NCBI GenBank assembly: GCA_023132875.1
Contig: JAGLXN010000007.1
Coordinates: forward strand, 1,262-65,261
Length of the DNA stretch: 64,000 nt
Source of the DNA: Candidatus Parcubacteria bacterium
Lineage (GTDB): Bacteria > Patescibacteriota > Minisyncoccia > JAHIHE01 > JAGLIN01
Reading direction: 5' to 3'
The position numbers and the translations under genes are program-made. Below the pieces are notes generated by a model. The model saw nothing but the letters and a program-made list of their open reading frames with translations, was not told where the DNA came from and searched no databases. Positions 1-64,000 of the stretch are shown one piece after another; positions within the stretch are counted from its first letter, which is position 1; each line of letters starts with the position of its first letter.

Positions 1-21
1 AGAAACTAAGAAGCTAATATC

Positions 22-155
22 CTTGGATTACGAAATTCTATTTTTAGTTATCTTCGCGTAAATATTAGTTTTATTAGTGTCTCCTATAATAAACACTAAT
101 TAAACTAATATTCACACTAAACAAACGAATCAATAAGAGTTTTGTAATTCAAAAT
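22..155. repeat. nested inverted-repeat element, subfamily A (left window end)
   Basis: About 85% identical to 63811..63950 in direct orientation. Confidence 0.8.
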
Positions 156-216
156 AATATACAATAAAAGTATACCAGATTAGTATACTTTTATCAATAT
201 TCATTAAACTAAAATT

Positions 217-2328
217 TTATTTTTTATCGCTTTCTCCAATAATCTCATCCGCGACATTTTTTGGAACTTCCTGATAATGATCAAATTCCATGCTGTAATT
301 CCCGCGGCCTTGCGTCATTGATCTGATCTGCGTGGCATAGCCAAACATTGAAGAAAGCGGGACCAACGCGTCAACGATTTTTGACTGCCCTCTTTCCCCC
401 ATATTTTCAATTTGTCCGCGTTTTGAACTTAGATCGCCTACGACATCGCCCATAAATTGTTCGGGGGTTATGGCTTCAACCTTCATAATTGGCTCAAGAA
501 TAACGGGTTTTGCGTTTTTAAAAGCTGCTTGAAAAGCGATTGAACCGGCGATCTTGAAAGCTGATTCAGATGAATCAACTTCGTGATAAGAACCATCATA
601 CAAAGTTGCTTTGACGTCTATAACCGGATGGCCGGAAATAACTCCCTTCGTAAGAACTTCTTCAATACCCTTCTGGGTTGGTTTTATATATTCCTGAGGG
701 ACTACTCCTCCTTTAATCTCGTCAACAAACTCAAAACCAGCTCCTCTTTCAAGCGGTTCAATTCTAATCCATACATGCCCATATTGTCCGCGTCCTCCGG
801 ACTGCCTGATATATTTGCCTTCAGCTTGAGCAGTATCTTTTATCGTTTCCCTATAAGCGACTCTCGGCTTTCCGATAGTTGCTTCAACTTTCATTTCACG
901 CAGCATTCTGTCAATTAAAACTTCCAAATGAAGCTCTCCCATTCCTGAAAGAATAGTTTGCCCCGTTTCCTCGTCAGTATGAACTCTGAAAGTCGGATCT
1001 TCATCGGAAAGTTTTTTAAGAGCCATTCCCATTTTTTCCTGATCGGCTTTCGTTTTAGGCTCAACAGCGATTGAAATAACCGGCTCCGGGAAAGTAATTT
1101 TTTCCAATATGATTGGATTTTTTTCATCGCACAAAGTGTTTCCGGTTGTAGTATCTTTTAGGCCGACAGTAGCCGCAATATCTCCCGCAAAAATTTCATT
1201 AACTTCTTCCCTGTGATTAGCATGCATTCTGAGGATTCTTCCGATTCTTTCCTTTTTGCCTGTAGTTGAATTTAGAACATAAGAACCTGCCTTAAGAAAT
1301 CCTGAATATACCCTAAAAAATGTTAATTGTCCGACAAAAGGATCAGTCGCGACCTTGAAAGCTAAGATTGAAAGAGGCTCATTATCATCCGCCTTTCTTT
1401 GATCTTCTTCTTCAGTTTTTATATTAATTCCCGTAATAGGAGGAATGTCAACTGGCGAAGGGAGATATTTTATAATAGCGTCAAGAATAAGCTGGACTCC
1501 TTTATTTTTCAAAGCCGTTCCTGTCATAACCGGAAAAATTTTATTATCAATTGTGGCGTTTCTTATTCCTTCTTCCAGCTCTTCTTCCGTAATTTCCTCG
1601 CTTGCAAGATATTTTTCCATCAGTTTATCATCATGCTCAACAATTTTTTCAACCATTTCAGCTCTCCAGTTTTCAACTTTTTCTTTCATTTCTTCCGGCA
1701 TTTCCTTTTCAACTACGGTTTCTCCGTGAACTCCGTCAAAATAATACGCTTTTCTATTTATCAGATCTATCACTCCTTCAAAATTTTCTTCCGCTCCGAT
1801 TGGAAGCTGGATAGCAACCGCGTTCTTGTTTAATCTTTCAATAATAGAATCAAATCCTTTATAAAAATCGGCTCCCGTTCTGTCCATTTTGTTTATAAAG
1901 CAAATTCTTGGAACATTGTATTTGTCAGCTTGATGCCAAACAGTCTCACTTTGAGATTCAACTCCGGCTACTCCGTCAAAAACAACGACTCCGCCATCAA
2001 GAACCCTTAAACTTCTTTCAACTTCCGCGGTAAAATCAACGTGTCCCGGAGTATCTATAATATTTATTTGATGTTCTTTCCAGAAACAAGTGGTTGCGGC
2101 GGATGTAATCGTTATTCCTCTTTCCTGTTCCTGTTCCATCCAGTCCATAGTAGCTTCTCCATTATGAACCTCGCCGATTTTATGGCTAATTCCGGTGTAA
2201 AACAAAATTCGCTCGGAAACTGTTGTTTTTCCAGCGTCTATGTGCGCAATAATTCCAATATTGCGGAATTTATCAATTGGGTGTTGTCTGGGCATAGGTT
2301 TTTTGTTAGTTATAAAGTTTCCGCCCAA
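217..2328 (-). CDS. fusA: translation elongation factor G
   Basis: 703 aa with the G-domain motifs [17 protein letters not shown] and NKMD; full-length EF-G architecture. Confidence 0.95.
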
Positions 2329-2458
2329 GGCGGATCAGCCATAGGCTGAAAAAGTTAAAAAGTTTAAAGTTTAAAGTTATTTTTTATTCCTACTACAAGC
2401 AACTCTGCTTACAATAGTAACATCCTATCATAAACTGCCTTTCTGTCAATAGAAATCA

Positions 2459-2484
2459 AGAAACGCAGCAATGCTGCGTTTCTA
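2459..2484. repeat. palindromic repeat GAAACGCAGCAATGCTGCGTTTC
   Basis: Perfect 11-bp arms. Lies between the Q-rich protein gene and fusA, and is followed by TTTTT on the plus strand. Confidence 0.9.
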
Positions 2485-2530
2485 CTTTTTGTAATATCAC
2501 AGTCTAAAATTTAGAAAAGATGATCTATCT

Positions 2531-3145
2531 CTATTTCTTTGCCATCCACCTGAACAGCCAGCCGAATAAGCTAATGCCTTGTTTTTCTTGATTTACTTCA
2601 TTTTCCAGCTCTGCTCCGATTTGTTCCATAATTTGAATTTGTTGAGTTAAAACTTCCGCGTCAGCGCTGTTTTCTAATTGCGCACGCAACCCTTTAAGTT
2701 CTTCTAGACGATTTTTGTGGTTTTCTGTACGATCTTCCACTTTTTTAAGCTCTTTGTAATTTGGACCTATAAAAAATTTAACGATCCCGCTTCTTTTCTT
2801 TGTAACTTCTAAGGCATTTTCTATTTCCTCTTGCTCTTGATTTTGATTTTGGGCGATTGTTCTAATCTGCTGTCCGATACTGGAATTTCTATTCGCGACT
2901 GCCAACATTTCTTGAACCATAGTAGCTACGCGACTGCGTCTTTGCTCTCCTTGGCTTTCTTGATTCTGATTTATCTGATTTTGAATCTTCTGGTCTTCTC
3001 CCTGATTTTGTACTGGTTCTTCATTTTTTTCTTTTGCTGGTTCTATATTCTTTTTCTCAGAAACATTTTGCGCTACGCACGGAAGAGCAAAAATTACCAG
3101 CATTAGCAAAGAGATACCGGTAATTCCAATTTTTAGTGTTTTCAT
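2531..3145 (-). CDS. secreted Q/E-rich coiled-coil protein (hypothetical)
   Basis: N-terminal signal peptide (MKTLKIGITGISLLMLVIFALPCVA) followed by a low-complexity Q/N/E-rich region. Confidence 0.5.
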   Translation of the reverse strand: MKTLKIGITGISLLMLVIFALPCVAQNVSEKKNIEPAKEKNEEPVQNQGEDQKIQNQINQNQESQGEQRRSRVATMVQEMLAVANRNSSIGQQIRTIAQNQNQEQEEIENALEVTKKRSGIVKFFIGPNYKELKKVEDRTENHKNRLEELKGLRAQLENSADAEVLTQQIQIMEQIGAELENEVNQEKQGISLFGWLFRWMAKK

Positions 3146-3276
3146 ACGCTTTTAAGTTAATGATTATTATAAATTATACTAAATTGTTAAATTGCTTTAT
3201 TGCTTTATTGTTGTTGTATCTATTATTACCTGTGCATTGTTTATATTATAAGAATGTAGAAGAATATTTTTTTAGT

Positions 3277-3402
3277 TGTCATTTCGAATCCCGATAGGGT
3301 GAGAAATCCGTGAACTATACTATACCAGAAACAAGAAAAGTTCAGATGAGACTTGTTTAGTTTATAGATCTCTCAATCGCTCTGCTCATTTCGAGATGAC
3401 AG
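3277..3402. repeat. MITE-like element (TGTCATTTCGAA / TTCGAGATGACA termini)
   Basis: 126 bp carrying an internal gaatcccgatagg that is the reverse complement of the gggattctatcg core in the other copies. Confidence 0.75.
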
Positions 3403-3628
3403 AATAAAGATATTTTTATTATTTCTTTACTTTATTTTTTGCTTTACAAGACTTGTTTTTCTTATCGGCGGAAATTTTAAAAACACTCGGCGTTCTAAAT
3501 CCGGTTTTTCCTTTTGCGCATTTTCTTGATGAATGTTTTTTCATAGGTTTATTTATAATAATAATTTGACTGCTCTTTTTTATTTAAAAACCTAAGAAGC
3601 TAAAAAGCTACGACCTAAAAAGCTAATC

Positions 3629-4600
3629 CTAATCCGCGAAATTCTGGATAAAGATCATTCCATATTCTCCTCCATCAATTACGCCAATACCTACTCTATG
3701 AAAAAAAGGATGAAGAATATTTTTTTTATGTCCCGAACTGTTCATAAGCCCTTGATGCGCGGAAGCTAGGTCTTTGGAAAGGGCAAGATTTTCGCCTGAA
3801 AAATTAAATTCAACACCGCCTTCTTTCATACGATCAGAAGGACCTTTTTCTTCAAGATTTATATGCGAAAAATATCCTTTGTTAAACATATCTATCCCGT
3901 GTTTTCTTGCTGTCTCTCTAGCTATTTCATCCGCAACAAGAGCTTTACGCCCAAACAAAACTCTTTCTTTGTTAATCAGTTCCAGCATATCATTTTCTAA
4001 TTTTTCATTGATGCTAAGATCAGAAACCGTAAAACCAAGATCTATTCTCTTCTCGTCTCCAGTTTCCACTGTTAAAAAATCCAGCTTATCCATTGTTACG
4101 CTAAGCGCGTCTCCAAATATATTATGCAGGCAATTATTTATTTTTATCGGATCTCCCGCGACAAAATCGCCGAAGGTTGAAGAATTAAATTCATTTTTTA
4201 AAAAGTATGGAAGAGAAAACGCGAAAGTTATGGACATCAGCAGAAAAACAACAACCGCGCTATAAGAAAATGAGGCAAATCCGCTTGCGATTCTTCTCTT
4301 TATTGATTTATTAATTATAAACAGCGAATCTGGAAGCGCTTTGCGAGAAGCCACCAAAAGTATAAATTTAATAATAAACATATTAAGAAAAAATCCCATA
4401 ATATTAGCGTATGCCGTTTCTATCGCAAAATTTTTCGTAAAAAAAGAAGCAGTATAGCTGTAAGTTAAAAAAGCAATAAACAAGGAAAATAAAAAACTTC
4501 CCATATTAACTACAATGGAATAAAAGCCTCTTTTAATCCCATCAGCAAAATGAATAATTAAAAAAAATATTATTATGAGATCTATCCAATTTCCAAGCAT
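3629..4600 (-). CDS. CvpA-like membrane domain fused to CAP/SCP (YkwD-like) domain protein
   Basis: N-terminus resembles colicin V production protein CvpA (MLGNWIDLIIIFFLI..GIKRGF). C-terminus carries the bacterial CAP-domain motif GHKKNIL..HRVGIGV. Confidence 0.55.
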   Translation of the reverse strand: MLGNWIDLIIIFFLIIHFADGIKRGFYSIVVNMGSFLFSLFIAFLTYSYTASFFTKNFAIETAYANIMGFFLNMFIIKFILLVASRKALPDSLFIINKSIKRRIASGFASFSYSAVVVFLLMSITFAFSLPYFLKNEFNSSTFGDFVAGDPIKINNCLHNIFGDALSVTMDKLDFLTVETGDEKRIDLGFTVSDLSINEKLENDMLELINKERVLFGRKALVADEIARETARKHGIDMFNKGYFSHINLEEKGPSDRMKEGGVEFNFSGENLALSKDLASAHQGLMNSSGHKKNILHPFFHRVGIGVIDGGEYGMIFIQNFAD

Positions 4601-4720
4601 GTAATCATTTTAACATTTTAACATATAAACATTTTAACATTAGAACTTCCTCGCTTTAACACGTTAATAAAAGTTTATGGATGTTAGAATGTTAGTATGT
4701 TAGAATGTTAGTACGTATAT

Positions 4721-6334
4721 CTATTTATACTTAAATCTATCAACAACCGCGTAAGCTATATTATCAGAATGATCTCCAATTCTTTCTAAATTTGTCAAAA
4801 TCTCAGTAAAATATTTTCCTTTCTCTAAAGAACATATTCCTTTATTCATTCTCTCTAAATGATTGCTATGAGATTTTTTTACTATTTCATCTACTTTATT
4901 TTCATGCTTTATAATTTCATAAGCAAGCTTTAAATTATCTTCTTCTAAAGATTTTATAACAAGATTTTGCATAATTTTTAATTTACCGAATATCGCAGTG
5001 AGTTCTCGGATCGCTTTCTCGGAAAATTCCATTCTGTCTTCTTTTATATCAACGAACAATTCAGAAACGGTTAAAACATGATCAGAAAGATGCTCTAAAT
5101 CAGTTGTAATGTGCATCAAGCTATAAAGCTTCATTAGATCTTTTTTATTAAGATTTTGCTGTGAAATCTGTGCTAGATATTCTGAGATTTTTCCTGTCAT
5201 TTCGTCCATTTCTTTCTCGTATTCTTCAACTTTTTTAAGCAAATCAGTTTTATTTTCAAAAAATATTAATTTTGATACTTCTAACATTTCATTTACAGTT
5301 TTTGCCATATCCACAACAGCACGATTAGCTTGTCCAAGAGCAACAGAGGGAGTATAAAGTAATTTTCTACTCAAATAGGAAAGCTTGGACTCTTCAGTCT
5401 TAATCTCCGGAGTATGTTTGTTTATAAATTTTGCTATAAAAGGAATAAACGGAAGAAATATTAAAGCGGTTATAATATTATACAGCGTATGCCCATTTGC
5501 TATTTGCCTTCCCATGTCATCTGAGGTAATGCTTGCTAAATAATCAAAGTATTTGAAAAACAATAAGAAAAATATAATTCCGAATATATTAAATAACAAA
5601 TGCATAATAGCAATGCTGGTCAAAAAACCTTTTCGCTTGAGACCCATATAAATAACTTTCAAGCTTGAACCAAGATTTACGCCCAAGATCATAAAAAGAG
5701 CCGTGCTGAGATCCACAATTTGCGTTGCTCCAAGCGCGACAATAATAACGGAAGTCGCGCTGCTGCTTTGCAGTAATAATGTAAGAAAAGCTAAAATAAA
5801 TATATAAGCAATTTTGACAGAACTAAACTGATTGATAAAATCAATAGCTATTTGATTATGGGAAACAGATTGCATTCCGTTAAAAACAAAATACATTCCC
5901 AGGAATAAAAAACTGAATCCGATAATAGCTTCCCCAATATTCTTTTTTATTTTACGGACAGCAAAAATGTGAATGAAGACTCCGACCGTTAAAATCGGCA
6001 AAGCATAAATTCCTATCTGAAAAGAAGCAAGCTGAGTTGTTATTGTGCTTCCAATATTAGCGCCAAGCATAGCGGAAACAGCTCCGCTATAACCCAAAAG
6101 ACCAGCACTCATAAATCCGATAAGCATTGTAATTGTAGTGCTGCTGCTTTGAATTACGGCTGTTATTCCCGTACCAATCGCTAATCCCTTTATTGGATTA
6201 TCATTCGTTTTTCTAAGCGTTTCTTCCAGCTTAAACCCCATGATTTTTTGTAAACTAACACCCAAAAGATGAATCCCATAAAGAAGAATGGCAAGCCCTC
6301 CTACTATTTCAAATATTGTTGTTAGTTCAAGCAT
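4721..6334 (-). CDS. Na+/phosphate cotransporter family protein with C-terminal PhoU-like domain
   Basis: Multi-TM N-terminal half with the GxxxxSSSxT repeats typical of NptA/YjbB. C-terminal helical PhoU-like region. Confidence 0.8.
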   Translation of the reverse strand: MLELTTIFEIVGGLAILLYGIHLLGVSLQKIMGFKLEETLRKTNDNPIKGLAIGTGITAVIQSSSTTITMLIGFMSAGLLGYSGAVSAMLGANIGSTITTQLASFQIGIYALPILTVGVFIHIFAVRKIKKNIGEAIIGFSFLFLGMYFVFNGMQSVSHNQIAIDFINQFSSVKIAYIFILAFLTLLLQSSSATSVIIVALGATQIVDLSTALFMILGVNLGSSLKVIYMGLKRKGFLTSIAIMHLLFNIFGIIFFLLFFKYFDYLASITSDDMGRQIANGHTLYNIITALIFLPFIPFIAKFINKHTPEIKTEESKLSYLSRKLLYTPSVALGQANRAVVDMAKTVNEMLEVSKLIFFENKTDLLKKVEEYEKEMDEMTGKISEYLAQISQQNLNKKDLMKLYSLMHITTDLEHLSDHVLTVSELFVDIKEDRMEFSEKAIRELTAIFGKLKIMQNLVIKSLEEDNLKLAYEIIKHENKVDEIVKKSHSNHLERMNKGICSLEKGKYFTEILTNLERIGDHSDNIAYAVVDRFKYK

Positions 6335-6342
6335 GGAATTAA

Positions 6343-6450
6343 ATTGTTAGATTGTTGAATTGTTGAATTGTTGAATTGTTGAATTGTTGAATTGTTGAAT
6401 TGTTGAATTGTTGAATTGTTGAATTGTTGAATTGTTGAATTGTTGAATTG
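6343..6450. repeat. perfect 8-bp tandem repeat (TTGAATTG)x~13, i.e. (CAATTCAA)n on the minus strand
   Basis: Read directly. It abuts the nptA-like start codon (6334, minus strand) and forms its 5' leader. It creates the spurious ORF 6322..6864. Confidence 0.95.
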
Positions 6451-6899
6451 TGCTATGCATATGTAACAATAGAACAATTTAACAATAGAGCAATATAATT
6501 TTATTTTAATACTTCTGTGTTTTATGTAAAGTGTATAAGTAGTTTTGTCTTCAGTAGTGTTGAACAGATCCTGATATCCATCAAGATAAACTCCGTATAT
6601 TTTCTGCTTGTTTATATGTTTAAATGTTAATATGTTAAAATGATTTATGGGGTTGACAAATTTTCTCAGTGTGATATAGTGTTTCGTGAAGTTGAATTTT
6701 GATATTTGATTAAAATGAGACTTCAAAAATAAAGAATCTATGCAATGCACCATGAGCTGTATGCAACTGCACAAAATGCAGTAGATCAAGGAGTAGTGAG
6801 AAGAAGCATGAAATCGGAAATAGCAGAAGTCGGAAAAGAAAAATATGATACCTTTGTAAGCCACTCAGGCCCCGCATTCCAGCTACACCGAAGATAACT

Positions 6900-7840
6900 G
6901 GTACCCAAGATCCCGGCATTTGATTAGCAACAATTTGAAAAAGTTGTTGCAGAGAGGTGAAAATGATTTGAAAATCGCCCTTTGAAAAGGGTAAGGTCCG
7001 TTTCGGCTTTGTTTGCTAGGAACAAGGGACCTCAAAAAAGACAAGAAAAAATTCCCGCTCTGAAGCGGAAAGACCTGCTCGATCTCGAGGCGTACACATT
7101 CTGGTTATCCAGAACTGCCCGAGAAGTTTGCCGGTCATGAGGAGCGATGGACTGCGCCAAGTTGCATGTAATGAAAGTAAGAATGAATGGCGACTCCATG
7201 TACGCTCCAGAAGAAAGGTATTCCCGCTGTCCCCTCGGAATATGAGGGACGAAGAAAAGATTAGTAAAGAAGAAATTTGTAATAGTGGGACATACTAAGA
7301 TCGGTGGGAGCTTTGTTGGCTACTAGTTCGGGAAGATCGTTTTACCCGAAAATAGCGCCATGACGAGACCGCTGGTCAAAAATTTAAGATAAGATGATTG
7401 GAATTTTGAAACATTTTCTGTATCTCTTTCTCAACTAGAATAGATATTATTTGCTCTCTCGACCTAAAGGATTGGCGGAGAAAAAAGAATAAGTAAACTG
7501 TTCTAAAGTCAAGAGAGATTTTGGCGCCAAGAGGAAATTTACAAAAAATTCGACACCCCCATTTCAATCACATGTGTTGAACAAAAATTAACTGGGCACC
7601 TGCCGCCCGAATACCAACGAGGAGATCTGCATGATTTTTAAAAAAATAAAATTCTAACAAACCGCTCCCTTTCTTTTAGGGAGCTAACGGAGCAGCGAAA
7701 AAGTCTGTAGGTAGCATATCAAGCTTTAAATGACTATGTCAGCCTACTACTTATTCTTCAAACCGGCACCAAGGCCTGTTTTTTTTGTTGTTTAAATTAT
7801 TTAGAGGTGATGGGCACCTTGAGGATGCCCGTCACCAAAA
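6900..7840. ncRNA. GC-rich (~45-50%) ORF-free region, candidate structured RNA gene(s) of unknown class
   Basis: The 940 bp have no ORF longer than 70 codons in any frame. GC is markedly above the ~30% genomic background, and the region has many local stems (e.g. aggtcc...ggacct at ~6995-7040). I could not match tmRNA, RNase P, SRP or rRNA signatures by eye. Confidence 0.35.
7803..7838 (-). terminator. stem-loop immediately downstream of tgt
   Basis: ggtgatgggcacc..ggatgcccgtcacc gives an 11-bp stem with one G:U, 4 bp past the tgt stop. No clean U-tract, so terminator function is uncertain. Confidence 0.3.
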
Positions 7841-7841
7841 A

Positions 7842-8996
7842 CTACACCGACTTTCTAATCCTCTTCATCATCTCTAAATAAAAATAAATATTATGAATGC
7901 TTGCTAATCGCAGAGCGAGAAGTTCGCCGGAAACAAATAAATGCCTTAAATACGCGCGGGAATAATTTTGACAAGTGAAGCATCCACAATTTTTGTCAAT
8001 TGGTTTTTTGTCATTTTTAAATTTCTCATTTGTGATATGAATGATTTCATAGAATCGCGACGATGTCGGAGTTCCCTTCGGGAGATTCCGACAAGGCGAG
8101 AAATTTTCACTTTTAGACTTAAACTTATATATCGTTCCATGCCGCGCGTTTCTTGTTGGAATAACGCAATCAAACATATCAATCCCCCTTGAGACAGCGT
8201 CGACAATTTCTTCTGGTTTTCCTACTCCCATCAGATATCTGGGCTTATCTTCCGGTAAAAACGGAATTGTCCAATCAACAACTTGAAACATTTTTTTACT
8301 TGACTCCCCTACTGAAACTCCTCCAATCGCGTATCCATTAAAGCCGATTTTAACCAACTGTTTTGCCGATTCTTCTCTGAAATTTTTATAAATTCCGCCC
8401 TGAACTATCCCAAATAATAATGACTTATTTTTGCCAAGTGCCTTATTTTTTTTGTCAAAATATATCTTGCATCTCTCCGCCCATCTTGTTGTTAGTTCTA
8501 AGGACTCTTTAATATATTTTTTACTCGCTGGATACGGCGCGCATTCATCAAGAACCATTATAATATCGCTTCCTAAATTCTGCTGAATCTCAATTGATTT
8601 TTCGGGAGTTAGTAAATGAGAAGAGCCGTCAATATGAGATTTGAATTCCGCTCCTTCTTCGGAAATTTTCCTCATTTTTGCCAGTGAAAAAACCTGATAG
8701 CCCCCGCTATCTGTTAGAATTGGACCGCTCCAATTCATAAATCTATGAAGCCCGCCAAGTTTTTTAATTAGCTTATCAGACGGCCTCAAATATAGATGAT
8801 AAGTATTGCCAAGAATAATCCGCGCGCCGATTTTTTTCATCTCAATGCTATCCAATGATTTCACGCTTCCGCAAGTCGCAATCGGCATAAAACACGGGGT
8901 CTTGATGATCCCGTGTTTTGTTTTTATTTCTCCTAGCCGAACGCTGGATCTTTTTGATTTTTTTATTATTTTGAAAGACATATAATCTAAATCCAA
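7842..8996 (-). CDS. tgt: queuine tRNA-ribosyltransferase
   Basis: Full-length Tgt similarity with the C-terminal Zn site CGCFTCQNYSRAYLRHL. Confidence 0.9.
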   Translation of the reverse strand: MDLDYMSFKIIKKSKRSSVRLGEIKTKHGIIKTPCFMPIATCGSVKSLDSIEMKKIGARIILGNTYHLYLRPSDKLIKKLGGLHRFMNWSGPILTDSGGYQVFSLAKMRKISEEGAEFKSHIDGSSHLLTPEKSIEIQQNLGSDIIMVLDECAPYPASKKYIKESLELTTRWAERCKIYFDKKNKALGKNKSLLFGIVQGGIYKNFREESAKQLVKIGFNGYAIGGVSVGESSKKMFQVVDWTIPFLPEDKPRYLMGVGKPEEIVDAVSRGIDMFDCVIPTRNARHGTIYKFKSKSENFSPCRNLPKGTPTSSRFYEIIHITNEKFKNDKKPIDKNCGCFTCQNYSRAYLRHLFVSGELLALRLASIHNIYFYLEMMKRIRKSV

Positions 8997-9167
8997 ATTG
9001 CAAAATTCAAATTATTCCAAATAAAATCCAAAGCTCAAATAATAAATTCATTAAGCCCGTAACTACGCGCGAAGAGTTTAGTTGCGGGATTGCTTCGTCA
9101 TTCCGTTACGCTATCGCTTCACTTCATTCCTCGCAATGACAGTAAAATTTACACAATTAATCGCGCT

Positions 9168-11249
9168 CTATTCCTCATTCTCTAATCCCAGTATTACAAT
9201 CCCCTCTTTTATTCCAATACTATAATCATCAGGAAGCTCAGTTGTAAGTTCGCTTTCAAAAGTAATGATTTCTTTATTTACAAACTCATCATAACCGGTA
9301 GCTTTCACTTCGTTCATAATTTTCATAATTTTTCCAACATCATAATCTTTTGGCTTGATGCTAATTTGAAACACAACTTCCTTAACAGGAGAAGTAATTC
9401 CCGTATTAGCGTCAAGCTTCGGTAGTTCCCAAATCACTTCTCTTGTTTTGGTATTATAAAAGAAATTTTCTTCTTTTATCTGATTTTCTCTTTCTTTACT
9501 ATTATCTTCACCGCTTTGATTATTTTCCAAACTATCATTCATCTCCATAATAGTATTGGCATTATTTTCAGTTATAGATTTATTTTCTTCTGTTTCTTCT
9601 TCGGGAGTAAACGCTCCGTTTGTTTGATCTCCTAGTAACACTTTTCCATCTGATTTTATATAATTTCCTGTCCAACTTACTCCTTCTGGCAAAATTGAAA
9701 CAATTCGAACATCGTTTATATCATTAAATAAACTACTCAGATTCCAATGTATCAAATAATTTGTTTCTTTGCCCGCTTCTGGAGGAATAAATCCCGTATT
9801 TTCTATTCTGCCATCATCATTGAAATATCCCTTGACTCGAACAAATAAAGAAGCTCTAAATTTGGTATCGCTTTCGTTTGAAACAATTATCTTTTCAATA
9901 TTTACAGAGCCAGAATTAAAATTAAAACTGCTTATCGTAGTTTTATTATTAATCGTAAAATTTTTGGCTTTTAATTTTTCAATTTCAATATAATCTTTAG
10001 CTTTTATTTTAAAGCTGACTTCTTCCTCTTCTCCGGGGCCAAAAGACGCTAGCTTTGGAACATTAAAAGCGCTCCATGTTATTTTGTTTGATTTTTTATT
10101 ATAAGAGCCGTTAACAATATCAAGCGAATTAAAATCAATTTCTCCTTCAAGCTCGCTGTTCACTACAAGACCTTTTATCGCTTCGTCGCTTATATTTTTA
10201 AATTTTATCGTATATTCCAGCTCTTCTCCCTTAGTCGCATAATATTCCTCTAGTCCATTAACAAGCTGCTTTATCGTTATTGGAATTTCCTTTACTTTTA
10301 CTGTGGCAATCTTATTTATATATTCAAACATATCTATATTATTTTCAGAAGCGCTTAACATAACTTTAATTTCTTTTTCCTTGTTTTCATTAGCGACAAT
10401 ATTTCCTTTTATAATAAATTTTCCTTCTGATTTTGGAGCTACATTCTCAATGCTCCAGTTTAGCAAACCGTCTTTTTTTTCACTAGGTTCCGGCTCAGAA
10501 AATTTATATTCAAATTCTTCCGGCAATCGCGCTTTTATATTTATAAGCTTGAATTCCCTATCGCTTATATTCTTGTAATTAATTGCATATTCAATTTCAC
10601 TTCCGTTAATTATATCTTCTGGAAACTGGATGGACAGTTCAAAGGGAACTGCTGTAATTTTTATTTCTGCTTTGCTATACTCGTCTGCTGATTCAAATTC
10701 ATAATTAAAGTTTTTAGGAGTATAAGAGATCTTTGAATTAAAATTATATTCTTTATTCAGCTCTCCCGTGACTTTTCCAAACAGTTTTATATTTCCAGAC
10801 TCTCCGGCTGGAATATTTTCTAAATTCCAGGTAAGCACCGTTTCCTCTGTTTTGACTTCCTTGTCGCTTGATATGAATAAAAATTCCGCGGGAATAAAAA
10901 GACTAATTCTTGCGTTTCTCAAACTAACACTGGTATTATTTTCATATTTTATATCAAAAACTATTTCCTCTCCGCTTGCTATTTTGTTTAAAGTCTCAAC
11001 GCTAACTTTAACTTTTGTTTCATCAAAAGATTGTTTTCCTTTCATACGCGTAAAATAAAACAGCGATGAAACAGCTATTATAATTAACAATACAACCGTT
11101 AAAATCGCTTTTTTGTTTTTTAAAATATTTTTCTTATTATTTTTTCCAAAATTAAGATCATCTGGCTGCTTTAAATCATTCGTCTTTTCTTCAGACAAGT
11201 AATTCTTTATATTTTCATCCGTATGCTCATTTATTACGTTTTGAGGCAT
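9168..11249 (-). CDS. membrane-anchored surface protein with repeated DUF11-like beta domains
   Basis: One N-terminal TM helix, then several ~110-aa repeats with the LTWNLENIPAGESGNIKL / LNWSIENVAPKSEGKF pattern typical of DUF11 conserved-repeat domains. Confidence 0.5.
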   Translation of the reverse strand: MPQNVINEHTDENIKNYLSEEKTNDLKQPDDLNFGKNNKKNILKNKKAILTVVLLIIIAVSSLFYFTRMKGKQSFDETKVKVSVETLNKIASGEEIVFDIKYENNTSVSLRNARISLFIPAEFLFISSDKEVKTEETVLTWNLENIPAGESGNIKLFGKVTGELNKEYNFNSKISYTPKNFNYEFESADEYSKAEIKITAVPFELSIQFPEDIINGSEIEYAINYKNISDREFKLINIKARLPEEFEYKFSEPEPSEKKDGLLNWSIENVAPKSEGKFIIKGNIVANENKEKEIKVMLSASENNIDMFEYINKIATVKVKEIPITIKQLVNGLEEYYATKGEELEYTIKFKNISDEAIKGLVVNSELEGEIDFNSLDIVNGSYNKKSNKITWSAFNVPKLASFGPGEEEEVSFKIKAKDYIEIEKLKAKNFTINNKTTISSFNFNSGSVNIEKIIVSNESDTKFRASLFVRVKGYFNDDGRIENTGFIPPEAGKETNYLIHWNLSSLFNDINDVRIVSILPEGVSWTGNYIKSDGKVLLGDQTNGAFTPEEETEENKSITENNANTIMEMNDSLENNQSGEDNSKERENQIKEENFFYNTKTREVIWELPKLDANTGITSPVKEVVFQISIKPKDYDVGKIMKIMNEVKATGYDEFVNKEIITFESELTTELPDDYSIGIKEGIVILGLENEE

Positions 11250-11345
11250 ATTTTTAGATTATTATAAAATTTCATTTCATGCTTATATTATACAATGATT
11301 AAGTGATTTGAGTCAAAAAAAATTTTATTCCTTTCTTAATACGCG

Positions 11346-11372
11346 TAGAGACGCAGCAATGCTGCGTCTCTA
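11346..11372. repeat. palindromic repeat AGAGACGCAGCAATGCTGCGTCTCT
   Basis: A variant of the same family with the same gcagcaatgctgc loop. Confidence 0.9.
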
Positions 11373-11459
11373 CTAATATATAACAAAATTTTGTCTGCAA
11401 AAATCGTAAAGATTATTACAAATAGAAAAGGACAGATAGTAATTATATCATTTGACATA

Positions 11460-11760
11460 ATACTTCTGCCCCGACCTTATGAAAAAGGTCAATTTATTCG
11501 CCTCCTTGTCCATGGAGGCATTTCAGTTCTCGAACATCACTAATCTCCTCCTTGAAATAGGCGTCTCCCTACTTGCTGGAGACAAAAGATCTGGTTGGTT
11601 TCCGCTCACGCCAGCTAACGATCATGGTTCAATATCGCGTACTCGACTGGCCGGAGTCGTCCCTACTACTGACACTGCTTTTATTCCTGGATCTTTTGAC
11701 ATAGGTCTTCACACTCTTTATTAGCAATGCCTTCCAGACCATCTTGCAAAAGATAGTCGA
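11460..11760. ncRNA. GC-rich ORF-poor 300-bp region upstream of atpB, candidate ncRNA or leader
   Basis: About 47% GC against the AT-rich background. The only ORF (11479..11724) is compositionally atypical for this genome. Confidence 0.3.
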
Positions 11761-11896
11761 CATTACTAAATTATAATATTATAAATATTTTATTATGTCA
11801 AACTTAAAAAATTTCAAACTATTGACATTTATTGAAAAATCGTTTAGAATTGGTCTGTTGTAGAAGACTTTAATCTTAATTTTAAACAGACAAAGA

Positions 11897-12649
11897 ATGC
11901 ATGTTTCAATCACTCCGGAAATTATAACAAACATACTTGGAATTCCAATTTCAAATACTCTTATAGCCTCTCTGATAGCTACTGTAATTTTAGTGATAAT
12001 CGCGTATTTTGCTACAAGAGACATGAAAGAGGTCCCGACCGGCATACAAAATCTATTTGAAACAATTATAGAAGCGCTTTTAAATATGGTTGATAGCGTT
12101 ACTGGAGACAAAAAACAGACTTATCAATTTTTTCCGTTAGTCGCGACAATTTTTATTTTTATAATCCTATCTAACTGGCTGGGTCTTGTTCCGGGATTCG
12201 GATCGTTAGGATTTTATGAAACCGCGAAAGAGGGCATGCATGGAAATGGGCATGCTGTTTTTGTTCCCCTGCTTAGATCCGCAAACAGCGATCTGAATAC
12301 AACGCTCGCGCTGGCTATTGTTTCAGTTCTGGCAACTCAGATCTTTGGAATTATAGCTCTGGGAATTTTTAAATACGGCAAGAAATTTATAAATTTCAGT
12401 TCGCCTATAACTTTTTTTGTAGGCATACTGGAACTTATAAGCGAAGTGGCAAAAATGGTTTCATTTTCATTCAGGCTTTTTGGAAATGTTTTTGCTGGAG
12501 AAGTCCTTTTGGTCGTAATAATGACGCTCGCGCCATTTATAGCGCCTCTGCCATTTTTCGGACTTGAACTTTTTGTAGGATTTATCCAAGCTCTTGTGTT
12601 TGCAATGCTAACCCTCGTTTTTCTAAAAATGGCAGTTACAGCGCATTGA
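11897..12649 (+). CDS. atpB: F0F1 ATP synthase subunit a
   Basis: Polytopic membrane protein with the conserved subunit-a C-terminus (R in the LSFRLFGN motif). First gene of the atp cluster. Confidence 0.85.
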   Translation: MHVSITPEIITNILGIPISNTLIASLIATVILVIIAYFATRDMKEVPTGIQNLFETIIEALLNMVDSVTGDKKQTYQFFPLVATIFIFIILSNWLGLVPGFGSLGFYETAKEGMHGNGHAVFVPLLRSANSDLNTTLALAIVSVLATQIFGIIALGIFKYGKKFINFSSPITFFVGILELISEVAKMVSFSFRLFGNVFAGEVLLVVIMTLAPFIAPLPFFGLELFVGFIQALVFAMLTLVFLKMAVTAH

Positions 12650-12776
12650 TCATATTAACATACTAACATTCTAACATATTAACATAATGAAACATCAAAA
12701 ATCATTCAATGTGGAACTACTGGTGTAAAAATCTTGTTAGAATGTTAAAATGTTAGTATGTTAGTATGATTTATAA

Positions 12777-13031
<255 letters not shown>

Positions 13032-13190
13032 TAATCATTCAGTCAAAAGAGAATTAATTCTCTTTTGAAGTGTGTTTATTAAATTATTAGCATTAGAGCT
13101 CACATGTTTGTTCGCTATTATTTCCGCGTATACGGAAATAACAAAGATTACTTTTGACTTTGTAACTTTATAAACTTTTAACTTACTTCT

Positions 13191-13685
13191 ATGTCAGAAA
13201 TATTTTCAAAATTAGGATTAGATTATAAACTAATCATCGCTCAAGCAGTTAATTTTGTCTTGCTTCTTATAATCTTACAACGGCTCGCCTATAAGCCGGT
13301 TTTGAAAATGCTCAATGACAGAACTGAAAAAATTGATAAAAGCCTTAAACAAGCAAAAAAGATTGAAGAAAAGTTGAAAAATACTGAAGAAATTAAATTA
13401 GCTGAAATTAAAAAAGCAAAAGAAGAACATCAGAAAATTATAAAAGAAGCGCAAGAAATCGCGGAAAGAAAATCACAAGAAACAATTGAAAAAACCAGAG
13501 TAAAAACGCAGGAAATCGTAGAAAATGCAAAAATAGAAATAACAGCCGGAAAAGAAAAGTCAGTCAAAGAAGCAAGAAAAGAAATCGCAGATATTTCTAT
13601 TCAAATCGCTAAAAAAATCATTGGAGATAATCTAAATGAAAAAGAGCAGAAAGAAATAGCGAATGATATTTTGAGAAAGATATAA
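13191..13685 (+). CDS. atpF: F0F1 ATP synthase subunit b
   Basis: N-terminal TM helix plus a long charged coiled coil, sitting between atpE and atpH. Confidence 0.8.
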   Translation: MSEIFSKLGLDYKLIIAQAVNFVLLLIILQRLAYKPVLKMLNDRTEKIDKSLKQAKKIEEKLKNTEEIKLAEIKKAKEEHQKIIKEAQEIAERKSQETIEKTRVKTQEIVENAKIEITAGKEKSVKEARKEIADISIQIAKKIIGDNLNEKEQKEIANDILRKI

Positions 13686-13785
13686 TTGAATTGTTACATT
13701 GTCAAATTGTCAAATTGTCATCGCATCTATAAATCTTTTATTGCCTAACAATTTAGCAATATAACAATTTAACAATGTAGTTTAT

Positions 13786-14172
13786 ATGAAAATAACCCCA
13801 AAACAATACGCTATAAGCCTGTATGAAACAACAAAAAATGTTGATGGGTTTGAGATTGAAAAAAGAATAAAAAACTTTGTTGATATTTTGAAAAAAAATA
13901 ACGATTTGTCGCTAGTAGACAAAATAGTAGATGAATATAATAAACATCACAGAAATCAAAGAAATATTTCCAGAATTGAAATCACCAGTAGTAATAAATT
14001 AAATCCAGAAATTTTAAATAAGATCATTCAGAAATTCAAAAAACAAATTGAAATTGAAGAAAAGATTGATAAGTCTTTAATAGGAGGAATGGTTATAAAA
14101 ATAGATAATAGCCTCTTAATTGATGGAAGTGTTAAAAGGAAATTGGAAGATTTGAAGAAGAATTTGATGTAA
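13786..14172 (+). CDS. atpH: F0F1 ATP synthase subunit delta (OSCP), short form
   Basis: 128 aa in the operon position between b and alpha. Weak OSCP-like features only. Confidence 0.6.
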   Translation: MKITPKQYAISLYETTKNVDGFEIEKRIKNFVDILKKNNDLSLVDKIVDEYNKHHRNQRNISRIEITSSNKLNPEILNKIIQKFKKQIEIEEKIDKSLIGGMVIKIDNSLLIDGSVKRKLEDLKKNLM

Positions 14173-14291
14173 AGTTTTGATTAGTGAATTTTTGAATGCT
14201 ATTACATTGTTGCATTGTTAAATTGCTAAATTGTTATGCGTGGCATAGCAATACAGCAATTTAACAATTTAACAATTTAACAATTTAAATT

Positions 14292-15791
14292 ATGAACAGC
14301 CACATTATAGAAACTTTAAAACAACAAATAGCGCAGACTAAATTAGAGACTCAAGTTGAAAAAATCGGTAAAGTAGTAAAAATTGCCGACGGAGTCGCGG
14401 CTTTAAACGGCCTGACTGATGTTATGAGCGGCGAGCTGCTTGAATTTCCAAATGAAATTTTTGGCGTTGCTTTAAATCTGGAAGAAGACAGCATAGGAGC
14501 CATGATTCTTGGCAATTACCTCAAAATCAAAGAAGGAGATACTGTAAAAAGCACGGGGAGAATCCTTGAAGTTCCTGTTGGACAGCAAATGGTTGGAAGA
14601 GTTGTTAATGCTTTAGGCCAGGCAATAGACGGGAAAGAAGAAATTGAAACTGATCAATTCTATCCTGTAGAAAAAATTGCCCCGGGAGTCATCACAAGAA
14701 AATCAGTTGACGCCCCGCTTCAAACAGGGATTAAGGCGATTGACTCAATGATTCCAATCGGAAGAGGACAAAGAGAATTAATAATTGGAGACAGGCAAAC
14801 AGGAAAAACTGCCATTGCTATTGATGCAATTATCAACCAGAAAGGAAAAGATGTTATATGCATATATGTAGCTATCGGACAAAAAGAATCTAAAGTCGCG
14901 AAAATTGTTGCCAAGCTTGAGGAAAGCGGAGCAATGGAACATACAATTGTGGTTCTTGCCGGAGCCTCCGATCCAGCTTCTATGTCATACATAGCTCCTT
15001 ACACTGGATGCACGATAGGCGAGTATTTTATGGATCAAGGAAAAGACGCAATGATCGTATATGACGATTTAAGCAAGCATGCATGGGCATATAGGCAAAT
15101 TTCTCTTATTTTAAAAAGGCCGCCGGGAAGAGAAGCTTATCCTGGAGATATTTTCTATCTGCATTCCAGGCTTCTTGAAAGAGCGGCAAAACGCGATGAG
15201 AAATATGGCGGAGGGTCATTAACCGCACTGCCTATTATTGAAACTCAGGCCGGAGATGTTAGCGCCTACATTCCAACTAATGTTATTTCAATCACAGACG
15301 GGCAAATCTTTCTTGAAACAGACTTATTTTATCAAGGAATAAGGCCTGCTGTTAATCCAGGTATTTCAGTTTCGCGCGTTGGATCTTCGGCTCAAACAAA
15401 AGCAATGAAGAAAGTTGCGGGAAAACTGCGGCTTGAACTTGCGCAATTCAGAGAATTAGCCGCCTTTGCTCAGTTTTCAAGCGATCTTGACAAAGAAACA
15501 AAACAAAGGATTGAGCGAGGAAAAAGACTTACCGAAGTCTTGAAACAAGATCAATATGTTCCCATGGAAACAGAAGAACAGGTTGTTATTATTTTCGCTA
15601 CAATTAACGGATTTTTGGATAATGTTGAAATTGAAAAAGTAAAGAATTTCGAAAAAGAACTTCTTGAACGCTTGAGAGAGAAAAATAAAGATATTCTTGA
15701 TAAAATTGCCGAAGAAAAAGATATTTCGGAAGAAACGGATAAAAAATTAAAGGAAATTATTGAAGAGTTTAAGAAAAGATTCTCAGCATGA
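14292..15791 (+). CDS. atpA: F0F1 ATP synthase subunit alpha
   Basis: P-loop [15 protein letters not shown] and overall alpha-subunit similarity. Confidence 0.95.
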
Positions 15792-16037
15792 TAATACTGT
15801 CTTTATAAAAAATGAATTAAATCATTCTATTGCTTTATTGTTGTATTGTTAAATTGTCAACTCTAATCAATTTTAATCTTAGCTAAAATAAAAAACTTCT
15901 CACGGAAGAACGGAATAGTCATGTTTTAAAAGAACTGCAAAAACTACCCAAAAAAAAATCAACTAGCTCATAAAGTTTACCAACGATAAATTGACAATGT
16001 AACAATAGAGCAATAGAGCAATTTAACAATAGAATTT

Positions 16038-16955
16038 ATGCAGTCAACACAACAAATTAGAAGACAAATCCAGTCAACAAAAAACACCTCGCAAATAACA
16101 AAAGCGATGGAAATGGTTGCTGCTTCAAAAATGAAAAAAAGTCAGGAGGCGGCTTTATTAGCTAGGCCTTACGCGGAAGCTGCTTTAAGTTTATTGGAAA
16201 ATGTCAGCGAATCAGTTGAACCGCGAAAACATATTTTATTGGAAAATAGAGAAAAGAAAAATGTCTGTCTTTTTGTTGTTACTTCCGATAAAGGATTGTG
16301 CGGCGGGTTGAATAGCGGTGTTATTAAAAAGGCTTTGCAAATAATCAGAAAAAATGAAAGCGAGGGCAGAAAAATTAGTATTGTCGCTATTGGAAAAAAG
16401 GCGGAAAACTATTTTAAGAGAACAAAAAACGATGTTATCGCAGTTTTTAACGGCATCGGTGATTCAGTGGAATTGCGTGAAACGCTTCCTATTTCAAAAT
16501 TACTGATTAACGATTTTAGAGATAAAAAATTTGATAAAGTAATTGCAGTTTACACAAACTTTATTTCTACTTTAAAACAAGATTCTAGAGCTAAAACTAT
16601 TTTACCAGTTACCAGAAGAAGTTTGGAAGAAACAATAGAAGAAATAGATGATTTAGCCATTAAAAATGGTGAAAACGGTAACGAAAATAATGGCATGGAA
16701 TATAAATTTGAACCATCACCTAGTGAAGTTTTATGCAAACTGCTTCCTAATCTGATTGAAATACAGTCTTATCACATTATTCTTGAATCAAACGCTTCAG
16801 AACATAGCGCCAGAATGGTTGCGATGAAAAGCGCGACTGACAGCGCATTGGAAATGCTTGATGATTTGAATTTATTATATAATTATACAAGACAGCAAAA
16901 AATTACTCAAGAAATAAGTGAAATTTCAGCAGGAGTGGCGGCGCAGGAGAATTAG
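16038..16955 (+). CDS. atpG: F0F1 ATP synthase subunit gamma
   Basis: 305 aa with the conserved gamma N-terminus (IRRQIQSTKNTSQITKAMEMVAASKMKK) and C-terminal helix. Confidence 0.9.
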   Translation: MQSTQQIRRQIQSTKNTSQITKAMEMVAASKMKKSQEAALLARPYAEAALSLLENVSESVEPRKHILLENREKKNVCLFVVTSDKGLCGGLNSGVIKKALQIIRKNESEGRKISIVAIGKKAENYFKRTKNDVIAVFNGIGDSVELRETLPISKLLINDFRDKKFDKVIAVYTNFISTLKQDSRAKTILPVTRRSLEETIEEIDDLAIKNGENGNENNGMEYKFEPSPSEVLCKLLPNLIEIQSYHIILESNASEHSARMVAMKSATDSALEMLDDLNLLYNYTRQQKITQEISEISAGVAAQEN

Positions 16956-17111
16956 TTAAAAGTTTATAAAGTTATAAAGTTCATAAAGTTGGTGAATTAA
17001 TAACTTTTTACTTTATAAACTTTATAACTTTAGATTAAATACGCACATTGAAAATTTAGAGATTGAGTTTTGGAAAAATACAAAAAATGATTCAAAAAAA
17101 TGGAGGATTGA

Positions 17112-17360
17112 TTGAAAATGGAACATGACATAATAATACTAATAATATTACCGATAACACTAACGCCACTAGATAATATTAGTATTAAAAAAATAGAAAT
17201 AACAGAAAAAGAAATAGAGTCTTTGAAATTCAAATACGGCCCCTATTCTTTTTACATTAACTTAGGAACATACATCGTTTATGGAATTAAATCAGGAGAA
17301 ATAAAAGAAATGGGTAAACTTATCGTTTCGGAAGACGGCAATTTAGAAATAGAAGAATAA
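17112..17360 (+). CDS. hypothetical small protein inserted between atpG and atpD
   Basis: 82-aa ORF with a hydrophobic N-terminus and no recognisable family. Coding status is uncertain. Confidence 0.3.
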   Translation: MKMEHDIIILIILPITLTPLDNISIKKIEITEKEIESLKFKYGPYSFYINLGTYIVYGIKSGEIKEMGKLIVSEDGNLEIEE

Positions 17361-17411
17361 AGTATTCTATTTCTTATTTTTCCAAACCCCAATTTTTGAA
17401 AAATATAAATT

Positions 17412-17479
17412 CTGGAGTTCAGGTTTTAACCTGTAAATGTCATCCTGAGCTTGTCGAAGGCTTACACTCTTAAAGAGTG
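17412..17479. repeat. hairpin element in the atpG-atpD spacer carrying a MITE-terminus-like motif
   Basis: Perfect 10-bp inverted repeat ctggagttca/tgaactccag encloses aaatgtcatcctgagcttgtcgaagg and an inner cactctt/aagagtg hairpin. Confidence 0.7.
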
Positions 17480-17515
17480 AACTCCAGAAATATTGTTAAA
17501 ATGTTTAAATGTTAA

Positions 17516-18907
<1,392 letters not shown>

Positions 18908-18943
18908 GATTATATTGCTGTATTGCTGTATTGTTACCAGCTG

Positions 18944-19037
18944 GCTCCATTGTGGCGGAGCCCTGTGGAGCCTTATGCAAATCGGGGAAAAGTTTGCTAA
19001 AGTCACAAAAGGCTCCAGTCAGGAGACTGGAGCCAAC
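18944..19037. repeat. cluster of GC-rich GGCTCC-stem hairpins
   Basis: ggctccattgtggcggagcc and ggctccagtcaggagactggagccaac. The latter is near-identical to the copy at 23056..23082. Confidence 0.8.
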
Positions 19038-19199
19038 GAATAAACCAACAGATAAAACAAAAAACAGCTCTTTCAAAAACTGTTTTTCTGAACTTTGAAA
19101 TTTAATTTCCTTTTTTTCATTCCATAATATTATCATTCTGAATTTATTTCAGAATTCTCTACTTACTACAATAAACGAACCTAACTAATAAAAAATAAG

Positions 19200-19493
19200 T
19201 CAGCTATTGCTGACTCGTTGAAAGATGAACATGGTATTTATAGGCTCATAGATTATTTCTAAATCCTTTCCTTTTTTATTTTCAGAAGTAAAATAATTTT
19301 CTTTTACTTTTAAAAAGTGCATTGTAGAAAGTTTATAACCAGCCGTCCCAAAGTGTCTTATAACATGCTCTATATCTGCAAATATTTCTTCTTTTGTTTC
19401 AAAACCATCATCAACTATCGCAGATAGATGTATTCCACCTTTTTCTTTTTTTAAACTTGCATGCACAGAAATAGTTTGTATTTCTTCTTTCAA
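19200..19493 (-). CDS. hypothetical 97-aa protein, antisense within the atp gene cluster
   Basis: Intact ORF on the opposite strand between atpD and atpC. No family recognised. Confidence 0.4.
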   Translation of the reverse strand: MKEEIQTISVHASLKKEKGGIHLSAIVDDGFETKEEIFADIEHVIRHFGTAGYKLSTMHFLKVKENYFTSENKKGKDLEIIYEPINTMFIFQRVSNS

Positions 19494-19547
19494 AATTTTT
19501 CCTCCTCAATATCTTTATTTAATAATAATACTATATTAATTAAACTT

Positions 19548-19970
19548 ATGTCAACATCTAAAATAAACCTCCAAATCATAACCCCAGAAAAAATCGCCTA
19601 TAAAGATAAAGCAGATCAGATCACTTTGCCAACGGAAGACGGCGAAATAACCGTGATGGCAAATCATATTCCGCTGATTAGCACGATGAAGCACGGAGAA
19701 TTGATTATCAAAAACGACGGAAAAGAAATTCCGATGGCTGTTTGCAATGGCTTTATTGAAGTCAGAGGAAATTGTATTATTATCATGACCGATATTGCCG
19801 AACGAGTGGAAGAAATTGATGAACAAAAAGCGGAAGAAGCAAAGAAAAAAGCAAAAGATTTGTTAAAAGAAAAAGACAGGATGTCTGATGTCGCGTTTGC
19901 GGACGCGACAGCGTTGTTAGAAAAGTCTTTGGCGAGGATTAGAGTGGCGAGGAAAAGGGAGAGAAGGTAA
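19548..19970 (+). CDS. atpC: F0F1 ATP synthase subunit epsilon
   Basis: MSTSKINLQIITPEK..ITVMANHIPLI..NGFIEV is a typical epsilon beta-sandwich plus C-terminal helix. Start moved to the ATG at 19548. Confidence 0.85.
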   Translation: MSTSKINLQIITPEKIAYKDKADQITLPTEDGEITVMANHIPLISTMKHGELIIKNDGKEIPMAVCNGFIEVRGNCIIIMTDIAERVEEIDEQKAEEAKKKAKDLLKEKDRMSDVAFADATALLEKSLARIRVARKRERR

Positions 19971-20207
19971 AAATTGAATTATGAATCAGGAATAATGAAT
20001 TGGGAATTATAAATTTAGTTTGCCGATTTCATAGCAATGATAGCCCCGTGGAACCTAAATGCAGAACTGTACAGGTCAGACCATCTAATAACCGGAATTT
20101 ACCCTTCAGGGTTTCAAAAACCGCTGTAAATACAGAAATAAAATCCTAAAGGATAAATTCCATTAACAAAAATTATTGTTAATCTGTATAAAACCAGCAA
20201 AGTGTTT

Positions 20208-20252
20208 AAATTCAAAATTCATTATTCTAAATTCTAATATAATGAATATTCA
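20208..20252. repeat. 45-bp segment spanning the prmC start codon that is repeated inverted at 21780..21824
   Basis: aaattcaaaattcattattctaaattctaatataATGaatattca versus the reverse complement of 21780..21824, 44/45 identical. Confidence 0.9.
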
Positions 20253-21204
20253 CCAATCCCTCAAAATTTCCACCAATAAACTTAAATTACAAAACATTCC
20301 TTCCGCCGACCTTGATGCGGAAGTTTTGTTATTGGAAGCGTTAAATAGAAGTAGATATAAAAAATTAGACAAAAGCTGGTTGTATATAAATGATAATTAC
20401 GAATTAAACAAAAACGAAGAAAAATTATTTAATAGTTTTATAAATCAAAGATTAAAAAACAAGCCAGTTGCTTATATAATAAATAGAAAAGAATTTTATG
20501 GCTACGATTTTTATGTTGACGAAAATGTTCTGATCCCCCGCCCTGAAACAGAATTCATTGTTGAAGAAGTTTTGAAAATTTTAAACCCCCTTAGCCCCCC
20601 CATTCGGCTATCGCTCGGAGCAGGCTCTTATCAGAGGGAAAATAGCGATTTCACTCTAATTGACATTGGAACTGGTTCGGGTTGCATAATAATAAGCGTT
20701 TTAAATGAGCTTGCAAAAAGAAAAGGAGATGATGTTGTAGAAAACGCTTACGCAAATGATATTTCTTTAAAAGCAATCAAAATCGCAAAACGCAACGCAA
20801 ATAAATATAACTTGAACAAAAAAATAAAATTTGTCGCAAATGATTTTGAAAAATTTTTAAATAAAAAAAATATTTATAACTCCGACGAACTTGTCATTAC
20901 AGCTAATCTTCCATATATAAAAAATGATGATTACAAAAATCTTTCTAAAAATATAAAAAAGTACGAACCCAAGATTGCGCTTGCAGCGGGAAAAGACGGA
21001 CTCGTCTATATAGAAAAATTAGTTGATTCTGTATTAAAAATCAAGAAAAAATACAAGCAAAAAATATATGTTCTTATTGAAGCAGATCCAAATCAAATGA
21101 GTAAAATAACTGCTATAATAAACAAAAAATCAGCTAACGCGCGTATTAAAATAATTAAAGATTTGAGCGGAAAAAAAAGAATTGCCGTATTGTCATATTG
21201 CTAA
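20242..21204 (+). CDS. prmC: release factor glutamine N5-methyltransferase PrmC/HemK
   Basis: LIPRPETE, the SAM motif IDIGTGSGC, and the NPPY-equivalent NLPY. Start placed at the MNIHQSL ATG (20242); the ORF-track N-terminal extension reads through the leader repeats. Carries a GC-rich ~23-aa insertion at ~20585-20655. Confidence 0.8.
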   Translation: MNIHQSLKISTNKLKLQNIPSADLDAEVLLLEALNRSRYKKLDKSWLYINDNYELNKNEEKLFNSFINQRLKNKPVAYIINRKEFYGYDFYVDENVLIPRPETEFIVEEVLKILNPLSPPIRLSLGAGSYQRENSDFTLIDIGTGSGCIIISVLNELAKRKGDDVVENAYANDISLKAIKIAKRNANKYNLNKKIKFVANDFEKFLNKKNIYNSDELVITANLPYIKNDDYKNLSKNIKKYEPKIALAAGKDGLVYIEKLVDSVLKIKKKYKQKIYVLIEADPNQMSKITAIINKKSANARIKIIKDLSGKKRIAVLSYC

Positions 21205-21267
21205 ATTGTTATATTATTATTGCGTTATGCATAACAATTTGACAATAGAGCAATTCAACAATTTAAA

Positions 21268-21306
21268 TAAATCTAAAACACGGCTTCAACCGTGTTTTAG
21301 ATTTGC
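21268..21306. terminator. bidirectional intrinsic terminator hairpin
   Basis: Perfect stem atctaaaacacgg/ccgtgttttagat with loop cttcaa, A/T-rich on both sides. Lies between convergent prmC and the histone-like gene. Confidence 0.6.
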
Positions 21307-21312
21307 AAAATA

Positions 21313-21522
21313 TTACTTTCTCTTTCTAGCTGGTTTTCTTTTAGCAACTTTTCTTTTGGCTGGTTTTCTTTTAGCAACTTTTCTTTTGGCTGGTTTTCTT
21401 TTAGCAGTTTTTTTGACGACTCTTTTCTTAGCTGGTTTTTTTGCAACTTTTCTTTTAACAACTTTCCTTTTTGCGGGTTTTTTAGCAACTTTTCTTTTGG
21501 CTGGTTTTCTTTTTGTAACCAC
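21313..21522 (-). CDS. lysine/alanine-rich histone H1-like basic repeat protein
   Basis: GTG start 7 nt after a strong SD (AGAGGAGGTGGAG). Tandem PAKRKVAKK repeats are encoded by 27-bp DNA repeats. The overlapping plus-strand ORF 21182..21553 is the repeat shadow. Confidence 0.65.
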   Translation of the reverse strand: MVTKRKPAKRKVAKKPAKRKVVKRKVAKKPAKKRVVKKTAKRKPAKRKVAKRKPAKRKVAKRKPARKRK

Positions 21523-21779
21523 GAAACTCCACCTCCTCTCTATATTAAGTTAGCACAAATTAAATTCCAATAATAAAAATAATGCGTTATATTTTTATCA
21601 AATGTGTTAAAAGTTCATTCAAAGATTTAATTTTTATTTTATACCTTAAAAAAATTTTAAACCTTTTCTACTTTAATTATATATTAAAAAAAATAATTTA
21701 CAATACCTTGTCAATAGTTAGGTGTCCTACATCTAGAATTTTTTTTCCTAATTTTTTTGTGGAAATTTTAAAAACTTGT

Positions 21780-21824
21780 TGAATATTCATTGTATTAGAA
21801 TTTAGAATAATGAATTTTGAATTT
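21780..21824. repeat. inverted copy of the prmC promoter/5' end
   Basis: 44/45 identity to 20208..20252 in reverse complement. The minus strand then encodes a 32-aa ORF MNIQQVFKISTKKLGKKILDVGHLTIDKVL that resembles the PrmC N-terminus MNIHQSLKISTNKLKLQNIP. Confidence 0.85.
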
Positions 21825-22164
21825 AAATATTCTACTAATCTCATTGCCATGTATAATTGTGAAATTTTAGGTTTTGTAAAACTTAATATGTTCTCAATTT
21901 CTTAGAATAGCATAAAATCAACAAATCAAACTTATATTCCCCATTCATTATTCTTGATTCGTAATTCGTAATTCAATTTTTATCTCCTCTTCCTTGCCAC
22001 CCTAATTTTTGTTAATATTCTTTCAGCAATATCGATTATAATAATAAGCCACTGCTTATTATCTGTTTTTTGCCTAAAGCTTGCTATTATTAGATGCTTA
22101 TGTTAATATCATTAGTAGGATCTTTAACAATTTAATTAAAAAGAAAGGAGGTGACAAATATAAT

Positions 22165-22815
22165 ATGGAAAGCGAAATTGAAATAACAGATACTGATACA
22201 AAAGGATGGTTTGAAAAAATAAAAAACTGGAGTTATGAAAACTGGCAAACTATTTTAGTAGTATTAATTGTACTTATTGTCGGAATTAGCGCCTATAATT
22301 ACAACCAACAAAATAATGATAATTTAAATCCTGCTATTATTGTTGATGACGATAAATCTAGCGAAAATGACAAAGAAAATGAAATTGAAAATAATAATAC
22401 CGAAGAAAGCGACCAAGAAGCTGTAGCGGAAAATAAAGATCAAGAAGAAGCGGCTCAAGAGGATAATAAAACAGAACTTAACAAAAATACAAACAAAGAA
22501 AAAATTGAGAAAGTTTCTTCAAGCTCAGATGATTATGGAAAAACATATACAGTTTCAGCTAATAGCGGAGAAGGAATTACTCATTTATCAAGAAGAGCGT
22601 TGGAAATATACATACAAGAAACTGCAAATGGCTCTGATTTAACTAAAGAACAAAAAATATACGCAGAGGATTATATTCAAAATAGAACTGGAAATGAAAA
22701 AATAAATATTGGGCATCAAGAAACTTTTTCAGAAAGTTTAATAAAAGACGCTATTTCAAACGCTAATAACTTATCAGAAAAGTCACTTAAAAATCTTACA
22801 AAATACATAAAATAA
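22165..22815 (+). CDS. hypothetical membrane protein with acidic low-complexity region
   Basis: Strong SD (AAGGAGGTGAC) 8 nt before ATG 22165, so the start is reassigned from 22081. One TM helix and a D/E/N-rich linker. Confidence 0.5.
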   Translation: MESEIEITDTDTKGWFEKIKNWSYENWQTILVVLIVLIVGISAYNYNQQNNDNLNPAIIVDDDKSSENDKENEIENNNTEESDQEAVAENKDQEEAAQEDNKTELNKNTNKEKIEKVSSSSDDYGKTYTVSANSGEGITHLSRRALEIYIQETANGSDLTKEQKIYAEDYIQNRTGNEKINIGHQETFSESLIKDAISNANNLSEKSLKNLTKYIK

Positions 22816-22844
22816 AAAACGCATTTATTTCAAAAATTATTAAC

Positions 22845-22876
22845 ACATTAAATAAAAAGAGGCTGGAATTATTCCA
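22845..22876 (+). terminator. intrinsic terminator
   Basis: aaaagaggctggaat/attccagcctctttt is a 13-bp perfect stem followed by T-rich sequence, 30 bp after the stop at 22815. Confidence 0.7.
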
Positions 22877-22941
22877 GCCTCTTTTGTTAGCTATAAATAC
22901 AAATAAACTCGCTTATATGATGGTAATATTCTAAATTTTTC

Positions 22942-22967
22942 TGTCATTCTGAATTTATTTCAGAATC
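22942..22967. repeat. short hairpin repeat tgtcattctgaatttatttcagaatc
   Basis: Second copy at 19133..19157. Shares its terminus with the MITE-like family. Confidence 0.8.
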
Positions 22968-22990
22968 TATTGGCTAAAGTCTCTTGACCA

Positions 22991-23017
22991 TAGAAACGCA
23001 GCAGTGCTGCGTTTCTA
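22991..23017. repeat. palindromic repeat GAAACGCAGCA(A/G)TGCTGCGTTTC
   Basis: Near-identical copies at 2459..2484 and 11346..11372. Confidence 0.9.
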
Positions 23018-23055
23018 CAACACATGATTTCAGAAGATTTTCTTAATTCACAACA

Positions 23056-23082
23056 GGCTCCACACAGGAGCATGGAGCCAAC
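23056..23082. repeat. GGCTCC-stem hairpin repeat
   Basis: ggctccacacaggagcatggagccaac matches the 19011..19037 copy. Confidence 0.8.
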
Positions 23083-23101
23083 AGGTAACGCGCTATTTTC
23101 T

Positions 23102-24523
23102 TTATTTATCCAAACTATTCAACTCCTCTTCATATAAATTGGCGTAAAGCATGACTTTATTTGGATAAAAGAATAATCCTTTTGTTCTCCAACTTCTTCC
23201 TCCTAAATATCTGCCAGCTGCCTCATATTCAGAATTATAATCTCCTCCAATAACTCCTGGAATATCTGAAACCTTGACTGCCATAGCAGCCATAGCGTCT
23301 GTCAAATTCCAAGGATTAGGAGGATAGTGTCTTGTAACACTACTTACTCTGCTTTCATACGCAAGCCAAGTTGAAGGTATAAATTGAGCAGGACCCATAG
23401 CGCCGCCACATCCATAAGTAGGCTCTTTTGAAACCCTAACTGACATTGGATCCAAGTTTAATCTATCCACAATTGAAAAAAACGCATTCTTCTCTGTTTC
23501 GGCTCTTTTTATATAATGTGCTTTTCTTAATGGATAAATTTTTGATAATCTCATATAGCATCCATACATATCATCTTCCCAATTACCGCTTCCCGTGTTT
23601 TTCCCAAGATTAGATTCAACTTTCAATATTCCCAACAAATAAGCAGGACGAACTCCTATGGCTGACCCTATAAGTTTTGCTGCTGAAAAAGCATCATCAA
23701 TTTCTATTTTTTGCCCCAAGCTTTGCAAGTCATATAACTGAGCTCTAAGCGATGGAAGAATGTTTTTATTTTCTGCCAATAATTGCTGGAATTGTTTTTC
23801 TTCTCCTTTTGTAATATCTAAAAGTTCATTGTTTTGAATTTTTAATTCAGACAAAGATTCATTTTGATATGCTCTTATTTGAATTAATTGCCCCTTCTCT
23901 TCTTGCTGTTCTGTAAGCTCTTCACTTCTCAAATCAAGCTCTTCTTTCTGATTTTTTAAATTAACTATTGTTTTAAACACCTCATTTTTAACAGATTCCA
24001 TAGCATCAACTTTATTGAAAAAATCAGAGAAACTATCTTCCGTCATAAGTATTTCCAAAATAGAATTTTGTTCATAAACATATAATAATTTAAAGAGATC
24101 TTTTAAATTCTTTCTATATGCTTCCTTTTTTATTTCTCCTTCTTCTATTTTTTCCTTAATTTCATCCATTTCCATATCAGATTCTTCAATAGCCAGCCGT
24201 GTCTCTTTTACTTCTAATTCATTTTTATATATCTTATTATTGTATATTGAAATTTCTCTTTTAAAAGTTCTTGCTTTTTGTTGAACTTCTTTAAGCTCCG
24301 TATTAACTTTTTTTATTTCTTCTTCCACTTTTTTTATTTCTTCTTTCAACTCTTCTTTTTTATTATTAACTTCTTCTACATTTATTTCTTCCCTTTCCTC
24401 TTCTACAGATTTAACTATTTCTACTAAAAATACAAAAGATAATAAAAACAAAATAAACAAACCACATAACAAAATTGTTTTGTGGCTGTTTATAATAAAA
24501 CTATTTTTATGTGTTGAATTCAT
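23102..24523 (-). CDS. membrane-anchored coiled-coil protein with C-terminal MltB-like lytic transglycosylase domain
   Basis: N-terminal TM helix, ~250 aa of E/K-rich coiled coil, and a C-terminal GAMGPAQFIPSTW motif as in family-3 lytic transglycosylases (MltB/Slt35). Confidence 0.55.
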   Translation of the reverse strand: MNSTHKNSFIINSHKTILLCGLFILFLLSFVFLVEIVKSVEEEREEINVEEVNNKKEELKEEIKKVEEEIKKVNTELKEVQQKARTFKREISIYNNKIYKNELEVKETRLAIEESDMEMDEIKEKIEEGEIKKEAYRKNLKDLFKLLYVYEQNSILEILMTEDSFSDFFNKVDAMESVKNEVFKTIVNLKNQKEELDLRSEELTEQQEEKGQLIQIRAYQNESLSELKIQNNELLDITKGEEKQFQQLLAENKNILPSLRAQLYDLQSLGQKIEIDDAFSAAKLIGSAIGVRPAYLLGILKVESNLGKNTGSGNWEDDMYGCYMRLSKIYPLRKAHYIKRAETEKNAFFSIVDRLNLDPMSVRVSKEPTYGCGGAMGPAQFIPSTWLAYESRVSSVTRHYPPNPWNLTDAMAAMAVKVSDIPGVIGGDYNSEYEAAGRYLGGRSWRTKGLFFYPNKVMLYANLYEEELNSLDK

Positions 24524-24541
24524 AAAACTTGCAAAAGTTTT

Positions 24542-24701
24542 TAGGGCGCGAGTAAAAATAACATTTTCAAGTTCGCTCAGATTTGTGCCAGATTGGTTTG
24601 AAAAAATTGAAGTATATTGATATATATTGAGAGTTCTTTCAAACTAAGATGGCGTGAAGCTGAGATGAAATTGTGGAGGTTACTTTTACTCGCGCCCTTA
24701 T
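24542..24701. repeat. 160-bp element bounded by 21-bp terminal inverted repeats
   Basis: tagggcgcgagtaaaaataac ... gttacttttactcgcgcccta with 20/21 complementary. The element is GC-richer than its surroundings. Confidence 0.7.
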
Positions 24702-24719
24702 ATAGATAATTTTATTTTT

Positions 24720-25448
24720 TTATTTTTTTTCTTCTTCCTTTCCGCTTTTTCCGGATTCACCTTTTTTCTCTTCTTTTCCATCTTTGCTTTCCTTGTCTTT
24801 TTCGCTTTCTTCCTCCTTTTCTTCAGCGCCTTCAATTCCTTCAATATTTTCTTCAACTTTCTCTTCAAGATCTTCTAATTCTTTTTCAGTTCTTGGAGCA
24901 GCAACGGTTACAACAACAACTCCTGGGGCTGAGATAATTTCAATTTCATTAGAAATTTTTAAATCCTTAACTCTGATAATATCATCTATATTATTAAGCT
25001 TAGAAAGATCAACTTCTATATCATGAATAAGATCTCCAGGCAGACACTTGATTTCAAAAATATCATGGCTCTTAATTAAAACACCGCCTTCATTTTTAAC
25101 AGCAGGAGATTCTCCTATAAACTTAATAGGAACCTTGGCAACTATTTTTTTGTCCATTCTAACTTGATATAGATCAAAATGGATAACCTTATCAGTAACA
25201 GGATCTGTCTGATAATCATTTATAACGACCTTTCCTATATCCTTGCCGTCAATACTAAGATCTATCAAAGTGCTTTCACCCGCCTTGCTAAACACTTTCT
25301 TAAAATCCGCTTCATTAATTTTTATACATTTATTTTCCTTTTTATTTCCATAAACAATTCCGGGAACATTTCCTTGTCTTCTAAGTTTATTTGCTTTTTT
25401 TTCTTTTAGCTCTCTTACTTGAGCAGAAATTGCTAGTGTTTCCATATC
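24720..25448 (-). CDS. rplY: 50S ribosomal protein L25 / general stress protein Ctc
   Basis: METLAISAQVRE..KLRRQGNVPGIVYG N-terminus is typical of L25/Ctc, with a C-terminal acidic/K-rich tail. Start placed at the internal ATG (M17 of the ORF-track ORF). Confidence 0.8.
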   Translation of the reverse strand, partial: DMETLAISAQVRELKEKKANKLRRQGNVPGIVYGNKKENKCIKINEADFKKVFSKAGESTLIDLSIDGKDIGKVVINDYQTDPVTDKVIHFDLYQVRMDKKIVAKVPIKFIGESPAVKNEGGVLIKSHDIFEIKCLPGDLIHDIEVDLSKLNNIDDIIRVKDLKISNEIEIISAPGVVVVTVAAPRTEKELEDLEEKVEENIEGIEGAEEKEEESEKDKESKDGKEEKKGESGKSGKEEEKK

Positions 25449-25474
25449 TTTATAAATTATAAAATTTAAACTTC

Positions 25475-25560
25475 GTTTATTTAGTGTAAACATTAGTTTT
25501 TTTGGTGTTTTCTGTAGAAGACACTAATAAAACTAATATTTACACTAAGAAAACTAAAAC
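25475..25560. repeat. nested inverted-repeat element (tagtgta..attagtt / aactaatatt..cacta family)
   Basis: ttagtgtaaacattagttttt..gacactaataaaactaatatttacactaa. Related copies at 22..155, 37471..37560 and 63811..63950. Confidence 0.8.
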
Positions 25561-25563
25561 TGA

Positions 25564-25863
25564 TCATTTATTCTCCAAAAATTTATGCATTTCTAAAACA
25601 TCATCGTATTCAACGCAACTTTTCTCTATTTTATCAAGATCATCTTCCATAAAATCAGATATCATACTGATAGAAGTTATTCCCATAGCGCCTGCCATAA
25701 TTACCATCATCATGGAACCTTTGCATTTTTGACAATTTAGATAAAGAGTTATAACCCCGTCTTTACTGTCAATTACTTTTATGTTGTTTTTATCATACTT
25801 AAAATCGCACATCGGACATTTTGTTACTATCTGCATACTCGAAATTGGATTAAATTTTGACAT
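25564..25863 (-). CDS. small zinc-ribbon protein (hypothetical)
   Basis: CPMCD..x19..CQKCKG 4-Cys ribbon followed by a hydrophobic segment. Confidence 0.45.
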   Translation of the reverse strand: MSKFNPISSMQIVTKCPMCDFKYDKNNIKVIDSKDGVITLYLNCQKCKGSMMMVIMAGAMGITSISMISDFMEDDLDKIEKSCVEYDDVLEMHKFLENK

Positions 25864-26254
25864 ATTTTTGTTTTGTTTTAAGTTATTTTAAGCTTAAATT
25901 TAATAATTTAAACTACTACACAATATAACTTATGTTAATATATAATAGCTATTATGTCAAGATAAAGACATTTTAACATATGAACATACTAACATTTTAA
26001 CAAGAATTTTTATTTAGTTTTTTGAAATATGATAATTTAAATTATGTTAAAATGTTTAAATGTTACTATGTTAAAATGATTTTGGTATTGACGAAAAATC
26101 AATTTAAATATATAATTAAAAAATCGTTTCTAGTCACGGAAGACTAGGTTTTGCAAAAACCTAAGTAAGAGGAGAAAAACTAAAAACTACAATAAAGTCT
26201 TCTGCTGATTGAACTAAAACAACTAAAACAAAAATAAAAAAACAAAACCGGGAT

Positions 26255-26300
26255 AAACCCGTGTTTTTGTTTGGCTAATATTATTATTTCATTACTAAGG
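26255..26300 (-). terminator. intrinsic terminator of the Mur ligase gene
   Basis: Minus strand reads acacgggtttatcccggtttt followed by gtttttttatttttg. Confidence 0.5.
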
Positions 26301-26312
26301 TTTTGTATAATA

Positions 26313-27608
26313 CTACATTGTCTTTTTTCTTAGCACTTCCCTTGCTATTTCCCTATCATCCCACGGAATTTTATCTTCGCCACAAATCATAAATTGCTCC
26401 GCGCCTTTGCCGGTTATCATAACCAAATCATCTCTTTTGGCCATATTTATGGCTTTTTCTATAGCCTCTTTTCTGTCTGATATTCTAAATAAATTTTTAT
26501 TTAATTCTTTATTTTTAATTCCAGACATAACTTGATCCATAATATCTTCTGGATCTTCACTATAAGGATCTTCATTAGTCACAATTACAATATCAGCAAA
26601 CTCATCAGCAATAGCGCCTGCTTTTGATCTATAGGTTTTGTCCCTATCTCCTGTTCCGCCTAAAACTGCAATTATTTTGTTTTTTACACATGGCTTAATT
26701 ACTTTATAAACTTTCTTCAAAGAATCCGGCGAATGAGCGTAATCAACCATAACTTTAAAGTTTTGTCCTTCATCAATTTTTTCCAGCCTACCGGGAATAT
26801 TTTCTATGGATTCCAATGCCTTTTTAATCGCAATCGGTTTTATATTCTCTGCTAAGCCAACTGACGCTGCCGCTAAAGAATTATAAATATTAAACTCGCC
26901 GATAAGCGATGATCTTACAGCCATCTGCCCTTTATTAGTTTTAATATTAAATTCTGTTTCTTTTTCTCTTAAAACCATATCCGTTGCTATGACCAATTTT
27001 ATATTATTTATTTCTTTATATCCTTTTAAGCTAAAAGCATATTTTTCCACTTCTTCAAACTCTAGAAAACTTTTCAAATCTTCATCATCGTAATTAATAA
27101 TAAGATTTTCCAAGTTTTTCGTAAGCAAAGCATTATGAGAATTTTTATAGTTTTTATAGGTCTTATGATAATCAAGATGATCGCTCATCATATTCGTTAA
27201 AACAACGGTTTTATATGGAACCCCCAAGTGCCTATATTGGACAAGCCCGTGAGAAGAAATTTCAACAATTATGAAATCACATTTTTCTTTCACCGCTTTT
27301 GCTAAAAACTTTTGAAAGTAAAATGGCGACGTTGTGGTAAGTTTCACATCATTAAGCCATTTTTTCTCACCTATTTGAAAATTAGCGGTAGAAAGCATCG
27401 CGACTTTATGCCCGCCTTCTTCCAAAATTTTCGCGATCATATTAACGGTTGTCGTTTTACCCTTAGTTCCAGCAACTCCAATAGCTCTTATCTTCTTTCC
27501 TGGAAAACCATAAACAAGAGATGCTAAAACCGCTCTAAACTTATGAGTAAGCAAAATAAAATTATAAGGAATAACTTTTCTTAGAATTTGTTTAAATTTG
27601 TATAGCAT
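26313..27608 (-). CDS. Mur ligase family protein (MurE-like, short N-terminus)
   Basis: P-loop GVAGTKGKTTT, DYAHSPDS, and a C-terminal ITGKGAEQFMICGEDKIPWDDREIAR that resembles the MurE C-terminus. Confidence 0.65.
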   Translation of the reverse strand: MLYKFKQILRKVIPYNFILLTHKFRAVLASLVYGFPGKKIRAIGVAGTKGKTTTVNMIAKILEEGGHKVAMLSTANFQIGEKKWLNDVKLTTTSPFYFQKFLAKAVKEKCDFIIVEISSHGLVQYRHLGVPYKTVVLTNMMSDHLDYHKTYKNYKNSHNALLTKNLENLIINYDDEDLKSFLEFEEVEKYAFSLKGYKEINNIKLVIATDMVLREKETEFNIKTNKGQMAVRSSLIGEFNIYNSLAAASVGLAENIKPIAIKKALESIENIPGRLEKIDEGQNFKVMVDYAHSPDSLKKVYKVIKPCVKNKIIAVLGGTGDRDKTYRSKAGAIADEFADIVIVTNEDPYSEDPEDIMDQVMSGIKNKELNKNLFRISDRKEAIEKAINMAKRDDLVMITGKGAEQFMICGEDKIPWDDREIAREVLRKKTM

Positions 27609-27654
27609 GAAGATAATTTTAATAAAATAATATTTAATTTAACAATATAACAAT

Positions 27655-30396
27655 TTATTTATCTACTTTTTTAAGTATAAACAAATATTTTATGCCTTCG
27701 ATCAACACTAGTTCTACCGCGCAAACAAACGCAATTAATGACCAGTCATATAAATCAAGCGATACTGTTTGCAATACTTTCTGCAAAAAAGGATGATAAA
27801 TCGCTGCCAGCTGGAAAGAAAAGCCAAGAAGAACCGCGACAATTAAATACTTGTTTGAGAAAATGTTTTTCGCGAAAATTGAATGCCGTAAAGAACGAAT
27901 GGAAAAAACATAAATTAGAGAATCAATGGCAAGAATTGAGAAAGCAATGGTGCTTGCTCTTTGAAATTCGCCAGTCACATCAAGAACATACCAAAACACT
28001 GCCAAAGATAAAACTCCGCTAACGACACTAATAGCTATGATTAATGTCTTGATTTCAAAATTTAATAAAGGTTCATTCTTTTTGCGAGGAGGTTCTTTCA
28101 TAATATTAGGCTCCTTAGGCTCCAGTGTCAAAGCAACATCCGGAAATCCGTCCGTCACAAGATTTATCCATAAGATCTGAGCGGCGGCCAAAGGAATAGG
28201 AAGTCCGATTATAAGACTTCCGGCAATAACTATAACTTCGCTAAAGCTGTCAGAAACAAGATATAAAATAACTTTTCTTATATTTTCATATATAACTCTC
28301 CCCTGCTCAACGGCAGTTATAATGGTTTTAAAATTATTATCCAAAAGAACAATATCAGCCGTTTCTTTAGCAACTTCAGTCCCGCTGCCAAGCGCGACCC
28401 CTATATCAGCTGATTTCAGCGCGGGAGCGTCATTTACTCCGTCTCCAGTCATCGCCACGACCTCTCCCTTGCTTTGCCATGCGTCAACAATTCTTGATTT
28501 ATGGTGAGGCGAAACTCTGGCATATATTTTTATTTTGCTAACAATGTTATTAAATTCTTTTGTGCTCATCTGATCTAATTTTTCTCCGTCTAAAATATTA
28601 TTATTATCAACTTTCATTCCAAGCTCATTAGCTATAGTTTTTGCGGTAAGACGATTATCTCCCGTTATCATAATAGTTCTTATGCCAGCTTCTTTAGCAA
28701 GCTTTATTGTATCTTTTGCTTCTTTCCTTAAGGGATCTTTAAGAGCGATAAGTCCGACAAATACAAGCTCGTTTATTATTTCATCCTCATTTCCCTCTTT
28801 AAATCTAGCGGATATATCATTTCTAACGCTGCGAAAAGCAACGCTTATAATCCTGAGTCCTTTTCTGCTTAAATCGTTCTGTTTTTTCTTGAGAAGCTTA
28901 ATGTCATCTTCTGTTATTTGTCTCTTTTCTCCTTCAATCAGAACATATTTTGATCTATTTATTATTTCTTCAGGAGCTCCTTTTACATACATTTTATAAT
29001 CATTTGAGCTTTCTTGATTTAGAGTTGCCATTAATTTTCTCTCTGAACTAAATGGTATTTCTTCAATTTTGACAAAATCTTTTTTGATTTTTTCCGGATT
29101 AAATCCCACATTTATTCCTGATTGCAACAAAGCCCTTTCGGTATAATCTCCATGAATTATCCATTTTTCCAATTCATCATTAGGATTTTCAATTACTGCG
29201 TTATTGCATATCATTCCTATTTTTATAGCAACCATATGATCTAATTTATGCTTTTCTTCTTCTATAACTTTAATGCGCTTATTTCCTTCTTTCGCTAAAG
29301 AAAATTCTGAGACCATAGTGATTATATGATCAACCTGCATTTTTCCTTCGGTAAGCGTTCCTGTTTTGTCCGTACAAATCACAGTCGTGCTTCCAAGAGT
29401 TTCTGCTGCGACCAATTTCCTGACCAAAGAGCCTTTTTTTAAAATTCTTTGCATTCCAATTGCTAAAATCACCGTAACGGCAACCAAAAGCCCTTCCGGT
29501 ATAGCGGCAACAGCAATTGCTACGGAAGTAACAAAAATGTCTTTAAGCTCAATTCCTCTAATTAACCCGATGACAGTAATGAAAACAACCATTACAAGTG
29601 TCAGCGTTCCAAACATCCTACTGAATTCAGCTAGTTTGATTTGTAAAGGAGTTTTCTCTTTTTCTGTTTCTTTTAATAGAAGCGCGATCTGTCCGAATTT
29701 TGTGTTAATGCCAGTTGAGCTCACAACCATTATTCCCCTTCCCCGGACCACAGAAGTTCCCATATACGCCATATTTTTTTTACTTTCAGAAATTCCTTTT
29801 TGGTCCAATATTTCAACAAGCTTGCTCACGGGAACAGATTCTCCAGTCAAACTTGATTCATCAATATCAAATTCGTGAATTTCCAAAATTCTTCCATCCG
29901 CGGGAACTCTATCACCAGCCCTTAAAACTACTATATCCCCTAAAACAATATCTGTAGAACTTATTTCTTTCTCAATCCCATTTCTTATAACATACGATTT
30001 ATGATCAATCATCTGTTTTAATTTCTCTAACGCGCGCTCAGCTTTTGTTTCTTGTATAAATCCGACAACAGCGTTAATTGCAACCGCAAAAAGAATAACT
30101 CCCATGTCTACAAGATTATTCCAAACAAAAGAAACAAGAGCCGCTATCAAAAGTATATAGACTAAAGGACTTTTAAATTGACTTATGACTATATCCAACT
30201 GTGTAAATTTCTCTTTTTGGGGAAGCTCATTCTTTCCATATTTTTTCAGCCTTTTTTCAGCCTCCTCTGCCGATAATCCAAATTTTGAAGATTTTAAACT
30301 ATGCAAAACTTCTTTTAAACTTAAACTATACCAATTTTCTTGCTTCATTTTTTTGTTTTTATGTGTATTATAAACTTTTCCCATTAAAAATATCAT
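27655..30396 (-). CDS. cation-transporting P-type ATPase (type IIA/IIB-like)
   Basis: DKTGTLT phosphorylation site, TGES, GDGVNDAPAL and 10 TM segments. Confidence 0.9.
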   Translation of the reverse strand: MIFLMGKVYNTHKNKKMKQENWYSLSLKEVLHSLKSSKFGLSAEEAEKRLKKYGKNELPQKEKFTQLDIVISQFKSPLVYILLIAALVSFVWNNLVDMGVILFAVAINAVVGFIQETKAERALEKLKQMIDHKSYVIRNGIEKEISSTDIVLGDIVVLRAGDRVPADGRILEIHEFDIDESSLTGESVPVSKLVEILDQKGISESKKNMAYMGTSVVRGRGIMVVSSTGINTKFGQIALLLKETEKEKTPLQIKLAEFSRMFGTLTLVMVVFITVIGLIRGIELKDIFVTSVAIAVAAIPEGLLVAVTVILAIGMQRILKKGSLVRKLVAAETLGSTTVICTDKTGTLTEGKMQVDHIITMVSEFSLAKEGNKRIKVIEEEKHKLDHMVAIKIGMICNNAVIENPNDELEKWIIHGDYTERALLQSGINVGFNPEKIKKDFVKIEEIPFSSERKLMATLNQESSNDYKMYVKGAPEEIINRSKYVLIEGEKRQITEDDIKLLKKKQNDLSRKGLRIISVAFRSVRNDISARFKEGNEDEIINELVFVGLIALKDPLRKEAKDTIKLAKEAGIRTIMITGDNRLTAKTIANELGMKVDNNNILDGEKLDQMSTKEFNNIVSKIKIYARVSPHHKSRIVDAWQSKGEVVAMTGDGVNDAPALKSADIGVALGSGTEVAKETADIVLLDNNFKTIITAVEQGRVIYENIRKVILYLVSDSFSEVIVIAGSLIIGLPIPLAAAQILWINLVTDGFPDVALTLEPKEPNIMKEPPRKKNEPLLNFEIKTLIIAISVVSGVLSLAVFWYVLDVTGEFQRASTIAFSILAIDSLIYVFSIRSLRHSIFAKNIFSNKYLIVAVLLGFSFQLAAIYHPFLQKVLQTVSLDLYDWSLIAFVCAVELVLIEGIKYLFILKKVDK

Positions 30397-30401
30397 AGCG
30401 C

Positions 30402-32672
30402 TTATTTTTTCCCTGTTTTGTCCAGATTCAATGAAATAATTTTTGATACGCCATCATCGTGCATTGTAACTCCATACAGAACTCCCGCTTGCTGCATCAT
30501 TTCCCGATTGTGAGTTATCATAATAAATTGAGTTTTTGAAGAAATATCTTTTATGATATCAGACAAATGAGCAGAATTTGCTTCATCAAGCGCTGCGTCA
30601 ATTTCGTCAAGAACTGAAAAAGGAGGAGGATTGTTAGAAATAATCGCAAATAAAATCGCAATTGAAGCAAGCGCTCTTTCACCTCCTGAAAGCATATCTA
30701 AACTGCTTATTTTTTTTCCCGGAGGAACCGCGTTAATTTCAATACCGGCAATTCTTTGCTGCTGTTCAATTTCTCCTATTGATTTTTCGCAGTTCTCTTC
30801 GTCTTCAGTATTTTCTTCTTCCTTTTCCTTAAGCACTGAATATTTTATAGACAAACCGGCTTTTCCGCCTCCAAAAATAATTTTGAAATATCTATCAAAC
30901 TCTTCATTAATTTTTTTAAAAGAACTCTTGAATATTTTCTCAATTTTTTCATCAAGCTCTTTTATTACTTCTCTTAACGAATTAGAAGCTTTTAAAAGAT
31001 CTTCTGATTGAGTTGAGAGAAATTCAAATCTGCTTTGAGTTTCCTCATATTCTTCAACTATAAGAGGATCAATTCCTCCGATTTGTTCAAGCTGGAATTT
31101 TAGTTTTCTAATTTTCGACCTGCATTCTTCCTGATTAAAATATTTTCCTTCTTGAATCTGCTCAATTTTTCCATCCTGAAGATTATCTATAAATTCATCA
31201 TTTTTAAACTCATCTTTGATTTCATTCAATAAATCCTCCTTGCGAACTTCAAATTTTGCCAGCTCAATATTTGTTTGATTTAAGTTGTCTTTAAATTTGT
31301 TTATTTCATCTTGTTTTATCTGCAATTCTTTTTCCAGTCTAAAAAATATTTGCCTTTTGTCCTGTTCTTTTTTATTAAGTTCATAAATTCTATTTTTAAT
31401 CTGATCATATTCTTTGTTATACTCATGAATTTTATCTAAAGTTACAGCCTCATCAGCTTTTAATTTTTTGAGATTATTATAATCAAATTTAGTTTTATTA
31501 TCAGACTGGCTTACCTTTCCTTCTTCAACTTCTTTTAAAAGATTCGCTACATTATTTTTTACTTTAATTCCCTCTTCGCGAATTGATTTAATATATTCTA
31601 AACTGCTTAGATTTTCTATCATACTAAGAAACTTACTGTATATAGAAATTATGCTAGAAAGTTTTTCTTTGACATATCCTAAATTTATAGGCAGATATTC
31701 TACGCTCTTTAGTTTTTCTTCTTTCTCTTTTTCGATTTGAATCCTGCCTTCTATTATAGAAAGGTTTTTTTGAAAATCATTTATAATCTCCTGCAAAGAA
31801 TCCGCCTCCTTTTGAAAATCGGCAAATTCCGCGGAATAGGTATCGTTGTTATTTTCATTTTTAGACAAATTGTTTTTTATTTCAGCTATCTCTTTAGAAT
31901 ATTCTTCAATGCTTTTTTCCAATTTTCCTCTTTGTGAATAATATTTTTTGTTATTTTGATTAAGGTTAAACCAGATATTTGAGAACAGTTTTTCTTGTTC
32001 TGCTTTCAATCCTTGCTCCACTTCGCCCCTTTTTTGGGCTCTTGATGCCTGTCTCCTAAGGGAAACTAGCCTTGGCTCAATTTCATTCAACAGATCTATT
32101 ACCCTCTGTAAATTTCTTCTTGTTGCTTCAAGCTTATTTAAGGTTTGCTGTTTCTTTATTTGAAATCTGCGAACGCCTGTAGCTTCTTCAAAAATAACCA
32201 TTCTTTCTGCCGGCGTTGCTGATAAAATTGAATCAGCCATTCCCTGATTTATAACGCAATACCCCCTCTGGCTTACTCCCGATCTCGCGAGCAAATCAAT
32301 TATATCAGAAAGTCTAACACGGCTTTTATTTATTAAATACTCGCTATCCCCATTTCTAAAAAGCTTTCTGGTTATGATAACTTCTTCATAATCAATTGGA
32401 ATTTTCTTATCGCTATTGTCTAAAAACAAAGAAACGACAGCGGCGCTCATTTTTGCCTTTTTGTCGCTTCCAGTAAAAATAACATCCTCGCCTTTTTTCC
32501 CGCGCAAACTTTTCATACTTTGCTCGCCTAGCACCCATTTTACGGCATCGGCAATATTTGATTTTCCAGAACCATTTGGCCCGACTATAGCGGTAACACC
32601 ACTTGGAAAATCCAAAACAGTCTTATTGGCAAAAGACTTAAATCCAGTTGTTTCAAGTTTTTTTAGATACAT
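30402..32672 (-). CDS. smc: SMC-family chromosome segregation ATPase (short, 756 aa)
   Basis: SMC N-terminal Walker A (GPNGSGKSN) and C-terminal signature/Walker B (LSGGERALASIA..LDEIDAALD) with a coiled-coil middle. Much shorter than canonical ~1180 aa SMC. Confidence 0.7.
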   Translation of the reverse strand: MYLKKLETTGFKSFANKTVLDFPSGVTAIVGPNGSGKSNIADAVKWVLGEQSMKSLRGKKGEDVIFTGSDKKAKMSAAVVSLFLDNSDKKIPIDYEEVIITRKLFRNGDSEYLINKSRVRLSDIIDLLARSGVSQRGYCVINQGMADSILSATPAERMVIFEEATGVRRFQIKKQQTLNKLEATRRNLQRVIDLLNEIEPRLVSLRRQASRAQKRGEVEQGLKAEQEKLFSNIWFNLNQNNKKYYSQRGKLEKSIEEYSKEIAEIKNNLSKNENNNDTYSAEFADFQKEADSLQEIINDFQKNLSIIEGRIQIEKEKEEKLKSVEYLPINLGYVKEKLSSIISIYSKFLSMIENLSSLEYIKSIREEGIKVKNNVANLLKEVEEGKVSQSDNKTKFDYNNLKKLKADEAVTLDKIHEYNKEYDQIKNRIYELNKKEQDKRQIFFRLEKELQIKQDEINKFKDNLNQTNIELAKFEVRKEDLLNEIKDEFKNDEFIDNLQDGKIEQIQEGKYFNQEECRSKIRKLKFQLEQIGGIDPLIVEEYEETQSRFEFLSTQSEDLLKASNSLREVIKELDEKIEKIFKSSFKKINEEFDRYFKIIFGGGKAGLSIKYSVLKEKEEENTEDEENCEKSIGEIEQQQRIAGIEINAVPPGKKISSLDMLSGGERALASIAILFAIISNNPPPFSVLDEIDAALDEANSAHLSDIIKDISSKTQFIMITHNREMMQQAGVLYGVTMHDDGVSKIISLNLDKTGKK

Positions 32673-32895
32673 TAAAAATAAGTTAAAAGTTCAAAGTTAT
32701 AAAGTTATACGAAAGTGAAATGCCTAATTTGAATTCTTATTGTTTTACAAATGTTTTTTTATTGTCAAATTGTCGAATTGCCAAAAACAAGTAAAACGCG
32801 TGACAATTTGACAGTTTGACACTGTGTTGATTCTTATTTATATTATCAATGAAATTAAGACTCAGGATACTTCACTTTTATACCAACCTTAGCCC

Positions 32896-33969
32896 CTATA
32901 ATTCCAACACTTTTACCAACTGCTTAATCATTGAAACTACAACAGGCGGCGCCATCAAACTATGAGATAAAATTCCATCTTCGTTAGAGATCGTCCATGG
33001 TTTTTCAATAATTTTTACTTTTTCATTTTTTTCATCCCATTCATAGCTATATTCAGGCGTAAGTTCATAATTATCAACGCAATCCTCCGTATCCTTTACG
33101 GGAACCGTATTCCTTAATAAAACCTTTGGCATTCCGTGAAGCGAATACGCTTTTTCCATTAATTCTCCATCTAATTTCAATCTTTTTTTAATTGGTTCTA
33201 TGCCAAACTCATCGCCTTCTTTTCTAACCATTCTCACCTTCTGGCACTCAGGATTATCGCAAAGAAAGAAAAATTCTTTTTTTTCTTTGTCATATTTAAT
33301 ATTATCTTCTTTAACCGGCAATAGTTTTAAATTTCTCGGGGTATTGCATTTTGGGCAAATCAGCCGCCATTTAATTCTTTCATCAAGCACATTCTCTGGA
33401 ACATTGATTAGAATAAAAATATCCGCGTCATATCTATACCCGGCAAGATCCCTAAAAAACAAAGAATAAGAGATTTGATCAAGCCCCCTTGGAAAACCGT
33501 CTATAAAAAGAGTTTTCTTTTTAAGTTGGTCTATTTTTCTTTTAACAAGCGTCAGAACAAATTCTGTCGGCAAAAGAATTTTTGTATTTCTATCAGCAAA
33601 TGATCCTAAAACTTCGTCTATAGAAACAAATCCCCTGTAGTTTTTTCTCAAATATTTTTCTATTTCTTCTCTTTTATTTTTATCTTGCATTTCCTCTTCA
33701 ACTTCTCTGACCATATCCCCGATTGAAATATGCTTTATATATTCCTTTCCTATAACCTCGCTAAACATTTTTGAATAAGTCCCCTTCCCGGCATTTTTCT
33801 TTCCTAAAAGATAAGCGATAAAACTTCCATCTTTTTTGAAAAATGTTCTTAGCTTCTCAATTTCTTTTCCGGCTTTAGCCTCAAAATATTTTTCTCTCTC
33901 CGCTGGATCCGATAAATCAAACTTTTGATTAACTCCCTCCATTTTTGTCTTACAAATTGGAACTTCCAT
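32896..33969 (-). CDS. adenylate kinase family protein with C-terminal extension
   Basis: GKKNAGKGT P-loop, GDMVRE, LFIDGFPR, and the lid Zn motif RLICPKCN...CDNPEC. About 110 extra C-terminal residues. Confidence 0.55.
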   Translation of the reverse strand: MEVPICKTKMEGVNQKFDLSDPAEREKYFEAKAGKEIEKLRTFFKKDGSFIAYLLGKKNAGKGTYSKMFSEVIGKEYIKHISIGDMVREVEEEMQDKNKREEIEKYLRKNYRGFVSIDEVLGSFADRNTKILLPTEFVLTLVKRKIDQLKKKTLFIDGFPRGLDQISYSLFFRDLAGYRYDADIFILINVPENVLDERIKWRLICPKCNTPRNLKLLPVKEDNIKYDKEKKEFFFLCDNPECQKVRMVRKEGDEFGIEPIKKRLKLDGELMEKAYSLHGMPKVLLRNTVPVKDTEDCVDNYELTPEYSYEWDEKNEKVKIIEKPWTISNEDGILSHSLMAPPVVVSMIKQLVKVLEL

Positions 33970-34104
33970 ACTTTTTAAAATTATTTAATTATAGTATCTT
34001 TATATCATAATTTTCCAATTTTTGCAATTGAACGCGATATAATGAACGCGATATAAAATAATTACTAGATAAAAATCAAAAGCTCCTATTCAGCAATTCA
34101 AAAA

Positions 34105-34145
34105 CTATAACCTCTTTCTGACGACCGTCAGAAAGAGGTTATAGG
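34105..34145 (-). terminator. intrinsic terminator of the MBL-domain gene
   Basis: ctataacctctttctgacg/cgtcagaaagaggttatag is a ~19-bp stem followed by a T-run on the minus strand. Confidence 0.7.
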
Positions 34146-34172
34146 CGCTATTTTTGAAAAAACTAGAAATTT

Positions 34173-35078
34173 TTATTCAAAAATCACATCTCCCATCCTA
34201 TCTGTTCTGAAAATTTCAATGCTCATATTTCTCAAACGATTTAAAAGTTCTTTCGCGGGATGTCCATAATTGTTTTTACCAGAAGAAATAATTGCTTTTT
34301 CTGGCTTTACAGCTTTTAAAAATTCGTTTGAAGTCGCGTATTTGCTTCCATGATGCGATGCTTTTAAAATTTTTGATTCTACATTAATATTTTTATCAAG
34401 CAGTTCTTTTTCAACTGGAAAACCAGCGTCTCCAGTTAATAAATAAGAATTATTAAATTTGTCATCCTGTCCGCTAGCCGGCAGATTCAGGATCTTTTGA
34501 TTTTTATCGCCATTCTCTCCTACATTAGATAAATTTTTATTAATAACCAGTTTTAATACTATGGACGCGTCATTGCTATTTTTAACTTCTTTGCTTTCTA
34601 AGCTCTCAAAAGGATATAAAACAGCCATTTCTACATTTCCTGCTTTTATCCTCTGCCCGAACTGAGCGTATTTTACGGAAATATTTTTTTCTTTAATTAA
34701 TTTATCCCATTCTTTACAAATCGCTTTTTCACATTCTATGCCTGTTTCTAAAACCCGTCCTACTTCATAGTATTTTAAAACCTCAACCAACCCGCCCATA
34801 TGGTCTTTGTCTGGATGAGTCATAATTACAAGTTCAATTTTGCGGTCATAAAACGGCATATATTCTCCAAGTTTCTCTAAAATATTCTTTCCATCTCCTC
34901 CATCTATTAAAATCTGCATATCATTTCCAACATCTATTAACGCCGCATCTCCTTGTCCAACATCAAGAAAAATCACTCTTGGTGTTTGAATTGGTTTTTG
35001 CTGATAAAAAGCAACAACTGCGAGAATATTGAAGAGAAATAAAAATATTAGGATTATATAGAGATATTTTTTGGACAT
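34173..35078 (-). CDS. ComEC-type metallo-beta-lactamase domain protein (stand-alone, TM-anchored)
   Basis: VIFLDVGQGDAALID...HPDKDHMGG is the ComEC C-terminal MBL motif. It has its own N-terminal TM helix. Confidence 0.75.
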   Translation of the reverse strand: MSKKYLYIILIFLFLFNILAVVAFYQQKPIQTPRVIFLDVGQGDAALIDVGNDMQILIDGGDGKNILEKLGEYMPFYDRKIELVIMTHPDKDHMGGLVEVLKYYEVGRVLETGIECEKAICKEWDKLIKEKNISVKYAQFGQRIKAGNVEMAVLYPFESLESKEVKNSNDASIVLKLVINKNLSNVGENGDKNQKILNLPASGQDDKFNNSYLLTGDAGFPVEKELLDKNINVESKILKASHHGSKYATSNEFLKAVKPEKAIISSGKNNYGHPAKELLNRLRNMSIEIFRTDRMGDVIFE

Positions 35079-35112
35079 ATGATATTTCTATGTTATTTTA
35101 ATTAATAATTTT

Positions 35113-35682
35113 TTACAATTCAATTCCATCAACCAGCTCCTCATAATTTAAACTTGTATATTTCCAATTCTCTGGCAATTTATGTTTTTGAAAATTATAT
35201 ATTGTATAATGGTAATGGTTTTTAAAATCTTTCGCGTCTCTTATTATGTGGTCATAAAATGATTTTTGCCATTTGAATTTTGGGATTAAAGTTTGATTTT
35301 GTACGTGTTTTTGGATAAATTTGGTTTGATAATTTTTAATTAGATCCCGCATCCGAAGGCGACACGTCGACGTGTCGCCTTCGTTATGATTATTCATAAT
35401 AATATAATTTATATCCCTTGATATATTCTCTTTTAATGACCTCATTATTTTTGAAATATTAAATTCATTATTTGGATGAATCATTAAATTTAAATGATCA
35501 TAAATTATGCAAAACCCATATAATTTAAATTTCTTTACTTCTTTACATAATTTTAATTCTTCAACCAACAATTCGCAAAATATTAACTCTTTAAAATACG
35601 GAAAATTTTGAAATGTTTTTGTGACGATGAAATAAACATTATTATCTATAAAATCACGCTTTTGTGAATTGCGATGCTGCAT
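35113..35682 (-). mobile_element. REP-associated tyrosine transposase (RAYT / IS200-like Y1) family protein, HUH motif degenerate
   Basis: C-terminal KWQKSFYDHIIRD..NHYHYTIYN matches the RAYT WQ(R/K)x(Y/F)(Y/W)DHxIR...YIxxNP motif. The HUH position reads DHLNL. A REP-like palindrome lies inside the ORF. Confidence 0.55.
35352..35381. repeat. REP-like perfect palindrome cgaaggcgacacgtcgacgtgtcgccttcg
   Basis: 30-bp perfect palindrome, GC-rich, in frame within the RAYT gene. A related copy is at 62825..62851. Confidence 0.85.
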
Positions 35683-35686
35683 AATT

Positions 35687-37192
35687 TTATCTGAAATTAT
35701 TAATCTTTTTGTTAAAACTTATATATGCTTTTATCTGTGAATAATTAAATCCCAAAACCAAAACTGCATAATAAACAGCAATAAACAAAAAATTAAATTT
35801 CTCAAAACTAAAATATCCGAAATCAAGACTGGCAAACAATTTTATAATCTCAATTTGATAAGACAAAATCAGCCAGATTGGCCATGATAATATTTGCGCG
35901 ACGAACAAATTTACAAAACCAATAATAATAAGTAAAAGCCCTCCAAGCATAACGACCGGCACGAAAGGCAGAATTAGAACATTAGCAAAAACTGAAAACA
36001 AAGAAAAGCTTCCGAAACTGTTAATAATGATCGGCAGTGTTGCAATCTGCGCCGAAATGGTTATCAGAAACATTGTCTTGATCTTCAAACAATCGGGATA
36101 TTTTTTCAAATAAAAATCAAGTCTTGGATATATATAAATTATACCAAGCACTGCTAAAAATGAAAGCTGGAATCCGGTATCATATCGCAATAGATTCGGA
36201 TCATACAAAAGCATTAAAACTCCGGCAAAAACAACCGCGTTGCAGGCGCTATTAAGCCGTCCAACTTTTACCGCAAATAATATAAGCCCTCCCATTACAA
36301 ACGCACGTACTGCCGAAGATGGAAAACCGACGAGAGCGACAAAAAAAGCAATTCCTAAAATCGCAAAATAAAACGCGTAATTTCTTCTTAATCCAACAGC
36401 AAGCAATAGATACATAAATACGATCGATACGATCGTCATGTGAAGCCCTGAAATGGCTATAATGTGCCTTGTGCCGGTTTTATTGAAACTTTCCAGCGTC
36501 TTAGAGCTTATACTCGATTTTATCCCCAGTGTCATCGCGCTTACAATTCCTGCTTGCGGTTCTGGAAATATTTTTTTGATAATATTATTCGCGTATATTC
36601 TAAATTGTGAAATTTGAAAATTAATTCCCGCGTCATTTTTCTCCACTATTTCTATTTCTGGATAATACGCGATATAATAAATCCCTTTTGAGAAAAGATA
36701 ATCTCGGTAAGCAAAACCGTCAAAATCTTCTGGAATTTTTATCTTTCCCTTAAATCTAATTTTATCAGTAAAATTATATTCAGGATAGTGATCCGCGTAT
36801 ACAATAATTTTTCCATTAATATTACTGTTATTCTCAATATTCTTTATATTTTTAATCACTATTTTTTGCTTTTCATTTTTAATTTCTGGCGCTTGTAAAA
36901 TTTCTCCGCTTATTAGCGCTTCTTGATTATCTAAACTTTTTATTTCAGAAATCTTATTTTTGCTTAATTTTCCGCTTTCAATTCTTATAAAACCCAGTAA
37001 AATAAAAATGGCTAGCAATAATATTATTCTTGCATTTTTGTTATCCCGCAATAAAAAAACAAGCGAGATAAAAAATCCAGCTTCTAAAAATAAAATCCAA
37101 ATTTGAATTGAAAAATAAGAGCCTAAAAAAATCCCAGAAATAAACGCGGCACAAAACAACAAAAAATATTTTGACCTAGTCATTGATCTCAA
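35687..37192 (-). CDS. comEC: ComEC/Rec2 competence protein, membrane channel part
   Basis: DUF4131-like N-terminus plus the competence domain (HIIAISGLHMTIV...). It lacks the MBL domain, which is encoded separately downstream after the RAYT gene. Confidence 0.75.
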   Translation of the reverse strand: MRSMTRSKYFLLFCAAFISGIFLGSYFSIQIWILFLEAGFFISLVFLLRDNKNARIILLLAIFILLGFIRIESGKLSKNKISEIKSLDNQEALISGEILQAPEIKNEKQKIVIKNIKNIENNSNINGKIIVYADHYPEYNFTDKIRFKGKIKIPEDFDGFAYRDYLFSKGIYYIAYYPEIEIVEKNDAGINFQISQFRIYANNIIKKIFPEPQAGIVSAMTLGIKSSISSKTLESFNKTGTRHIIAISGLHMTIVSIVFMYLLLAVGLRRNYAFYFAILGIAFFVALVGFPSSAVRAFVMGGLILFAVKVGRLNSACNAVVFAGVLMLLYDPNLLRYDTGFQLSFLAVLGIIYIYPRLDFYLKKYPDCLKIKTMFLITISAQIATLPIIINSFGSFSLFSVFANVLILPFVPVVMLGGLLLIIIGFVNLFVAQILSWPIWLILSYQIEIIKLFASLDFGYFSFEKFNFLFIAVYYAVLVLGFNYSQIKAYISFNKKINNFR

Positions 37193-37445
37193 TTATTTTT
37201 TCCTTATTTTTCTCACCTTTAATAATACTAATTTTATTTTTACTAATATCTAATTCTTTAGATAATAATTTTATAAGCTCCGTGTTCGCTTTTCCATCAA
37301 CAGGAACAGCAGTAAGATAAATTTTAAAAAATGGCAATTCGTTGCCATTTTTATTTTTAAACCCAAGACCCGATTGATTTAAATTATCAATTCCTAAAAC
37401 TTCATTTTTTGAAGCTCTTGTTATAACTTTACATTTGAATTTCAT
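37176..37445 (-). CDS. yggU: YggU/DUF167 family protein
   Basis: VPVDGKANTELIKLLSKELDISKNKISIIKGEKNKEK matches UPF0235. Confidence 0.7.
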   Translation of the reverse strand: MKFKCKVITRASKNEVLGIDNLNQSGLGFKNKNGNELPFFKIYLTAVPVDGKANTELIKLLSKELDISKNKISIIKGEKNKEKIIEIND

Positions 37446-37470
37446 CTTTTTAAAATTGTAACTTTTAAAA

Positions 37471-37560
37471 TTAGTTTACTTAGTGTAATTATTAGTTGTT
37501 CTAGTGTTTTATCTATAAAACACTAAAGAAACTAACGCTCACACTAAAAAAACTAAAACG
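37471..37560. repeat. nested inverted-repeat element, subfamily B
   Basis: ttagtttacttagtgtaattattagtt...cactaaagaaactaacgctcacactaaaaaaactaaaacg. Its tail matches the 25475..25560 copy. Confidence 0.75.
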
Positions 37561-37576
37561 CAATCTACAACAAATC

Positions 37577-38299
37577 TCAATCCAACACCACTACATTTTT
37601 ACAATATTTCTTTAACTTCTTAGACATTTTTTCTAGTTCTTCTTTTTCGTAAGGTTTTACATTTTCAAAACTATTGTGTAAAGTTTTTTCTGATCTGAAA
37701 TTCTGGATTGAATAACGAAATAATTTTGGAAAAATATTTTTACTAATTCTATTTATCCAATTTATCATCTCATCAAAATCTTCCTGATTGACATATCCAG
37801 GCACAACCGTTGTTCGAAGTTCTAATTTACTTTCACTGTCTGTAATCAAGCTTATACTTTTTTCTATATTTTCTATAATATCATCTTTTTTCGTCATAGT
37901 CTTATATTTTTCCGGAGTTGTTTTTATGTCTATTGCCCAATAATCAACCAAATTATCCTTTACCAAATCAGAAACAACGCTAAAATGAGATCCATTAGTA
38001 TCAACTTTCACCAAAAATCTCATCTCTTTTATTTTTTTTATAAATTCTTTCAAACCAAGCTGTAAAGTCGGCTCTCCACCCGTAATACAAACTCCATCCA
38101 AGTCCCCTTTTCTTAATTCTAAAAATTCTAATATTTCTTTCTCCTTTATTTTATTTTCATAATCAATTAATTTTACATCCACCAATTCAGGATTATGACA
38201 AAACGGACAACGAAAATTACATCCCATAGTAAAAACAACCGCGGCAATTCTCCCCGGATAATCTAACATTGTAAATTTTTGAAATCCACCGATAAACAT
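37577..38299 (-). CDS. nrdG: anaerobic ribonucleoside-triphosphate reductase activating protein
   Basis: Radical-SAM CNFRCPFCHN, GGEP, and size typical of NrdG. Confidence 0.85.
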   Translation of the reverse strand: MFIGGFQKFTMLDYPGRIAAVVFTMGCNFRCPFCHNPELVDVKLIDYENKIKEKEILEFLELRKGDLDGVCITGGEPTLQLGLKEFIKKIKEMRFLVKVDTNGSHFSVVSDLVKDNLVDYWAIDIKTTPEKYKTMTKKDDIIENIEKSISLITDSESKLELRTTVVPGYVNQEDFDEMINWINRISKNIFPKLFRYSIQNFRSEKTLHNSFENVKPYEKEELEKMSKKLKKYCKNVVVLD

Positions 38300-38318
38300 A
38301 CAGCAAATTAATCATATT

Positions 38319-38420
38319 TATTTATTCGTGATTCGTGTTTATTCGTTTCACACTTGTATAAATTCGTTTTGGAACAAATTTATACGAATTGATTACGAAT
38401 TTTCACGAATCACGAATTAA
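38319..38420. repeat. imperfect ~100-bp inverted repeat built from ATTCGTG units
   Basis: tattcgtgattcgtgtttattcgtttcacacttgtataaattcgt ... acgaatttatacgaattgattacgaattttcacgaatcacgaat. It fills the whole nrdD-nrdG spacer. Confidence 0.8.
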
Positions 38421-38438
38421 ACGATTATTAGTGTTTAT

Positions 38439-40175
38439 TTATATCGCCGCTGTAATGATATCAGGATACTTTGCAACATCTTTTTTTGCCAGCCTGTATG
38501 AAGTTCCTTCTCCCGGAGTTGCTTCAAGATTATAAAGTCCTCCTGTTTCTTTCTGATATTCTATAATCCTGTCGCGCATAAATTCTAAAACTTCTTGGGC
38601 AAATTTGTTGCCTTTCTTAGTAGTAATATCCGTCTTTGGTCCGAGAAAATTCTGTAAAGATTCGTTCATTCCTATAATTCCAATAGTTGAGAAATGATTG
38701 CTCCAATATTCCCCTCTTTGAAGTTTTATATTAGCGAGAAAATGTTTTGAATATGGATATAAGCCTTTTTCCGTAAAATTTTCAAGGGTTTTCCTTTTGA
38801 TTTCCAAACTTTCTTTCGCAAGATCCATAACCCTTTCTAAATTATCATAGAAATTTTTCTTGCTTTTAGCTAAATATCCAATTCTTGGCAAGTTAATTGT
38901 TACAACTCCTATAGAGCCGGTAAGCGGATAAGCTCCAAATAATCCTCCTCCTCGCTTATAAAGCTCTCTATTATCAAGACGCAATCTACAGCACATTGAT
39001 CTGGCGTCTTCCGGCTTCATATCGCTATTCACATAATTTGCAAAATATGGAATACCATATTTTGCAGTCATTTCCCAAATCGGTTCAAGATCTGGATCAT
39101 CCCAATTGAAATCGTCTGTTATATTATATGTTGGAATGGGAAAAGTAAAAACTCTTCCAGAAGCGTCTCCTTCTAGCATAATTTCAGCAAAAGCTTTGTT
39201 CAAAAGGCTTATTTCGTTTGTAAAGTCTTTATATTGTTCTTTTTGAGGAACTCCGCCAATCATAACAGCTTCGTCCGCAAGAGTTGAAGGGACCGTCAAA
39301 TCCATAGTTATGTTTGTAAATGGTGTTTGAAATCCGACTCGCGTTGGAACATTCATATTAAATACAAATTCCTGAATGGCTTGCTTTATGTCACGATAAG
39401 CAAGCTGGTCGTATCTGATAAAAGGAGCAAGAAGAGTGTCAAAATTTGAAAAAGCCTGAGCGCCAGCAGCTTCTCCTTGAAGCGTATAGAAAAAATTTAC
39501 AATTTGCCCTAGCGCTGATTTAAAATGTTTTGGGGCTTTGCTCTCGCTCTTCCCGCTAACTCCTCCAAATCCTTGAGAAATTAAATCTTTTAAATCCCAC
39601 CCGCAGCAATAAACCGCGAGAAGTCCAAGATCGTGAATATGAAAATCACCTTTATTATATGCTTCTCTTATTTCTGGCGGATAAATTTTTTCAATCCAAT
39701 ATTTTGAAGTTATTACATTGGCTATATAATTATTCAAACCTTGCAATGAATAGGACATATTGCTATTTTCTTTGACCTGCCAATCAATTTCTTTTAAATA
39801 GTCATCAACAAGATCCACTGATTTTTTTAGAACATCATGGCTTTCTCTTAAAAGCCTATGCTGTTCCCTGTATATTATATAAGCTTTTGCCGTATCAATA
39901 TAATTTTCCCTAATCAAAAAGTTTTCAACAATATCTTGCACTTCTTCAACGGTAGGAATTTCCGCTTTTATTTTTCCTCCGCCATTCCTAACAGTAAATC
40001 TTTTATTTATTTCACAATCTACTTTCTTCGCCAATTCCTGCGCGTTGCGTTTATTTCCCTCGCCAGTAGCAGTTAACGCTTTATAAACCGCCTTAACAAC
40101 TTTGCCCTTTTCAAATTTCACAACCCTGCCATCTCTTTTTCTGATTTGTTTCACTTTTATTTTTTTTGAATTCAT
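38439..40175 (-). pseudogene. nrdD: class III anaerobic ribonucleotide reductase NrdD, C-terminally truncated (no Zn-ribbon/glycyl-radical domain)
   Basis: ATP-cone N-terminus and the finger-loop SMCCRLRLD are present. The ORF stops after ...YRLAKKDVAKYPDIITAAI at 578 aa, and no C-terminal C4 zinc ribbon or RVxGY glycine-radical motif follows. The downstream 140 bp is repeat DNA. Confidence 0.6.
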
Positions 40176-40379
40176 TATATCTTCTCATTAATATGTTTAA
40201 AATAAAGCCTTAATCTATTACTTAAGTCAAACAAAAAACTGCCTTAAAACTGCCGTATTACTTCTATCATACAATAACAATTTAGCAATTTAGCAATTTA
40301 GCAATTTAAACATCCAGAAATTTCATAAATCTTCTTATCAAAAAATCTATTCTTTGCAAGACTTAATTTTTAATGTCAA

Positions 40380-41588
40380 CTATTTGTCTTTTTTCATTTT
40401 TTTTCTGATAAACGCCGGAACATCATATTCATCACCAGCATCTATAGAATTTATTTTTGATGAAAATATATTATCATCTCGTTTGATCTCAGAATTAATT
40501 TCCTTAAACTCTCTTTTACTTGTTTCTTTTGGTTTAGTTTCTTCGTCATTACTATCTTCTTCTTTTTTTAATATATTTTCTAAATCATTTATTCTCCCAA
40601 TATTATCGCTTACAGAATCTTTTTTATTAGACTGTCCTTCAAAACCAGTTGCGATTACCGTAACCTTAATATCTCCCTTTTTTAAATTTTCATCTGTAAT
40701 AGCGCCAAATATAACTTTTGCCTCATCGTCAATAAATTCCGTTATAACATTCGCGGCCTCGCTTACTTCCATCATTGTTAAATCAGCTCCGCCACTAACA
40801 TTAAACAAAACACCATTTGCGCCGTCGATAGACAATTCTAAGAGAGGGCTATTAATTGCTTGCTTGGCCGCTTCAGCCGCCCTATTCTCACCAGACGCTT
40901 TTCCAATGCCCATCAATGAAGAACCTGTATTTTGCATAATAGATTTCACATCGGCAAAATCCACATTTACAATTCCTGGAAGAGTTATTAAATCTGAAAT
41001 TCCCTGTACGCCTTGCCTTAATATATCATCCGCGATTTTAAACGAATCCAGCAATAAAGTTTTCTTTTCTATTACCTGAAGTATTTTATCATTGGGAATA
41101 GTTATAATTGTATCAACTTGATTCCTTAAATTCTCCAGACCCTCTTCGGCAATTCTCCTTCTTTGAATTCCTTCAAACATAAATGGCTTGGTTACAACCG
41201 CGACAGTAAGAGCACCAGCTTCCTTAGCGGCTTCTGCAATAATTGGCGCGGCTCCAGTCCCCGTTCCTCCTCCGAGTCCGCAAGTTATAAAAACCATATC
41301 TGTATTCTTTAAAACATCCTGAATTTCATCTTTATTCTCTTCTGCCGCCTGTCTTCCTATATCAGCATTCATTCCAGCGCCAAGCCCTCTAGTTAAATTT
41401 TTCCCAATGTGGATTTTTTCCGTAGATCTGCAATGATGAAGATCTTGAGAATCCGTATTTATGCCAATAAACTCAACCCCGCTCAATCCCTCTTCAATCA
41501 TTCTGCTTATAACATGATTACCGCTACCGCCAACGCCAACTACCTTAATCCTGGCAAATGTCTCAAATTCCGGTTTAATTTCTTTCAT
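40380..41588 (-). CDS. ftsZ: cell division protein FtsZ
   Basis: GVGGSGNH and the tubulin signature GGGTGTG. Confidence 0.95.
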
Positions 41589-41720
41589 ATATTTAAATTT
41601 TAGATTGTTATACTATTATATTGCTAAATTGTTACATTGCTATACTGCTATAATAGCTTTTTTTGAAAATTTAGGCAAATCTATTTGGAATTATGAATCA
41701 GGAGTTATGAATTAAAAATA

Positions 41721-42110
41721 TTATAATTTCTTTTCCATCAAAACAGAAGTTTTCTTATCTTGTATTATTTTATATCCTAATCTTTGATATAATTTTTTAG
41801 CTGGATTACTTTTAAAAACAGTAAGTTGAATTTTACTTATATTTTTTTGAAACGCTTTTTTTTTCAATTAATTTCATTAAATAAGTTCCTACTCCTTTGC
41901 CCTTCATTAATCCAGAAACTTGCATATTCTCAAAATAAAAAAGTTTGGGTTCTGTAGCAAAATTGGTAATCTTGCAACATTGCTTTCCGAATAGTTAAAT
42001 TTAATTTGCCAACTTTTATTTTCATAATTAAACTATATTATCTTCCTTCTCGCCAAATCTGGAATAATTTTATTTTTCACAATCGGAGAAATCTCCACCA
42101 AATCACTCAT
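41721..42110 (-). pseudogene. GNAT N-acetyltransferase pseudogene (frameshifted)
   Basis: Minus-strand pieces MSDLVEISPIVKNKIIPDLA..(stop)..QVSGLMKGKGVGTYLMKLIEKKAF..KIQLTVFKSNPAKKLYQRLGYKII sit in different frames and are joined at A-homopolymers. They parallel the intact GNAT at 44726..45196. Confidence 0.6.
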
Positions 42111-42252
42111 ATTTTTTGCACATCCTATCTAATGTTTTACTTATTGAGTCCAGTTTTTTAATAAAACCCCTAAATTGATCTCTTAAATCTATTAAAATAG
42201 CTAAAACTTCCTCTTCGGTATATTTTTTCTTTTGCTTTATTATCTTTCTCAT
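42103..42252 (-). CDS. 49-aa ORF overlapping the GNAT pseudogene start (possible antitoxin-like partner)
   Basis: MRKIIKQKKKYTEEEVLAILIDLRDQFRGFIKKLDSISKTLDRMCKKYE. Its stop overlaps the GNAT ATG in ATGAGTGA. No SD. Coding status is unproven. Confidence 0.25.
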   Translation of the reverse strand: MRKIIKQKKKYTEEEVLAILIDLRDQFRGFIKKLDSISKTLDRMCKKYE

Positions 42253-42309
42253 CTCTAAAAATAAAACTAATTTAAAAAATGCTTAATACTTACTACTAAC
42301 TACCTCTTC

Positions 42310-43563
42310 TTACGGCAAAAAAGTTTTAAAAATCTTTCTCACTTTTTGCCCAACTCCGCCCAACGATGGCAGTTTAAATTTTCCGCCGCTAGAGGAAAAA
42401 ACTCCGTTTTCATCAGCTTCCCACATAATAAGCCCCATCACCGTAGCAAATGAAGGATCATCAACCCTATCAATTATTCCATTTAACTCAATAGGAAAAC
42501 CGACTTGCGCCGGCAGTCTAAGAGTTTCTTTCGCCATAGCAACAATTCCAGGCATTTTAGCGCCGCCACCGGTTATAACAGCTCCTGCCGGAAGCATGCC
42601 GCTTCTGTCAATTTTTTTAAGCTCTTTGTCTACCATTACAAATATTTCTTCAACTCTCGCTTCAATAATTTCTGCAATATACTTTCTGGTAAAAACTCCT
42701 TCTTCGTTTTTGTCAATCTGAGAAAGATCTATCTTATCTTTCTTGCTTATTTCCGCGGTAAGCACTGTACCGTACTCAAGTTTTATTTTTTCAGCAACAT
42801 CGATTGAGGTTCTGAGCCCTATAGCAATGTCATTCGTAATATGTCCTGCTCCGATCGGAATAACAGTTGAATGCAATATATTACCATCTTCAAAAACAGA
42901 AATTCCAGTCGTGCCTTTTCCAATATCAATTACAACCACGCCTAATTCTCTTTGGCGCTTTAACAAAACCGCTTTCGCGGCGGCAAGAGGAGAAAAAACC
43001 AAATCATCTATATCAATTCCGCAGCGCTGTATGCATTTATATAAATTTTTTATAAATGGAACTGACCCTTCGACCACTAAGGCATTTACTTCTAACCGCA
43101 CGCCATTCATTCCTATTGGATCTTTTATTTGTTCTTGTCCGTCAATCGTATAACTGCACGGAATCACATCAATTATTTCCTTATTATTTGGCATTGATAT
43201 TGCTTGTGAAGCAATAATAACTCTGTTTATGTCTTCCTCACTGATTTCTCCATCTGCCCTTGAAACAGCAACAACGCCTTTGGAAAATTGAGAACATATA
43301 TGATTTCCATTTATACTCACGAACGCATGTTCAACTGGGATTCCTGCTGTTCTTTCTGCTAATTCCTTTGATTTAGTTATTGCATTGATAGTTTCTTCAA
43401 TATCAACAACAACTCCATTATTAATCCCAAATGAAGGAGCCGTTCCAACTCCTAAAATTAGAGGCTTTGACTCTTCTCCCTGTTTCTGAGAAATAACAGT
43501 TCGAACAGCGCTAGCCCCAATATCAATTCCTATTAAAATATCTCCTCTTGACATAGAATTCAT
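42310..43563 (-). CDS. ftsA: cell division protein FtsA
   Basis: Actin-fold ATPase with DIGASAVR and FtsA-specific regions. Located immediately upstream of ftsZ. Confidence 0.9.
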   Translation of the reverse strand: MNSMSRGDILIGIDIGASAVRTVISQKQGEESKPLILGVGTAPSFGINNGVVVDIEETINAITKSKELAERTAGIPVEHAFVSINGNHICSQFSKGVVAVSRADGEISEEDINRVIIASQAISMPNNKEIIDVIPCSYTIDGQEQIKDPIGMNGVRLEVNALVVEGSVPFIKNLYKCIQRCGIDIDDLVFSPLAAAKAVLLKRQRELGVVVIDIGKGTTGISVFEDGNILHSTVIPIGAGHITNDIAIGLRTSIDVAEKIKLEYGTVLTAEISKKDKIDLSQIDKNEEGVFTRKYIAEIIEARVEEIFVMVDKELKKIDRSGMLPAGAVITGGGAKMPGIVAMAKETLRLPAQVGFPIELNGIIDRVDDPSFATVMGLIMWEADENGVFSSSGGKFKLPSLGGVGQKVRKIFKTFLP

Positions 43564-43777
43564 CTTAACATTTTAACATATTAACATTTTAACATAATTT
43601 ACACTAAAATTTCTGCCAAATATTTTGACGAATTATAATATTACTAAACTATCTAAATATCTTTACATTTTATACTTTCAAAAAGCCAAACAAAAAATCT
43701 TGTTAAAATGTTAAAATGTTAAAATGTTAGCATGATACTTATATTATAATACATTTTTAAAAAATAAAAAAGCCCTT

Positions 43778-44155
43778 TTAAAAACATTGTGTAATACTCT
43801 TAAAATGAGGCCAAAAAATCAATAAACCAACAAAAAAGGCTCCTAGAGATGCCGCTAGAACTGCCGAAGCCATCATATCTTTTACTGTCTTTGCGTAAGG
43901 ATGAACTCTTGGCTGTAAAATATCCATAATTCTCTCAAAGATTGAATTAATAATTTCCAATACTAAAACAAGAGTAACCATCATAATTAAAACAACTATT
44001 TCCCATATCTTAAGATCAAACAATAATATTAAAATAAAAACAGTAATAGAAAATACAATCTGGATTTTAAAATTTTGTTCCCGAAAAACACACTTAAATC
44101 CCCTGATTGCGTGCGAAAAACTTCTGGCAAGTTTTTTAAAACTAAATACTGTCAT
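43778..44155 (-). CDS. dgkA: diacylglycerol kinase / undecaprenol kinase family protein
   Basis: 125-aa three-TM protein with the DAGK_prokar pattern (E..NSAIE-like EIINSIFERI). Confidence 0.75.
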   Translation of the reverse strand: MTVFSFKKLARSFSHAIRGFKCVFREQNFKIQIVFSITVFILILLFDLKIWEIVVLIMMVTLVLVLEIINSIFERIMDILQPRVHPYAKTVKDMMASAVLAASLGAFFVGLLIFWPHFKSITQCF

Positions 44156-44281
44156 ACATATTAAATTGTTAAACTGCCAAATTGTTAAACTGCCATGCCA
44201 TATATAACAATACAGTAATTTAACAATGTAGCAATGTGATTTTTATTAAAAACGCCAATCCATAAATTTCCAAATAAAAAT

Positions 44282-44710
44282 CTACAAAACTGTTAATATC
44301 TTTTTTTCTAAAATCTTCATCTCCGAATTTTCATAATTCCCCTTATGATCATATCCTAACAAATGCAAAATTCCATGAATTAATAAAATTGCCAATTCTT
44401 TTTTTGTTAAATGCTTTTTCTGTTTCGCTTGCCTAACAGCCTGTGGATAACAAATAAAAACCTCGCCTAAATAAATAATCTTATCAGGCAAACCCACAAA
44501 CTCTTCATTCCCAAAAGACAACACATCTGTTATTTTGTCTATCTTCCGATATTTCTTATTTAAAGATTTTATTCTTTTCTCTCCAGTTATCACCAAACTT
44601 ATTTCCACTGGTTTTTTAAATTTAGCGACCTCCAAAGTTCTCTCAGCGATTTCATTTAGATATTTTTGATTGAGTTTATTTTTGGTAAAGTTTTTAATTG
44701 GAAGAGACAT
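44282..44710 (-). CDS. ybeY: rRNA maturation endoribonuclease YbeY
   Basis: HGILHLLGYDH zinc-binding motif and size. Confidence 0.9.
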   Translation of the reverse strand: MSLPIKNFTKNKLNQKYLNEIAERTLEVAKFKKPVEISLVITGEKRIKSLNKKYRKIDKITDVLSFGNEEFVGLPDKIIYLGEVFICYPQAVRQAKQKKHLTKKELAILLIHGILHLLGYDHKGNYENSEMKILEKKILTVL

Positions 44711-44725
44711 AAATTAATAACTATA

Positions 44726-45196
44726 CTATTGAATCTCTATTTTTTTTGACATATAAACATCATGATGATTTTGATGTTGTTTAACTTTATCTATTTTATA
44801 TCCAAATTTTTTATAATATTCAGGTATTTTTTTCTCTTGAGCACAATCAAGTTTTATTTTAGCTATCCCCTTTTTCTTAGCTATTACTTCAACTTGTTTT
44901 ATCAGTGATGTGCCAATACCTTTATTTCTATGTGTTTTCAAAACTGCTAACTTATAAAAATATAAACTATTTTTTTCAAAAAATTTATATCTGACAGCGC
45001 CAACTATTCTATCATTAAAAATAGCAACAATTATAAAAACTTCTTTTTTAGAAAAACTACTTTTAATATTATCAGGCTCGTATGATTTGGTAATTAATGT
45101 ATCTTCTTTGTAGGGAATTTTATAAGCAAGCTTGGTAATATATTTTATTCTAAGTAGCTCATTTAATTTAGCATGTCTAATTGAAAATTTTATCAT
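44726..45196 (-). CDS. GNAT family N-acetyltransferase
   Basis: The segment GAVRYKFFEKNSLYFYKLAVLKTHRNKGIGTSLIK has the acetyl-CoA motif A pattern R/Q-x-x-G-x-G/A. Confidence 0.8.
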   Translation of the reverse strand: MIKFSIRHAKLNELLRIKYITKLAYKIPYKEDTLITKSYEPDNIKSSFSKKEVFIIVAIFNDRIVGAVRYKFFEKNSLYFYKLAVLKTHRNKGIGTSLIKQVEVIAKKKGIAKIKLDCAQEKKIPEYYKKFGYKIDKVKQHQNHHDVYMSKKIEIQ

Positions 45197-45243
45197 TGAA
45201 AATCAATTACCAACCCAAGGCTGGTCCGCCTCAGGCGGAAAAA

Positions 45244-45687
45244 TCATTTTAACTTTTCCTTCACAATCCTCCCAACCAAACCCCCATCCGCCTTATTCCC
45301 AACTTCCTTCATAACCACTCCCATTACTCTACCAAAATCAGAAGCGCCAACCGCTTCTGATTTACTAATAACATCAATAACTATTTTTCTTATTTCATCC
45401 TCACTCATCTGCTCTGGCACATATTTTTCCAAAATTTTCAGCTCCTTTTCTTCTTGAATAACTAAATCTTCACGATTGCCTTTTTTATATTGTTCAATTG
45501 AATCTTTATGACTCTTGATATTTTTTTTAATAATTTTTACAATATCATCATCTAACAGCTCCTTCTTGCTGTCTATTTCTAAATTCTTAAAATCAGAATT
45601 TAGCACCCTTAAAACACCGCGAGTTATGTTATCACCGCTTTTCATCGCGTCCTTGAGATCGTTCTTAATTTTACCTCTTAGATTCAT
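45244..45687 (-). CDS. GatB/YqeY domain protein
   Basis: Matches over the full length to the YqeY-like family. Confidence 0.8.
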   Translation of the reverse strand: MNLRGKIKNDLKDAMKSGDNITRGVLRVLNSDFKNLEIDSKKELLDDDIVKIIKKNIKSHKDSIEQYKKGNREDLVIQEEKELKILEKYVPEQMSEDEIRKIVIDVISKSEAVGASDFGRVMGVVMKEVGNKADGGLVGRIVKEKLK

Positions 45688-45721
45688 TGCTTATTTTTAA
45701 TCATAAAGTAATGACCGCATA

Positions 45722-45964
45722 TTAATATCTTGATTGCGTTCTAAAATCTTCTTCAAGCTTTCCAAGTTTCCTGAGTTTTTCTTTCTCGCTTGTAATCTCT
45801 TTTCTTCTTAACGCGCTCTTTCTTCTTTCTGTCCTGCTTAGATTTTTGTCTTTAAATCTTGAACTTCTTGCCTGCAAAAGCAGTCCGCTTTGCTGAACTT
45901 TTTTTGAAAAGCGCCTCAAAAGGCTTCCAATGCTTTCATTGTCTTTTTTCTTTACTTCTATCAT
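45722..45964 (-). CDS. rpsU: 30S ribosomal protein S21
   Basis: The segment IGSLLRRFSKKVQQSGLL...RRKEI is S21-like. Confidence 0.85.
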   Translation of the reverse strand: MIEVKKKDNESIGSLLRRFSKKVQQSGLLLQARSSRFKDKNLSRTERRKSALRRKEITSEKEKLRKLGKLEEDFRTQSRY

Positions 45965-46023
45965 TTTTTCACCTCTAACTTTCTATTAAATTTAAGTTTA
46001 AATTAAAAAAACTAGCTGAAACT

Positions 46024-46051
46024 AGTATAACACAGAATCAAGATTTGACAA
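46024..46051 (-). promoter_or_regulatory. sigma-70-type promoter for rpsU
   Basis: Minus strand reads TTGTCA-16nt-TGtTATACT, an extended -10, about 55 nt upstream of the rpsU ATG. Confidence 0.4.
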
Positions 46052-46166
46052 GCAGGCTTTCCTACATTTTGGTATCATCTTACAATTGGAAAATACTGCA
46101 AAAAGTAATGTGTAACGCAAAACGTATAACAATCTTATATCATAATTTTACGTTACACGTTACACG

Positions 46167-46520
46167 TTATACGTTATATGCTCCTCCTAAAAGATGTAAA
46201 TGAATATGATCCACTTCTTGCCCGCCTCCTTTTCCAACTCTTATAAGAAGCCTATATCCCTTATTTGAAATTTCTAAATCTTCGGCAATTTTTTTAGCGG
46301 CCATTATCAATTTCCCCATCAGCAAAACATCATTGTCATTCGCGTCAACAATAGATATAATGTGTTTTTTAGGAATCACAAGCACATGTACTGGAGCAAT
46401 TGGTTTTACATCCTTAAATGCAATTACATCTTCATTTTCAAAAACAATATCAGCAGGAATTTCTTTTTTTATAATTTTACAGAAAATACAAGCCATAATT
46501 TTAAGGTTTATGTATTTCAA
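46167..46520 (-). CDS. HIT family hydrolase
   Basis: Histidine triad HIHLHLLGG. The true start is probably MACIFCKII (ATG at 46496). Confidence 0.85.
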   Translation of the reverse strand: MKYINLKIMACIFCKIIKKEIPADIVFENEDVIAFKDVKPIAPVHVLVIPKKHIISIVDANDNDVLLMGKLIMAAKKIAEDLEISNKGYRLLIRVGKGGGQEVDHIHLHLLGGAYNV

Positions 46521-46701
46521 TTATTTTAAACTTAATTTTACAATTAACTTTTCTAAGTAATCTCTCAAATTGTTACATTGTTCTATTGCTAAATTGTTAT
46601 GCATAGCATAGCAATCCAATAACTGCAATATGATAATGTAATCTTACTGAATATATGCCGTGCATAACAATTTGACAATTTAGCAATTTAGCAATTTATT
46701 T

Positions 46702-48078
46702 TTATTTCTTTAATCTCTTCTTAACTTCCGCAACAACACTTTCCATCACAACAACTTCCTGCATCCCGCTCTCCATATCTCTAATAATAACAGTGTTATC
46801 TATCGCTTCCTTTTGTCCGATAATCAAGGCAATTTTCGAATTCGATCTATTTGCCATTCTTAGTTGAGATTTTATACTGCCGCGTCCAAGAGATTCACCA
46901 ACTATAATATTATTATCTATTAGATTATCAAAAAGCTTTAAAATCTTTTTTCTTGCCATATTTCCCAATTGCACAAGAAAAACATCTTTATTTATTTTTC
47001 GCTCCAAATGAAATCCATTTTGCAATAAACGCTCTACCGCTCTTTCAACTCCAAATGAAAATCCAATAGCGAAAGTATCCTCTCCTCCCAAAATTTGGAC
47101 GAGATCGTCATATCTTCCTCCGCCGCCTAATGAAGATTGCGCACCCTCAGCATTGCTTTCCCATACCTCAAAAACAGTTTTTGTATAATAATCAAGACCG
47201 CGAACAAGGCTAGAGTTCAAAACATAAGAAATTTCAAGTTCGTCCAAAAACTCCAGAACATTTTTGAAGTGATCATGGCACTCTTCGCAAAGATGATCAA
47301 TAATTTGCGGAGCCGCTGAAGCAACCTGCATACATTTCTCTTCTTTGCAGTCCAAAAGACGCAATGGATTATCAGTTAATCTTCTTTTACAGTCCATACA
47401 TAATTTATTTATTTTCATTTCATAATAATCAGTCAAAAGCTTTTTGTAGGCTGGCCGGCATTCACTGCAACCAATGCTATTAATTTGAATAGTTGTGTTT
47501 TTTATACCAATCTTCTGAAAAATTTTCCATGCTAAATATATGATCTGCGCGTCAATTGCGGGACACTCATCTCCGAAAATTTCAAAGCCAAACTGATGAT
47601 GCTGCCTATATCTCCCTGCTTGCGGCTTTTCATAGCGAAACATCGGGCCTTCATAATAAAGCTTTACTGGCTGAGACCATTTACTCATTCCATTTTCAAT
47701 ATAAGCTCTGACAACACCGGCAGTTCCTTCCGGCCGCAAAGAAACCTTATCACCTCCTCGTGTTTCAAAAGAAAACATTTCTTTTTCTACTATATCAGTA
47801 ATTTGCCCTACGCCTCTATGAAACAATTCAGTGTGCTCTAAAATAGGAGTTTCAATCCTCCCAAATCCAAAATCGCCGCACAATTTCCTGCCGTTTTCTA
47901 ACACGTGATTCCAGATAAGCTGTTCTGGCGGTAAAATATCTTTCATGCCCTTAATCGTTTGAATCGGAGTCAATTTTTTTCTTCTTCTTTTTATTTCTTT
48001 TTTATCCTGTTTTTTTACTCGAGGCATAATTTTAAGTTGAAAGTTTATAAAGTTTGTAAAGTCAAAAGTTTGGTCCAA
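46702..48078 (-). CDS. hisS: histidine--tRNA ligase
   Basis: Class II motifs (FRYEKPQAGRYRQHHQFGFEIFG), a HisRS-specific region and the C-terminal anticodon-binding domain. The likely true start is MPRVKK (ATG at 48027); the upstream codons are translated leader repeats. Confidence 0.9.
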   Translation of the reverse strand: MDQTFDFTNFINFQLKIMPRVKKQDKKEIKRRRKKLTPIQTIKGMKDILPPEQLIWNHVLENGRKLCGDFGFGRIETPILEHTELFHRGVGQITDIVEKEMFSFETRGGDKVSLRPEGTAGVVRAYIENGMSKWSQPVKLYYEGPMFRYEKPQAGRYRQHHQFGFEIFGDECPAIDAQIIYLAWKIFQKIGIKNTTIQINSIGCSECRPAYKKLLTDYYEMKINKLCMDCKRRLTDNPLRLLDCKEEKCMQVASAAPQIIDHLCEECHDHFKNVLEFLDELEISYVLNSSLVRGLDYYTKTVFEVWESNAEGAQSSLGGGGRYDDLVQILGGEDTFAIGFSFGVERAVERLLQNGFHLERKINKDVFLVQLGNMARKKILKLFDNLIDNNIIVGESLGRGSIKSQLRMANRSNSKIALIIGQKEAIDNTVIIRDMESGMQEVVVMESVVAEVKKRLKK

Positions 48079-48202
48079 TTTTAATCCTAACTAATATAGT
48101 TTTAATTTCTAATTTCTAATTTTCATTAAATTTTCAATAAAACAATTTCTAAATAATTAATCTAAATAATTTATTAAAAATTCAGACATTAGAAATTGAA
48201 AA

Positions 48203-48742
48203 TTACGAGCTGATAAGGCTTTCTGTAAACTCATCTATTTTCTGTATGCTTTCGGGATCGTTTTCAATATCTTGAGGACCCTCTCCAACCAAATACAAAT
48301 CGCCAATAAGAGACATTTCTGTCCAATCAACCGCTAACTCAATGCTTTTAATTGAATTTTTAATTGTATTTGGCTTATCAGTTCCGCCAACAACTACCGC
48401 CACTACTTTTTTATTCCTTAACTTTTTATTCGTGTAGAATGGATTAAGCCTATCAATAAAATTCTTCATCATTCCGGAAACATTACTAAAATAATTCGGA
48501 CTGCCAAGAATTATAAGATCGGCTTCTTTAAGCTTGGGATATATTATCTGCATATCATCTCTTATATTACACTCACCGGTAAAATCACAATTTAAACACC
48601 CATTACAAAATTCAATTCTTTTCTCCCGCAATAAAACAAGCTCTGTTCTTGCTCCTAATTCTTCAGCTTTAGTTAAAATTCTTTTCAAAATAAACTCGGT
48701 GTTTCCTCTGCGAGGGCTCCCGCAGATAGCAACAATTTTCAT
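48203..48742 (-). CDS. NADPH-dependent FMN reductase / iron-sulfur flavoprotein family
   Basis: Flavodoxin-like MKIVAICGSPRRGNT and the CNGCLNCDFTGEC cluster. Confidence 0.7.
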   Translation of the reverse strand: MKIVAICGSPRRGNTEFILKRILTKAEELGARTELVLLREKRIEFCNGCLNCDFTGECNIRDDMQIIYPKLKEADLIILGSPNYFSNVSGMMKNFIDRLNPFYTNKKLRNKKVVAVVVGGTDKPNTIKNSIKSIELAVDWTEMSLIGDLYLVGEGPQDIENDPESIQKIDEFTESLISS

Positions 48743-48838
48743 AGATTTGAATTTAGAATTTAGAATTTAGAATCTGGAGTTAGTGCTTCAGTACGAATTC
48801 ATATCCATTTTTTCACATTAAAGAGGCTGCCCTAAATT

Positions 48839-49450
48839 CTAGATTCTATATTCCACTCCCTCAAATACGGAAAAATCTCCAAATGGCCATGCTCTAATCC
48901 ATGCACGGCCTACAATAAAATGCTCTCCAAGAACTCCCCAGACGCGGGAATCCGCACTGGCTGTTCTGTTGTCTCCTAAAACATAATATTCATCGTTTTT
49001 TAATTCTTTGACATAACTTCCGGTTGTTTGCATTTCGGATGAAATATATGTTTCGTCAAGCTTGAAACCGCTTGGATTTTCAGCGTTAAATATGGTTATT
49101 CTATTATTCATAATTTCTACTTTTTCTCCCGGGAGAGCAATTATTCTCTTTATATAAAATTCTTTTGGATTATTTGGATAATGGAAAATAATGACATCGC
49201 CGCGCTTTGGATCTTCAAATCTATAGCTAAGTTCATCAATTATCAAATAATCACCGTCATGAAAATTAGGCTCCATACTTTTCCCGCTAACAAAAAACGG
49301 CTGCATAACAAAAGACCTAATCCCAACAATAACAATCAAGCTTATAATCACCACTTTTATTGTTTCAAAAGAAAAATCTTTTAACTCCGAAGTAAATGAT
49401 CTATTATTATTTTTCGAATCGCTGTTTTCTATGATATTATTTTCTGACAT
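48839..49450 (-). CDS. lepB: signal peptidase I
   Basis: GKSMEPNF catalytic-serine box, KRIIALPGE, and GDNRTASADSR. Confidence 0.9.
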   Translation of the reverse strand: MSENNIIENSDSKNNNRSFTSELKDFSFETIKVVIISLIVIVGIRSFVMQPFFVSGKSMEPNFHDGDYLIIDELSYRFEDPKRGDVIIFHYPNNPKEFYIKRIIALPGEKVEIMNNRITIFNAENPSGFKLDETYISSEMQTTGSYVKELKNDEYYVLGDNRTASADSRVWGVLGEHFIVGRAWIRAWPFGDFSVFEGVEYRI

Positions 49451-49543
49451 TTATTTACTAAAATTAAATTTAAAATTCTCAGCAATAACTTCAGAATACA
49501 ACTTTTAGAGTTATAAGTCAACATTATACATTAAATCATAATT

Positions 49544-49597
49544 TGTCATTCTGAAACAAATTCAGAGCTTGTCCTGAATTTAGTTCAGGGATGACAG
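49544..49597. repeat. short MITE-family variant (two back-to-back hairpins)
   Basis: The sequence is ttgtcattctgaaacaaattcagag cttgtcctgaatttagttcagggatgacag. Confidence 0.7.
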
Positions 49598-49894
49598 AAA
49601 TTTAATATTTTAAAAAATAGACATCACTAATTATTTATTATAAAATAAAATCAGAATTTATATATTTTAATTTATTTATACTGTTATAGAAGTATCCTAG
49701 ATTTTAATTTCATTAATAATAAAAATAAAAATCAATATATTGTCAAACTGTTAAATTGTTAAATTGTCACGCATTTTACTTGTCTTTGACAATTTGGCAA
49801 TTTAACAATAAAAAAACATTTATAAAACAATAAAAATTTAAATTAGGTACTTCGGTTTTATGCAAACCTTAATCAACAATCCATAAATATAATA

Positions 49895-51199
49895 ATGCTT
49901 AAACTAATTTTAAAATTATTTATATTTGCATTTCTAATTTTGGCAATTTTTGTTGCGGCTTTTTCCTACGAAATATTTTCAGCTGGACAAAAAATATTTT
50001 CAGCTGGACAAGAACAAAGTTCAATAATAAAGCAATTTGGAGAATTAGTTTTTAATCCAACAAAAGAGCTAAGAGGAGAAGAAAATAACAGAATTAATAT
50101 TCTATTTTTAGGAGTCGGAGGAGAGGGTCATAGCGGCGGCGAACTTACGGATACGATTATGATTGCCAGCATCAAACCGCAAGAAAAAGAAGCCGCTCTT
50201 CTTTCGTTTCCAAGAGATATGTATGTTCAGATACCAGAAACTAATATAAATACCAAAATAAACGCGATCAAAATTTTTGGAGACAGAAGCGCGGAAAAAA
50301 ATGGAATTGACTTGATAAAAAAAGTGGCAAACGAGATTTCAGGACTTGATATTCATTATTATATACAATTAGATTTTCAAGGATTTATAAAAATTATTGA
50401 TGACTTGGACGGCATAGATGTTTATTTGGAAACTGGCATAAACGATCCCACATATCCAAATTTTAACCGCGGATATGACCCTTTTTATATTGCGCAAGGA
50501 TGGCATCACTTAGATGGCGCGACTGCATTGAAGGTTGCCCGTTCAAGGCATAGTAAAATGGGAGATTTTGACCGTATCAAAAGACAGCAAGCCGTAATTA
50601 AATCCGCAAAACAAAAAATGTTTGAAAAATATACAAAGTTTGACATTATAGCTTTCAAAAATATATTGAATTCTTTGAGCGACAATATGAAAACAGATAT
50701 TCAACTCAAAGAACTTCCGCGATTTTATAAAATTGCGAAAGAAATAAAAAATCACAAAATTACCGCGCAAACCATAGACACAAAAACATATTTGAATCGC
50801 ACTCATGTAGGAATGGGATATACCTTACAAGCAAAAGATAGTAGTTATGAAAAAATAAAAAATCTGAGCGAAAATATATTTGACATTGAAATTTCACAAG
50901 AGAGAATGGAACTTATTCAAAAAGAAGACGCCAATATTGAAATCAAGAATGGCACCGGCACGCTGGATCTTGCAAACAAAGTAGCGCGAGATTTGGAAGA
51001 ATTAGGCTATAGAATTATAAATTCTACTAATATAGATCTGCCCGAATTTTCCGGTGTTCAGATTTATGATAATTCAGAAAATTTAAAACCGAACACTTTA
51101 GAATTTTTGAAAGAAAAGTTCAATGCTGTTATAATAGAGATGTCGGAAGATAATCTCAGTAAAGCAGATTTTGTGATTGTATTAGGAAAGGGATTTTAG
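49895..51199 (+). CDS. LytR-CpsA-Psr (LCP) family protein
   Basis: N-terminal TM helix, then LCP-core similarity across RINILFLGVGGEGHSGGELTDTIMIASI...SFPRD. Confidence 0.85.
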   Translation: MLKLILKLFIFAFLILAIFVAAFSYEIFSAGQKIFSAGQEQSSIIKQFGELVFNPTKELRGEENNRINILFLGVGGEGHSGGELTDTIMIASIKPQEKEAALLSFPRDMYVQIPETNINTKINAIKIFGDRSAEKNGIDLIKKVANEISGLDIHYYIQLDFQGFIKIIDDLDGIDVYLETGINDPTYPNFNRGYDPFYIAQGWHHLDGATALKVARSRHSKMGDFDRIKRQQAVIKSAKQKMFEKYTKFDIIAFKNILNSLSDNMKTDIQLKELPRFYKIAKEIKNHKITAQTIDTKTYLNRTHVGMGYTLQAKDSSYEKIKNLSENIFDIEISQERMELIQKEDANIEIKNGTGTLDLANKVARDLEELGYRIINSTNIDLPEFSGVQIYDNSENLKPNTLEFLKEKFNAVIIEMSEDNLSKADFVIVLGKGF

Positions 51200-51288
51200 A
51201 TCGTATAACGCACAACGTATAACCTGTAACCAAAAAATTATAAACAAATTGCGTTACACGTTATACATTATACGTTACACTTAAACAT

Positions 51289-51834
51289 ATGAAATTAATT
51301 ATCGGTCTTGGAAATCCAGGCGAAAAATATGAAAAAACCAGGCATAATGCCGGGTTTTTGGCAGTGAATAAAATAGCAGATAATTTCCAGTTTCCAGTTT
51401 CTAGTTTCAATTCTAAATTTAACGCTGAAATTTCTGAAGGTATAATTAATAACGAAAAAACTATTTTAGTTAAGCCAATGACTTTTATGAATAATTCCGG
51501 TCAGACAGTCAAAGCTGTTTTGGATTATTATAAAATTAATCCGGAAGATATAATTGTCATTCACGACGATTTAGATATTCCAATTGGAGAATATAAAATC
51601 TCAAAAAACAAAAACTCCGGCGGACATAAGGGAGTCCGGTCAATTATTGATTACTTAGGAACAAAAGATTTCACAAGAACTAGGATTGGAATTGGAGTTC
51701 AGGATTTATCCTGTAAAATTCCAACAGAAAAGTTTGTGCTAGAAAAGTTCAGTGGAAAGGAAATGGGAATTGTTGAGGAGGTGATTGAAAAAATTGTTAA
51801 TATGGAAATTAGAAAACTAGAAATTGGAAATTGA
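51289..51834 (+). CDS. pth: peptidyl-tRNA hydrolase
   Basis: MKLIIGLGNPGEKYEKTRHNAGF is the canonical Pth N-terminus. Confidence 0.9.
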   Translation: MKLIIGLGNPGEKYEKTRHNAGFLAVNKIADNFQFPVSSFNSKFNAEISEGIINNEKTILVKPMTFMNNSGQTVKAVLDYYKINPEDIIVIHDDLDIPIGEYKISKNKNSGGHKGVRSIIDYLGTKDFTRTRIGIGVQDLSCKIPTEKFVLEKFSGKEMGIVEEVIEKIVNMEIRKLEIGN

Positions 51835-51973
51835 CAAAAAAATCCAAAGCTCAAATTACCTCAAATTATTCCAAATCAAATCCAAAACCCAAAATCTAAA
51901 AAGATTCTTAAATCATTTGAAATTTAGATTTGATTTGGAATAATTTGAATTTTGAAATAATTTGGATTTATCG

Positions 51974-52098
51974 TCCACTATCCTGTTCACAAGCGCAGGA
52001 TCTAGATTTACGAGAAAAATAGACCATGACTTTAAGGCTAATAATACAACTAAGGAGGGATTGTTATATTTTCACCGCTCATAAACAGGATGGTGGAC
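51974..52098. repeat. 125-bp element bounded by 15-bp inverted repeats
   Basis: gtccactatcctgtt ... aacaggatggtggac with 14/15 complementary, lying upstream of dprA. Confidence 0.6.
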
Positions 52099-52191
52099 AG
52101 TAATTTTTGTTTTAAATAAACAAAAAACCTCCAGCTAAGACAAAATCAAACTTTTTAATTTAACTAAACAGCTTATCATATTTTAAAGAAT

Positions 52192-53289
52192 ATGTCAACC
52201 CCCGAACATAAGTATTACAACGCTTTCAATCTCATACCACAAATGGGACCAGCTAGGTTTAGCAAACTTTTTACTTACTTTGATACAATGGAAAATGCTT
52301 GGAGCGCAAGCGCGGGAGAATATAAAAAAGCGGGGCTGGAAGAAAAGGTAATAGAGAAAATTATTCAAGCAAAGAAAGAAACATCGCCAGAAAAAGAACT
52401 CGAAAAACTTGAAAAAGAAGACATAAAAATAGTAACTATAAAAGATGAGTTGTACCCGAAGCTTCTTGAAGAAATTCACTCTGCTCCGGCTTTGTTATAT
52501 TATAAGGGAGAAATAAAAAAAGATGAGTTTACGATTGCTATTGTCGGCTCAAGAAAATTTTCCACCTACGGGAGACAAGTTTGCTCGCAGTTCGCAAGAG
52601 AGCTGTCGCAAGCAGGACTTATAATTATAAGTGGAATGGCGCTTGGTATTGACGGCATCGCGCACAGAGAGTGCCTGAAACTGAAAAACAGAACTGTTGC
52701 AGTTTTGGGAGGCGGAATTAACACAAAGAGCATTTATCCTTCAAGCAACCATCAAGTCGCTGAGGAAATAGTTTCAAACGGCGGAGCAATTGTCAGTGAA
52801 TATCCAATTGGCACACCCCCGCTCAAACAACACTTTCCAGCTCGTAATAGAATTATAAGCGGTCTTTCGCTTGGTGTTTTGGTTGTCGAATCAGCCCAAT
52901 CTTCAGGCACACTCATTATTGCCAAATTCGCTCTTGAGCAAAATAGAGAAGTACTTGCCATTCCGGGAAGTATATATTCCATGACTTCTAAAGGCTCTAA
53001 TAATCTTATAAAACTTGGAGCAAAACTTGTCACAAAAACAGGAGATGTTCTAGAAGAGCTTAATCTTGAGTCTGCGATAGAAATAAAAAAAGCCCGAGAA
53101 ATAATTCCCGACAATGAGGAAGAAGCGCTAATTTTAGAAAATTTATCTCCTAACGAACCAATTCACATTGACCAGCTTGCAAAAACCATTAAAATAAATG
53201 TAACCGCCATTTCTAGTTTATTGACACTTATGGAGATAAAAGGTAAAGTCAAAAATATCGGAGGTATGAGGTATATTGTGACGAGTTGA
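52192..53289 (+). CDS. dprA: DNA processing protein DprA/Smf
   Basis: Rossmann-like DprA core (IAIVGSRKFSTYG...GMALGIDGIAH...GSLITA-like) and a C-terminal winged-helix domain. Confidence 0.9.
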   Translation: MSTPEHKYYNAFNLIPQMGPARFSKLFTYFDTMENAWSASAGEYKKAGLEEKVIEKIIQAKKETSPEKELEKLEKEDIKIVTIKDELYPKLLEEIHSAPALLYYKGEIKKDEFTIAIVGSRKFSTYGRQVCSQFARELSQAGLIIISGMALGIDGIAHRECLKLKNRTVAVLGGGINTKSIYPSSNHQVAEEIVSNGGAIVSEYPIGTPPLKQHFPARNRIISGLSLGVLVVESAQSSGTLIIAKFALEQNREVLAIPGSIYSMTSKGSNNLIKLGAKLVTKTGDVLEELNLESAIEIKKAREIIPDNEEEALILENLSPNEPIHIDQLAKTIKINVTAISSLLTLMEIKGKVKNIGGMRYIVTS

Positions 53290-53342
53290 AAGTTTGTAAA
53301 GTAAAAAGTTCGTAAAGTTGTAAAGTTGTAAACAACAGCGTC

Positions 53343-53460
53343 TGTCATCCTGAAAGAGTGGAACGACTGAAGGATCCCAAGTTTAATTTCGTATAGTGTA
53401 ATATTAAAGTTCTGAGTGTATAGTTACGGGATTCTATCGCCTTCGGCTTCAGAATGACAG
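53343..53460. repeat. MITE-like element with TIRs TGTCATCCTGAA / TTCAGAATGACA
   Basis: 118 bp with perfect 11-12 bp terminal inverted repeats and an internal gggattctatcgcc shared with the 60260..60380 copy. Confidence 0.8.
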
Positions 53461-53535
53461 ATTTAAATAATTTGAAAAATCGGCAAAATAAAAAAAGAGA
53501 CAATAAATTGTCTCTTGGCTTAGTGTCGTAAAAAG

Positions 53536-53721
53536 TTATTTATTATTTTCCTCCAACAATTTACATTCTTTGATTAATCTTCTTAGACTTGTTAACTTTT
53601 TCATTTTAGCTAATATAGCTGTATTTAGTTCATGACGAAGCTCTTCATCATCTTTTTTAAGCATCCCCTCAATTCTACTAATTCGTATTCTTTCTAGAAG
53701 AATTTTTCTTTCTTCAAGCAA
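53536..53721 (-). CDS. hypothetical small coiled-coil protein
   Basis: 61-aa charged ORF. The frame stays open ~60 codons further upstream to a strong SD (GAGGAGG), but no canonical start codon follows it. Confidence 0.3.
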   Translation of the reverse strand: MLEERKILLERIRISRIEGMLKKDDEELRHELNTAILAKMKKLTSLRRLIKECKLLEENNK

Positions 53722-53913
53722 GACAAGAACAGCACTGAAATCTCTTTTATCTAAAGATTCATTGAATCTCTCCCATGAAAAATTTTTAAATTTTTTCCCA
53801 TCTAGGGTAGAAAATTCTCTAGTAATATTTTCCCTAAATGTTTCTATTTCGTTTTCGTCTGTTATTTTTATAACCTCCTCGTTTAATAAACATGCTAAAC
53901 TAAAAACATATTC

Positions 53914-56199
53914 ATGTCAACCTCAAAAATCAAAAAACTCATCATTGTGGAATCTCCCACAAAAGCGAAAACTATCACGAAATTTTTAGGCAATGAATAT
54001 ATTATCAGGTCTTCTTTCGGCCATCTTCGCGATCTGCCGAAAAGCAAATTGGGAGTTGATACGGAAAATAATTTTAAACCGGAATATGTTATAAATCCAA
54101 AAAGCAAAAAACAGGCCGCTGAATTGAAAAAGTATGCCAAAGAGTGTGATGAGATTATATTGGCATCTGATGAGGACCGCGAGGGAGAAGCGATTGCCTG
54201 GCATTTAGCTCAATTATTGAATCTTGAAGGATTTGGAACTGGAAAAAAAGAAAAGAAATATAAAAGAATTGTTTTTCACGAGATCACAAAAAAAGCTATT
54301 TTAAACGCCTTAGATAATCCAAGAAGTATAGACATGAACTTGGTTGACGCGCAGCAAGCCAGAAGAATTCTAGACCGACTCGTGGGATACAAGCTATCCC
54401 CTCTTCTCTGGAAAAAAATTCGCTACGGGCTTTCAGCAGGACGAGTTCAGTCTGTTGCAGTTCGTTTAATTGTTGAGAGAGAAGAAGAAATAAATAAATT
54501 TAATCCAGAAGAATATTGGTTAATTGAAGCAATGGTTCGACAGGTTCACTATGACAAAAAATGTCACCCTGAGCTTGTCGAAGGGTTTAATGCTAGATTG
54601 ATTAAAATTGATGGAAAATCAATCGGAAAACTAGGTGTTAAAACTAAAAAAGAGGCTGAAAAAATTAAGCAAGATCTTGAAAAGGTAAAATATGAAATTG
54701 AAAAAATAACGAAGAAAGAAACAAAGAAAAATCCTGTTCCGCCATTTACAACCAGCACCTTACAGCAAGCTTCTAGCAATAAATTCGGCTATAGCGCCAA
54801 ACAAACAATGATGATCGCTCAACAGCTCTATGAGGGAATTAATCTTGGCTCAAGGGGTTCAAGCGGTTTAATAACCTATATGAGAACTGACTCTTTAAGC
54901 TTGAGTAAAAGTTCGCTTGAATCAGCTGAAAATTATATTAAAAATAAGTTTGGAAATAAATATGCCGAAAGAAGATTCTTCAAAACAAAAAGCAAAGGCG
55001 CGCAAGAAGCGCATGAAGCTATTCGTCCGACAAACCCAGAAATTGATCCGGAAAGTATTAAAGAATTTTTAGACAACAAACAATTTAAAATTTATGAATT
55101 GATCTGGCAAAGAATGGTAGCATCTCAAATGGCAAGCGCGATTGTGGATTCAACTATCATTGATATTTTAGCCGAAAGCAAAAAGGAGTTCAACTCCGAA
55201 GCTTCAGGGTTGAACTCCTTTTTGTTGCGCGCCACTGGGTCAACAATAAAATTTAAAGGATTTTTAAAAGTATATCCAATAAAATCAGAAGAAATCATCT
55301 TGCCGAAACTGACAGAAAAAGAGAAATTAGATCTTATAAAAATTGTCAGCGAACAGCATTTCACCCAGCCTCCGGCAAGATTTAATGAAGCAAGTTTAAT
55401 CAAAGTTCTCGAAGAGCTTGGAATCGGACGACCATCAACATACGCTCCGACTATCAGCACTATTCAAGACAGGGGCTATATTAAAAAAATTGAAAAAAGG
55501 CTTCATCCGCAAGAAATCGGCATTTTAGTAAATAAACTTTTAGTTGAACACTTTCCAAAAATTGTAAATGTTAAGTTTACGGCAAAAATGGAAGAGGATT
55601 TAGACAAAGTAGCAGAAAATAAAAAAAATTGGGTTGTAATATTAAAAGATTTTTATAAACCATTTAAAACAAATCTTATGCAAAAAGAAAAAGAAATTGA
55701 TAAAAAAGAGTTGACCGAAGAAGCAACTGATAAGGTGTGTGAAAAATGCGGAAAGCCAATGATAATAAAAATGGGACGCTTCGGAAAATTTATGGCATGC
55801 AGCAATTATCCAGACTGTAAAAATACAAAACAGCTGGATGATAAAGGAGAGATAGAAGAGCCTGAAATTACTAATGAAATCTGCGAAAAATGCGGAAAGC
55901 CAATGGTATTTAAAATTGGACGCTATGGAAAGTTTTTGGGCTGCTCCGGCTACCCAAACTGCAAAAATATAAAACCGATAGTGAAATCTACCGGAGTTCA
56001 ATGCCCAGAGTGCGGCAAGGGCGAAATTGTTGAGAAAAAATCAAAAGCCGGCCGAGTATTCTTCGCCTGTAGCGGATACCCAAACTGCAAATACGCGATG
56101 TGGAATAAACCGACTGGAGAAAAGTGTCCAAAATGCGGCAACCTAATAGTTTACGCAAAAAATGACAGCGTGGCTTGTTCAAACAAGGAGTGCAAATAA
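53914..56199 (+). CDS. topA: DNA topoisomerase I
   Basis: TOPRIM (VESPTKAKTI), catalytic domains, and three C-terminal CxxC...CxxC zinc ribbons. Confidence 0.95.
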   Translation: MSTSKIKKLIIVESPTKAKTITKFLGNEYIIRSSFGHLRDLPKSKLGVDTENNFKPEYVINPKSKKQAAELKKYAKECDEIILASDEDREGEAIAWHLAQLLNLEGFGTGKKEKKYKRIVFHEITKKAILNALDNPRSIDMNLVDAQQARRILDRLVGYKLSPLLWKKIRYGLSAGRVQSVAVRLIVEREEEINKFNPEEYWLIEAMVRQVHYDKKCHPELVEGFNARLIKIDGKSIGKLGVKTKKEAEKIKQDLEKVKYEIEKITKKETKKNPVPPFTTSTLQQASSNKFGYSAKQTMMIAQQLYEGINLGSRGSSGLITYMRTDSLSLSKSSLESAENYIKNKFGNKYAERRFFKTKSKGAQEAHEAIRPTNPEIDPESIKEFLDNKQFKIYELIWQRMVASQMASAIVDSTIIDILAESKKEFNSEASGLNSFLLRATGSTIKFKGFLKVYPIKSEEIILPKLTEKEKLDLIKIVSEQHFTQPPARFNEASLIKVLEELGIGRPSTYAPTISTIQDRGYIKKIEKRLHPQEIGILVNKLLVEHFPKIVNVKFTAKMEEDLDKVAENKKNWVVILKDFYKPFKTNLMQKEKEIDKKELTEEATDKVCEKCGKPMIIKMGRFGKFMACSNYPDCKNTKQLDDKGEIEEPEITNEICEKCGKPMVFKIGRYGKFLGCSGYPNCKNIKPIVKSTGVQCPECGKGEIVEKKSKAGRVFFACSGYPNCKYAMWNKPTGEKCPKCGNLIVYAKNDSVACSNKECK

Positions 56200-56239
56200 A
56201 TGCATAAATTATAAAATTTTAACAAACTAAAATAACATT

Positions 56240-56806
56240 ATGAAAAAAATAAAAATAGGGGTTTCGGGAGATGTTGGCAGTTTTTCAGAGCAAGCCACGA
56301 ATGAATACGCCAGAAAAAACGGAATTAAAAACTATGAAATTAAGTGCCTTATTTCCGTAGAAAAAGTACTCACTGAACTTGACAAAAAGAAAATAGATCT
56401 TGGAATTTTTCCTATTGAAAATTCAAATGGCGGGATTGTGATTGAAAGCGTAAATGCAATCAGCAAGCATATTTTTAAAATAAAAAATATTTTTGAAATC
56501 CCGGTAATTCATTGTTTGTTGACAAAACCCGGTATTGAAAAAGAGGATATAAAAAATATAGCTTCTCATGATCAAGCTTTAAAGCAATGCAAAATGTATT
56601 TAAAAAGAAAATGGACAGAAACTCAATTGCAGGAAACTAAAGATACAGCAAAATCAGCAAAAGATCTTTCAGAAGGAAAATTATCTGAAGACACCGCGGT
56701 CCTCGCTCCTGAAAGCTGCGCCACTTTATACGGCCTTATCGTTATGGAAAAAGGAATCCAGGATTTAAAATTTAATTTCACGAATTTTTTGGCAGTGGAG
56801 AAGTAG
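56240..56806 (+). CDS. prephenate dehydratase (PDT) catalytic-domain protein without ACT domain, paralog 1
   Basis: The IGVSGDVGSFSEQA, FPIENSNGG and SHDQALKQC segments follow the PDT-domain pattern. The catalytic TRF motif reads FTNF. 188 aa, so there is no room for the regulatory ACT domain. Confidence 0.7.
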   Translation: MKKIKIGVSGDVGSFSEQATNEYARKNGIKNYEIKCLISVEKVLTELDKKKIDLGIFPIENSNGGIVIESVNAISKHIFKIKNIFEIPVIHCLLTKPGIEKEDIKNIASHDQALKQCKMYLKRKWTETQLQETKDTAKSAKDLSEGKLSEDTAVLAPESCATLYGLIVMEKGIQDLKFNFTNFLAVEK

Positions 56807-56882
56807 GAATATATTATAAAATCTTATTTAAAAATTAAACTATGTAAATAAAAAAATAGAGAGTGAAGTTTCACTCTCATTT

Positions 56883-57710
56883 TTAAATTGTCTCTGCTTT
56901 TGGATAAGATCCTAAAACAACTATCTCTTTCACTTTACTAATTACTTCTGTTAACGCATTTTTGAAATTTTCATCATCACAATGACCATCTGCATCAACA
57001 AAGAATGTCCGAGAACTCGATATCTCTTCTGCAGGAAGAGACGAAAGCATTGTCATATTTATTTTGTTCTTTGTAAATATGTGCAAAACTTTTTCTAAGG
57101 AACCAGCCTTATCCTCTACCTTAAAGAATAATGTTGTTTTATCTTTTCCCGTAGGTTTTGTTTTATTTTTATTTAAGAGCATAAATCTTGTTATATTATC
57201 TCCTTGATCATTTATATCTCTTTCTATAATCGCAATATTAAATTCCTTTGAAGCTTCTTCAGAGCCAATCGCTGCAATTGACTTATCCTTTGTTTTTGAA
57301 GCCAACTCAACGGCTTCTGCCGTGCTATTAGTTATTTTTATACAAATATCATTTAATCCTCCTAAATATCCAATACACTGCATAATCCCCTGCGAATGAG
57401 AATAAACAACTTTAACATCTTCTATCTTGCCATAACCAACAAGACACTGTTGAATTTTAAGATATAGTTCTCTAATACCGTAAAATGGCTTCATCAATTG
57501 TAGTTCTTTTAGCACATCAATAACTGCCTTTCCTGTTGAATTTGATATAGGAACAACAATTTCATCTACTTCATTATTTTTAAAAGCCTCAATCAAACTT
57601 TTAAAGTCTGAATGAAACACTATTTTAGTTTCATTGTATTTCTTTGCAAACTTAATAGTAGCAACATGAGAAAAGGTCGCTGCTGGACCTAAGCATCCGA
57701 TTGTTATCAT
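56883..57710 (-). CDS. pheA: prephenate dehydratase (PDT + ACT domains)
   Basis: GPAATFSH, NITRFMLL (TRF motif) and ACT-domain ESRP-equivalent LSSLPAEEI are present. Start reassigned to MITIG (ATG at 57710), which sits 9 nt after AAGGAGG. Confidence 0.75.
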   Translation of the reverse strand: MITIGCLGPAATFSHVATIKFAKKYNETKIVFHSDFKSLIEAFKNNEVDEIVVPISNSTGKAVIDVLKELQLMKPFYGIRELYLKIQQCLVGYGKIEDVKVVYSHSQGIMQCIGYLGGLNDICIKITNSTAEAVELASKTKDKSIAAIGSEEASKEFNIAIIERDINDQGDNITRFMLLNKNKTKPTGKDKTTLFFKVEDKAGSLEKVLHIFTKNKINMTMLSSLPAEEISSSRTFFVDADGHCDDENFKNALTEVISKVKEIVVLGSYPKAETI

Positions 57711-57744
57711 CTTATGATTCCTCCTTATATTGTAAATGTGCAGA

Positions 57745-57820
57745 ATGTCCTGGGTAAGATTTGAACTCACGACTCCATGCTTTTCACACAGACTCTATGC
57801 CAAACTAAGACACTAGGGCT
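57745..57820 (-). other. tRNA-like fragment (T-arm plus 3' acceptor half), possible tRNA pseudogene or integration-site remnant
   Basis: Minus strand reads gtgag-TTCAAAT-cttac followed by ccaggac, i.e. a T-stem-loop plus a 7-nt 3' acceptor strand. The matching 5' acceptor strand (gccctag) pairs at only 5/7, and the anticodon loop is non-canonical. Confidence 0.3.
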
Positions 57821-58169
57821 TTTTATTTTTATTTTTGTCCATTCAAGTGAACTTCTTTTTTGAATCCACCCTCTAAAATTTCAATAACTCTTGAAACCCT
57901 AAAGGGTAAATTCCATTTATTATAATTTTAAACATCAAAAAAACCATCTTTGCGATGGGCCATTATGAGAAATATTATACTAAAACAACAACCTATCGCA
58001 TATGACGGCTAAAAAAGCTAAAAAAGAAAAATTGGCTGTTTTTTGTATAATTCATAAAATTTTCAACTTATAAACATAATATAGCATACATAAAAAATAT
58101 GTCAATATTTTTGTGACTATTTCACATTTTTATGATAAAATAAGCTTATAAGCATTAAATCCATCAAAA

Positions 58170-58736
58170 ATGAAAAAACTAAAAATAGGAGTCTCAGGCA
58201 ATGTTGGCAGTTTTTCAGAAGAGGCCGCCAATTATTATTGCCACAATAATAATATAAAAAATTATGAAATTCAGTATTTAATAAGCGTCAAGAACACAAT
58301 GGAAGCCCTAAAAAAGGGCGAGATAGACAAGGGCATTTTTCCAATTGAAAATTCAAATGGAGGCATCGTTCATGAAGCGATTTATGCTATGAGCGAATAT
58401 GTTTTTGATATTGAAAATATATTTGAGATTGACGTTAAGCACTGCTTGCTTGCAAAACCGGGAACAAAAGCAAACGACATAAAAAAAATAGCTTCCCATC
58501 CGCAGGCGCTCAAACAATGCAGAATGTATTTGAAGAAAAAATGGGGGAATCTTCAATTACAGGAATATTCTGACACAGCTGACGCGGCAAAAGACTTGCG
58601 TGAAGGAAAAATTCCCCCCGACACCGGAGTAATCGCTTGTAAAAAATGCGCAAAATTATATGAATTGAACCTGCTTGAAGAAGGAATACAAGATTTGAAA
58701 TTCAACTTCACGACATTTATAACGGCGACTATGTAA
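58170..58736 (+). CDS. prephenate dehydratase (PDT) catalytic-domain protein without ACT domain, paralog 2
   Basis: About 55% identical to 56240..56806. The catalytic motif reads FTTF. Confidence 0.7.
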   Translation: MKKLKIGVSGNVGSFSEEAANYYCHNNNIKNYEIQYLISVKNTMEALKKGEIDKGIFPIENSNGGIVHEAIYAMSEYVFDIENIFEIDVKHCLLAKPGTKANDIKKIASHPQALKQCRMYLKKKWGNLQLQEYSDTADAAKDLREGKIPPDTGVIACKKCAKLYELNLLEEGIQDLKFNFTTFITATM

Positions 58737-58789
58737 AGACGCATGCGCAAAATATTAAATTGATATTTTAAATTTTTCTTTAATAAAAA

Positions 58790-58825
58790 AATTAAGGAGA
58801 TGAAACAGTCCATCTCCTTTTAAAC
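58790..58825 (-). terminator. intrinsic terminator (shared by convergent genes)
   Basis: aaggagatg/catctcctt is a 9-bp stem with loop aaacagtc, followed by T-run on the minus strand. Confidence 0.55.
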
Positions 58826-58831
58826 TTATAA

Positions 58832-58930
58832 CTATTCTTGTTTGTTTGTGTCATCTATTGACTCACACTTTTCAAGTGATTCAACAAGACCATTAACAGT
58901 CTTTTCTCCAGCTTCAAATGCAAATGGCAT
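58832..58930 (-). CDS. 32-aa acidic small protein
   Basis: Strong SD GGAGGAGGG 8 nt upstream of the ATG, and a terminator hairpin immediately downstream. Sequence MPFAFEAGEKTVNGLVESLEKCESIDDTNKQE. Confidence 0.45.
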   Translation of the reverse strand: MPFAFEAGEKTVNGLVESLEKCESIDDTNKQE

Positions 58931-59509
58931 TTATTTTTCCCTCCTCCATCTTTTTAAAAAATTGCACAAAATAATATTGGTTTCCATACCCAAGGATCTG
59001 TCTTGAGCTTTTGTTTCACATTCCATTATGATAAATGAAATTTATTAATTGCGCCGTCCCCTCTCAGGACAAATTCTATCTATAATTTCGTTATAAACAA
59101 AATTTGTCCTGAGAAGATGATACTTTTATTTTTGCTATAAAAAAGCCTACCTATTGCGTAGGTTGCTTTTAATTTGGTCTCTTCTCTATTCTTTATTTTT
59201 AACCAGATTAAAAGCAAACTACCTAATTAGTAGGCTAATCACTTTCACAGTATAAGCAGTAACAACTCTGCTAATTGCAGCACCATAAGTCTCCATAAAA
59301 GTTTTTTACTTTATTACTAAACAGTAGACTTGTTGCGTAATTAATTTCGTAGCGTCCGCCCTGAGCGGATGAGACAAATTTTTCAAACAATTCTTGAGGT
59401 TTAGCCTAAGCTAAGCTGAAGAAATTTTTGGAAAATTTGACCAAAATATGGAAATTGCAGTAGGAACTAATTACGTGACAAGTCTAATATAGCAGGTTTA
59501 AAGAATTTG

Positions 59510-60229
59510 TCAATTTTCTTTATAAATATCAAATTTATATCCGAATTTATTTTTTTTATCCTTTCCTAAAAGCGCCCAGTGAAGTCCGGTGCCAATTCCT
59601 TGAGCCGCGACTTTTAAATGCCCCTCTTTTTCAAAACGCCGGGGAGAAACTTGAATTTTAACGCTTTTTAACACTTTAAATTTTATTTTGAACAATTTAG
59701 ATCTAATCGCCCTTTGAACATAGTCTGAATCTTCTCCTAAGGTAATTCTTTCGTCAAAACCATTTATTTTATTATGTAAATTTTTTTTGATAAAAATACA
59801 CCACCCTCCGGCAAAAGGGGTAAGAGAATACTGAAATAGCTCCATCAGCCGGTTCCAAAAGTCAAAATAAAGTTTGTCCATTTTTTTTCCATGTAAATAT
59901 ATTAGAGGAGCCGCAACATCAAGTTTTCTTTCTTTAAATTCCTTAATTGCTTTTTTTAAGAAATTTCTAGTTTTTAACTCTGTATCGGCGTCTAGAAACA
60001 ACAAATCATCTCCTTTGGCAAATTTTACTCCCTGATTTCTCGCTTTTCCCGGCAATCCGCCTTTTACTATTTTACAGCCATATCTTCCAGCGATTTTCTT
60101 AGTTTTATCTTTAGAATTATTGTCAGCCACAATAATTTCATAATCTTTAAAAGTCTGCCTTTTAATGCTTCTAAGAAGTTTTGGCAAATACTTTTCTTCG
60201 TTTTTTGCGGGAATGATAATTGATAACAT
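59510..60229 (-). CDS. family 2 glycosyltransferase
   Basis: GT-A fold N-terminus (MLSIIIPAKNEE) with a DxD-like motif (FLDADTE). Confidence 0.8.
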   Translation of the reverse strand: MLSIIIPAKNEEKYLPKLLRSIKRQTFKDYEIIVADNNSKDKTKKIAGRYGCKIVKGGLPGKARNQGVKFAKGDDLLFLDADTELKTRNFLKKAIKEFKERKLDVAAPLIYLHGKKMDKLYFDFWNRLMELFQYSLTPFAGGWCIFIKKNLHNKINGFDERITLGEDSDYVQRAIRSKLFKIKFKVLKSVKIQVSPRRFEKEGHLKVAAQGIGTGLHWALLGKDKKNKFGYKFDIYKEN

Positions 60230-60259
60230 AATTTTAATTGTTATATTGTTATATCAAAT

Positions 60260-60380
60260 TGTCATCCTAGAGTGTAGTGAAACAGAACGATAGGATCTCG
60301 AGTTTAGCATTATAAAATTTTATTCCATGGTTTTGTGCGCGTAGTTTCGGGATTCTATCGCTATCGCTCTAGAATGACAG
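60260..60380. repeat. MITE-like element with TIRs TGTCATCCTAGAG / CTCTAGAATGACA
   Basis: 121 bp carrying internal cgataggatctcg and tttcgggattctatcgc motifs shared with 53343..53460 and 3277..3402. Confidence 0.8.
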
Positions 60381-60465
60381 TATAATATAGCATGTCAGTT
60401 TTGAATTTGTAATTTAATTATTATTTTGGATTTGTAATTTGTTTATTGATTGAAAACTACATTTT

Positions 60466-61611
60466 CTATTTCAACGATTTATATAACTCAACCACTTTCT
60501 CCACCCACGGCTCTATGGAAAATCTTTTTGAATTTATTTTTGCCCGCGCGGACATTTTCTCTTTCAAGCTTTTATCACCCACAATTTTTAAAACACTTTC
60601 AGAAAATTCATCTTCTGATTTGGAAGTTAAAAAACCGTCTTCGCCGCTTCTAACTATGTCTTCAATCCCACTAGCCTTAATCGCAACAACTGGATTGCCT
60701 GCCGCCATCGCCTCAACCGCCACAAGCCCTTGTGTTTCTGTCAAAGACGCAAAAATAAAAATATCACTTGCTTGGTAAAGTCCTACAATTTCCGACCTGT
60801 CTACAAGTCCAGCGAAAATAATACTATTTTTAATCCCAAATTCTTCTGCCATTTTTTCCAAATCTTTCCTAACTGCTCCATCGCCAACTATAAGAAATCT
60901 CACATTATTCCGCTTTTGCCTAATTTTAGCAAACGATCTTACTAAAAATTCCAAATTCTTTTCTTCTGTAAGCCTGCAAGCGGTAATAAGCATAATGTCA
61001 TCCGGCTTAACTTGATATTTTTCCCTTATTCCATCTCTTTGTCCGGTATCTTTCTTAAAATTATCAATATTAATTCCGCTTGGTATAATGCTTATCGGCG
61101 CCTTAATTTCATGGTTAATTAATAATTTTTTTATTGCTGTAGATGGAGCTATAATATTATTGCATTGATTTGAATATTTTGTTGTTATTTTCCTTATATA
61201 TTTTCTTGAAATGGATTCAGGAATCAATGGCACATAATGATTATAATCCTCGTATTTGATATGATACGTAAAAACCAAAGGAATATTTAATTTCTTTGAA
61301 AATTTCAATGCTTCATCTCCTAAAGAATAAGGCTGATGGGAATGAATGATATCCAAATTTAATTTTTCTATTACTTCTCGCGCTTTAGAAAAAAACGGCA
61401 AGGGAATCACGTAAAAATAACCGCCATAATTAAAACGGAAACTTTTATATCGAAAAATATTCTTATTTTCATCTTTATAATTTGGATATTCAGGGGCAAA
61501 AACAAAAGTTTCATGCCCCGCCCTTTTAAGCCCCTTGCAAAGATTAATGACAGAAGTTTCCATTCCTCCTTTTGAGGGAGTGTAATAATTTATAAACATT
61601 CCTATTTTCAT
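60466..61611 (-). CDS. family 4 glycosyltransferase
   Basis: GT-B fold with the C-terminal ETQGLVAVEAMAAGNPVVA motif. Confidence 0.8.
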   Translation of the reverse strand: MKIGMFINYYTPSKGGMETSVINLCKGLKRAGHETFVFAPEYPNYKDENKNIFRYKSFRFNYGGYFYVIPLPFFSKAREVIEKLNLDIIHSHQPYSLGDEALKFSKKLNIPLVFTYHIKYEDYNHYVPLIPESISRKYIRKITTKYSNQCNNIIAPSTAIKKLLINHEIKAPISIIPSGINIDNFKKDTGQRDGIREKYQVKPDDIMLITACRLTEEKNLEFLVRSFAKIRQKRNNVRFLIVGDGAVRKDLEKMAEEFGIKNSIIFAGLVDRSEIVGLYQASDIFIFASLTETQGLVAVEAMAAGNPVVAIKASGIEDIVRSGEDGFLTSKSEDEFSESVLKIVGDKSLKEKMSARAKINSKRFSIEPWVEKVVELYKSLK

Positions 61612-62765
61612 AATTTGTGTTTATTTATTATAAAATTAAAAAATTTTATCGTTTTTTCAACTTGATTTTTAATATCTAATTTTTCTCTGCTTATCTTTTG
61701 AGAATTAAAAGAAAATTTATCAAGAACGGGCTTATTTCGCAAAAGATATATTATTTTTTTAGAAAAATCTTCAGTATTTTCACTTACCAAAAAACCGTTA
61801 TATCCGTCAATTACAATCTCTTTAAAGGGCTCGTCATAAACTGCAACTACTGGCAATCCGCTTGCAATTGCTTCATAAATAACAAGGCCTTGTGTTTCAG
61901 TTAAGGAAGAAAAAGCAAAAACATCAGCGCTATTGTACGCCTTGATAACATCTCTTCTCTTTAAAACGCCTGTGAAAACAACGCTTCCGCTTATATCTAA
62001 AGAAGAACATAATTTCTTAAGATTATCAACCTCATTGCCAGAACCTATAATAAATAATTTTACGTTTTCTACTTTTTCTTTTATTAATTTAAAAGATCTA
62101 ACGACAAATTGAATATTCTTTTCTTTGGCGATTCTGCCGACATATAGTATTATATTTTCTTTTTTGCTTAGATTGTATTTTTCTGAAAGCCATTTGTCTT
62201 TTTTCCCTTTAAATTCTTCTAAATCAAAACTTGTTGGAATTATTTCTATCGGTTTTTTAACCTGCAATTCTAATAAATATTTTTTTATTTTATCTGACGG
62301 AGTTATAATGCCATCACAATGGTTACAGAATATTCCAATTAATTTATTAACAGATGTTTTTGGAGATTCAAAGCCACCAAATATATAATGAAGATATTCA
62401 GAATACATTGTATGATTCATATATATAATTGGAATATTTTTAATTTTTGCAAACATCTGCGCTAGAAGACCTCCTATGCCAAAAGGATTTTGTGAATACA
62501 CAACATCAAGCTTCAATTTTTTTAAAGGAACAATGTTTTTAACAGAAACAGGTAATGTCACTCTATAATTTTTTTCAAATGGAAATTGAAAAGATTTAAA
62601 TCTAAATTCAGTAAATTTTGGTTTTTGTTTTTCTTTTCCAGATTCCGGAGCAAAAATATAAATCTGGTGTCCCTGTCTTTTTGCTTCTTTAGCAAAACTC
62701 TGAATGTATGTCACAACGCCATTCACCTGTGGAGTATATGTTTCTGTAAATATTCCAATTTTCAT
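61608..62765 (-). CDS. family 4 glycosyltransferase
   Basis: Has ETQGLVIYEAIASGLPVVA. Overlaps the previous GT4 gene by 4 bp, suggesting an operon. Confidence 0.8.
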   Translation of the reverse strand: MKIGIFTETYTPQVNGVVTYIQSFAKEAKRQGHQIYIFAPESGKEKQKPKFTEFRFKSFQFPFEKNYRVTLPVSVKNIVPLKKLKLDVVYSQNPFGIGGLLAQMFAKIKNIPIIYMNHTMYSEYLHYIFGGFESPKTSVNKLIGIFCNHCDGIITPSDKIKKYLLELQVKKPIEIIPTSFDLEEFKGKKDKWLSEKYNLSKKENIILYVGRIAKEKNIQFVVRSFKLIKEKVENVKLFIIGSGNEVDNLKKLCSSLDISGSVVFTGVLKRRDVIKAYNSADVFAFSSLTETQGLVIYEAIASGLPVVAVYDEPFKEIVIDGYNGFLVSENTEDFSKKIIYLLRNKPVLDKFSFNSQKISREKLDIKNQVEKTIKFFNFIINKHKL

Positions 62766-62824
62766 TTATTTCTATGTTTTATCAAGCTGTAATAAAAACT
62801 ATCCAATTTTTAAATTTAGTTTAC

Positions 62825-62851
62825 AGGCAACACATCGACGTGTCGCCTTCG
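62825..62851. repeat. REP-like palindrome copy
   Basis: aggcaacacatcgacgtgtcgccttcg is related to the palindrome inside the RAYT gene. Confidence 0.75.
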
Positions 62852-62893
62852 ATTAGCATAAATATTCAAATTCTTTAGCGATAAATTAATTAT

Positions 62894-63796
62894 TTAATAA
62901 TACTTTATTTCCAATTCGGAAAATTTCAAATCTAAATCTATATCAATTCTCTTAGTTACATCTTCGTAATTTGGGCTAACATATTCTTTAAAACCCCTGT
63001 CTAATCCTAACTCTTTAAAATTATCAGTTACTAAAAATTTGTTTAAAGATATTTTAACTCCTATTTCCTTGGGAATGAGTATGCTTAATTTAGAACCAAC
63101 AGAATTAATTCTTAATTTTTCAATAGTATCGTTCAGTATTATTTCATTTGAACTAATCTTAGTATCCAATATAAAATCTGAAACAGAAAGGTTGGATATA
63201 TTGAATTTATTTTTGCTCGCGTAAGTTTTTATTTTTATTTTAGACGGAATATTTCTGCCAATTCTTATATCCCACGTGCGACTGCTATCCCATGGGCTAA
63301 AAACATATTCACTTAACGAATTGCCAGAAATTTCATAAAGATCTTCCTTCTCAAATTCTTTAAAATTCAATTCAGGGACAATTCCTTTAGGAACAAATAA
63401 ATCCCCGCTAATTGAATTATTTTGAGCGTCAGTTATAAATAGCTCTCCTAAAGAAAATTTTACATTAAAATCCGCTATTTTTCCATCAGATGAAAAATCC
63501 TGATTTATTTTAAATATCTCTATTTGTCTTTGATGAAAAAGGTCACCGTCCTGAGAAACAAATATAATTCCAATTACAGAGCTTACTACAATAATAGGAG
63601 AAAGCAACTTTAAAAAAGAAAATTTAGTTCTCTTGAATATGATCTCAATTCCAATAACCACAAAAAATAACGGCCATAACTTTAAAAACTGAAAAATTAT
63701 ATTGATTTTAACAAAACCAAGCGAAATCCATAAAAAAACAAAGCCAAAAAGAAGGACATATAAACCATTTGATATTCTTTCTATGTGTGTTTTCAT
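62894..63796 (-). CDS. hypothetical membrane protein
   Basis: Two or three N-terminal TM helices followed by a beta-rich extracytoplasmic region. Confidence 0.4.
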   Translation of the reverse strand: MKTHIERISNGLYVLLFGFVFLWISLGFVKINIIFQFLKLWPLFFVVIGIEIIFKRTKFSFLKLLSPIIVVSSVIGIIFVSQDGDLFHQRQIEIFKINQDFSSDGKIADFNVKFSLGELFITDAQNNSISGDLFVPKGIVPELNFKEFEKEDLYEISGNSLSEYVFSPWDSSRTWDIRIGRNIPSKIKIKTYASKNKFNISNLSVSDFILDTKISSNEIILNDTIEKLRINSVGSKLSILIPKEIGVKISLNKFLVTDNFKELGLDRGFKEYVSPNYEDVTKRIDIDLDLKFSELEIKYY

Positions 63797-63810
63797 GTTT
63801 TATATTACAT

Positions 63811-63950
63811 TGGATTACGAAATTCTATTTTTAGTTATCTTCGCGTGAATATTAGTTCAATTAGCGTTTATTATAGGAAACATTAATAAAACTAATATTC
63901 ACGCTAAACAAACAAATTATAAGAGTTTTGTAATTTAAAAATATTAACAA
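63811..63950. repeat. nested inverted-repeat element, subfamily A (right window end)
   Basis: ggattacgaaattctatttttagttatcttcgcgt(a/g)aatattagtt... is shared with the first 150 bp of the window. Confidence 0.8.
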
Positions 63951-64000
63951 ATAATGTTTTTATTTTATAGTTATATTATAACATAGAAATGATAATAAAT

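Follow-up and report, generated by a model that had tools for sequence, protein, structure and literature searches.

The perfect octamer array preceding the gene nptA is best read as the 3′ arm of a 5′-leader stem-loop after recent slipped-strand expansion, which would be near-neutral or graded at most in its consequences for nptA and would not act as an ON/OFF switch; we give this reading a probability of about one half. All coordinates refer to the window, the whole 64-kb stretch of DNA that was analysed, and the array, the leader and nptA itself are all read on the minus strand. We infer the slippage origin from perfect units lying amid degenerate ones, from a partner arm that stayed unexpanded, from a nearest relative having no module while others have 2–4 units, and from the fact that nothing else is expanded in approximately 290 kb.

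Anatomy of the nptA leader

The gene nptA encodes an NptA/YjbB-like Na/Pi cotransporter with Pfam matches to Na_Pi_cotrans (7.5e-47) and PhoU (6.3e-26). The corresponding NCBI record is named ‘Na/Pi cotransporter family protein [Candidatus Parcubacteria bacterium]’, and the alignment starts at residue 1 in most orthologs. The gene and the elements surrounding it are as follows:

4606–4713, minus strand: inverted pair of TAACAT / ATGTTA octamer arrays filling the nptA–cvpA spacer, of the same class as the nptA module
4721–6334, minus strand: nptA, Na/Pi cotransporter with two PhoU domains, 537 aa, MCK4591881.1 (Pfam and NCBI)
6335–6354, minus strand: two degenerate ATG-proximal units CAATCTAA CAATTTAA and the spacer TAATTCC (sequence)
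6351–6451, minus strand: perfectly periodic array core, 101 bases, 12.6 copies (periodicity scan)
6452–6464, minus strand: predicted loop of the leader stem-loop, 13 nt, ACATATGCATAGC (folding)
6465–6498, minus strand: predicted 5′ arm of the leader stem-loop, four units TATTGCTC TATTGTTA AATTGTTC TATTGTTA (complementarity and folding)
6503–6530, minus strand: putative sigma-70-type nptA promoter, −35 TTTACA at 6530–6525, 16-nt spacer, −10 TAAAAT at 6508–6503 (scan and ortholog conservation)
6653–6680, plus strand: conserved divergent promoter TTGACA-16-TATAGT with TGTG upstream, the far-side boundary of the nptA control region (conservation)

The nptA promoter belongs to an extended motif, ...CTTTACATAA...AAGTAyTArAAT (or its TTGACA/TTGTCA −35 variant), present in 16 of 21 orthologous nptA upstream regions. 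As this promoter is situated upstream of both arms, the array appears to lie inside the 5′ leader, between promoter and start codon, in agreement with the initial annotation. Orthologs differ widely in how far the −10 box stands from the ATG (7 to 225 nt, with a mode of 24–29 nt), and in the window the two are 168 nt apart; a conserved promoter combined with such a variable distance suggests that the hairpin and array were inserted into the leader. Placing promoters relative to hairpins by scanning the genome for sigma-70 patterns is too noisy at 33% GC (83 matches, mostly in coding sequence), and we rely only on the promoter of atpB and on that of nptA, which is phylogenetically conserved. 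A 180-aa ORF on the minus strand (6322–6864), carrying QFNNSTIQ repeats across the array, was considered and rejected, because the conserved promoter falls within it and relatives lack the part with the repeats.

Applying a 7-nt rule to the −10 position, we infer, rather than map, a transcription start at approximately 6496. The first paired base of the window stem-loop lies 2 nt past this predicted start, and the onset of the hairpin falls 1–3 nt after it in the window and in the orthologous leaders of L001, L010, L013 and L020 (relatives are listed in the next section). The leader hairpin of L001 has a predicted energy of −35 kcal/mol (z = −7.4), while the stem of L013, rich in GC, is unrelated in sequence (−40 kcal/mol, z = −9).

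TRF places a period-8 array at 6342–6451, with 13.8 copies and 97% matches. Its unit is AATTGTTG on the plus strand, equal to CAATTCAA/CAACAATT on the minus strand, and (CAAUUCAA)n is its RNA form. The two-unit pattern CAATTCAACAATTCAA has 11 overlapping matches at 6355–6450, corresponding to 12 perfect CAATTCAA units, against 0.01 matches expected in dinucleotide shuffles. These two counts bear out the perfect 8-bp repeat of about 13 copies described in the initial annotation, which was also right in placing the array close to the ATG; the gap between the TRF array end (6342) and the ATG, however, is 7 nt (TAATTCC) rather than 8. The sense strand of the array core contains no G. The motif AACAATTTAA beside the ATG is shared with the orthologs of L002, L005, L013 and L010 (67–81% aa identity).

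The partner arm described there, with about three degenerate units at 6466–6495, is real as well, and we delimit it to 6465–6498. This 5′ arm of approximately four degenerate units is 80–81% complementary to any 30–36 nt stretch or register of the array. The leader stem is predicted to consist of the 5′ arm and approximately four loop-proximal array units, with an MFE of −15.6 kcal/mol (z = −4.3).

Copy number among relatives and predicted folding

Orthologs of nptA were found in 16 MAGs of Patescibacteria (Paceibacterota/Parcubacteria), at 66–90% identity, and in 10 JGI metagenome contigs; a cluster mate with 93% identity (L031/L032) comes from two further ENA assemblies. The leaders compare as follows:

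Window, 100% aa identity: 5′ arm 4 units; 3′ arm 13.8 units
L001, 90% aa identity: 5′ arm 3 units; 3′ arm 4 units and 2 extra
L020, 76% aa identity: 5′ arm 3 units; 3′ arm 3–4 units
L002, 81% aa identity: no 5′ arm; 3′ arm 4 units
L005, 76% aa identity: no 5′ arm; 3′ arm 2 units
L010 and L013, 69% and 67% aa identity: other hairpins and one AACAATTTA unit
L031/L032, 93% aa identity: neither arm; near-identical promoter kept, its −10 box and the ATG only 27 nt apart

Length differences among relatives, which the initial annotation proposed to look for, are thus found at the species level (76–93% aa identity), with unit counts of 0, 2, 4, 3–4 and 4+2 against 13.8 in the window. Scans of genomes and metagenome contigs for near-identical strains that would permit a closer copy comparison returned none above 90% identity; exact-protein matches are same-sample contigs only, gapped or broken within the array. 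Since L031/L032 retain both promoter and gene without the element, the leader element (hairpin and array) appears to be dispensable. On an NJ protein tree, the clade {L002,{L001,{window,L031}},{L005,L020}} would have gained the module at its base, with a loss in L031 and expansion in the window lineage only.

Near-perfect period-7/8 arrays elsewhere in the window and in approximately 226 kb of related loci all have 2–5.5 copies, so within this range the nptA array is, as first annotated, the most expanded of its class. The presence of 12 perfect units bordered by degenerate ones indicates that the expansion is probably a recent event.

The effect of copy number on the start region was modelled by swapping the 12 perfect units for 0–20 units and computing the opening energy of positions −15..+12. 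The predicted energy is 7.7 kcal/mol at 0 units, 2.5–3.7 kcal/mol at 1–3 units and 1.4–2.5 kcal/mol at 4–20 units. Units beyond approximately the fourth stay unpaired and G-free in the predicted fold, and accessibility of the start site is predicted to be insensitive to copy number above approximately four units.

These observations can be arranged into the following tentative scheme. Transcription of nptA would proceed from the conserved sigma-70-like promoter (6530–6503), giving an RNA whose 5′ end lies about 2 nt before a hairpin with a 5′ arm of four octamer units (6465–6498). The 3′ arm, presumably of 3–4 units originally, would have grown by slippage to approximately 13.8. About four of these units would pair, and the other 9–10 would separate the hairpin from the AUG by approximately 75 nt of unstructured RNA that is rich in CAA and free of G. 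The leader would become longer, with the 5′-terminal hairpin intact and the start codon open. Within a class of modules that may turn over rapidly via slippage and deletion, such an expansion would most likely be near-neutral or, at most, modify nptA expression in a graded way.

The array was initially suggested to tune or phase-vary expression of the phosphate transporter. It is a long perfect tandem repeat, as phase-variable SSRs are, and the earlier remark that repeats of this type are liable to slip agrees with its perfection and length. However, it is located between the −10 box (6503) and the ATG (6334), outside both the nptA ORF and the −35/−10 interval; changes in unit number would accordingly toggle neither reading frame nor promoter spacing, which makes an ON/OFF phase switch at nptA unlikely. 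The flat predicted accessibility beyond approximately four units and the 93% relative lacking the element speak against phase variation as well.

Quantitative tuning of nptA by copy number is nevertheless possible. In a mode resembling UspA2, octamer slippage in the 5′ UTR would set mRNA stability or translation and generate heritable, reversible phosphate-transporter variants. The perfection and length of the repeat, its position between the predicted transcription start and the ATG, and the varying unit count among relatives are all compatible with this idea, and the AGAT repeats in the uspA2 5′ UTR, as summarised in PMC4679880, provide a precedent. We consider it rather unlikely, however, given that predicted start accessibility does not change between 4 and 20 units, that the 93% relative does without the element, and that no second expanded array occurs in approximately 290 kb, which resembles a one-off event more than a maintained contingency locus.

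The class of inverted tandem arrays and alternative readings

Taken alone, the nptA array is a modest curiosity; its chief importance is that it is the most visible symptom of a class of modules. Inverted repeats with arms of 24 nt or more number 23 in the window, compared to 1–3 in ten dinucleotide shuffles, and 15–17 of them have arms with an internal period of 7 or 8. The class comprises approximately 17 intergenic inverted pairs, each with 3–5 tandem 7–8-mers, abutting start codons. Nine period-8 arrays were counted in the window, and none with a period of 6, 9 or 10. A typical module constitutes the spacer between co-directional genes: its 5′ arm lies 0–30 nt past the stop codon, and its 3′ arm ends 0–8 nt ahead of the next ATG, a distance seen in at least nine genes. 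Modules occupy essentially every spacer of the atpBEFHAGDC operon and also precede ftsZ, ftsA, dgk, ybeY, HIT, hisS, a signal peptidase gene and smc, i.e., housekeeping genes of many kinds.

At least five unit families can be distinguished: ATTGTT/AACAAT, TAACAT/ATGTTA, GAATTTA and AAAGTTAT, also AACAATTT, TGTTAAAA, AACTTTAT, ATTCTAA and others. Arms within one unit family are 83–96% alike across loci, and array-less orthologous leaders contain short unit-like seeds. The nptA–cvpA inverted pair retains 3 units per arm in the 93% aa relative, and every unit shows an identical C·A mismatch, both in the window and in this relative, suggesting that each arm of the module may be homogenised independently. 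A MITE/REP-like mobile hairpin was rejected as an identity for the class, the loops being unrelated between copies and target-site duplications not being seen. A search of the window and of positions 6300–7900 against Rfam 15, at gathering and permissive thresholds, returned only sub-threshold miRNA-hairpin look-alikes (27 bits against a gathering threshold of 70).

Module density is 2.3 per 10 kb in the window versus 0–1.7 in relatives. Approximately one third of the intergenic spacers of the window hold modules, with turnover between close relatives. The higher density points to the class being a lineage-specific proliferation. If the modules are functional, they may offer a clue to translation start and transcript organisation in minimal uncultured bacteria that do without the usual signals; if they are functionless, they may record an unusual mutational regime, with runaway slippage in quasi-palindromes of a reduced genome.

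The polarity of the modules is fixed: all ten of the ATTGTT type read 5′-(ATTGTT)n...(AACAAT)n-ATG, and all five of the TAACAT type read 5′-(TAACAT)n...(ATGTTA)n-ATG. Together with the adjacency to start codons, this argues that any function of the class may be strand-specific and that the arrays may be more than mere junk, in which case the extra nptA units might matter; conservation of AACAATTTAA beside the ATG points in the same direction. Had the stems been selected as sense-strand RNA, G·U would be expected to exceed A·C among their mismatches; no such excess is seen (31 vs 35), hence RNA-level selection on pairing is not visible.

Only 2 of 47 genes are preceded by SD-like motifs, and in such an SD-poor genome the arrays could be sites at which ribosomes or an RNA-binding protein land. 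In its broadest form, which we put forward as a speculation unlikely to hold as a whole, this would be an SD-independent expression grammar of a Paceibacterota lineage: start-adjacent 7–8-nt units would either receive ribosomes or proteins, as landing pads, or act as tandem −10 boxes for leaderless mRNAs, inverted partners would gate or insulate them, and slippage would tune expression gene by gene, with nptA being an extreme allele that has outgrown its gate.

A narrower version holds that the A/C/U-rich units are initiation enhancers or binding sites for S1-/Csp-like proteins, gated by the partner arm, so that the expansion frees approximately nine units and raises nptA translation. In its favour are the arrays placed 0–8 nt from start codons in at least nine genes with fixed sense polarity, the 45 of 47 genes without an SD motif, and the 3′-arm-only arrays persisting in L002 and L005 after loss of the partner. 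The start region is also predicted to be sequestered at 0 perfect units (7.7 kcal/mol) and to open as units are added, and a similar role has been proposed for TAACTGA repeats (PMC4679880). At the same time, the existence of at least five unit families across loci makes a single specific binder unlikely, close relatives differ in whether a particular gene has an array, and the missing G·U bias leaves no visible trace of RNA-level selection on pairing. On balance, a landing-pad role for the nptA units strikes us as quite unlikely.

The units might instead act at the DNA level as tandem −10-like elements (TGTTAAAAT = TGnTAAAAT; TAACAAT) producing leaderless or very short-leader mRNAs, in which case nptA would possess 13 weak promoters below its main one. 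The TGTTAAAA family lends this idea weak support: one unit and the next T form a perfect extended −10 (TGnTAAAAT), and the last unit lies 5–7 nt before the ATG in cvpA, ftsA, atpD and at an orphan ATG at 6651, with the same placement in the cvpA orthologs of L002 and L008. In relatives without the array, the cvpA position is taken by an extended −10 promoter, TGnTAAAAT. Strong −10-like hexamers occur 6–8 nt from the start codons of 7 genes against a background of approximately 1.2 per offset, a modest excess that is weak for a genome of 33% GC. The nptA unit, however, yields just AACAAT, with 4/6 matches and no TG motif, and a strong conserved promoter is already present upstream of nptA; in the atp operon, one consensus promoter precedes atpB and none was scored in the internal spacers. 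A DNA-level role is for these reasons very unlikely at nptA.

An intrinsic terminator or an RNase III processing hairpin for the upstream transcript would suit the long AU-rich duplexes of approximately 30 bp, a type cut by RNase III, and the co-directional spacers that members of the class occupy, including every spacer of atpBEFHAGDC; this reading is highly improbable, given that both nptA arms lie downstream of nptA's own promoter, that no U-tract follows the stems while the window does have canonical GC-rich terminators with T-runs at other places, and that the G·U bias is missing. An intrinsic terminator at nptA was rejected: the AU-rich stem is followed by more units and TAATTCCATG, and the terminator scan made no call there.

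The long perfect array certainly exists, and its exact unit count rests on one assembly. In ENA ERZ23498665, from the same sample, the 831-kb scaffold_1 has both flanks identical to the window and a 100-N gap within the array, the left contig at this gap ending after 7.75 units. Scaffold_1722 of the same sample begins inside the array with 7 perfect units, and a Logan contig of SRR13892600 begins 32 nt ahead of the nptA ATG, again inside the array. These breaks, and the fact that window and gapped scaffold differ solely by 32 additional repeat bases in the window, could hint at an assembly or gap-closing artefact, but the 7.75 and 7 perfect units borne by independent contig ends on either side demonstrate that a long perfect array is real, and 101 nt can be reached by 150-nt reads; an artefactual copy number or expansion is barely credible. 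Contig breaks at the array reflect only a length above the assembler k-mer and are uninformative on heterogeneity. In practical terms, arrays of this type break short-read assemblies, as happened at nptA.

Comparison with known systems

Contingency loci are phase-variable simple sequence repeats of host-adapted bacteria. Like them, the nptA array is a long perfect SSR beside a gene, mutable by slipped-strand mispairing; unlike them, it lies outside the ORF and the −35/−10 interval, and an ON/OFF logic is not evident.

Stem-loops at the 5′ terminus stabilise mRNA in the E. coli ompA leader and in the B. subtilis aprE and ermC leaders. The nptA hairpin may resemble them, its stem beginning 1–3 nt from the predicted (not mapped) 5′ end in the window and four orthologs, but the window stem is weak (about −16 kcal/mol, predicted).

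Structure-mediated translational coupling is known in the E. coli atpHA mRNA, and intergenic hairpins processed by RNase III occur in the Neisseria Correia elements and in phage T7 early mRNA. At the class level the likeness is clear, as hairpins bridge a stop codon to the next start, in the atp operon among others; the nptA module, however, follows a promoter rather than an upstream cistron. Unrelated loops between copies and the lack of visible target-site duplications further argue that the window class is not a Correia-like MITE.

Another parallel is uspA2 of Moraxella catarrhalis, in which 5′ UTR AGAT repeats, present in 6–23 copies, alter expression (Attia and Hansen 2006, as summarised in PMC4679880). 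In both cases a perfect repeat is placed between promoter and start codon; its count varies, for nptA among species-level relatives. According to that summary, expression versus copy number was measured for uspA2; for nptA the counterpart is a folding proxy, which shows no change between 4 and 20 units. The nptA array also differs from the uspA2 repeat in its 8-nt unit, in the product of its gene, which is a phosphate transporter and not a surface antigen, and in being an arm of an inverted pair.

The closest published parallel found, as far as we searched, is provided by the TAACTGA heptamer direct repeats that precede start codons in marine Beggiatoaceae, some Cyanobacteria and Bacteroidetes, and for which a role in landing ribosomes or an RNA-binding protein was proposed (MacGregor 2015, PMC4679880). 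Both classes consist of short tandem units, usually in 2–6 copies with rare long arrays, and both are placed a few nucleotides upstream of start codons, in forward orientation, at many unrelated genes. In contrast, the window class has a period of 8 (sometimes 7) and several unit families, TAACTGA itself not being the unit; most of its arrays have an inverted partner upstream and are hairpin-capable, and its host belongs to Patescibacteria. The literature searched held nothing relevant on such repeats in Patescibacteria/Parcubacteria. SSRs between promoter and start codon and start-codon-proximal tandem repeats are already known; the novelty, within the literature searched, lies in units of 8 nt, in the occurrence of several unit families, in the inverted partners and in a host from Patescibacteria.

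Sequences flanking nptA

The Na/Pi cotransporter gene nptA lies on the minus strand, and three neighboring regions are relevant here:

6653–6897, plus strand: divergent promoter and short open reading frame (ORF)
7634–7803, minus strand: conserved segment of about 170 nt, directly downstream of tgt
4601–4720: hairpin of the nptA–cvpA spacer, compared with the spacers of the related loci L023, L008 and L003–L015

The first region is also found upstream of the nptA orthologs in L001, L010, L013 and L031. It contains a conserved promoter facing away from nptA (TTGACA-16-TATAGT, with TGTG on its upstream side), whose transcript starts with GTGAAGTTGA. An ORF with a Shine–Dalgarno (SD) sequence (AAGGAG), a type rare here, follows about 100–160 nt beyond the transcript start; it is short, encoding 28–32 aa (MKSEIAEVGKEKYDTFVSHSGPAFQLHRR in the window, MRKGNVKIFSAKTIIPDQQLCGHPPFEIVSRY in L031 and MNEKIGIFAKTIIPKAPGTQRLDHQFIGNL in L013).

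The segment downstream of tgt has counterparts of 80–83% identity in L003 and L002, and L010 and L001 match it in part. At its end the segment has a hairpin (GCTCCCTAAAAGAAAGGGAGC), after which comes a T-run. The tgt–nptA spacer, 1.5 kb in length, yielded neither a convincing ORF nor a hit in Rfam, and may encode a small RNA not yet described.

In the nptA–cvpA hairpin, the loop holds a −10-like GAAGTTCTAAT immediately 5′ of the 3′ arm, seen again in L008 and L023, and the spacers of array-less relatives carry a T-rich stretch followed by an extended −10 promoter, TGTGATAAAAT. Because of these two motifs, we propose that a promoter may be positioned between the two arms of this module.

Repeated and isolated elements

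44–129, 25472–25557, 37471–37556 and 63826–63921: four copies of a palindromic element of about 90 nt (78% mean identity)
32673–32895 (minus strand) and 49690–49894 (plus strand): leader-like element of about 200 nt; also in a relative, at L025 2827–2917
19975–20237: heptamer arms GAATTAT / TAAATTC around a GC-richer spacer
21315–21513: repeat TTTTCTTTTAGCAAC with a 15/30-nt period, about 7–12 copies, 64–75% matches
57746–57819, minus strand: Rfam tRNA call at 33.1 bits, against a gathering score of 29

The palindromic element has the consensus TTAGTTATCTTCGCGTAAATATTAGTTTTATTAGTGT...ACACTAATAAAACTAATATTCACACTAA, with TTAGT repeated at 10–11 nt intervals, and a minus-strand gene lies directly downstream of every copy (4/4); it looks like an operator or a further hairpin family. 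The leader-like element, with a central ATTGTCAA/TTGACAAT hairpin and conserved flanks, precedes smc and a gene encoding 434 aa. Good folding is predicted for the 190-nt spacer between the heptamer arms; this element had no Rfam match at E ≤ 1 except one miRNA look-alike. ORF 21182..21553 contains or adjoins the 15/30-nt period repeat. Unlike Rfam, ARAGORN called no tRNA at 57746–57819.

The atp operon

11897–19970: atpBEFHAGDC operon
17118–17360, plus strand: 80-aa ORF in the atpG–atpD spacer, with a strong SD (GGAGGA)

A single consensus promoter, TTGACA-17-TAGAAT, ending at 11850, precedes atpB, and nearly all internal spacers of the operon are filled by a tandem-unit hairpin or array. The atpG–atpD spacer, 578 nt long, is interrupted by the inserted 80-aa ORF; the adjoining motif GTCATCCTGAGCTTGTCGAAGG is found in L003 and L009 too.

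Follow-up and report, generated by a model that had tools for sequence, protein, structure and literature searches.

A probable structured RNA gene of modular architecture between nptA and tgt in a Patescibacteria contig

Locus, composition and open reading frames

The stretch of DNA analysed here (the window, 64,000 nucleotides) carries a phosphate transporter gene (nptA) and tgt, both intact under table 11, and between them a region of 1507 nt (6335–7841), longer than any other ORF-free gap in the window. Among the ORF-free gaps of at least 150 nt it is also the most GC-rich, with a GC fraction of 0.375 overall and 0.41 in the presumed transcribed part, compared with 0.18–0.37 for the others. 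The tgt gene is convergent to the plus-strand unit described below. A preliminary description, made by inspection of the letters, had singled out positions 6900–7840 as an island of 45–50% GC without coding capacity. The island is real, but its GC content had been overstated, since values of 42–48% in 200-nt windows are confined to 6800–7300 and fall to 35–40% beyond 7300; the whole measures 41.7%, against 32.7% for the window, and in 940-nt windows an equal GC is attained by some coding stretches. The lack of coding capacity was borne out: all six frames of 6900–7840 are broken, the longest ORF has 63 aa and the longest stop-free run 101 aa, and a recoding test in which single stop codons were suppressed opened no gene-sized frame. 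Sub-segments of the region fold better than shuffled sequences (z = -2.0 to -3.3). The proposed boundaries did not stand, as the coherent unit begins ~215 nt further upstream at ~6686; it most likely is a structured RNA unit on the plus strand spanning ~6686–7786 (~1.1 kb), larger than the region first flagged. Its predicted features are as follows.

6653–6680, plus strand: sigma70-type promoter (TTGACA, 16-nt spacer, TATAGT, extended -10 TG), predicted start at ~6686–6689
6687–6725, plus strand: P1, 5' terminal hairpin, outer stem 6687–6693 with 6719–6725
6735–6786, plus strand: P2, composite hairpin, outer stem 6736–6739 with 6783–6786, inner stem 6766–6771 with 6777–6782
6788–6897, plus strand: Shine-Dalgarno (SD)-like AAGGAG (6788–6793) and putative ORF1, ATG at 6808 to TAA at 6897, 29 codons
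6927–7031, plus strand: three hairpins (6927–6950, 6977–6992 and 6995–7031), z = -3.25
7043–7198, plus strand: hairpin-rich segment of ~156 nt, highest in GC, specific to this genome, with several local hairpins
7217–7296, plus strand: long-range helix, 7217–7229 with 7283–7296, enclosing a hairpin at 7229–7250
7299–7377, plus strand: module C, central conserved domain with a 14-pair closing helix, internal hairpins and a conserved AAAAUAGCGCC stretch
7387–7594, plus strand: domain in common with the closest relative, holding the C-rich motif ACACCCCCAUUUCAAUCAC (7552–7571) with a C-run at 7556–7560
7619–7657, plus strand: SD-like GAGGAG (7619–7624), 6-nt spacer and mini-ORF2, ATG at 7631 to TAA at 7657 (MIFKKIKF)
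7664–7697, plus strand: hairpin GCUCCC/GGGAGC at 7664–7684, then UAACGGAGCAGCG, giving tandem GGAGC
7701–7752, plus strand: 3' domain with stems AAGU/ACUU and GUAGGU/GCCUAC and apical hairpin UGAC/GUCA
7760–7786, plus strand: terminator-like element, AAACCGGCA-N6-CCUG then U8
7806–7836, minus strand: strong hairpin, probably the tgt terminator, 6 nt past the tgt stop codon

Promoter and terminators

The predicted promoter matches 11 of the 12 consensus positions in addition to the extended -10 TG, and it is the only good plus-strand promoter between 6200 and 8100. Its conservation spans seven lineages: L176, L084/85, L086 (in two copies), L089, L091/92 and L094 all have an unvaried -35 TTGACA and keep the -10, while L088 is without a recognisable promoter. 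The promoter region is 94% identical to that of L176, and the spacer just upstream is unalignable. A scan of 6200–8100 found neither an internal promoter near the 3' modules nor an internal plus-strand terminator.

At the other end, the sequence of the terminator-like element is kept in the window, L176, L084/85, L086, L088 and L094, and L089 and L091 have similar versions of it. Its stem is weak when taken alone (-6.3 kcal/mol, z = -0.4), and the element was not called by a pattern scan. The unit thus displays a promoter and a terminator of its own, as one would expect generically of an RNA gene, the terminator stem being weak.

The strong hairpin to which the preliminary description drew attention at 7803–7838 exists, at 7806–7836, with a folding energy of -23.5 kcal/mol on the plus strand and -20.3 kcal/mol on the minus strand (z = -6.2 and -5.0). 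It is situated beyond the U-tract of the RNA, however, and so probably does not belong to it. U-rich sequence (UUUAUUU in L094) comes after it on the minus strand, and both L094 and L176 keep the hairpin, with a change of G:C to A:U. It is probably the terminator of tgt, outside the structured RNA.

The 5' domain and ORF1

Comparisons drew on eight lineages, with two to five sequences per alignment. P1 comprises seven pairs, all of them 100% paired and two showing compensatory changes (RNAalifold, five sequences); by eye its stem can also be recognised in L086 (GAGGUC/GACCUC) and L089 (GAAGUU/AACUUC). P2, which is preceded by a conserved linker AAAUAAAGA, has 11 pairs, four of them compensatory, with CUGCA/UGCAG becoming CUACA/UGUAG in L176 and AUCU/AGAU becoming GUCC/GGAC in L094. 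The 5' domain as a whole has 18 pairs, 96.6% paired and six compensatory, a result equalled by 0–2 of 500 shuffles. A covariance model built from this domain recovers only its training sequences and a marginal match in L089.

An AUG follows the GGAG motif at the same place in most lineages and opens ORFs of 2–32 codons. In the closest relative, L176, the ORF1 segment has been swapped for a different sequence (40% identity), and in L086 both copies have a stop at codon 3. Two comparisons of ORF1 gave one synonymous change to 14 non-synonymous and three to 10, third positions showing no excess of change; the idea that ORF1 is a conserved protein was dropped for want of a synonymous excess, and its peptides match no family in Pfam or NCBIfam. 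A role as a sensor of queuosine-dependent codons was likewise rejected, as codons for Asp, Asn, His and Tyr are not enriched.

Central segments

Between the window and L176, the three hairpins at 6927–7031 (84% identity, as against 77% at nptA third codon positions) contain 26 predicted pairs, of which seven are changed on one side and none is broken. The long-range helix at 7217–7296 has 17 pairs, with three two-sided changes (including C:G to U:A) and two one-sided changes, all of which keep the pairing. The intervening segment 7043–7198 is absent from L176, which is 93% identical in nptA, and from all other relatives; it had no homolog in the window self-search, the protein search or the phage and plasmid BLAST.

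Module C (80 nt) is common to the window, L176 and L084/85. Its 25 pairs are paired in 96% of cells, against 83% on the opposite strand, and helix 1 (14 pairs) is 100% paired, seven of its pairs varying only by one-sided G:U/A:U/G:C exchanges. Further downstream, 7387–7500 is 88% identical to L176, and the C-run at 7556–7560 is identical there and predicted to be mostly unpaired (0.81 and 0.70); L084 has CACCCCCAC, similar to the C-rich motif. An MFE stem at ~7460–7520 is not kept in L176.

The 3' domain and its mini-ORF

The arrangement found at 7619–7657, that is GGAG, 4–13 nt, ATG and an ORF of 2–8 codons, recurs in all seven lineages (the others reading MFLKIRF, MKKI, MF, MTQ, MTM and MRRF), with a chance expectation of 0.04–0.25 per lineage. 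In every lineage the stop of the mini-ORF lies 0–6 nt before a stable hairpin, the hairpin sequences being unrelated between lineages, and the terminator follows 80–280 nt beyond the stop. SD-like motifs of any kind precede only 2–5 of 46 genes of this genome. Because SD-like sites with very short ORFs are conserved, the RNA may not be purely non-coding.

The hairpin segment at 7664–7697 is kept in L176 (with a 14-nt apical extension forming a stem of its own), in L088 (CUCCUC/GAGGAG) and in copy 1 of L086. The 3' domain proper is common to the window, L086, L088 and L176, and RNAalifold identified two compensatory pairs in it, including GUAGG/CCUAC to GUAGA/UCUAC.

Covariation and strand

Taking 6927–7031 and 7217–7296 together, three compensatory and nine one-sided changes relative to L176 keep their pairs and none breaks one. 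Canonical pairs amount to 96% on the plus strand versus 83–92% on the minus strand, and substitutions in the MFE stems of the window are kept in 44–51% of cases on the plus strand versus 29–30% on the minus strand; for this substitution test the comparison between strands was used, the slid-partner control not being meaningful as set up. The alignment to related loci proposed in the preliminary description thus found several helices that keep pairing. Helices in the 5', central and 3' domains do so through compensatory and G:U changes in a pattern which fits the plus strand only, and which supports a folded plus-strand RNA. The covariation statistics are weak, and the same sequences served to derive the structures; with two to five sequences per alignment the compensatory pairs are support and not proof.

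Searches against known RNAs, proteins and mobile DNA

Rfam scans of the window and eight related loci, both at gathering score and at E≤10, returned noise only. None of 4227 families matched window positions 6200–8200, L084 3950–4480 or L094 5040–5780 at E≤10, in agreement with the earlier failure to see landmarks of RNase P, tmRNA, SRP RNA or rRNA, and ARAGORN found no tRNA or tmRNA in the window. The 10 longest stop-free frames gave nothing above noise against Pfam, and 12 concatenated frames compared with 5.8 billion proteins yielded 0 of 7665 word-sharing candidates at E≤10. A frameshifted protein homolog, which would have pointed to a pseudogene instead of an RNA, was therefore found in neither collection; indels relative to L176 are of arbitrary lengths. 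With no Rfam family, tRNA or tmRNA, Pfam domain or protein homolog, the pseudogene and known-RNA readings are unsupported.

Phage and plasmid BLAST gave no match. Pattern scans of viral contigs returned 0, 1 and 37 matches, which we regard as chance because none showed extended similarity. In a self-search of the window AT-rich upstream repeats recur and the GC-rich core does not, so that the core is neither a repeat family nor the template/variable pair of a DGR. The degraded foreign insertion and the intron-like element offered as alternatives in the preliminary description find no support here.

Several classes were considered individually. RNase P RNA was rejected since there is no match to RNaseP_bact_a/b (P4 pseudoknot strands, GGAAAGUCC, ACAGAANCCGGCUUA-type regions). 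On direct reading, a superficial similarity to CAAACCGGCA offers only four possible pairs with a candidate 5' partner, and a P4-like pairing of CCGG/CCAG with the terminator region is of 4 bp only; furthermore, a single-copy gene of constant size is contradicted by lengths of 355–1100 nt, by the duplication in L086 and by the absence of the unit at this locus in L175, L090 and L093. The tmRNA was rejected on the negative ARAGORN and Rfam results, and 6S and SRP RNA, which are ~100–270 nt in size, for lack of an Rfam match to a unit of 355–1100 nt. Group I and group II introns and ribozymes were rejected too, there being no Rfam match, intact nptA and tgt, and a promoter and terminator belonging to the unit, as were OLE, GOLLD, ROOL, raiA and HEARO (no match at gathering score or E≤10). 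CsrB-like repeated GGA loops do not apply, since GGA shows no enrichment and none of the loop motifs recurs. A leader-peptide attenuator lacks a co-directional gene downstream (tgt is convergent and the neighbour differs in L091/92), and a pseudogene lacks translated similarity in the Pfam and protein searches.

Relatives, distribution and modular evolution

The order tgt–gap–nptA in relatives encloses an ORF-free gap of 900–1600 nt. The promoter, the terminator and several blocks recur in seven related Pacebacteria-like lineages, the AT-rich spacer being unalignable (6335–6640, at the same divergence). Conserved blocks are 84–94% identical to L176, versus 77% for the third codon positions of nptA. 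Roughly half of the RNA in the window (6808–6925, 7043–7198 and parts of 7500–7760) lacks conservation even in this nearest relative, evolving at or below the neutral yardstick.

Across lineages the unit measures 355–1100 nt. It is duplicated in L086, reduced to the 3' modules in L088, and followed by a different neighbour in L091/92; the modules are combined differently in different relatives. The RNA is thus modular: among closely related lineages entire hairpin domains have been acquired, lost, exchanged or duplicated. Its gene is dispensable, being absent at this locus in three relatives (L175, L090 and L093). A tgt-anchored scan of GTDB genomes found an RNA homolog at 0 of 80 loci, where the best relative was 58% identical, and an nptA-anchored scan of JGI metagenomes found relatives at 67–76% identity without the element at this position. 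From these sequences the RNA family is most likely confined to a narrow group of Pacebacteria-like Patescibacteria.

Nature of the RNA

The preliminary description had favoured a structured RNA whose class could not be told by eye; the promoter, the terminator, the kept helices and the lack of an Rfam match all agree with it. We consider it probable that a highly structured RNA gene, transcribed on its own, occupies 6686–7786 on the plus strand; it would belong to a family without an entry in Rfam 15, be confined to a narrow clade, have a regulatory function and possibly be coupled to ribosomes. Judging from the geometry of the sequence, the RNA would be a regulator with a 3' domain coupled to ribosomes. 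A ribosome bound to, or terminating at, the GGAG-spacer-AUG mini-ORF would open the hairpin that lies 0–6 nt past the stop, and this opening would change how far the pyrimidine- and C-rich tracts, or the terminator behind the hairpin, are exposed. It is unlikely that the strong SD-like sites serve as ordinary signals for translation, because this genome almost never uses SD sites for its own genes. A bolder proposal, which we hold to be rather unlikely, is that the RNA represents a new class, within the Patescibacteria, of large, modular, ribosome-engaging RNAs whose conserved strong SD-AUG start-stop mini-ORFs capture ribosomes or free anti-SD tails and so switch the fold; it would then be a sensor or sponge of translational capacity, and not an mRNA or a classical base-pairing sRNA.

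Other explanations have to account for the same observations. An mRNA for a small protein, in which short peptides are under selection (ORF1 with 16–32 aa, possibly the mini-ORF as well) and what remains is a long structured UTR without a function of its own, strikes us as unlikely. It would explain the GGAG, AUG and frame of 16–32 codons ~100–120 nt from the 5' end in five of seven lineages, the ORF1 peptides which can be aligned with in-frame gaps between L176 and L094 and between the window and L084 (with motifs such as TIIP..QL.G), and the 50-aa gene called here by one annotation pipeline. ORF1, however, shows no synonymous excess (1 vs 14 and 3 vs 10 non-synonymous), ends at codon 3 in both copies of L086 and encodes peptides that match no family; moreover it is outside the ORFs that conservation is highest and covariation is seen, and SD sites are not normally used by the genes of this genome. 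Several small RNAs, for example a ~250-nt 5' leader or sRNA and a 3' sRNA of ~150–200 nt with filler between them, could give rise to patchy conservation in 5', central and 3' blocks and to module combinations that vary between relatives. The 3' part in particular might be a separate small RNA because L088 retains the 3' modules alone, with no recognisable promoter of the canonical type. We nevertheless regard such a division as quite unlikely, given the single good plus-strand promoter in 6200–8100, the lack of an internal terminator, and the structure and constraint seen also in module C and in the segments common to L176.

That the region is non-functional DNA, whether a decayed gene, a foreign or mobile remnant or a neutral GC-rich spacer, appears very unlikely. 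Such an origin is suggested by the lineage-specific 7043–7198, the replaced 6808–6925, the absence from L175, L090 and L093 and a GC content above the genome mean. It is difficult to reconcile with the conserved promoter and terminator, with blocks that exceed third codon positions in identity, with helices kept by compensation and with an adjoining neutral spacer (6335–6640) that is unalignable at the same divergence, and the searches gave no protein similarity, no phage, plasmid or viral match and no repeats elsewhere in the window. Least probable of all, and in our view scarcely credible, is a known RNA (RNase P RNA, tmRNA, 6S, SRP RNA, group II intron, OLE/GOLLD/ROOL) so divergent that covariance models missed it. 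Such kinds are usual among GC-rich RNA genes of AT-rich reduced genomes, and patescibacterial RNAs are often divergent; yet none of the 4227 families appeared at E≤10 in the window unit or in those of L084 and L094, ARAGORN found no tmRNA, and a unit of 355–1100 nt, present twice in L086 and missing from three close relatives, does not resemble an essential housekeeping RNA.

Significance and comparison with known systems

Much of bacterial diversity belongs to the Patescibacteria (CPR), most of which are uncultivated. To our knowledge hardly any regulatory RNAs are known for them, and the locus would rank among the first long structured RNAs defined in this group. Evolution by the gain, loss, exchange or duplication of whole domains from one close relative to the next is unusual for an RNA, and the conserved geometry of SD site, mini-ORF and hairpin in an SD-poor genome offers a concrete, testable handle on the sensing or regulation of translation in reduced cells. 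Should the locus prove to be only a small-peptide mRNA or an ordinary set of sRNAs, its interest would be modest.

RNAIII of Staphylococcus aureus (514 nt) encodes the 26-aa delta-haemolysin, and SR1/SR1P of Bacillus is likewise dual-function. The present RNA would resemble both in being a stand-alone unit of several hundred nt with many hairpins, bounded by a strong promoter and an intrinsic terminator, with a short ORF behind an SD near the 5' end, C-rich single-stranded motifs, fast evolution and a narrow range. Unlike them, it is up to twice as long, shows no homology to them in sequence or structure, has an ORF1 peptide which is not conserved and carries a second mini-ORF far shorter than any known peptide product, in an SD-poor genome. 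With OLE, GOLLD, ROOL and raiA it shares a size of 0.4–1.1 kb, the setting of a GC-rich island amid AT-rich intergenic sequence and a multi-domain structure with variable peripheral domains; it differs in having no covariance-model match, far lower sequence conservation, a narrower distribution, no association with prophages or tRNAs, and SD-AUG mini-ORFs.

The trpL, pyrL, ermCL and cat leaders also combine an SD, an AUG and a very short ORF whose stop is placed so that a ribosome would melt the next hairpin, with a terminator downstream. Here, by contrast, no co-directional gene follows the terminator, which lies 80–280 nt from the stop, and 0.2–0.9 kb of structured RNA precedes the mini-ORF. 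In SD-poor bacteria rare strong SD sites can serve autoregulation, as with rpsU in Flavobacteriia. The present case is similar in that a strong SD-like site is conserved in an SD-poor genome and, as a lead only, may sense ribosomes with a free anti-SD; it is dissimilar in that the site precedes an ORF of 2–8 codons inside a non-coding RNA and not a ribosomal protein gene. The proposal of ribosome capture takes the genome's own genes to be essentially SD-less and apparently leaderless, and the RNA to be strongly expressed.

Locus and composition

The window, an AT-rich piece of a Patescibacteria genome, has a GC content of 32.7%. Within it two genes of the same orientation, both assigned by Pfam, border a gap of 1507 nt (6335–7841):

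4721–6334, minus strand, Na/Pi cotransporter–PhoU fusion (nptA-like)
7842–8996, minus strand, tgt

An identical copy of the nptA-like protein occurs on an 831-kb ENA metagenome scaffold, and its nearest named homologs belong to 'Candidatus Pacebacteria' and 'Patescibacteria group' MAGs. The gap is the longest ORF-free stretch in the window and, among gaps no shorter than 150 nt, the one with the highest GC content; a self-search of the window showed no second copy of its GC-rich core. The preliminary description had placed an island of 45–50% GC with no coding capacity at 6900–7840. The figure was too high (41.7%), values of 42–48% being found only in 6800–7300 and 35–40% beyond. The lack of coding capacity was borne out: ORFs in 6900–7840 do not exceed 63 aa nor stop-free runs 101 aa, and suppression of single stop codons opened nothing gene-sized. 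The strong hairpin noticed there is indeed very stable (7806–7836). It lies past the U-tract of the RNA and directly after the tgt stop codon, and is probably the terminator of tgt.

Database searches

At E≤10 Rfam 15 returned noise alone for 6200–8200, in keeping with the RNA class not recognisable by eye that had been proposed as one reading. Eight related loci gave the same outcome, as did the homologous units of two relatives (L084 and L094), which are far shorter. At gathering score the whole window gave no match except one weak tRNA elsewhere, and ARAGORN found nothing. On these grounds a known RNA is unlikely. So is a decayed gene: the ten longest stop-free frames had no Pfam match, and a frameshifted protein homolog, which would have pointed to a pseudogene, was not found at E≤10 among 5.8 billion proteins with a single 12-frame query. 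Collections of phage, plasmid and viral sequences held nothing resembling the element.

Distribution among relatives

Relatives were reached through nptA homologs (93% down to 64% identity) and their contigs compared; tgt, too conserved as a search anchor, led to no close relatives. The order tgt–gap–nptA, with an ORF-free gap of 900–1600 nt, is kept in L084/85 (90%), L086 (81%), L088 (76%), L089 (73%) and L094 (69%). In the closest relative, L176 (93%), nptA is preceded by an ORF-free sequence of 1465 nt, and L091/92 (73%) has the gap and lacks tgt. The gap is absent from L175 (85%), L090 (76%) and L093 (71%), and JGI relatives at 67–76% show no similarity to the element. L175 (971–4741) lacks tgt as well as the RNA, and a DUF7619 gene adjoins nptA there; in L093 (4298–7235) tgt adjoins nptA across 196 nt. 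Gain or loss of the RNA is thus independent of tgt. L086 (4378–6000) carries the whole unit, promoter included, as a tandem duplicate that repeats every 476 nt, and the terminator is lacking from the first copy.

Predicted promoter and terminator

The top-scoring promoter-like site of the region stands at the head of the element:

6653–6680, plus strand, TTGACA–16 nt–TATAGT with TG upstream

Every relative carrying the element keeps the -10, and the -35 hexamer does not vary among them. At the 3' end AAAC(C/U)GGCA-N6-8-CCUG and a U-run are conserved among relatives, the stem of this terminator-like element being weak. The plus-strand transcription unit predicted between these two marks measures about 1100 nt in the window, 967 in L176, 624 in L094, 490 in L086, 436 in L084, 410 in L089 and 355 in L091.

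A 31-nt AT-rich motif, ATGTTTAAATGTTAATATGTTAAAATGATTT, occurs five times (4603–4640, 6616–6646, 17501–17526, 26052–26082 and 43569–43596), directly adjoining a gene start in three. At 6616–6646 it is followed by ATG 6649 and a 10-codon ORF overlapping the RNA promoter, an arrangement which may represent a second, upstream promoter.

Conservation and secondary structure

Third codon positions of nptA, 76.6% identical between the window and L176, served as the neutral yardstick. Identity is 94% in the promoter, 84% in the 5' domain, 84% in 6926–7043, 88% in 7387–7500 and 85% in the terminator; 7500–7760 is near neutral and the AT-rich spacer 6335–6640 unalignable (44%). Conservation is a mosaic. 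In place of 6808–6925 L176 has unrelated sequence resembling L094, and about 7043–7198 is present in the window alone. By nhmmer the 5' part is common to the window, L084/85, L094 and L086, 7595–7796 to the window and L088, and 7699–7797 to the window and L086; 7297–7386 is shared with L084/85 (nhmmer) and L176 (pairwise alignment).

A 15-nt direct repeat (14/15 identical) joins 7120–7134, in the window-specific RNA segment, to 7916–7930 in the 3' part of tgt, so that this RNA stretch would be complementary to tgt mRNA. The repeat may be due to chance.

Compensatory substitutions, proposed earlier as a check, were found in alignments of two to five sequences, pairing in the 5', central and 3' domains being kept through these and G:U changes. 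In the 5' domain RNAalifold (five sequences) predicted hairpin P1 and a composite P2, together 18 pairs, with 96.6% of cells paired and six pairs changed on both sides; 0–2 of 500 shuffles did as well, and pairing in slid controls was 29–40%. The central domain (7299–7377) has 25 pairs, its 14-pair closing helix being 100% paired in four sequences with seven variable pairs, all G:U/A:U/G:C exchanges. The 3' domain (7701–7752) has two compensatory pairs. Between the window and L176, 6920–7043 shows 26 pairs with seven one-sided changes and none broken, and a long-range helix at 7217–7296 three double changes; the MFE stem at about 7460–7520 is not kept in L176. Canonical pairs favour the plus over the opposite strand (96% versus 83%, and 96.6% versus 92%), as do tolerated base changes in stems that were predicted on the window sequence only (44–51% versus 29–30%). 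Each alignment comprises two to five sequences, and the structures come from those very sequences, so that this covariation supports a structure, short of proof.

Short ORFs and Shine-Dalgarno context

Two SD-like sites, each followed by AUG, recur across relatives. The first, directly after P2, precedes ORF1:

6808–6897, plus strand, ORF1, 29 codons

ORF1 has 16–32 codons in four relatives, 4 in L094 (where an overlapping AUG opens a 28-codon frame) and 2 in L086. Behind the second and more informative site the pattern GGAG, 4–13 nt, AUG, 2–8 codons, stop (mini-ORF2) is found in seven of seven lineages, with a chance expectation of 0.04–0.25 per lineage. In each the stop is followed, after 0–6 nt, by the 5' strand of a stable hairpin, and the hairpins of different lineages are unrelated in sequence. 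The SD-like site of mini-ORF2 is noteworthy in that an SD is all but absent from the protein-coding genes of this genome (2/46 in the window; at most 5/46 with permissive or alternative start choices).

In place of an SD, AT-rich -10-like elements (TAACAAT / AACAATTTAACAAT or TGTTAAAAT) lie 5–10 nt ahead of start codons, examples being 4600, 6334, 13786, 14292, 16038, 17534, 43563, 44155 and 60229. This suggests, from sequence, that leaderless mRNAs are widespread in this genome.

Nature of the element

These sequence comparisons are most economically explained by an accessory RNA gene, structured and strongly expressed, which belongs to a new family and evolves through domain turnover. It might instead be a small-peptide mRNA; the ORF1 peptides can be aligned, falling into two sequence types, but they bear no purifying-selection signature and match no family. 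A very divergent known RNA is another candidate, against which stands the failure of the element in all Rfam membership tests. Several separate sRNAs and, less probably, non-functional DNA are the other alternatives; they rank after the small-peptide mRNA and ahead of the divergent known RNA.

If the element is an RNA gene of a new family, we would suggest, with low confidence, that it is a ribosome-coupled regulatory RNA. A ribosome positioned on the mini-ORF2 stop would extend over the hairpin base, and occupancy would remodel the 3' domain, altering exposure of the pyrimidine- and C-rich tracts or of the terminator. In function the element would come closest to dual-function RNAs such as RNAIII and to leader-peptide switches; it belongs to neither group.

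Other intergenic elements

Just upstream of nptA about 13 tandem TTGAATTG copies (TCAACAAT on the nptA strand) and then inverted AACAAT copies form a long AT-rich palindrome (6347–6500). A second contig from the same sample (L002) breaks at this repeat, 77 nt upstream of nptA. Similar ATTGTT/AACAAT palindromes occupy other intergenic regions of the window (13687–13776, 14183–14288, 21179–21264, 44162–44251 and 46568–46707), and occur in relatives (L085 5884–5972) and a Kuenenbacteria locus (L013 10306–10436). This looks like a genome-wide intergenic element, possibly CPR-wide.

The Rfam tRNA call at 57746–57819 (minus strand; 33.1 bits, gathering score 29), unreported by ARAGORN, overlaps the 5' end of ORF 56883–57770.

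Follow-up and report, generated by a model that had tools for sequence, protein, structure and literature searches.

Two inverted paralogous segments that exchange sequence by gene conversion, and between which the DNA can also invert, are well known from tufA and tufB in Salmonella and from rrn-mediated inversions. The locus described here lies in a 64-kb stretch of Parcubacteria DNA (the window, i.e., the whole stretch that was analysed) and resembles these systems in having two inverted homologous tracts with concerted evolution, such that a crossover would invert the DNA between them. It differs in that only one of the two copies functions, the other being the relic of a gene junction, and in the small size of both the identical tract (~50 bp) and the interval (1.5 kb). 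A second comparison is offered by invertons (fimS, hin, the invertible promoters of Bacteroides), in which inverted repeats likewise bracket a segment and a flip changes its upstream context. Here the core inverted repeats do flank a segment holding prmC and a histone-like gene, but there is no nearby invertase, the repeats are duplicates of gene fragments rather than recombinase sites, and the segment includes two complete genes, one with its own promoter; a junction of flipped type was seen in one short contig (L008), which may be a chimera.

Non-coding chloroplast DNA presents small inversions associated with hairpins, of the type described by Kelchner and Wendel. As in those cases, the loop of a stem-loop occurs here in either orientation in close relatives (20018-20206 against the related contig L102, and the right loop of L019 against that of L102), although the host is bacterial, tandem heptad arrays form the arms and the loops measure 100-200 bp. 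Cyanobacteria carry short tandemly repeated heptamers (STRR), mostly intergenic, and tandem heptanucleotide arrays are also concentrated in intergenic regions here; phylum and sequences differ, and in our case inverted pairs of arrays close the intergenic region from a stop codon to the next start. Finally, REP elements and REPINs, mobilised by RAYTs, are extragenic inverted doublets around a spacer that form long hairpins (PMC3116915, PMC3337134). The likeness lies in the inverted-doublet hairpin and in a RAYT-like gene within the window, whereas the 64 kb contain no high-copy identical seed, the arms are periodic 7-8-mers of several sequence types, the RAYT-like gene is unflanked and the right copy carries gene fragments. 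No literature on such repeats in Patescibacteria/CPR was found.

The atpC-prmC junction and its inverted copy

The features of the locus, in positions of the window, are as follows.

19548-19970, plus strand: atpC (ATP synthase epsilon), from Pfam ATP-synt_DE_N and ATP-synt_DE and a gene call in L001
19976-20014, plus strand: array a, five GAATnnn heptads, 5′ arm of the left hairpin (pattern search; TRF period 7/14)
20018-20206, no strand: left hairpin loop (spacer), ~190 bp (BLAST against L102, identity profile)
20205-20252, plus strand: left core, i.e., array b (nnnATTC heptads, 3′ arm of the hairpin), the prmC ATG (20242) and three codons, 47/48 identical to the reverse complement of 21780-21827
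20242-21204, plus strand: prmC (release-factor glutamine methyltransferase), intact (TIGR03534, Pfam PrmC_N)
21269-21304, no strand: terminator-like hairpin with a 16-bp stem, between the convergent prmC and histone-like genes
21313-21522, minus strand: Lys/Arg/Ala-rich repeat protein of 69 aa ("histone-like", from its composition), with GTG start and a strong GGAGGTG Shine-Dalgarno
21676-21714, minus strand: promoter-like site of the histone-like gene (TTGACA at 21714; TTGTAA-16-TATAAT at 21703-21676)
21698-21790, minus strand: relic ORF of the prmC 5′ end, 30 aa (homology to ~codon 14, then junction sequence)
21780-21827, minus strand: right core, i.e., array c, a relic ATG and three codons, 47/48 identical to the left core
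21828-21974, minus strand: right hairpin loop and array d (six GAATnnn heptads, 21936-21974; from fold, pattern search and homology)
21982-22047, minus strand: relic of the atpC 3′ end in one frame, …IIIIDIAERILTKIRVARKRR*, with ~43 codons deleted (sequence comparison)
22165-22815, plus strand: conserved 216-aa membrane/acidic protein, right border of the locus

A preliminary description of this DNA had reported a 45-bp inverted repeat, which is found where it was placed: 20208-20252 and the reverse complement of 21780-21824 are identical at 44 of 45 positions, and widening the comparison to 20205-20252 against 21827-21780 gives 47 of 48, the sole mismatch lying at 20240. In a repeat search the similarity extends to 85 nt at 85% identity (20196-20280 and 21752-21836). 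The homology reaches much further than these 45 bp, which had gone unnoticed. On the left it runs from inside atpC (~19777) to codon 14 of prmC, and on the right from ~22047 to 21752, with deletions. We consider it fairly probable (roughly 0.6) that the atpC-prmC junction was once copied in inverted orientation, that the copy has since decayed and that the 45-bp repeat is what survives best of it, its similarity being kept by occasional conversion. Overall, we read the locus as a relic duplication with concerted evolution and as a plausible substrate for inversion.

The left copy is the real junction, comprising the 3′ end of atpC (within the duplicated unit from ~19777), an intergenic hairpin built of GAATnnn arrays and the start of prmC. 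The pattern search for GAATnnn returned 21 matches against 1.8 expected, and array a pairs with array b in the minimum free energy fold (z = -4.6), so that the stem closes the atpC-prmC intergenic region. The assignment of prmC holds, with a Pfam PrmC_N match and an NCBIfam TIGR03534 score of 207 bits against a cutoff of 199; most simply, it would be the distal gene of the atp operon. That prmC lacks a Shine-Dalgarno sequence was considered as a special trait and discarded, since almost no gene of the window has one.

The right copy, on the minus strand at ~22047-21752, repeats the same junction in inverted form and with many deletions, containing an atpC relic that reads …IIIIDIAER…IRVARKRR* in one frame, two arrays and ~14 prmC codons, i.e., gene-fragment homology well outside the core. 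It also folds as a hairpin (z = -3.0), whose loop has its homologue in the left loop of L103. From 21790 the minus-strand ORF reads MNIQQVFKISTKKLGKKILDVGHLTIDKVL, where the PrmC N-terminus reads MNIHQSLKISTNKL; the resemblance to PrmC noted in the preliminary description is thus real, although the ORF has 30 aa and not 32. As a small protein in its own right it was rejected, because in L102 and L103 the counterpart is interrupted by a stop at codon 5, and between L013 and L019 it differs in length. The right copy is thus a relic without coding function, which is being eroded through deletion, array turnover and stop codons, and annotators who meet an ORF of 30-50 aa called there should regard it as a relic of prmC and not as a gene.

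Regarding the gene enclosed together with prmC, the "histone-like" label refers only to a Lys/Arg/Ala-rich composition; there is no Pfam match and an H1-like NCBIfam match reaches only E = 0.66. Relatives have a similar small minus-strand gene in this position. The first 16 residues of the protein of the window are exactly those of L012, and the sequence of the promoter-like site of its gene is identical in L013, L019 and L102.

Age of the relic and probable exchange between the copies

Besides the window, the relic occurs at the same place in four related Parcubacteria contigs (L013, L019, L102 and L103), in all of which it has a common junction to the conserved promoter of the histone-like gene. 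It is absent from six more distant relatives (L010, L012 and L020-L023), although all six have the gene order atpC-prmC-small basic gene-216-aa gene. The relic is therefore old, being present at one place in five lineages of a subclade and absent from six distant syntenic relatives, as is expected of an inverted segmental duplication. The four relatives returned by a GTDB scan (55-67% identity), whose matches did not include the source genome, lack the repeat. An exact-protein look-up with atpD, atpC, PrmC and a 48-aa relic ORF returned the source assemblies only, with no independent copy of either junction; when JGI metagenomes were scanned with the conserved relic sequence, the one match (L101) was due to chance, and a search of the hairpin loops against Rfam gave nothing at gathering or E-value thresholds.

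The extent of the homology, the common position and the pattern of presence and absence in relatives demonstrate the duplication. Its history may be pictured as follows. In the ancestor of one Parcubacteria subclade a piece of the junction would have been copied that took in 190 nt or more from the 3′ end of atpC, the intergenic hairpin with its two inverted GAATnnn arrays and ~18 prmC codons. The copy would have landed in inverted orientation beyond prmC and its histone-like neighbour, in the gap between two divergent promoters, that of the histone-like gene and that of the 216-aa gene. From then on gene conversion, with the functional left copy as donor, would have overwritten it from time to time, leaving near-identical tracts whose positions differ by lineage and which in this genome would correspond to the 48-bp core.

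Gene conversion between the copies is suggested by this concerted-evolution pattern. The core matches at 47/48 against a background identity of ~75-85%, and at 80% background the probability of 47 or more matches in 48 is ~3e-4. In L103, the left and right copies of codons 1-15 are 91% identical and hold states found nowhere else, whereas each is more distant from the corresponding copies elsewhere (67-76% for the left, 67-71% for the right). A second sign comes from the window: over codons 1-15 its right copy is 89% identical to the right copy of L019, 80% to that of L013 and only 73% to its own left copy, unlike the upstream core, in which the two copies of this genome are 96-100% identical. 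High-identity tracts at lineage-specific positions, as in the window, together with lineage-specific changes common to both copies of L103, thus point to repeated conversion, and favour the homogenisation that had been proposed as one option in the preliminary description. The locus is a clean natural case of partial inverted duplication of a gene junction in uncultivated Parcubacteria with reduced genomes. The duplicate persists across species and decays, apparently being patched repeatedly by gene conversion from the functional copy, which would imply that homologous recombination acts on tracts of ~50 bp in these organisms.

Promoter, leader or shared element

The same core had been read as a promoter or a conserved leader cassette. 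An isolated promoter cassette was rejected, given that the homology runs into the 3′ end of atpC and into the codons of prmC. Nor is the core a general promoter motif preceding many genes: a 23-mer taken from it occurs exactly twice in the 64-kb window, even when 3 mismatches are allowed, and what recurs elsewhere, at two loci, is no more than the general GAATnnn periodicity. The finding of the 35-mer upstream of many genes, which the preliminary description had named as part of what would refute its reading, is thus not borne out, although the sequence does belong to a genome-wide class of periodic-array hairpins. At the left copy, no sigma-70-like site toward prmC was found on the plus strand of 20150-20241, a consensus that may not fit this phylum, whose promoters are poorly known. 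In L013 the 64-nt spacer is filled by a perfect 29-bp hairpin that begins at the stop codon of atpC and ends 5 nt short of the prmC ATG, so that no room for a promoter is left. With the sigma-70 consensus scan and the anatomy of L013 as its grounds, our judgement is that the promoter label is not supported; the left core would rather be the 3′ arm of an intercistronic hairpin abutting the prmC start than a recognisable promoter. The idea of a leader fares better at the left, where four species show 88-100% conservation over the 25 nt that precede the ATG; at the right copy of L019 and L102, however, these nucleotides have been replaced by unrelated arrays.

A broader version would have the hairpin arm and start region selected at both sites as a shared cis-element, either an RNA or DNA structure or a promoter/operator, serving prmC on the left and, on the right, either the histone-like gene on the minus strand or, on the plus strand, the gene of the 216-aa protein. 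We regard this as unlikely. The 88-100% conservation does include the right copy in the window and in L013, the right core of L103 is 80-84% conserved, and a weak promoter-like sequence on the plus strand (TTGAAT-18-TAGAAT, 21779-21808) faces the 216-aa gene. Furthermore, the right copy of the window forms a hairpin, and other lineages keep one there made of different arrays. However, the arrays that substitute for the right core in L019 and L102 are of an unrelated AATATC type, L013 has no partner arm, and where the right copy is missing, relatives express these genes from an intergenic region of 240 nt. The histone-like gene, for its part, is provided with a conserved promoter-like site of its own, downstream of the relic. 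Moreover, the positions of the high-identity tracts vary by lineage, which conversion explains better than a fixed functional element. Since three of the five lineages conserve the right core, and four keep a hairpin at the right copy, whatever its sequence, some structural role, e.g., insulation between divergent promoters, is possible.

Inversion, mobility and chance

In the relic reading, a crossover by the same recombination that homogenises the copies could invert 20253-21779, perhaps occasionally, and not as a recombinase-driven switch. It is plausible that the repeat is able to flip the enclosed genes, and there is no sign of a programmed switch. The preliminary description had seen in the repeat a substrate for inversion and had proposed comparing the locus in related genomes: a junction of flipped type does exist in L008, but all long related contigs are in standard orientation, including 11 of 11 that span both atpC and prmC.

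L008 is a 2.2-kb contig from a sibling sample that joins the right flank to an intact minus-strand prmC, i.e., the predicted flipped right junction. It is 100% identical to the window over 21776-23330, is of the right type as far as codon 5 of the relic, and there passes into a left-type prmC that stays open for 159 codons. This prmC part is only 87% identical to the prmC of the window, for which reason a simple flip of a window-like genome was rejected. L008 may be either a real inversion or an assembly chimera. If it is real, inversion occurs and the repeat is more than a relic; it would then represent a recombinase-independent structural polymorphism changing the operon context of PrmC and of a nucleoid-type protein.

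On this contig depends the proposal that the cores recombine actively in natural populations, flipping the 1.5-kb segment and thereby exchanging the tail gene of the atp operon, prmC in the standard orientation and the histone-like gene with its promoter in the flipped one. We find it doubtful. In its favour, L018, from the same sample as L008, is 100% identical to the interior of the segment (it has no overlap with L008), and conversion between the copies implies physical recombination. Array-flanked loops are flipped between close relatives: the left loop is inverted in L102, where BLAST aligns 4763-4979 with 20220-20004 of the window with 3 mismatches in 217 (98.6% identity), and the right loop is inverted between L019 and L102. 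Mosaic alleles with breakpoints at arrays are also real in the clade (L102, P0007). It is conceivable, though equally doubtful, that the periodic-array hairpins are recombination-active, that prmC and the histone-like gene form a natural two-orientation flip-flop without a dedicated invertase and that L008 is real; the process would then be the array-mediated one that inverts the 190-bp loop between the window and L102, a link of similarly low probability. Against active flipping stand the 87% identity of the prmC part of L008 beside a flank at 100%, and the possibility that this contig is a chimera formed via the common core of ~50 bp in a low-coverage sample holding related species. Furthermore, Pfam and NCBIfam searches of ~50 ORFs in the 64 kb gave no serine or tyrosine recombinase. 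The flipped left junction was not found, a query with the hypothetical ORF protein returning the standard relic ORF only, which is an uninformative negative. Finally, flipping would detach prmC from the atp operon; the anatomy suggests that an inversion would cost it the read-through from that operon.

Still less credible is that the two copies arose as independent insertions of one MITE- or REPIN-like mobile hairpin, for which the RAYT-like protein of 35113-35682 might have provided the mobility. Both copies are extragenic hairpins with inverted arrays around a spacer, which is the layout of REPINs (PMC3116915, PMC3337134). Further GAATnnn arrays lie at 41688 and 48749/48836, and there are PrmC homologues with in-frame insertions of palindromic elements. 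However, the unit carries a coding relic of the atpC 3′ end and prmC codons, which are not expected of a mobile element, and within the window the core is present in two copies rather than as a high-copy, near-identical REP seed. The RAYT-like HUH protein, 15 kb away and the only related finding in the recombinase scan, matches NF047646 with 74 bits, below the cutoff of 80, and its ORF is packed between genes without flanking arrays. According to TRF, the arrays themselves fall into several types of 7-8-mer that are unrelated to one another.

A similarity due to chance or to faulty assembly can be set aside: although the sequence is AT-rich and periodic and the repeat coincides with breaks in Logan contigs (L009 begins at 21798 and L016 stops at 20011), shuffles predict only 0.01 matches of the 23-mer, and the identical architecture is conserved in related species assembled independently from different samples.

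The atpC-prmC junction and its inverted relic

The low-GC genome studied here is metagenome-assembled and belongs to Candidatus Parcubacteria (Patescibacteria); the window has counterpart records in an 831-kb scaffold of ENA ERZ23498665 and in GCA_030630745.1. The local gene order begins with atpBEFHAGD and continues as follows:

18908-19547, insert of 640 bp between atpD and atpC
19548-19970 (+), atpC
20242-21204 (+), prmC
21313-21522 (-), Lys/Arg-rich gene, 69 aa
22165-22815 (+), 216-aa gene
right of the 216-aa gene, SLT-domain gene (-), then L25 (-)

The prmC product is a bona fide PrmC (TIGR03534 score above cutoff), while the label "histone-like" for the 69-aa gene reflects, in our judgement, composition alone. 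That gene is built up of 15/30-nt tandem repeats (window 21315-21513; 2903-3002 and ~6110-6205 in the related contigs L013 and L103, respectively), varies from 69 to 88 aa among relatives, and is interrupted by N runs in two related assemblies. The atpD/atpC insert carries a 97-aa ORF (19200-19493, -) without family match; in relatives this site holds other small ORFs, including a GIY-YIG protein in contigs L010-L012, and constitutes a variable spot inside the atp operon.

The inverted repeat reported at the prmC start in the preliminary description (44/45 identical as delimited there) is confirmed: 20205-20252 matches the reverse complement of 21780-21827 at 47/48 positions, and the repeat grows to 85 nt if lower identity is accepted. 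A 23-mer from this core has only two sites in the window, even with up to three mismatches allowed (0.01 expected). The minus-strand ORF described together with it also exists; it has its start in the right copy and follows the PrmC N-terminus over ~14 residues, with a length of 30 aa and not 32.

The core is the tip of a larger duplication: when 19770-20290 is aligned with reverse-complemented 21742-22052, homology is seen on either side of it. The genuine atpC-prmC junction is the left copy, where the atpC stop is followed by array a (19976-20014), a 190-nt spacer and array b, up to the prmC ATG. The right copy reads on the minus strand, in a single frame, …IIIIDIAERILTKIRVARKRR, i.e., the atpC C-terminus (…IIIMTDIAER…ARIRVARKRERR) minus ~43 codons, followed by array d (GAATnnn heptads), a shortened spacer, array c, a relic ATG and ~14 prmC codons. 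Arrays a and b are predicted to pair, closing the atpC-prmC intergenic region (z = -4.6), and the predicted fold of the right copy likewise pairs c with d (z = -3.0).

Contigs encoding PrmC homologues (~70% identity) all share the order atpC(+)-prmC(+)-small basic gene(-)-216-aa gene(+)-SLT(-). The inverted copy is absent in six of these loci (L010, L012, L020-L023), where the basic gene and the 216-aa gene lie merely ~240-550 nt apart. It is present in four further contigs (L013, L019, L102 and L103), whose PrmC has the …LSYC-type C-terminus common to that of the window, at an identical location and with an identical junction to the invariant promoter-like sequence of the basic gene, TTGACAAGGTATTGTAA-16-TATAAT. 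The loss of atpC differs from relic to relic (~190 nt are left in L102), and the relic ORF has 19 aa in L013, is longer in L019 and meets a stop at codon 5 in L102 and L103. The duplication is therefore old and confined to one subclade, and the relic ORF is not conserved.

Altogether, the explanation we favour, with a probability of roughly 0.6, is that the atpC-prmC junction was duplicated in inverted orientation and that the copy, now a relic, has stayed partly identical through gene conversion. In our reading the repeat is no promoter cassette and no programmed switch; it might serve as a substrate for occasional inversion.

Probable concerted evolution of the two copies

Over codons 1-15, the right copy of the window is 89% identical to that of L019 and 80% to that of L013, but only 73% to its own left copy, and thus left and right copies are old paralogues. 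Within the window, nevertheless, the 35 nt upstream of codon 1 are the same in both. In L103 it is codons 1-15 that agree (91%), with common states (ATGAATATCAATxAATCTTTAAAA…) absent from every other genome compared, while its left copy reaches only 67-76% to other left copies and its right copy 67-71% to other right copies. The right-copy arrays of L019 and L102, in turn, have been swapped for unrelated AATATC-type arrays. Given a background identity of 80%, a match of at least 47/48 has P = 3e-4. Excess identity in tracts whose position differs from lineage to lineage is the mark of separate gene-conversion events, not of a single fixed functional element. To judge from these alignments, the pattern indicates that the copies would have evolved in concert, in line with the homogenisation initially proposed as one of two options.

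Intercistronic hairpins built of periodic arrays

As for the other option, a conserved promoter/leader cassette, the promoter label finds no support. The core comprises the prmC start and, ahead of it, the 3′ arm of the atpC-prmC intercistronic hairpin; a sigma-70 scan, whose consensus may not suit this phylum, detected no site for prmC in the core region. Furthermore, the entire 64-nt spacer of L013 constitutes a perfect 29-bp hairpin that starts at the atpC stop codon and ends only 5 nt short of the prmC ATG, so that a promoter has no space there, and in the locus of the PrmC homologue P0006 a GAAT array immediately adjoins the ATG. prmC would belong to the atp operon as its distal cistron.

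This hairpin is a single case of a genome-wide habit. Most intergenic regions of the window are made up of a pair of tandem-repeat arrays (7-8-nt units) in inverted orientation to each other, of the types TAACAATT, ATGTTAAA, AACTTTT and GAATnnn, for example:

4606-4641/4681-4711, inverted array pair
6342-6451/6465-6495, inverted array pair
13689-13720/13746-13776, inverted array pair
14202-14236/14257-14288, inverted array pair
43561-43595/43701-43729, inverted array pair
46567-46599/46665-46698, inverted array pair
48745-48773/48832-48853, inverted array pair

The paired arrays are predicted to make long hairpins that span the distance between the stop codon of one gene and the ATG of the next; folds with z <= -3 occur in 17 of the 26 co-directional intergenic regions, and roughly half of these 26 have a fold whose outermost pair encloses the structure. 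Shine-Dalgarno sequences are nearly absent from the window genes, except for the histone-like gene, the 216-aa gene and possibly comEC. We found no literature on such periodic-array hairpins in CPR; together with their flipping loops, they are a more unusual feature than the relic and merit separate study. A lone GAATnnn array (41688-41712) adjoins the long ftsZ/ftsA gap (41720-42310), which appears to contain degraded coding sequence.

Loop flips, mosaics and a possible inversion

The loop between arrays a and b (20018-20206, ~190 nt) is inverted in L102 (4777-4965) at 98.6% identity. The right-copy hairpin shows the same kind of difference, its loop having opposite orientations in L019 (1252-1412) and L102 (6556-6400). 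Since exact identity between hairpin arms extends over at most 12-14 nt, loop inversion is not an assembly artefact. The first loop lies within a ~570-nt block, from array a to prmC codon ~105, shared by L102 and the window at 98-100% identity with flanks at 70-88%, and the exchange points fall inside arrays. This implies a recent inter-lineage exchange and a very recent loop flip between both, and mosaics are genuine in this clade. PrmC alleles are also mosaic at the protein level: the first ~113 aa of the homologue P0007 equal those of the window PrmC, and the remainder diverges. The loop inversions stand nearer to the hairpin-associated small inversions of plastid DNA than to recombinase-driven invertons.

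As hairpin loops flip, array pairs are recombination-prone, which makes the suggested inversion of the prmC segment mechanistically reasonable. Every contig spanning both sides has the standard orientation, and a search for the reciprocal (flipped left) junction returned none. One contig departs from this picture, L008 (2.2 kb) of the sibling sample SAMN18200501. It is 100% identical to window 21776-23330 and, right after relic codon 5, passes into an intact minus-strand prmC, whose frame stays open for 159 codons and whose identity to 20205-20668 is 87%; a crossover inside the core would give precisely such a right junction. A second contig of that sample, L018, matches 20754-21705 at 100% without overlapping L008. 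A simple flip is disfavoured because the prmC body has diverged but the flank has not, so that L008 would be a recombinant mosaic or an assembly chimera via the ~50-bp common core. We give a real inverted allele roughly even odds, and consider a functional, regularly flipping switch unlikely. Among the about 50 ORFs of the 64-kb window scanned with Pfam and NCBIfam, none is a serine or tyrosine recombinase.

Seven L008/window mismatches crowd into 23 nt of the SLT gene (23331-23353), the rest of the 1.8 kb being 100% identical; from the sequence, this cluster looks like micro-recombination or a hypervariable patch. The sole candidate DNA-processing protein of the window is a RAYT-like ORF (35113-35682, -, 189 aa; NF047646 74 bits, under the cutoff of 80; Pfam Y1_Tnp 28 bits), similar to REP-associated tyrosine transposases; its close neighbours are an MBL-fold gene and comEC, and no repeat arrays adjoin it. 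On the minus strand, 57746-57819 receives an Rfam tRNA call of 33 bits, while ARAGORN predicts no tRNA anywhere in the window; this site and the 5′ end of ORF 56883-57770 overlap, the ORF belonging to a set of three prephenate-dehydratase paralogues (56240-58736).

Other small repeats were also observed. The sequence TCATTCTGAATTTATTTCAGAAT (23 nt, a small hairpin in its own right) is directly repeated without mismatch at 19133-19155 and 22944-22966, with related GC-rich GGCTCC…GGAGCC hairpins near both copies in differing order (19011-19034, 23056-23079); all of them resemble additional small repeated palindromic elements, or else terminators. Finally, PrmC proteins of this clade (homologues P0004, P0009, P0013, P0014, P0021 and P0031) carry many in-frame GC-rich insertions (…IAASLCGAPRND…, …GVHSLEC…YRLKPELQ…) that look like translated palindromic elements, and the patch NPLSPPIRLSLGAGSYQRENSDF of the window PrmC (20585-20650) may be one such insertion.

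Follow-up and report, generated by a model that had tools for sequence, protein, structure and literature searches.

A probable REP/RAYT module between the two genes of a Parcubacteria comEC locus, with a REP-like palindrome inside the RAYT reading frame

Genes of the locus and state of the RAYT protein

The 64-kb window, that is, the whole stretch of DNA analysed here, contains three tightly spaced minus-strand genes, and the open reading frame calls agree with the initial annotation that these are a ComEC channel gene, a 189-aa RAYT-like gene and a stand-alone metallo-beta-lactamase (MBL) gene. The ComEC-N (N-terminal, or channel) gene (positions 35687–37192, minus strand) encodes a protein of 501 aa (498 aa in the NCBI version; the homolog search retrieved the 100% identical protein P0121) with the Pfam DUF4131 OB-fold and Competence domains and without an MBL domain. 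It is followed by an intact gene for a RAYT-type Y1 HUH protein (35113–35682, minus strand; 189 aa) and by the gene for a ComEC-type MBL protein (34173–35078, minus strand; 301 aa, Lactamase_B), the hydrophobic N-terminus of which bears out the membrane anchor ascribed to it. The gap between ComEC-N and RAYT is 4 bp, as first described, and that between RAYT and MBL measures 34 bp rather than 35 bp. When compared with the ComEC_Rec2 model TIGR00361, the 501-aa protein matches positions 80–378 and the 301-aa protein positions 424–663, the latter covering the C-terminal third of the model. The DUF167/YggU gene upstream (37176–37445, minus strand) is a member of the syntenic block nrdD-nrdG-DUF167-comEC-N-(RAYT)-MBL-ADK-like-SMC, by which orthologous loci were identified. 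A scan of positions 33900–37600 against Rfam yielded only sub-threshold matches to miRNA-like hairpins.

Assignment of the 189-aa protein to the RAYT-type Y1 HUH enzymes is supported by a Pfam match (Y1_Tnp, PF01797; 28 bits, cut-off 23), a near-threshold NCBIfam match and the predicted fold. The NCBIfam model NF047646 (REP_Tyr_transpos) gives 74.3 bits, below the equivalog cut-off of 80, with profile positions 3–139 of 146 covered; the protein falls narrowly short partly because of an insertion of ~28 residues. The same model is matched by all 42 aligned homologs (best E-value, 5e-34), whereas 15 of the 42 match the IS200 model, and do so weakly. The AF2 model of the protein has a pLDDT of 87.6, and its top Foldseek match in the PDB is 4er8_A, the structure of E. 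coli TnpA-REP in complex with its REP hairpin (E = 4.9e-7; TM 0.52/0.59).

The HUH position reads H63-L64-N65 (codons at 35488–35496, minus strand), as originally noted, so that the second histidine of a two-His motif is an asparagine in this protein. This H-x-N state characterizes 17 loci, which make up the whole subclade, and 68 of 120 database homologs, with H-x-H found in more distant members. Further along, the codons of Y159-T-I-Y-N163 occupy positions 35194–35208 (minus strand; Y159 codon, 35206–35208). Y159 aligns with Y115 of E. coli TnpA-REP, the tyrosine at position 115 of chain 4ER8_A, which we take to be the catalytic residue, and N163 aligns with N119. Of the 69 loci covering the position, 68 have the tyrosine, and the asparagine four residues on is found in most loci; both are invariant in the 42-sequence alignment A1. 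Comparison with the syntenic ortholog yields a dN/dS of 0.12, indicative of purifying selection. The description of this RAYT as degenerate therefore does not hold, given that H-x-N is the state of the subclade, that both the tyrosine and the asparagine are kept and that the gene is under purifying selection. Judged from these sequence comparisons, the gene is not decaying.

A palindrome kept inside the gene and repeated outside it

The RAYT reading frame contains, as reported, a perfect GC-rich 30-bp palindrome (CGAAGGCGACACGTC followed by GACGTGTCGCCTTCG; positions 35354–35383), an intragenic REP-like element that is in frame and encodes (N)EGDTSTCRLR. The encoded residues (~100–110) form a low-confidence loop in the AF2 model. 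The computed folding energy of the palindrome is −17.5 kcal/mol in the form of DNA (z = −7.5) and −25.4 kcal/mol in that of RNA (z = −6.9). Given the codon usage of the window, the joint probability of its particular set of synonymous codons is 2.7e-8. We considered EGDTSTCRL as a conserved protein motif and rejected this reading because six genes use a second frame, the codons are atypical and identical copies occur outside genes.

GC-rich perfect palindromes with arms of at least 8 nt are found in at least 48 of 64 distinct homolog genes versus 0.2% of shuffled genes, at the same relative, loop-coding position, and the genes bearing them come from Patescibacteria, Cloacimonadota and Spirochaetia. 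The consensus for the clade is G(A/T)AGGCG-N(8-14)-CGCC(T/A)TC, and the genes translate it in either of two codon phases (43 genes in one and 6 in the other, the six reading KA..AF). The two arms covary, with double-sided changes in 16 of 18 pairs and 215 compensatory cells compared with about 72 in shuffles, none of 500 shuffles reaching 215. Pairing is strictly Watson-Crick: across the 47 sequences of alignment A3, the inner 10 pairs are free of G-U, and complementarity extends to the central pairs. The outer arms GAAGGCG/CGCCTTC are conserved, and third codon positions elsewhere in the gene are 58% identical; the nucleotide-identity profile was used only for this third-position divergence outside the palindrome, being partly circular for the 22-nt core because the homologs were chosen for sharing that core. 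These alignments show that the palindrome is conserved at the level of DNA and not of protein. Positions 5–8 carry the REP tetranucleotide, G-(A 33/T 8/C 6)-A-G in the 47 sequences of A3, and it is paired inside the stem; the palindromes are not imperfect hairpins but perfect and mostly loopless, and palindromy runs on into flanks that are specific to each copy.

The near copy noted 27 kb away is real but decayed. It lies in a spacer between two minus-strand genes (TACAGGCAACACATCGACGTGTCGCCTTCG; positions 62823–62852) and is identical to the internal palindrome at 25 of 30 positions, with one arm intact and all five changes confined to the other. Its 22-nt core (62826–62847) has 2 mismatches, a level of similarity with no match in 100 shuffles, and its pairing is kept through G-U on the transcribed strand only. 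The 64-kb window contains the internal copy and this single extragenic one, and no palindrome copy flanks its RAYT gene. Among relatives, the own 28-nt core of the locus is repeated with 0–3 mismatches at 13 of 49 loci, at 11 of them just upstream or downstream of the gene (flanking copies in L001, L005, L006, L008, L010, L026, L030, L035, L046, L050 and L082), and the 12-kb locus L027 has 4 further palindromes of the family. The exact 28-mer was found at 26 metagenome loci (15 outside any RAYT, 8 of these 15 from one sample), and its non-RAYT occurrences are mostly intergenic, some of them clustered with other variants. Thus, the REP/RAYT relationship originally suggested is borne out in relatives, in which copies of the palindrome occur both beside the gene and scattered through intergenic sequence.

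What the internal copy does can be read in several ways. It may be a functional part of the system, with enzyme gene and substrate fused, serving either as a master copy that allows flanking and dispersed REPs to be regenerated or as a DNA-level switch by which the enzyme limits its own dosage through a nick or a replication pause in its gene; the clade-specific loop-plus-helix would then represent an exapted ancient REP insertion. We regard this reading as possible, if tentative.

Alternatively, a REP could have landed once in a tolerant ancestral loop and been maintained passively in frame by self-perfection and gene conversion, without any role. Intragenic REPs have been documented in other genes, where they were considered neutral for the most part (PMC3733652); the loop encoded here is disordered, a strong palindrome is absent from about a quarter of homologs, and the extension of palindromy into copy-specific flanks suggests a mutational process. 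Yet one site has been kept in at least 75% of genes, in several phyla and down to ~35% protein identity, with the outer arms conserved against the third-position divergence of the rest of the gene; the palindrome survives a change of reading frame and, as in the window, outlasts the flanking copies. A purely passive element is, in our view, unlikely.

The element could also work at the RNA level, as a hairpin of the RAYT transcript that sets expression of the gene by slowing translation, offering a nuclease site or stabilizing the message, possibly with the RAYT protein binding its own mRNA. Its high predicted stability as RNA, its position mid-ORF in a tolerant loop and the transcribed-strand G-U pairing of the extragenic copy in the window are all consistent with such a role, and REPs of 3′ UTRs are known to function as RNA elements (PMC3733652). 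However, the inner stem has no G-U pair in the 47 sequences, the two central pairs are complementary although they are unable to pair in a hairpin, and identical copies occur outside the gene and at unrelated intergenic sites. These three features argue for a constraint, or a mode of generation, acting on DNA, with which an added RNA effect would be compatible; as the primary explanation, we consider the RNA hairpin quite unlikely.

Two comEC genes before the arrival of the RAYT

The initial annotation proposed that a REP-RAYT unit had inserted into an ancestral fused comEC, and named relatives with the same split and no transposase as evidence that would speak against it. Comparison of fused and split organization uncovered precisely such relatives: ComEC-N and MBL genes are adjacent without a RAYT in L086, L089, L091, L118, L119, L120 and L121, whose ComEC-N identities are 79, 73, 68, 56, 46, 42 and 36%. 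Spacers between the two genes in these relatives are as short as 2 and 14 bp, and the MBL gene always has its own start and membrane anchor. The MBL domain is absent from the best 120 ComEC-N homologs (100% to 36% identity), which are about 450–550 aa long and contain DUF4131 and Competence only, and the best 120 MBL homologs (100% to 48% identity) are all stand-alone proteins of about 190–320 aa. Instead of a three-domain ComEC/Rec2 on one polypeptide, there are two genes here and in all relatives examined. These gene arrangements show that the comEC split predates the arrival of the RAYT; the split pairs without a RAYT, the clear RAYT remnant in one of them and the separate homologs imply that the RAYT entered a spacer that was already there, some lineages losing it afterwards.

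That a REP-RAYT unit divided a fused comEC into separate channel and MBL genes, as the placement of the RAYT exactly between the two parts and the recurrence of ComEC-N directly followed by RAYT in a distant Patescibacteria lineage (L020/L062) might suggest, is thus very improbable, considering the absence of a fused form among the 120 nearest homologs of either protein, the seven split pairs without a RAYT, the independent start and anchor of MBL in all seven and the fact that DUF4131 plus Competence (“DC”) is a common ComEC profile (PMC6299819).

DC is the second commonest ComEC profile, and the MBL domain has been gained and lost repeatedly (PMC6299819). The channel protein of the window resembles DC-profile ComEC proteins in having no Lactamase_B domain, but differs in that this Parcubacteria group keeps MBL as a separate, anchored gene beside ComEC-N. 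On this gene content, the arrangement is a two-gene ComEC rather than a case of MBL loss, and annotation of such Parcubacteria loci as disrupted or pseudogenized comEC is unwarranted.

The history of the RAYT within the spacer can be traced in close relatives. Locus L081 has the identical order ComEC-N/RAYT/MBL, the spacer of L089 retains 48 nt of the RAYT 5′ end as a clear remnant, and that of L086 holds a weaker trace of the same end. Synteny with L081 and the remnant in L089, with the weaker one in L086, point to vertical descent of the RAYT. The L086 lineage probably also diverged after the RAYT had entered, and the fainter trace hints that the gene was deleted there too. The other initial proposal, a lineage-specific arrangement, applies only loosely: the RAYT was in the spacer before the window, L081 and L089 lineages diverged and was then deleted in L089. 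The window has one RAYT copy, and some related genomes have 2–4. In L062, the RAYT gene is missing its 5′ half as far as the palindrome. In L087 and L088, three small opposite-strand ORFs without a family match lie between ComEC-N and MBL. For the spacer of L119, a weak tblastn match pointed to a RAYT remnant in reversed orientation, but neither profile comparison nor NCBIfam bore this out, and a scan of viral contigs found no RAYT homologs.

A probable REP/RAYT module and its relation to known systems

Collectively, we interpret the locus as a REP/RAYT module that has a REP built into the RAYT reading frame and resides, as a passenger, between the two genes of an anciently bipartite comEC, which encode ComEC-N and a membrane-anchored MBL nuclease, a reading to which we assign a probability of roughly 0.65. 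The RAYT belongs to a clade centred on Patescibacteria, with G(A/T)AGGCG-N(8-14)-CGCC(T/A)TC as the proposed cognate REP and one copy of it in the gene. This internal REP is predicted to encode a disordered loop between two helices, within a ~40-residue segment absent from the E. coli RAYT. By analogy with E. coli TnpA-REP, the enzyme would bind the palindrome hairpin in single-stranded DNA, and may nick and rejoin beside it, thereby copying or homogenizing REP copies. Because the site is perfectly palindromic, both strands would offer the same substrate. The internal copy may act as a “master copy”, with enzyme and substrate inherited together, and such co-inheritance would account for its retention at loci that, like that of the window, no longer have flanking copies. 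That the palindrome is perfect, through its centre and out into the copy-specific extensions, is presumably due to template switching during replication (quasi-palindrome correction), which we infer to be a simpler account of perfect symmetry than selection on each base. As for the host locus, any detectable effect of the module on comEC in the window would be limited to a longer operon.

Several points count against this interpretation. The window lacks flanking copies and has a single, decayed extragenic one in its 64 kb, which gives no sign of active REP propagation in this genome. The second HUH histidine is an asparagine, the NF047646 score lies below the equivalog cut-off, and the palindromes are perfect, with the tetranucleotide paired in the stem, unlike canonical REPs. 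A substrate inside the gene would be expected to endanger it, and the presence of 2–4 gene copies in some genomes is reminiscent of insertion sequences, unlike classical RAYTs, which occur as a single copy per genome.

The closest known counterpart is E. coli TnpA-REP (RayT/YafM; “REPtron”; PDB 4ER8). The proteins share the Y1 HUH fold and a C-terminal WQ..F.DH...Y...N..KH block that can be aligned, including Tyr115 and Asn119. As with E. coli REPs and BIMEs, the genes of many relatives are flanked by GC-rich palindromes starting with G(T/A)AG, and copies are dispersed through intergenic DNA. Nevertheless, there are clear differences. E. coli rayT, which served as a control, has flanking REPs and none inside the ORF. 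In canonical REPs the hairpin is imperfect and the GTAG unpaired, whereas the palindrome of this clade is perfect and mostly loopless, with G(A/T)AG in the stem. Furthermore, the window RAYT has a ~40-residue insertion (loop plus long helix), its subclade has H-x-N in place of H-x-H, and the gene is multicopy in some related genomes.

The IS200/IS605 transposases (TnpA of IS608 and ISDra2) have the same Y1 HUH fold and account for ranks 2–30 of the PDB matches. These enzymes act on subterminal hairpins in single-stranded DNA. By contrast, the window clade lacks tnpB as well as left and right ends that differ from each other, its upstream, internal and downstream hairpins are one and the same palindrome, and its homologs match the RAYT model throughout (42 of 42) and the IS200 model only weakly and in part (15). 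Quasi-palindrome correction by template switching is established in E. coli and yeast mutagenesis, and would generate a palindrome that obeys Watson-Crick symmetry up to its very centre and grows outward into copy-specific flanks. It is, however, a mutational bias and not a genetic element, and it leaves the conservation of the outer GAAGGCG arm unexplained.

Intragenic REPs and the Rickettsia palindromic elements (RPEs) resemble the internal palindrome in being short, in-frame palindromic repeats that encode tolerated surface peptides (PMC3733652). Those elements occur sporadically in unrelated host genes, whereas here the host is the REP-associated enzyme itself, and the insertion, which goes back to the ancestor of the entire clade, co-evolves with extragenic copies. 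A search of open-access literature text found no report of an intragenic REP in a RAYT gene, and on that basis a REP/RAYT system with a REP embedded in the ORF of its own enzyme appears to be a new feature. On the practical side, such perfect palindromes break metagenome assemblies within the RAYT gene.

How REPs originate, are copied and become matched to their RAYTs is still unsettled. Classical systems combine hundreds of REPs with one distant enzyme gene, so that cause is difficult to tell from effect. If every enzyme gene of a clade has exactly one site of its own, in frame and covarying with neighbouring copies, in tiny genomes with few repeats, that clade would be a compact natural test bed for RAYT-REP specificity, for their co-evolution and for the possible action of a RAYT on its own gene.

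Arrival of the RAYT gene in a split comEC locus

In an AT-rich part of the window (GC ~30%), three closely packed minus-strand genes encode ComEC-N, the channel part of ComEC (35687-37192; 501 aa, DUF4131 and Competence domains), a RAYT-like protein (REP-associated tyrosine transposase; 35113-35682; 189 aa) and a separate metallo-beta-lactamase protein (MBL; 34173-35078; 301 aa, matching Lactamase_B and the C-terminal third of the ComEC_Rec2 model). ORFs, domain matches and palindrome positions confirm the initial annotation in these genes, in an in-frame palindrome in the middle one and in a distant near-copy of it. ComEC-N ends 4 bp upstream of RAYT, as described there, and the gap to the downstream MBL gene is 34 bp, not 35 bp.

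As one of two readings, the same annotation proposed that a fused comEC had been cut by insertion of a REP-RAYT unit, which the relatives contradict. The closest 120 ComEC-N homologs (100% to 36% identity) all measure ~450-550 aa and carry DUF4131 and Competence without an MBL domain, and the closest 120 homologs of the MBL protein (100% to 48% identity) all stand alone, the full-length ones being ~260-320 aa long. The syntenic order in relatives is ftsZ-nrdD-nrdG-DUF167-comEC-N-MBL-…, and in 7 retrieved loci ComEC-N and MBL are separate neighbours without RAYT (ComEC-N identity: L086, 79%; L089, 73%; L091, 68%; L118, 56%; L119, 46%; L120, 42%; L121, 36%), with a spacer of 14 bp in L091 and 2 bp in L120. 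Locus L081 has the gene order of the window, with a RAYT 76% identical; the RAYT-free spacer of L089 retains the RAYT gene's initial 48 nt, coding MQYHNSQRRNYQDNNA, and that of L086 holds a weaker trace. Collectively, the RAYT-free split relatives, the L081 order and the remnants indicate that RAYT arrived in an already existing ComEC-N/MBL spacer, in an ancestor shared by the window, L081 and L089, and that L089 subsequently lost the gene by deletion. The L086 lineage probably also descends from a RAYT-bearing ancestor, its deletion being less firmly indicated.

This spacer takes in foreign DNA repeatedly: in L087 and L088 it is filled by three unrelated small ORFs. These (117, 123 and 262 aa; L087 6521-8415, L088 alike; relative 78% identical) lie on the opposite strand, and no family matches were found for the three in L087. 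ComEC proteins lacking Lactamase_B are common (PMC6299819), and the present case differs from them in that the MBL part is retained as an adjacent anchored gene; the comEC arrangement here is ordinary.

Other RAYT homologs occupy unrelated gene contexts, with the exception of L020 (3063-5188) and L062 (739-2615), loci of a distant, GC-richer Patescibacteria lineage in which a RAYT homolog directly follows ComEC-N. The L020 gene is intact (H-F-H) and overlaps the ComEC-N stop; the L062 gene is decayed and lacks its 5' half as far as the internal palindrome (2323-2342). Neither locus has an MBL gene after RAYT, and ComEC-N and RAYT could adjoin there through inheritance, through a shared target or by chance.

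Downstream, two 19-nt arms (CTATAACCTCTTTCTGACG/CGTCAGAAAGAGGTTATAG; 34105-34144) form a perfect hairpin that is probably a terminator; Rfam returned only sub-threshold miRNA-like matches for it. It separates the MBL gene from one for an adenylate-kinase-like protein (32896-33969; 357 aa), whose N-terminus carries a long extension and which contains a Cys-rich insert; it is kept beside the MBL gene in L081, L086, L087, L002 and L121.

An intact RAYT-fold protein under selection

The 189-aa protein passes Pfam Y1_Tnp and narrowly misses NCBIfam REP_Tyr_transpos (74.3 bits; cut-off 80); the RAYT model is matched by 42 of 42 homologs. Its AlphaFold model (42 homologs as input; pLDDT 87.6, pTM 0.85) best matches E. 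coli TnpA-REP with bound REP hairpin (4er8, E = 4.9e-7), with IS608 and ISDra2 TnpA ranking next. The HUH position reads HLN, and the Tyr aligned with Tyr115 of E. coli TnpA-REP is kept, plus an Asn four residues on. The initial annotation considered the gene degenerate; this view is not supported, given that the entire subclade closest to the window has H-x-N (17 loci, and 68 of 120 homologs in the database), that the Tyr is retained in 68 of the 69 loci covering that position, and that comparison with the syntenic L081 ortholog yields a dN/dS of 0.12 (dN 0.137, dS 1.10). More distant members have H-x-H. Furthermore, five H-x-N genes (L001, L006, L008, L010 and L082) are flanked by palindrome copies identical or nearly identical to the internal one, which argues, at the level of sequence, that H-x-N enzymes still accompany live REPs. 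The RAYT would accordingly appear functional rather than degenerate.

A palindrome conserved as DNA inside the RAYT gene

The perfect 30-bp palindrome CGAAGGCGACACGTC/GACGTGTCGCCTTCG (35354-35383) lies in frame within the RAYT ORF. Of 64 distinct homologous genes, retrieved independently of it, 48 have a perfect, GC-rich palindrome whose arms are 8 nt or longer (12 nt or longer in 38 of the 64), compared with only 0.2% of shuffled genes. Its site is constant (~nt 290-330 of the gene), and so are the outer arms, G(A/T)AGGCG…CGCC(T/A)TC, with a centre that is variable yet self-complementary (ACGTCGACGT, ATTCCGGAAT, ATTCGCGAAT, ATTGGCCAAT, GGTCACGTGACC and GGATAATTATCC among those seen). Arms reach up to 26 nt, extending into copy-specific flanks. 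In an ungapped 47-sequence alignment, picked for having the palindrome (a selection covered by the shuffle test on the 64 genes), double-sided changes occur at 16 of 18 pairs, with 215 compensatory cells against ~72 in shuffles (reached in 0 of 500) and a covariation score of 0.64 against ~0.1 in slid controls. The cognate palindrome family is conserved as DNA and evolves in concert, and one of its members is fixed inside the RAYT gene.

A regulatory hairpin acting at the RNA level keeps some weight: it is consistent with the stable RNA hairpin but with neither the paired centre, the two central pairs being complementary too, nor the absence of G-U pairs, of which the inner ten pairs have zero across the 47 sequences. 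Pairing that stays strictly Watson-Crick even at the centre suggests that the palindrome is constrained or generated at the DNA rather than the RNA level. Some weight also remains with a neutral, self-perpetuating in-frame REP, which agrees with the disordered loop encoded by the palindrome but not with its retention across phyla and survival of a frame change. A peptide motif EGDT..CRL conserved at the protein level was rejected, because the pattern is one of covarying DNA arms, two codon phases occur (EGD…CRL in 43 genes, KA…AF in 6 genes of one subclade), the window's synonymous choices (GGC, GAC, ACG, TCG, CGC, CGG…) are atypical (joint probability 2.7e-8 under local codon usage), and the encoded residues make up the loop linking helices 76-96 and 106-132, the sole internal loop modelled with low confidence, within a ~40-residue segment absent from E. 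coli TnpA-REP.

A small GC-rich hairpin, with a stem of 8 bp and a loop of 5 nt, is also found in this linker region of three more distant homologs whose motif is the ordinary H-V-H or H-I-H (L060 1969-1989, L064 6264-6284, L063 6346-6366), and in L060 and L064 it lies at the homologous loop; the internal hairpin may therefore extend beyond the perfect-palindrome clade. Six contigs (L047, L053, L055, L057, L067 and L068) start or stop exactly at the intragenic palindrome. Such perfect palindromes or repeats seem to break short-read assemblies, leading to truncated RAYT gene calls in databases.

REP-like copies beyond the gene

A copy of the 22-nt core with 2 mismatches lies in an intergenic spacer at 62826-62847, where none is expected by chance. 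In 13 of 49 loci, additional copies of the gene's own 28-nt core occur beyond its ORF with 0-3 mismatches, and 11 of these loci have them immediately upstream and/or downstream of the gene; non-self cores are matched far less often. Around the L006 gene (90-695), for example, copies lie at 18, 402 and 738; identical copies number three in L050 and form pairs in L005, L026 and L001. The window's exact 28-mer was found at 26 JGI metagenome loci, 11 within RAYT homologs and 15 elsewhere, the latter mostly intergenic on low-GC contigs (8 of the 15 from one sample). Some copies adjoin a second palindrome variant or a GTAGAGACG…CGTCTCTAC palindrome; flanks of dispersed copies are unrelated, and palindromy often runs on with copy-specific sequence (L115, L109, L096). 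The gene-flanking and dispersed intergenic copies in relatives and metagenomes support the proposed REP/RAYT relationship.

A second GC-rich, GTAG-tagged family (GTAGAGACGCAGCA/TGCTGCGTCTCTAC and variants) occurs at 11345-11373 and 22991-23017, and in L003 (2653-2681), L005 (4808-4835), L099 and L114, directly adjoining a GAAGGCG-type palindrome in the last; the 64-kb window shows no RAYT gene besides the one at 35113-35682. AT-rich intergenic palindromes of ~60-100 bp with short repeated words (TTAGTnn/TTAGTGTAA; ATTGTTA/AATTGCT; ATTCGTG) form at least two families of 3-4 copies each per 64 kb (44-129, 25472-25557, 37471-37556; 14202-14284, 21180-21263, 44175-44233, 49749-49809; 38321-38420), and two copies flank nrdG, near the comEC/RAYT locus.

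If it works like E. coli TnpA-REP and IS608 TnpA, whose biochemistry is established, the protein would recognise the hairpin that its site extrudes when single-stranded, and would cut and rejoin the DNA beside it; the perfect palindromy of this site would make a substrate of either strand. The internal copy would hold enzyme and site together and outlast lost flanking copies, as in the window, where the neighbouring ComEC-N and MBL genes lie only 4 and 34 bp from RAYT. Replication that switches template across the hairpin, a known mutational bias, would best account for the perfect symmetry and the outward growth.

No report of a REP inside the RAYT ORF as a clade-wide feature was found in open-access text. 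RAYTs with flanking REPs, and sporadic intragenic REPs in other genes, are already known (PMC2817692; PMC3733652), and rayT of E. coli K-12, our control, has REPs on both sides and zero inside the gene.
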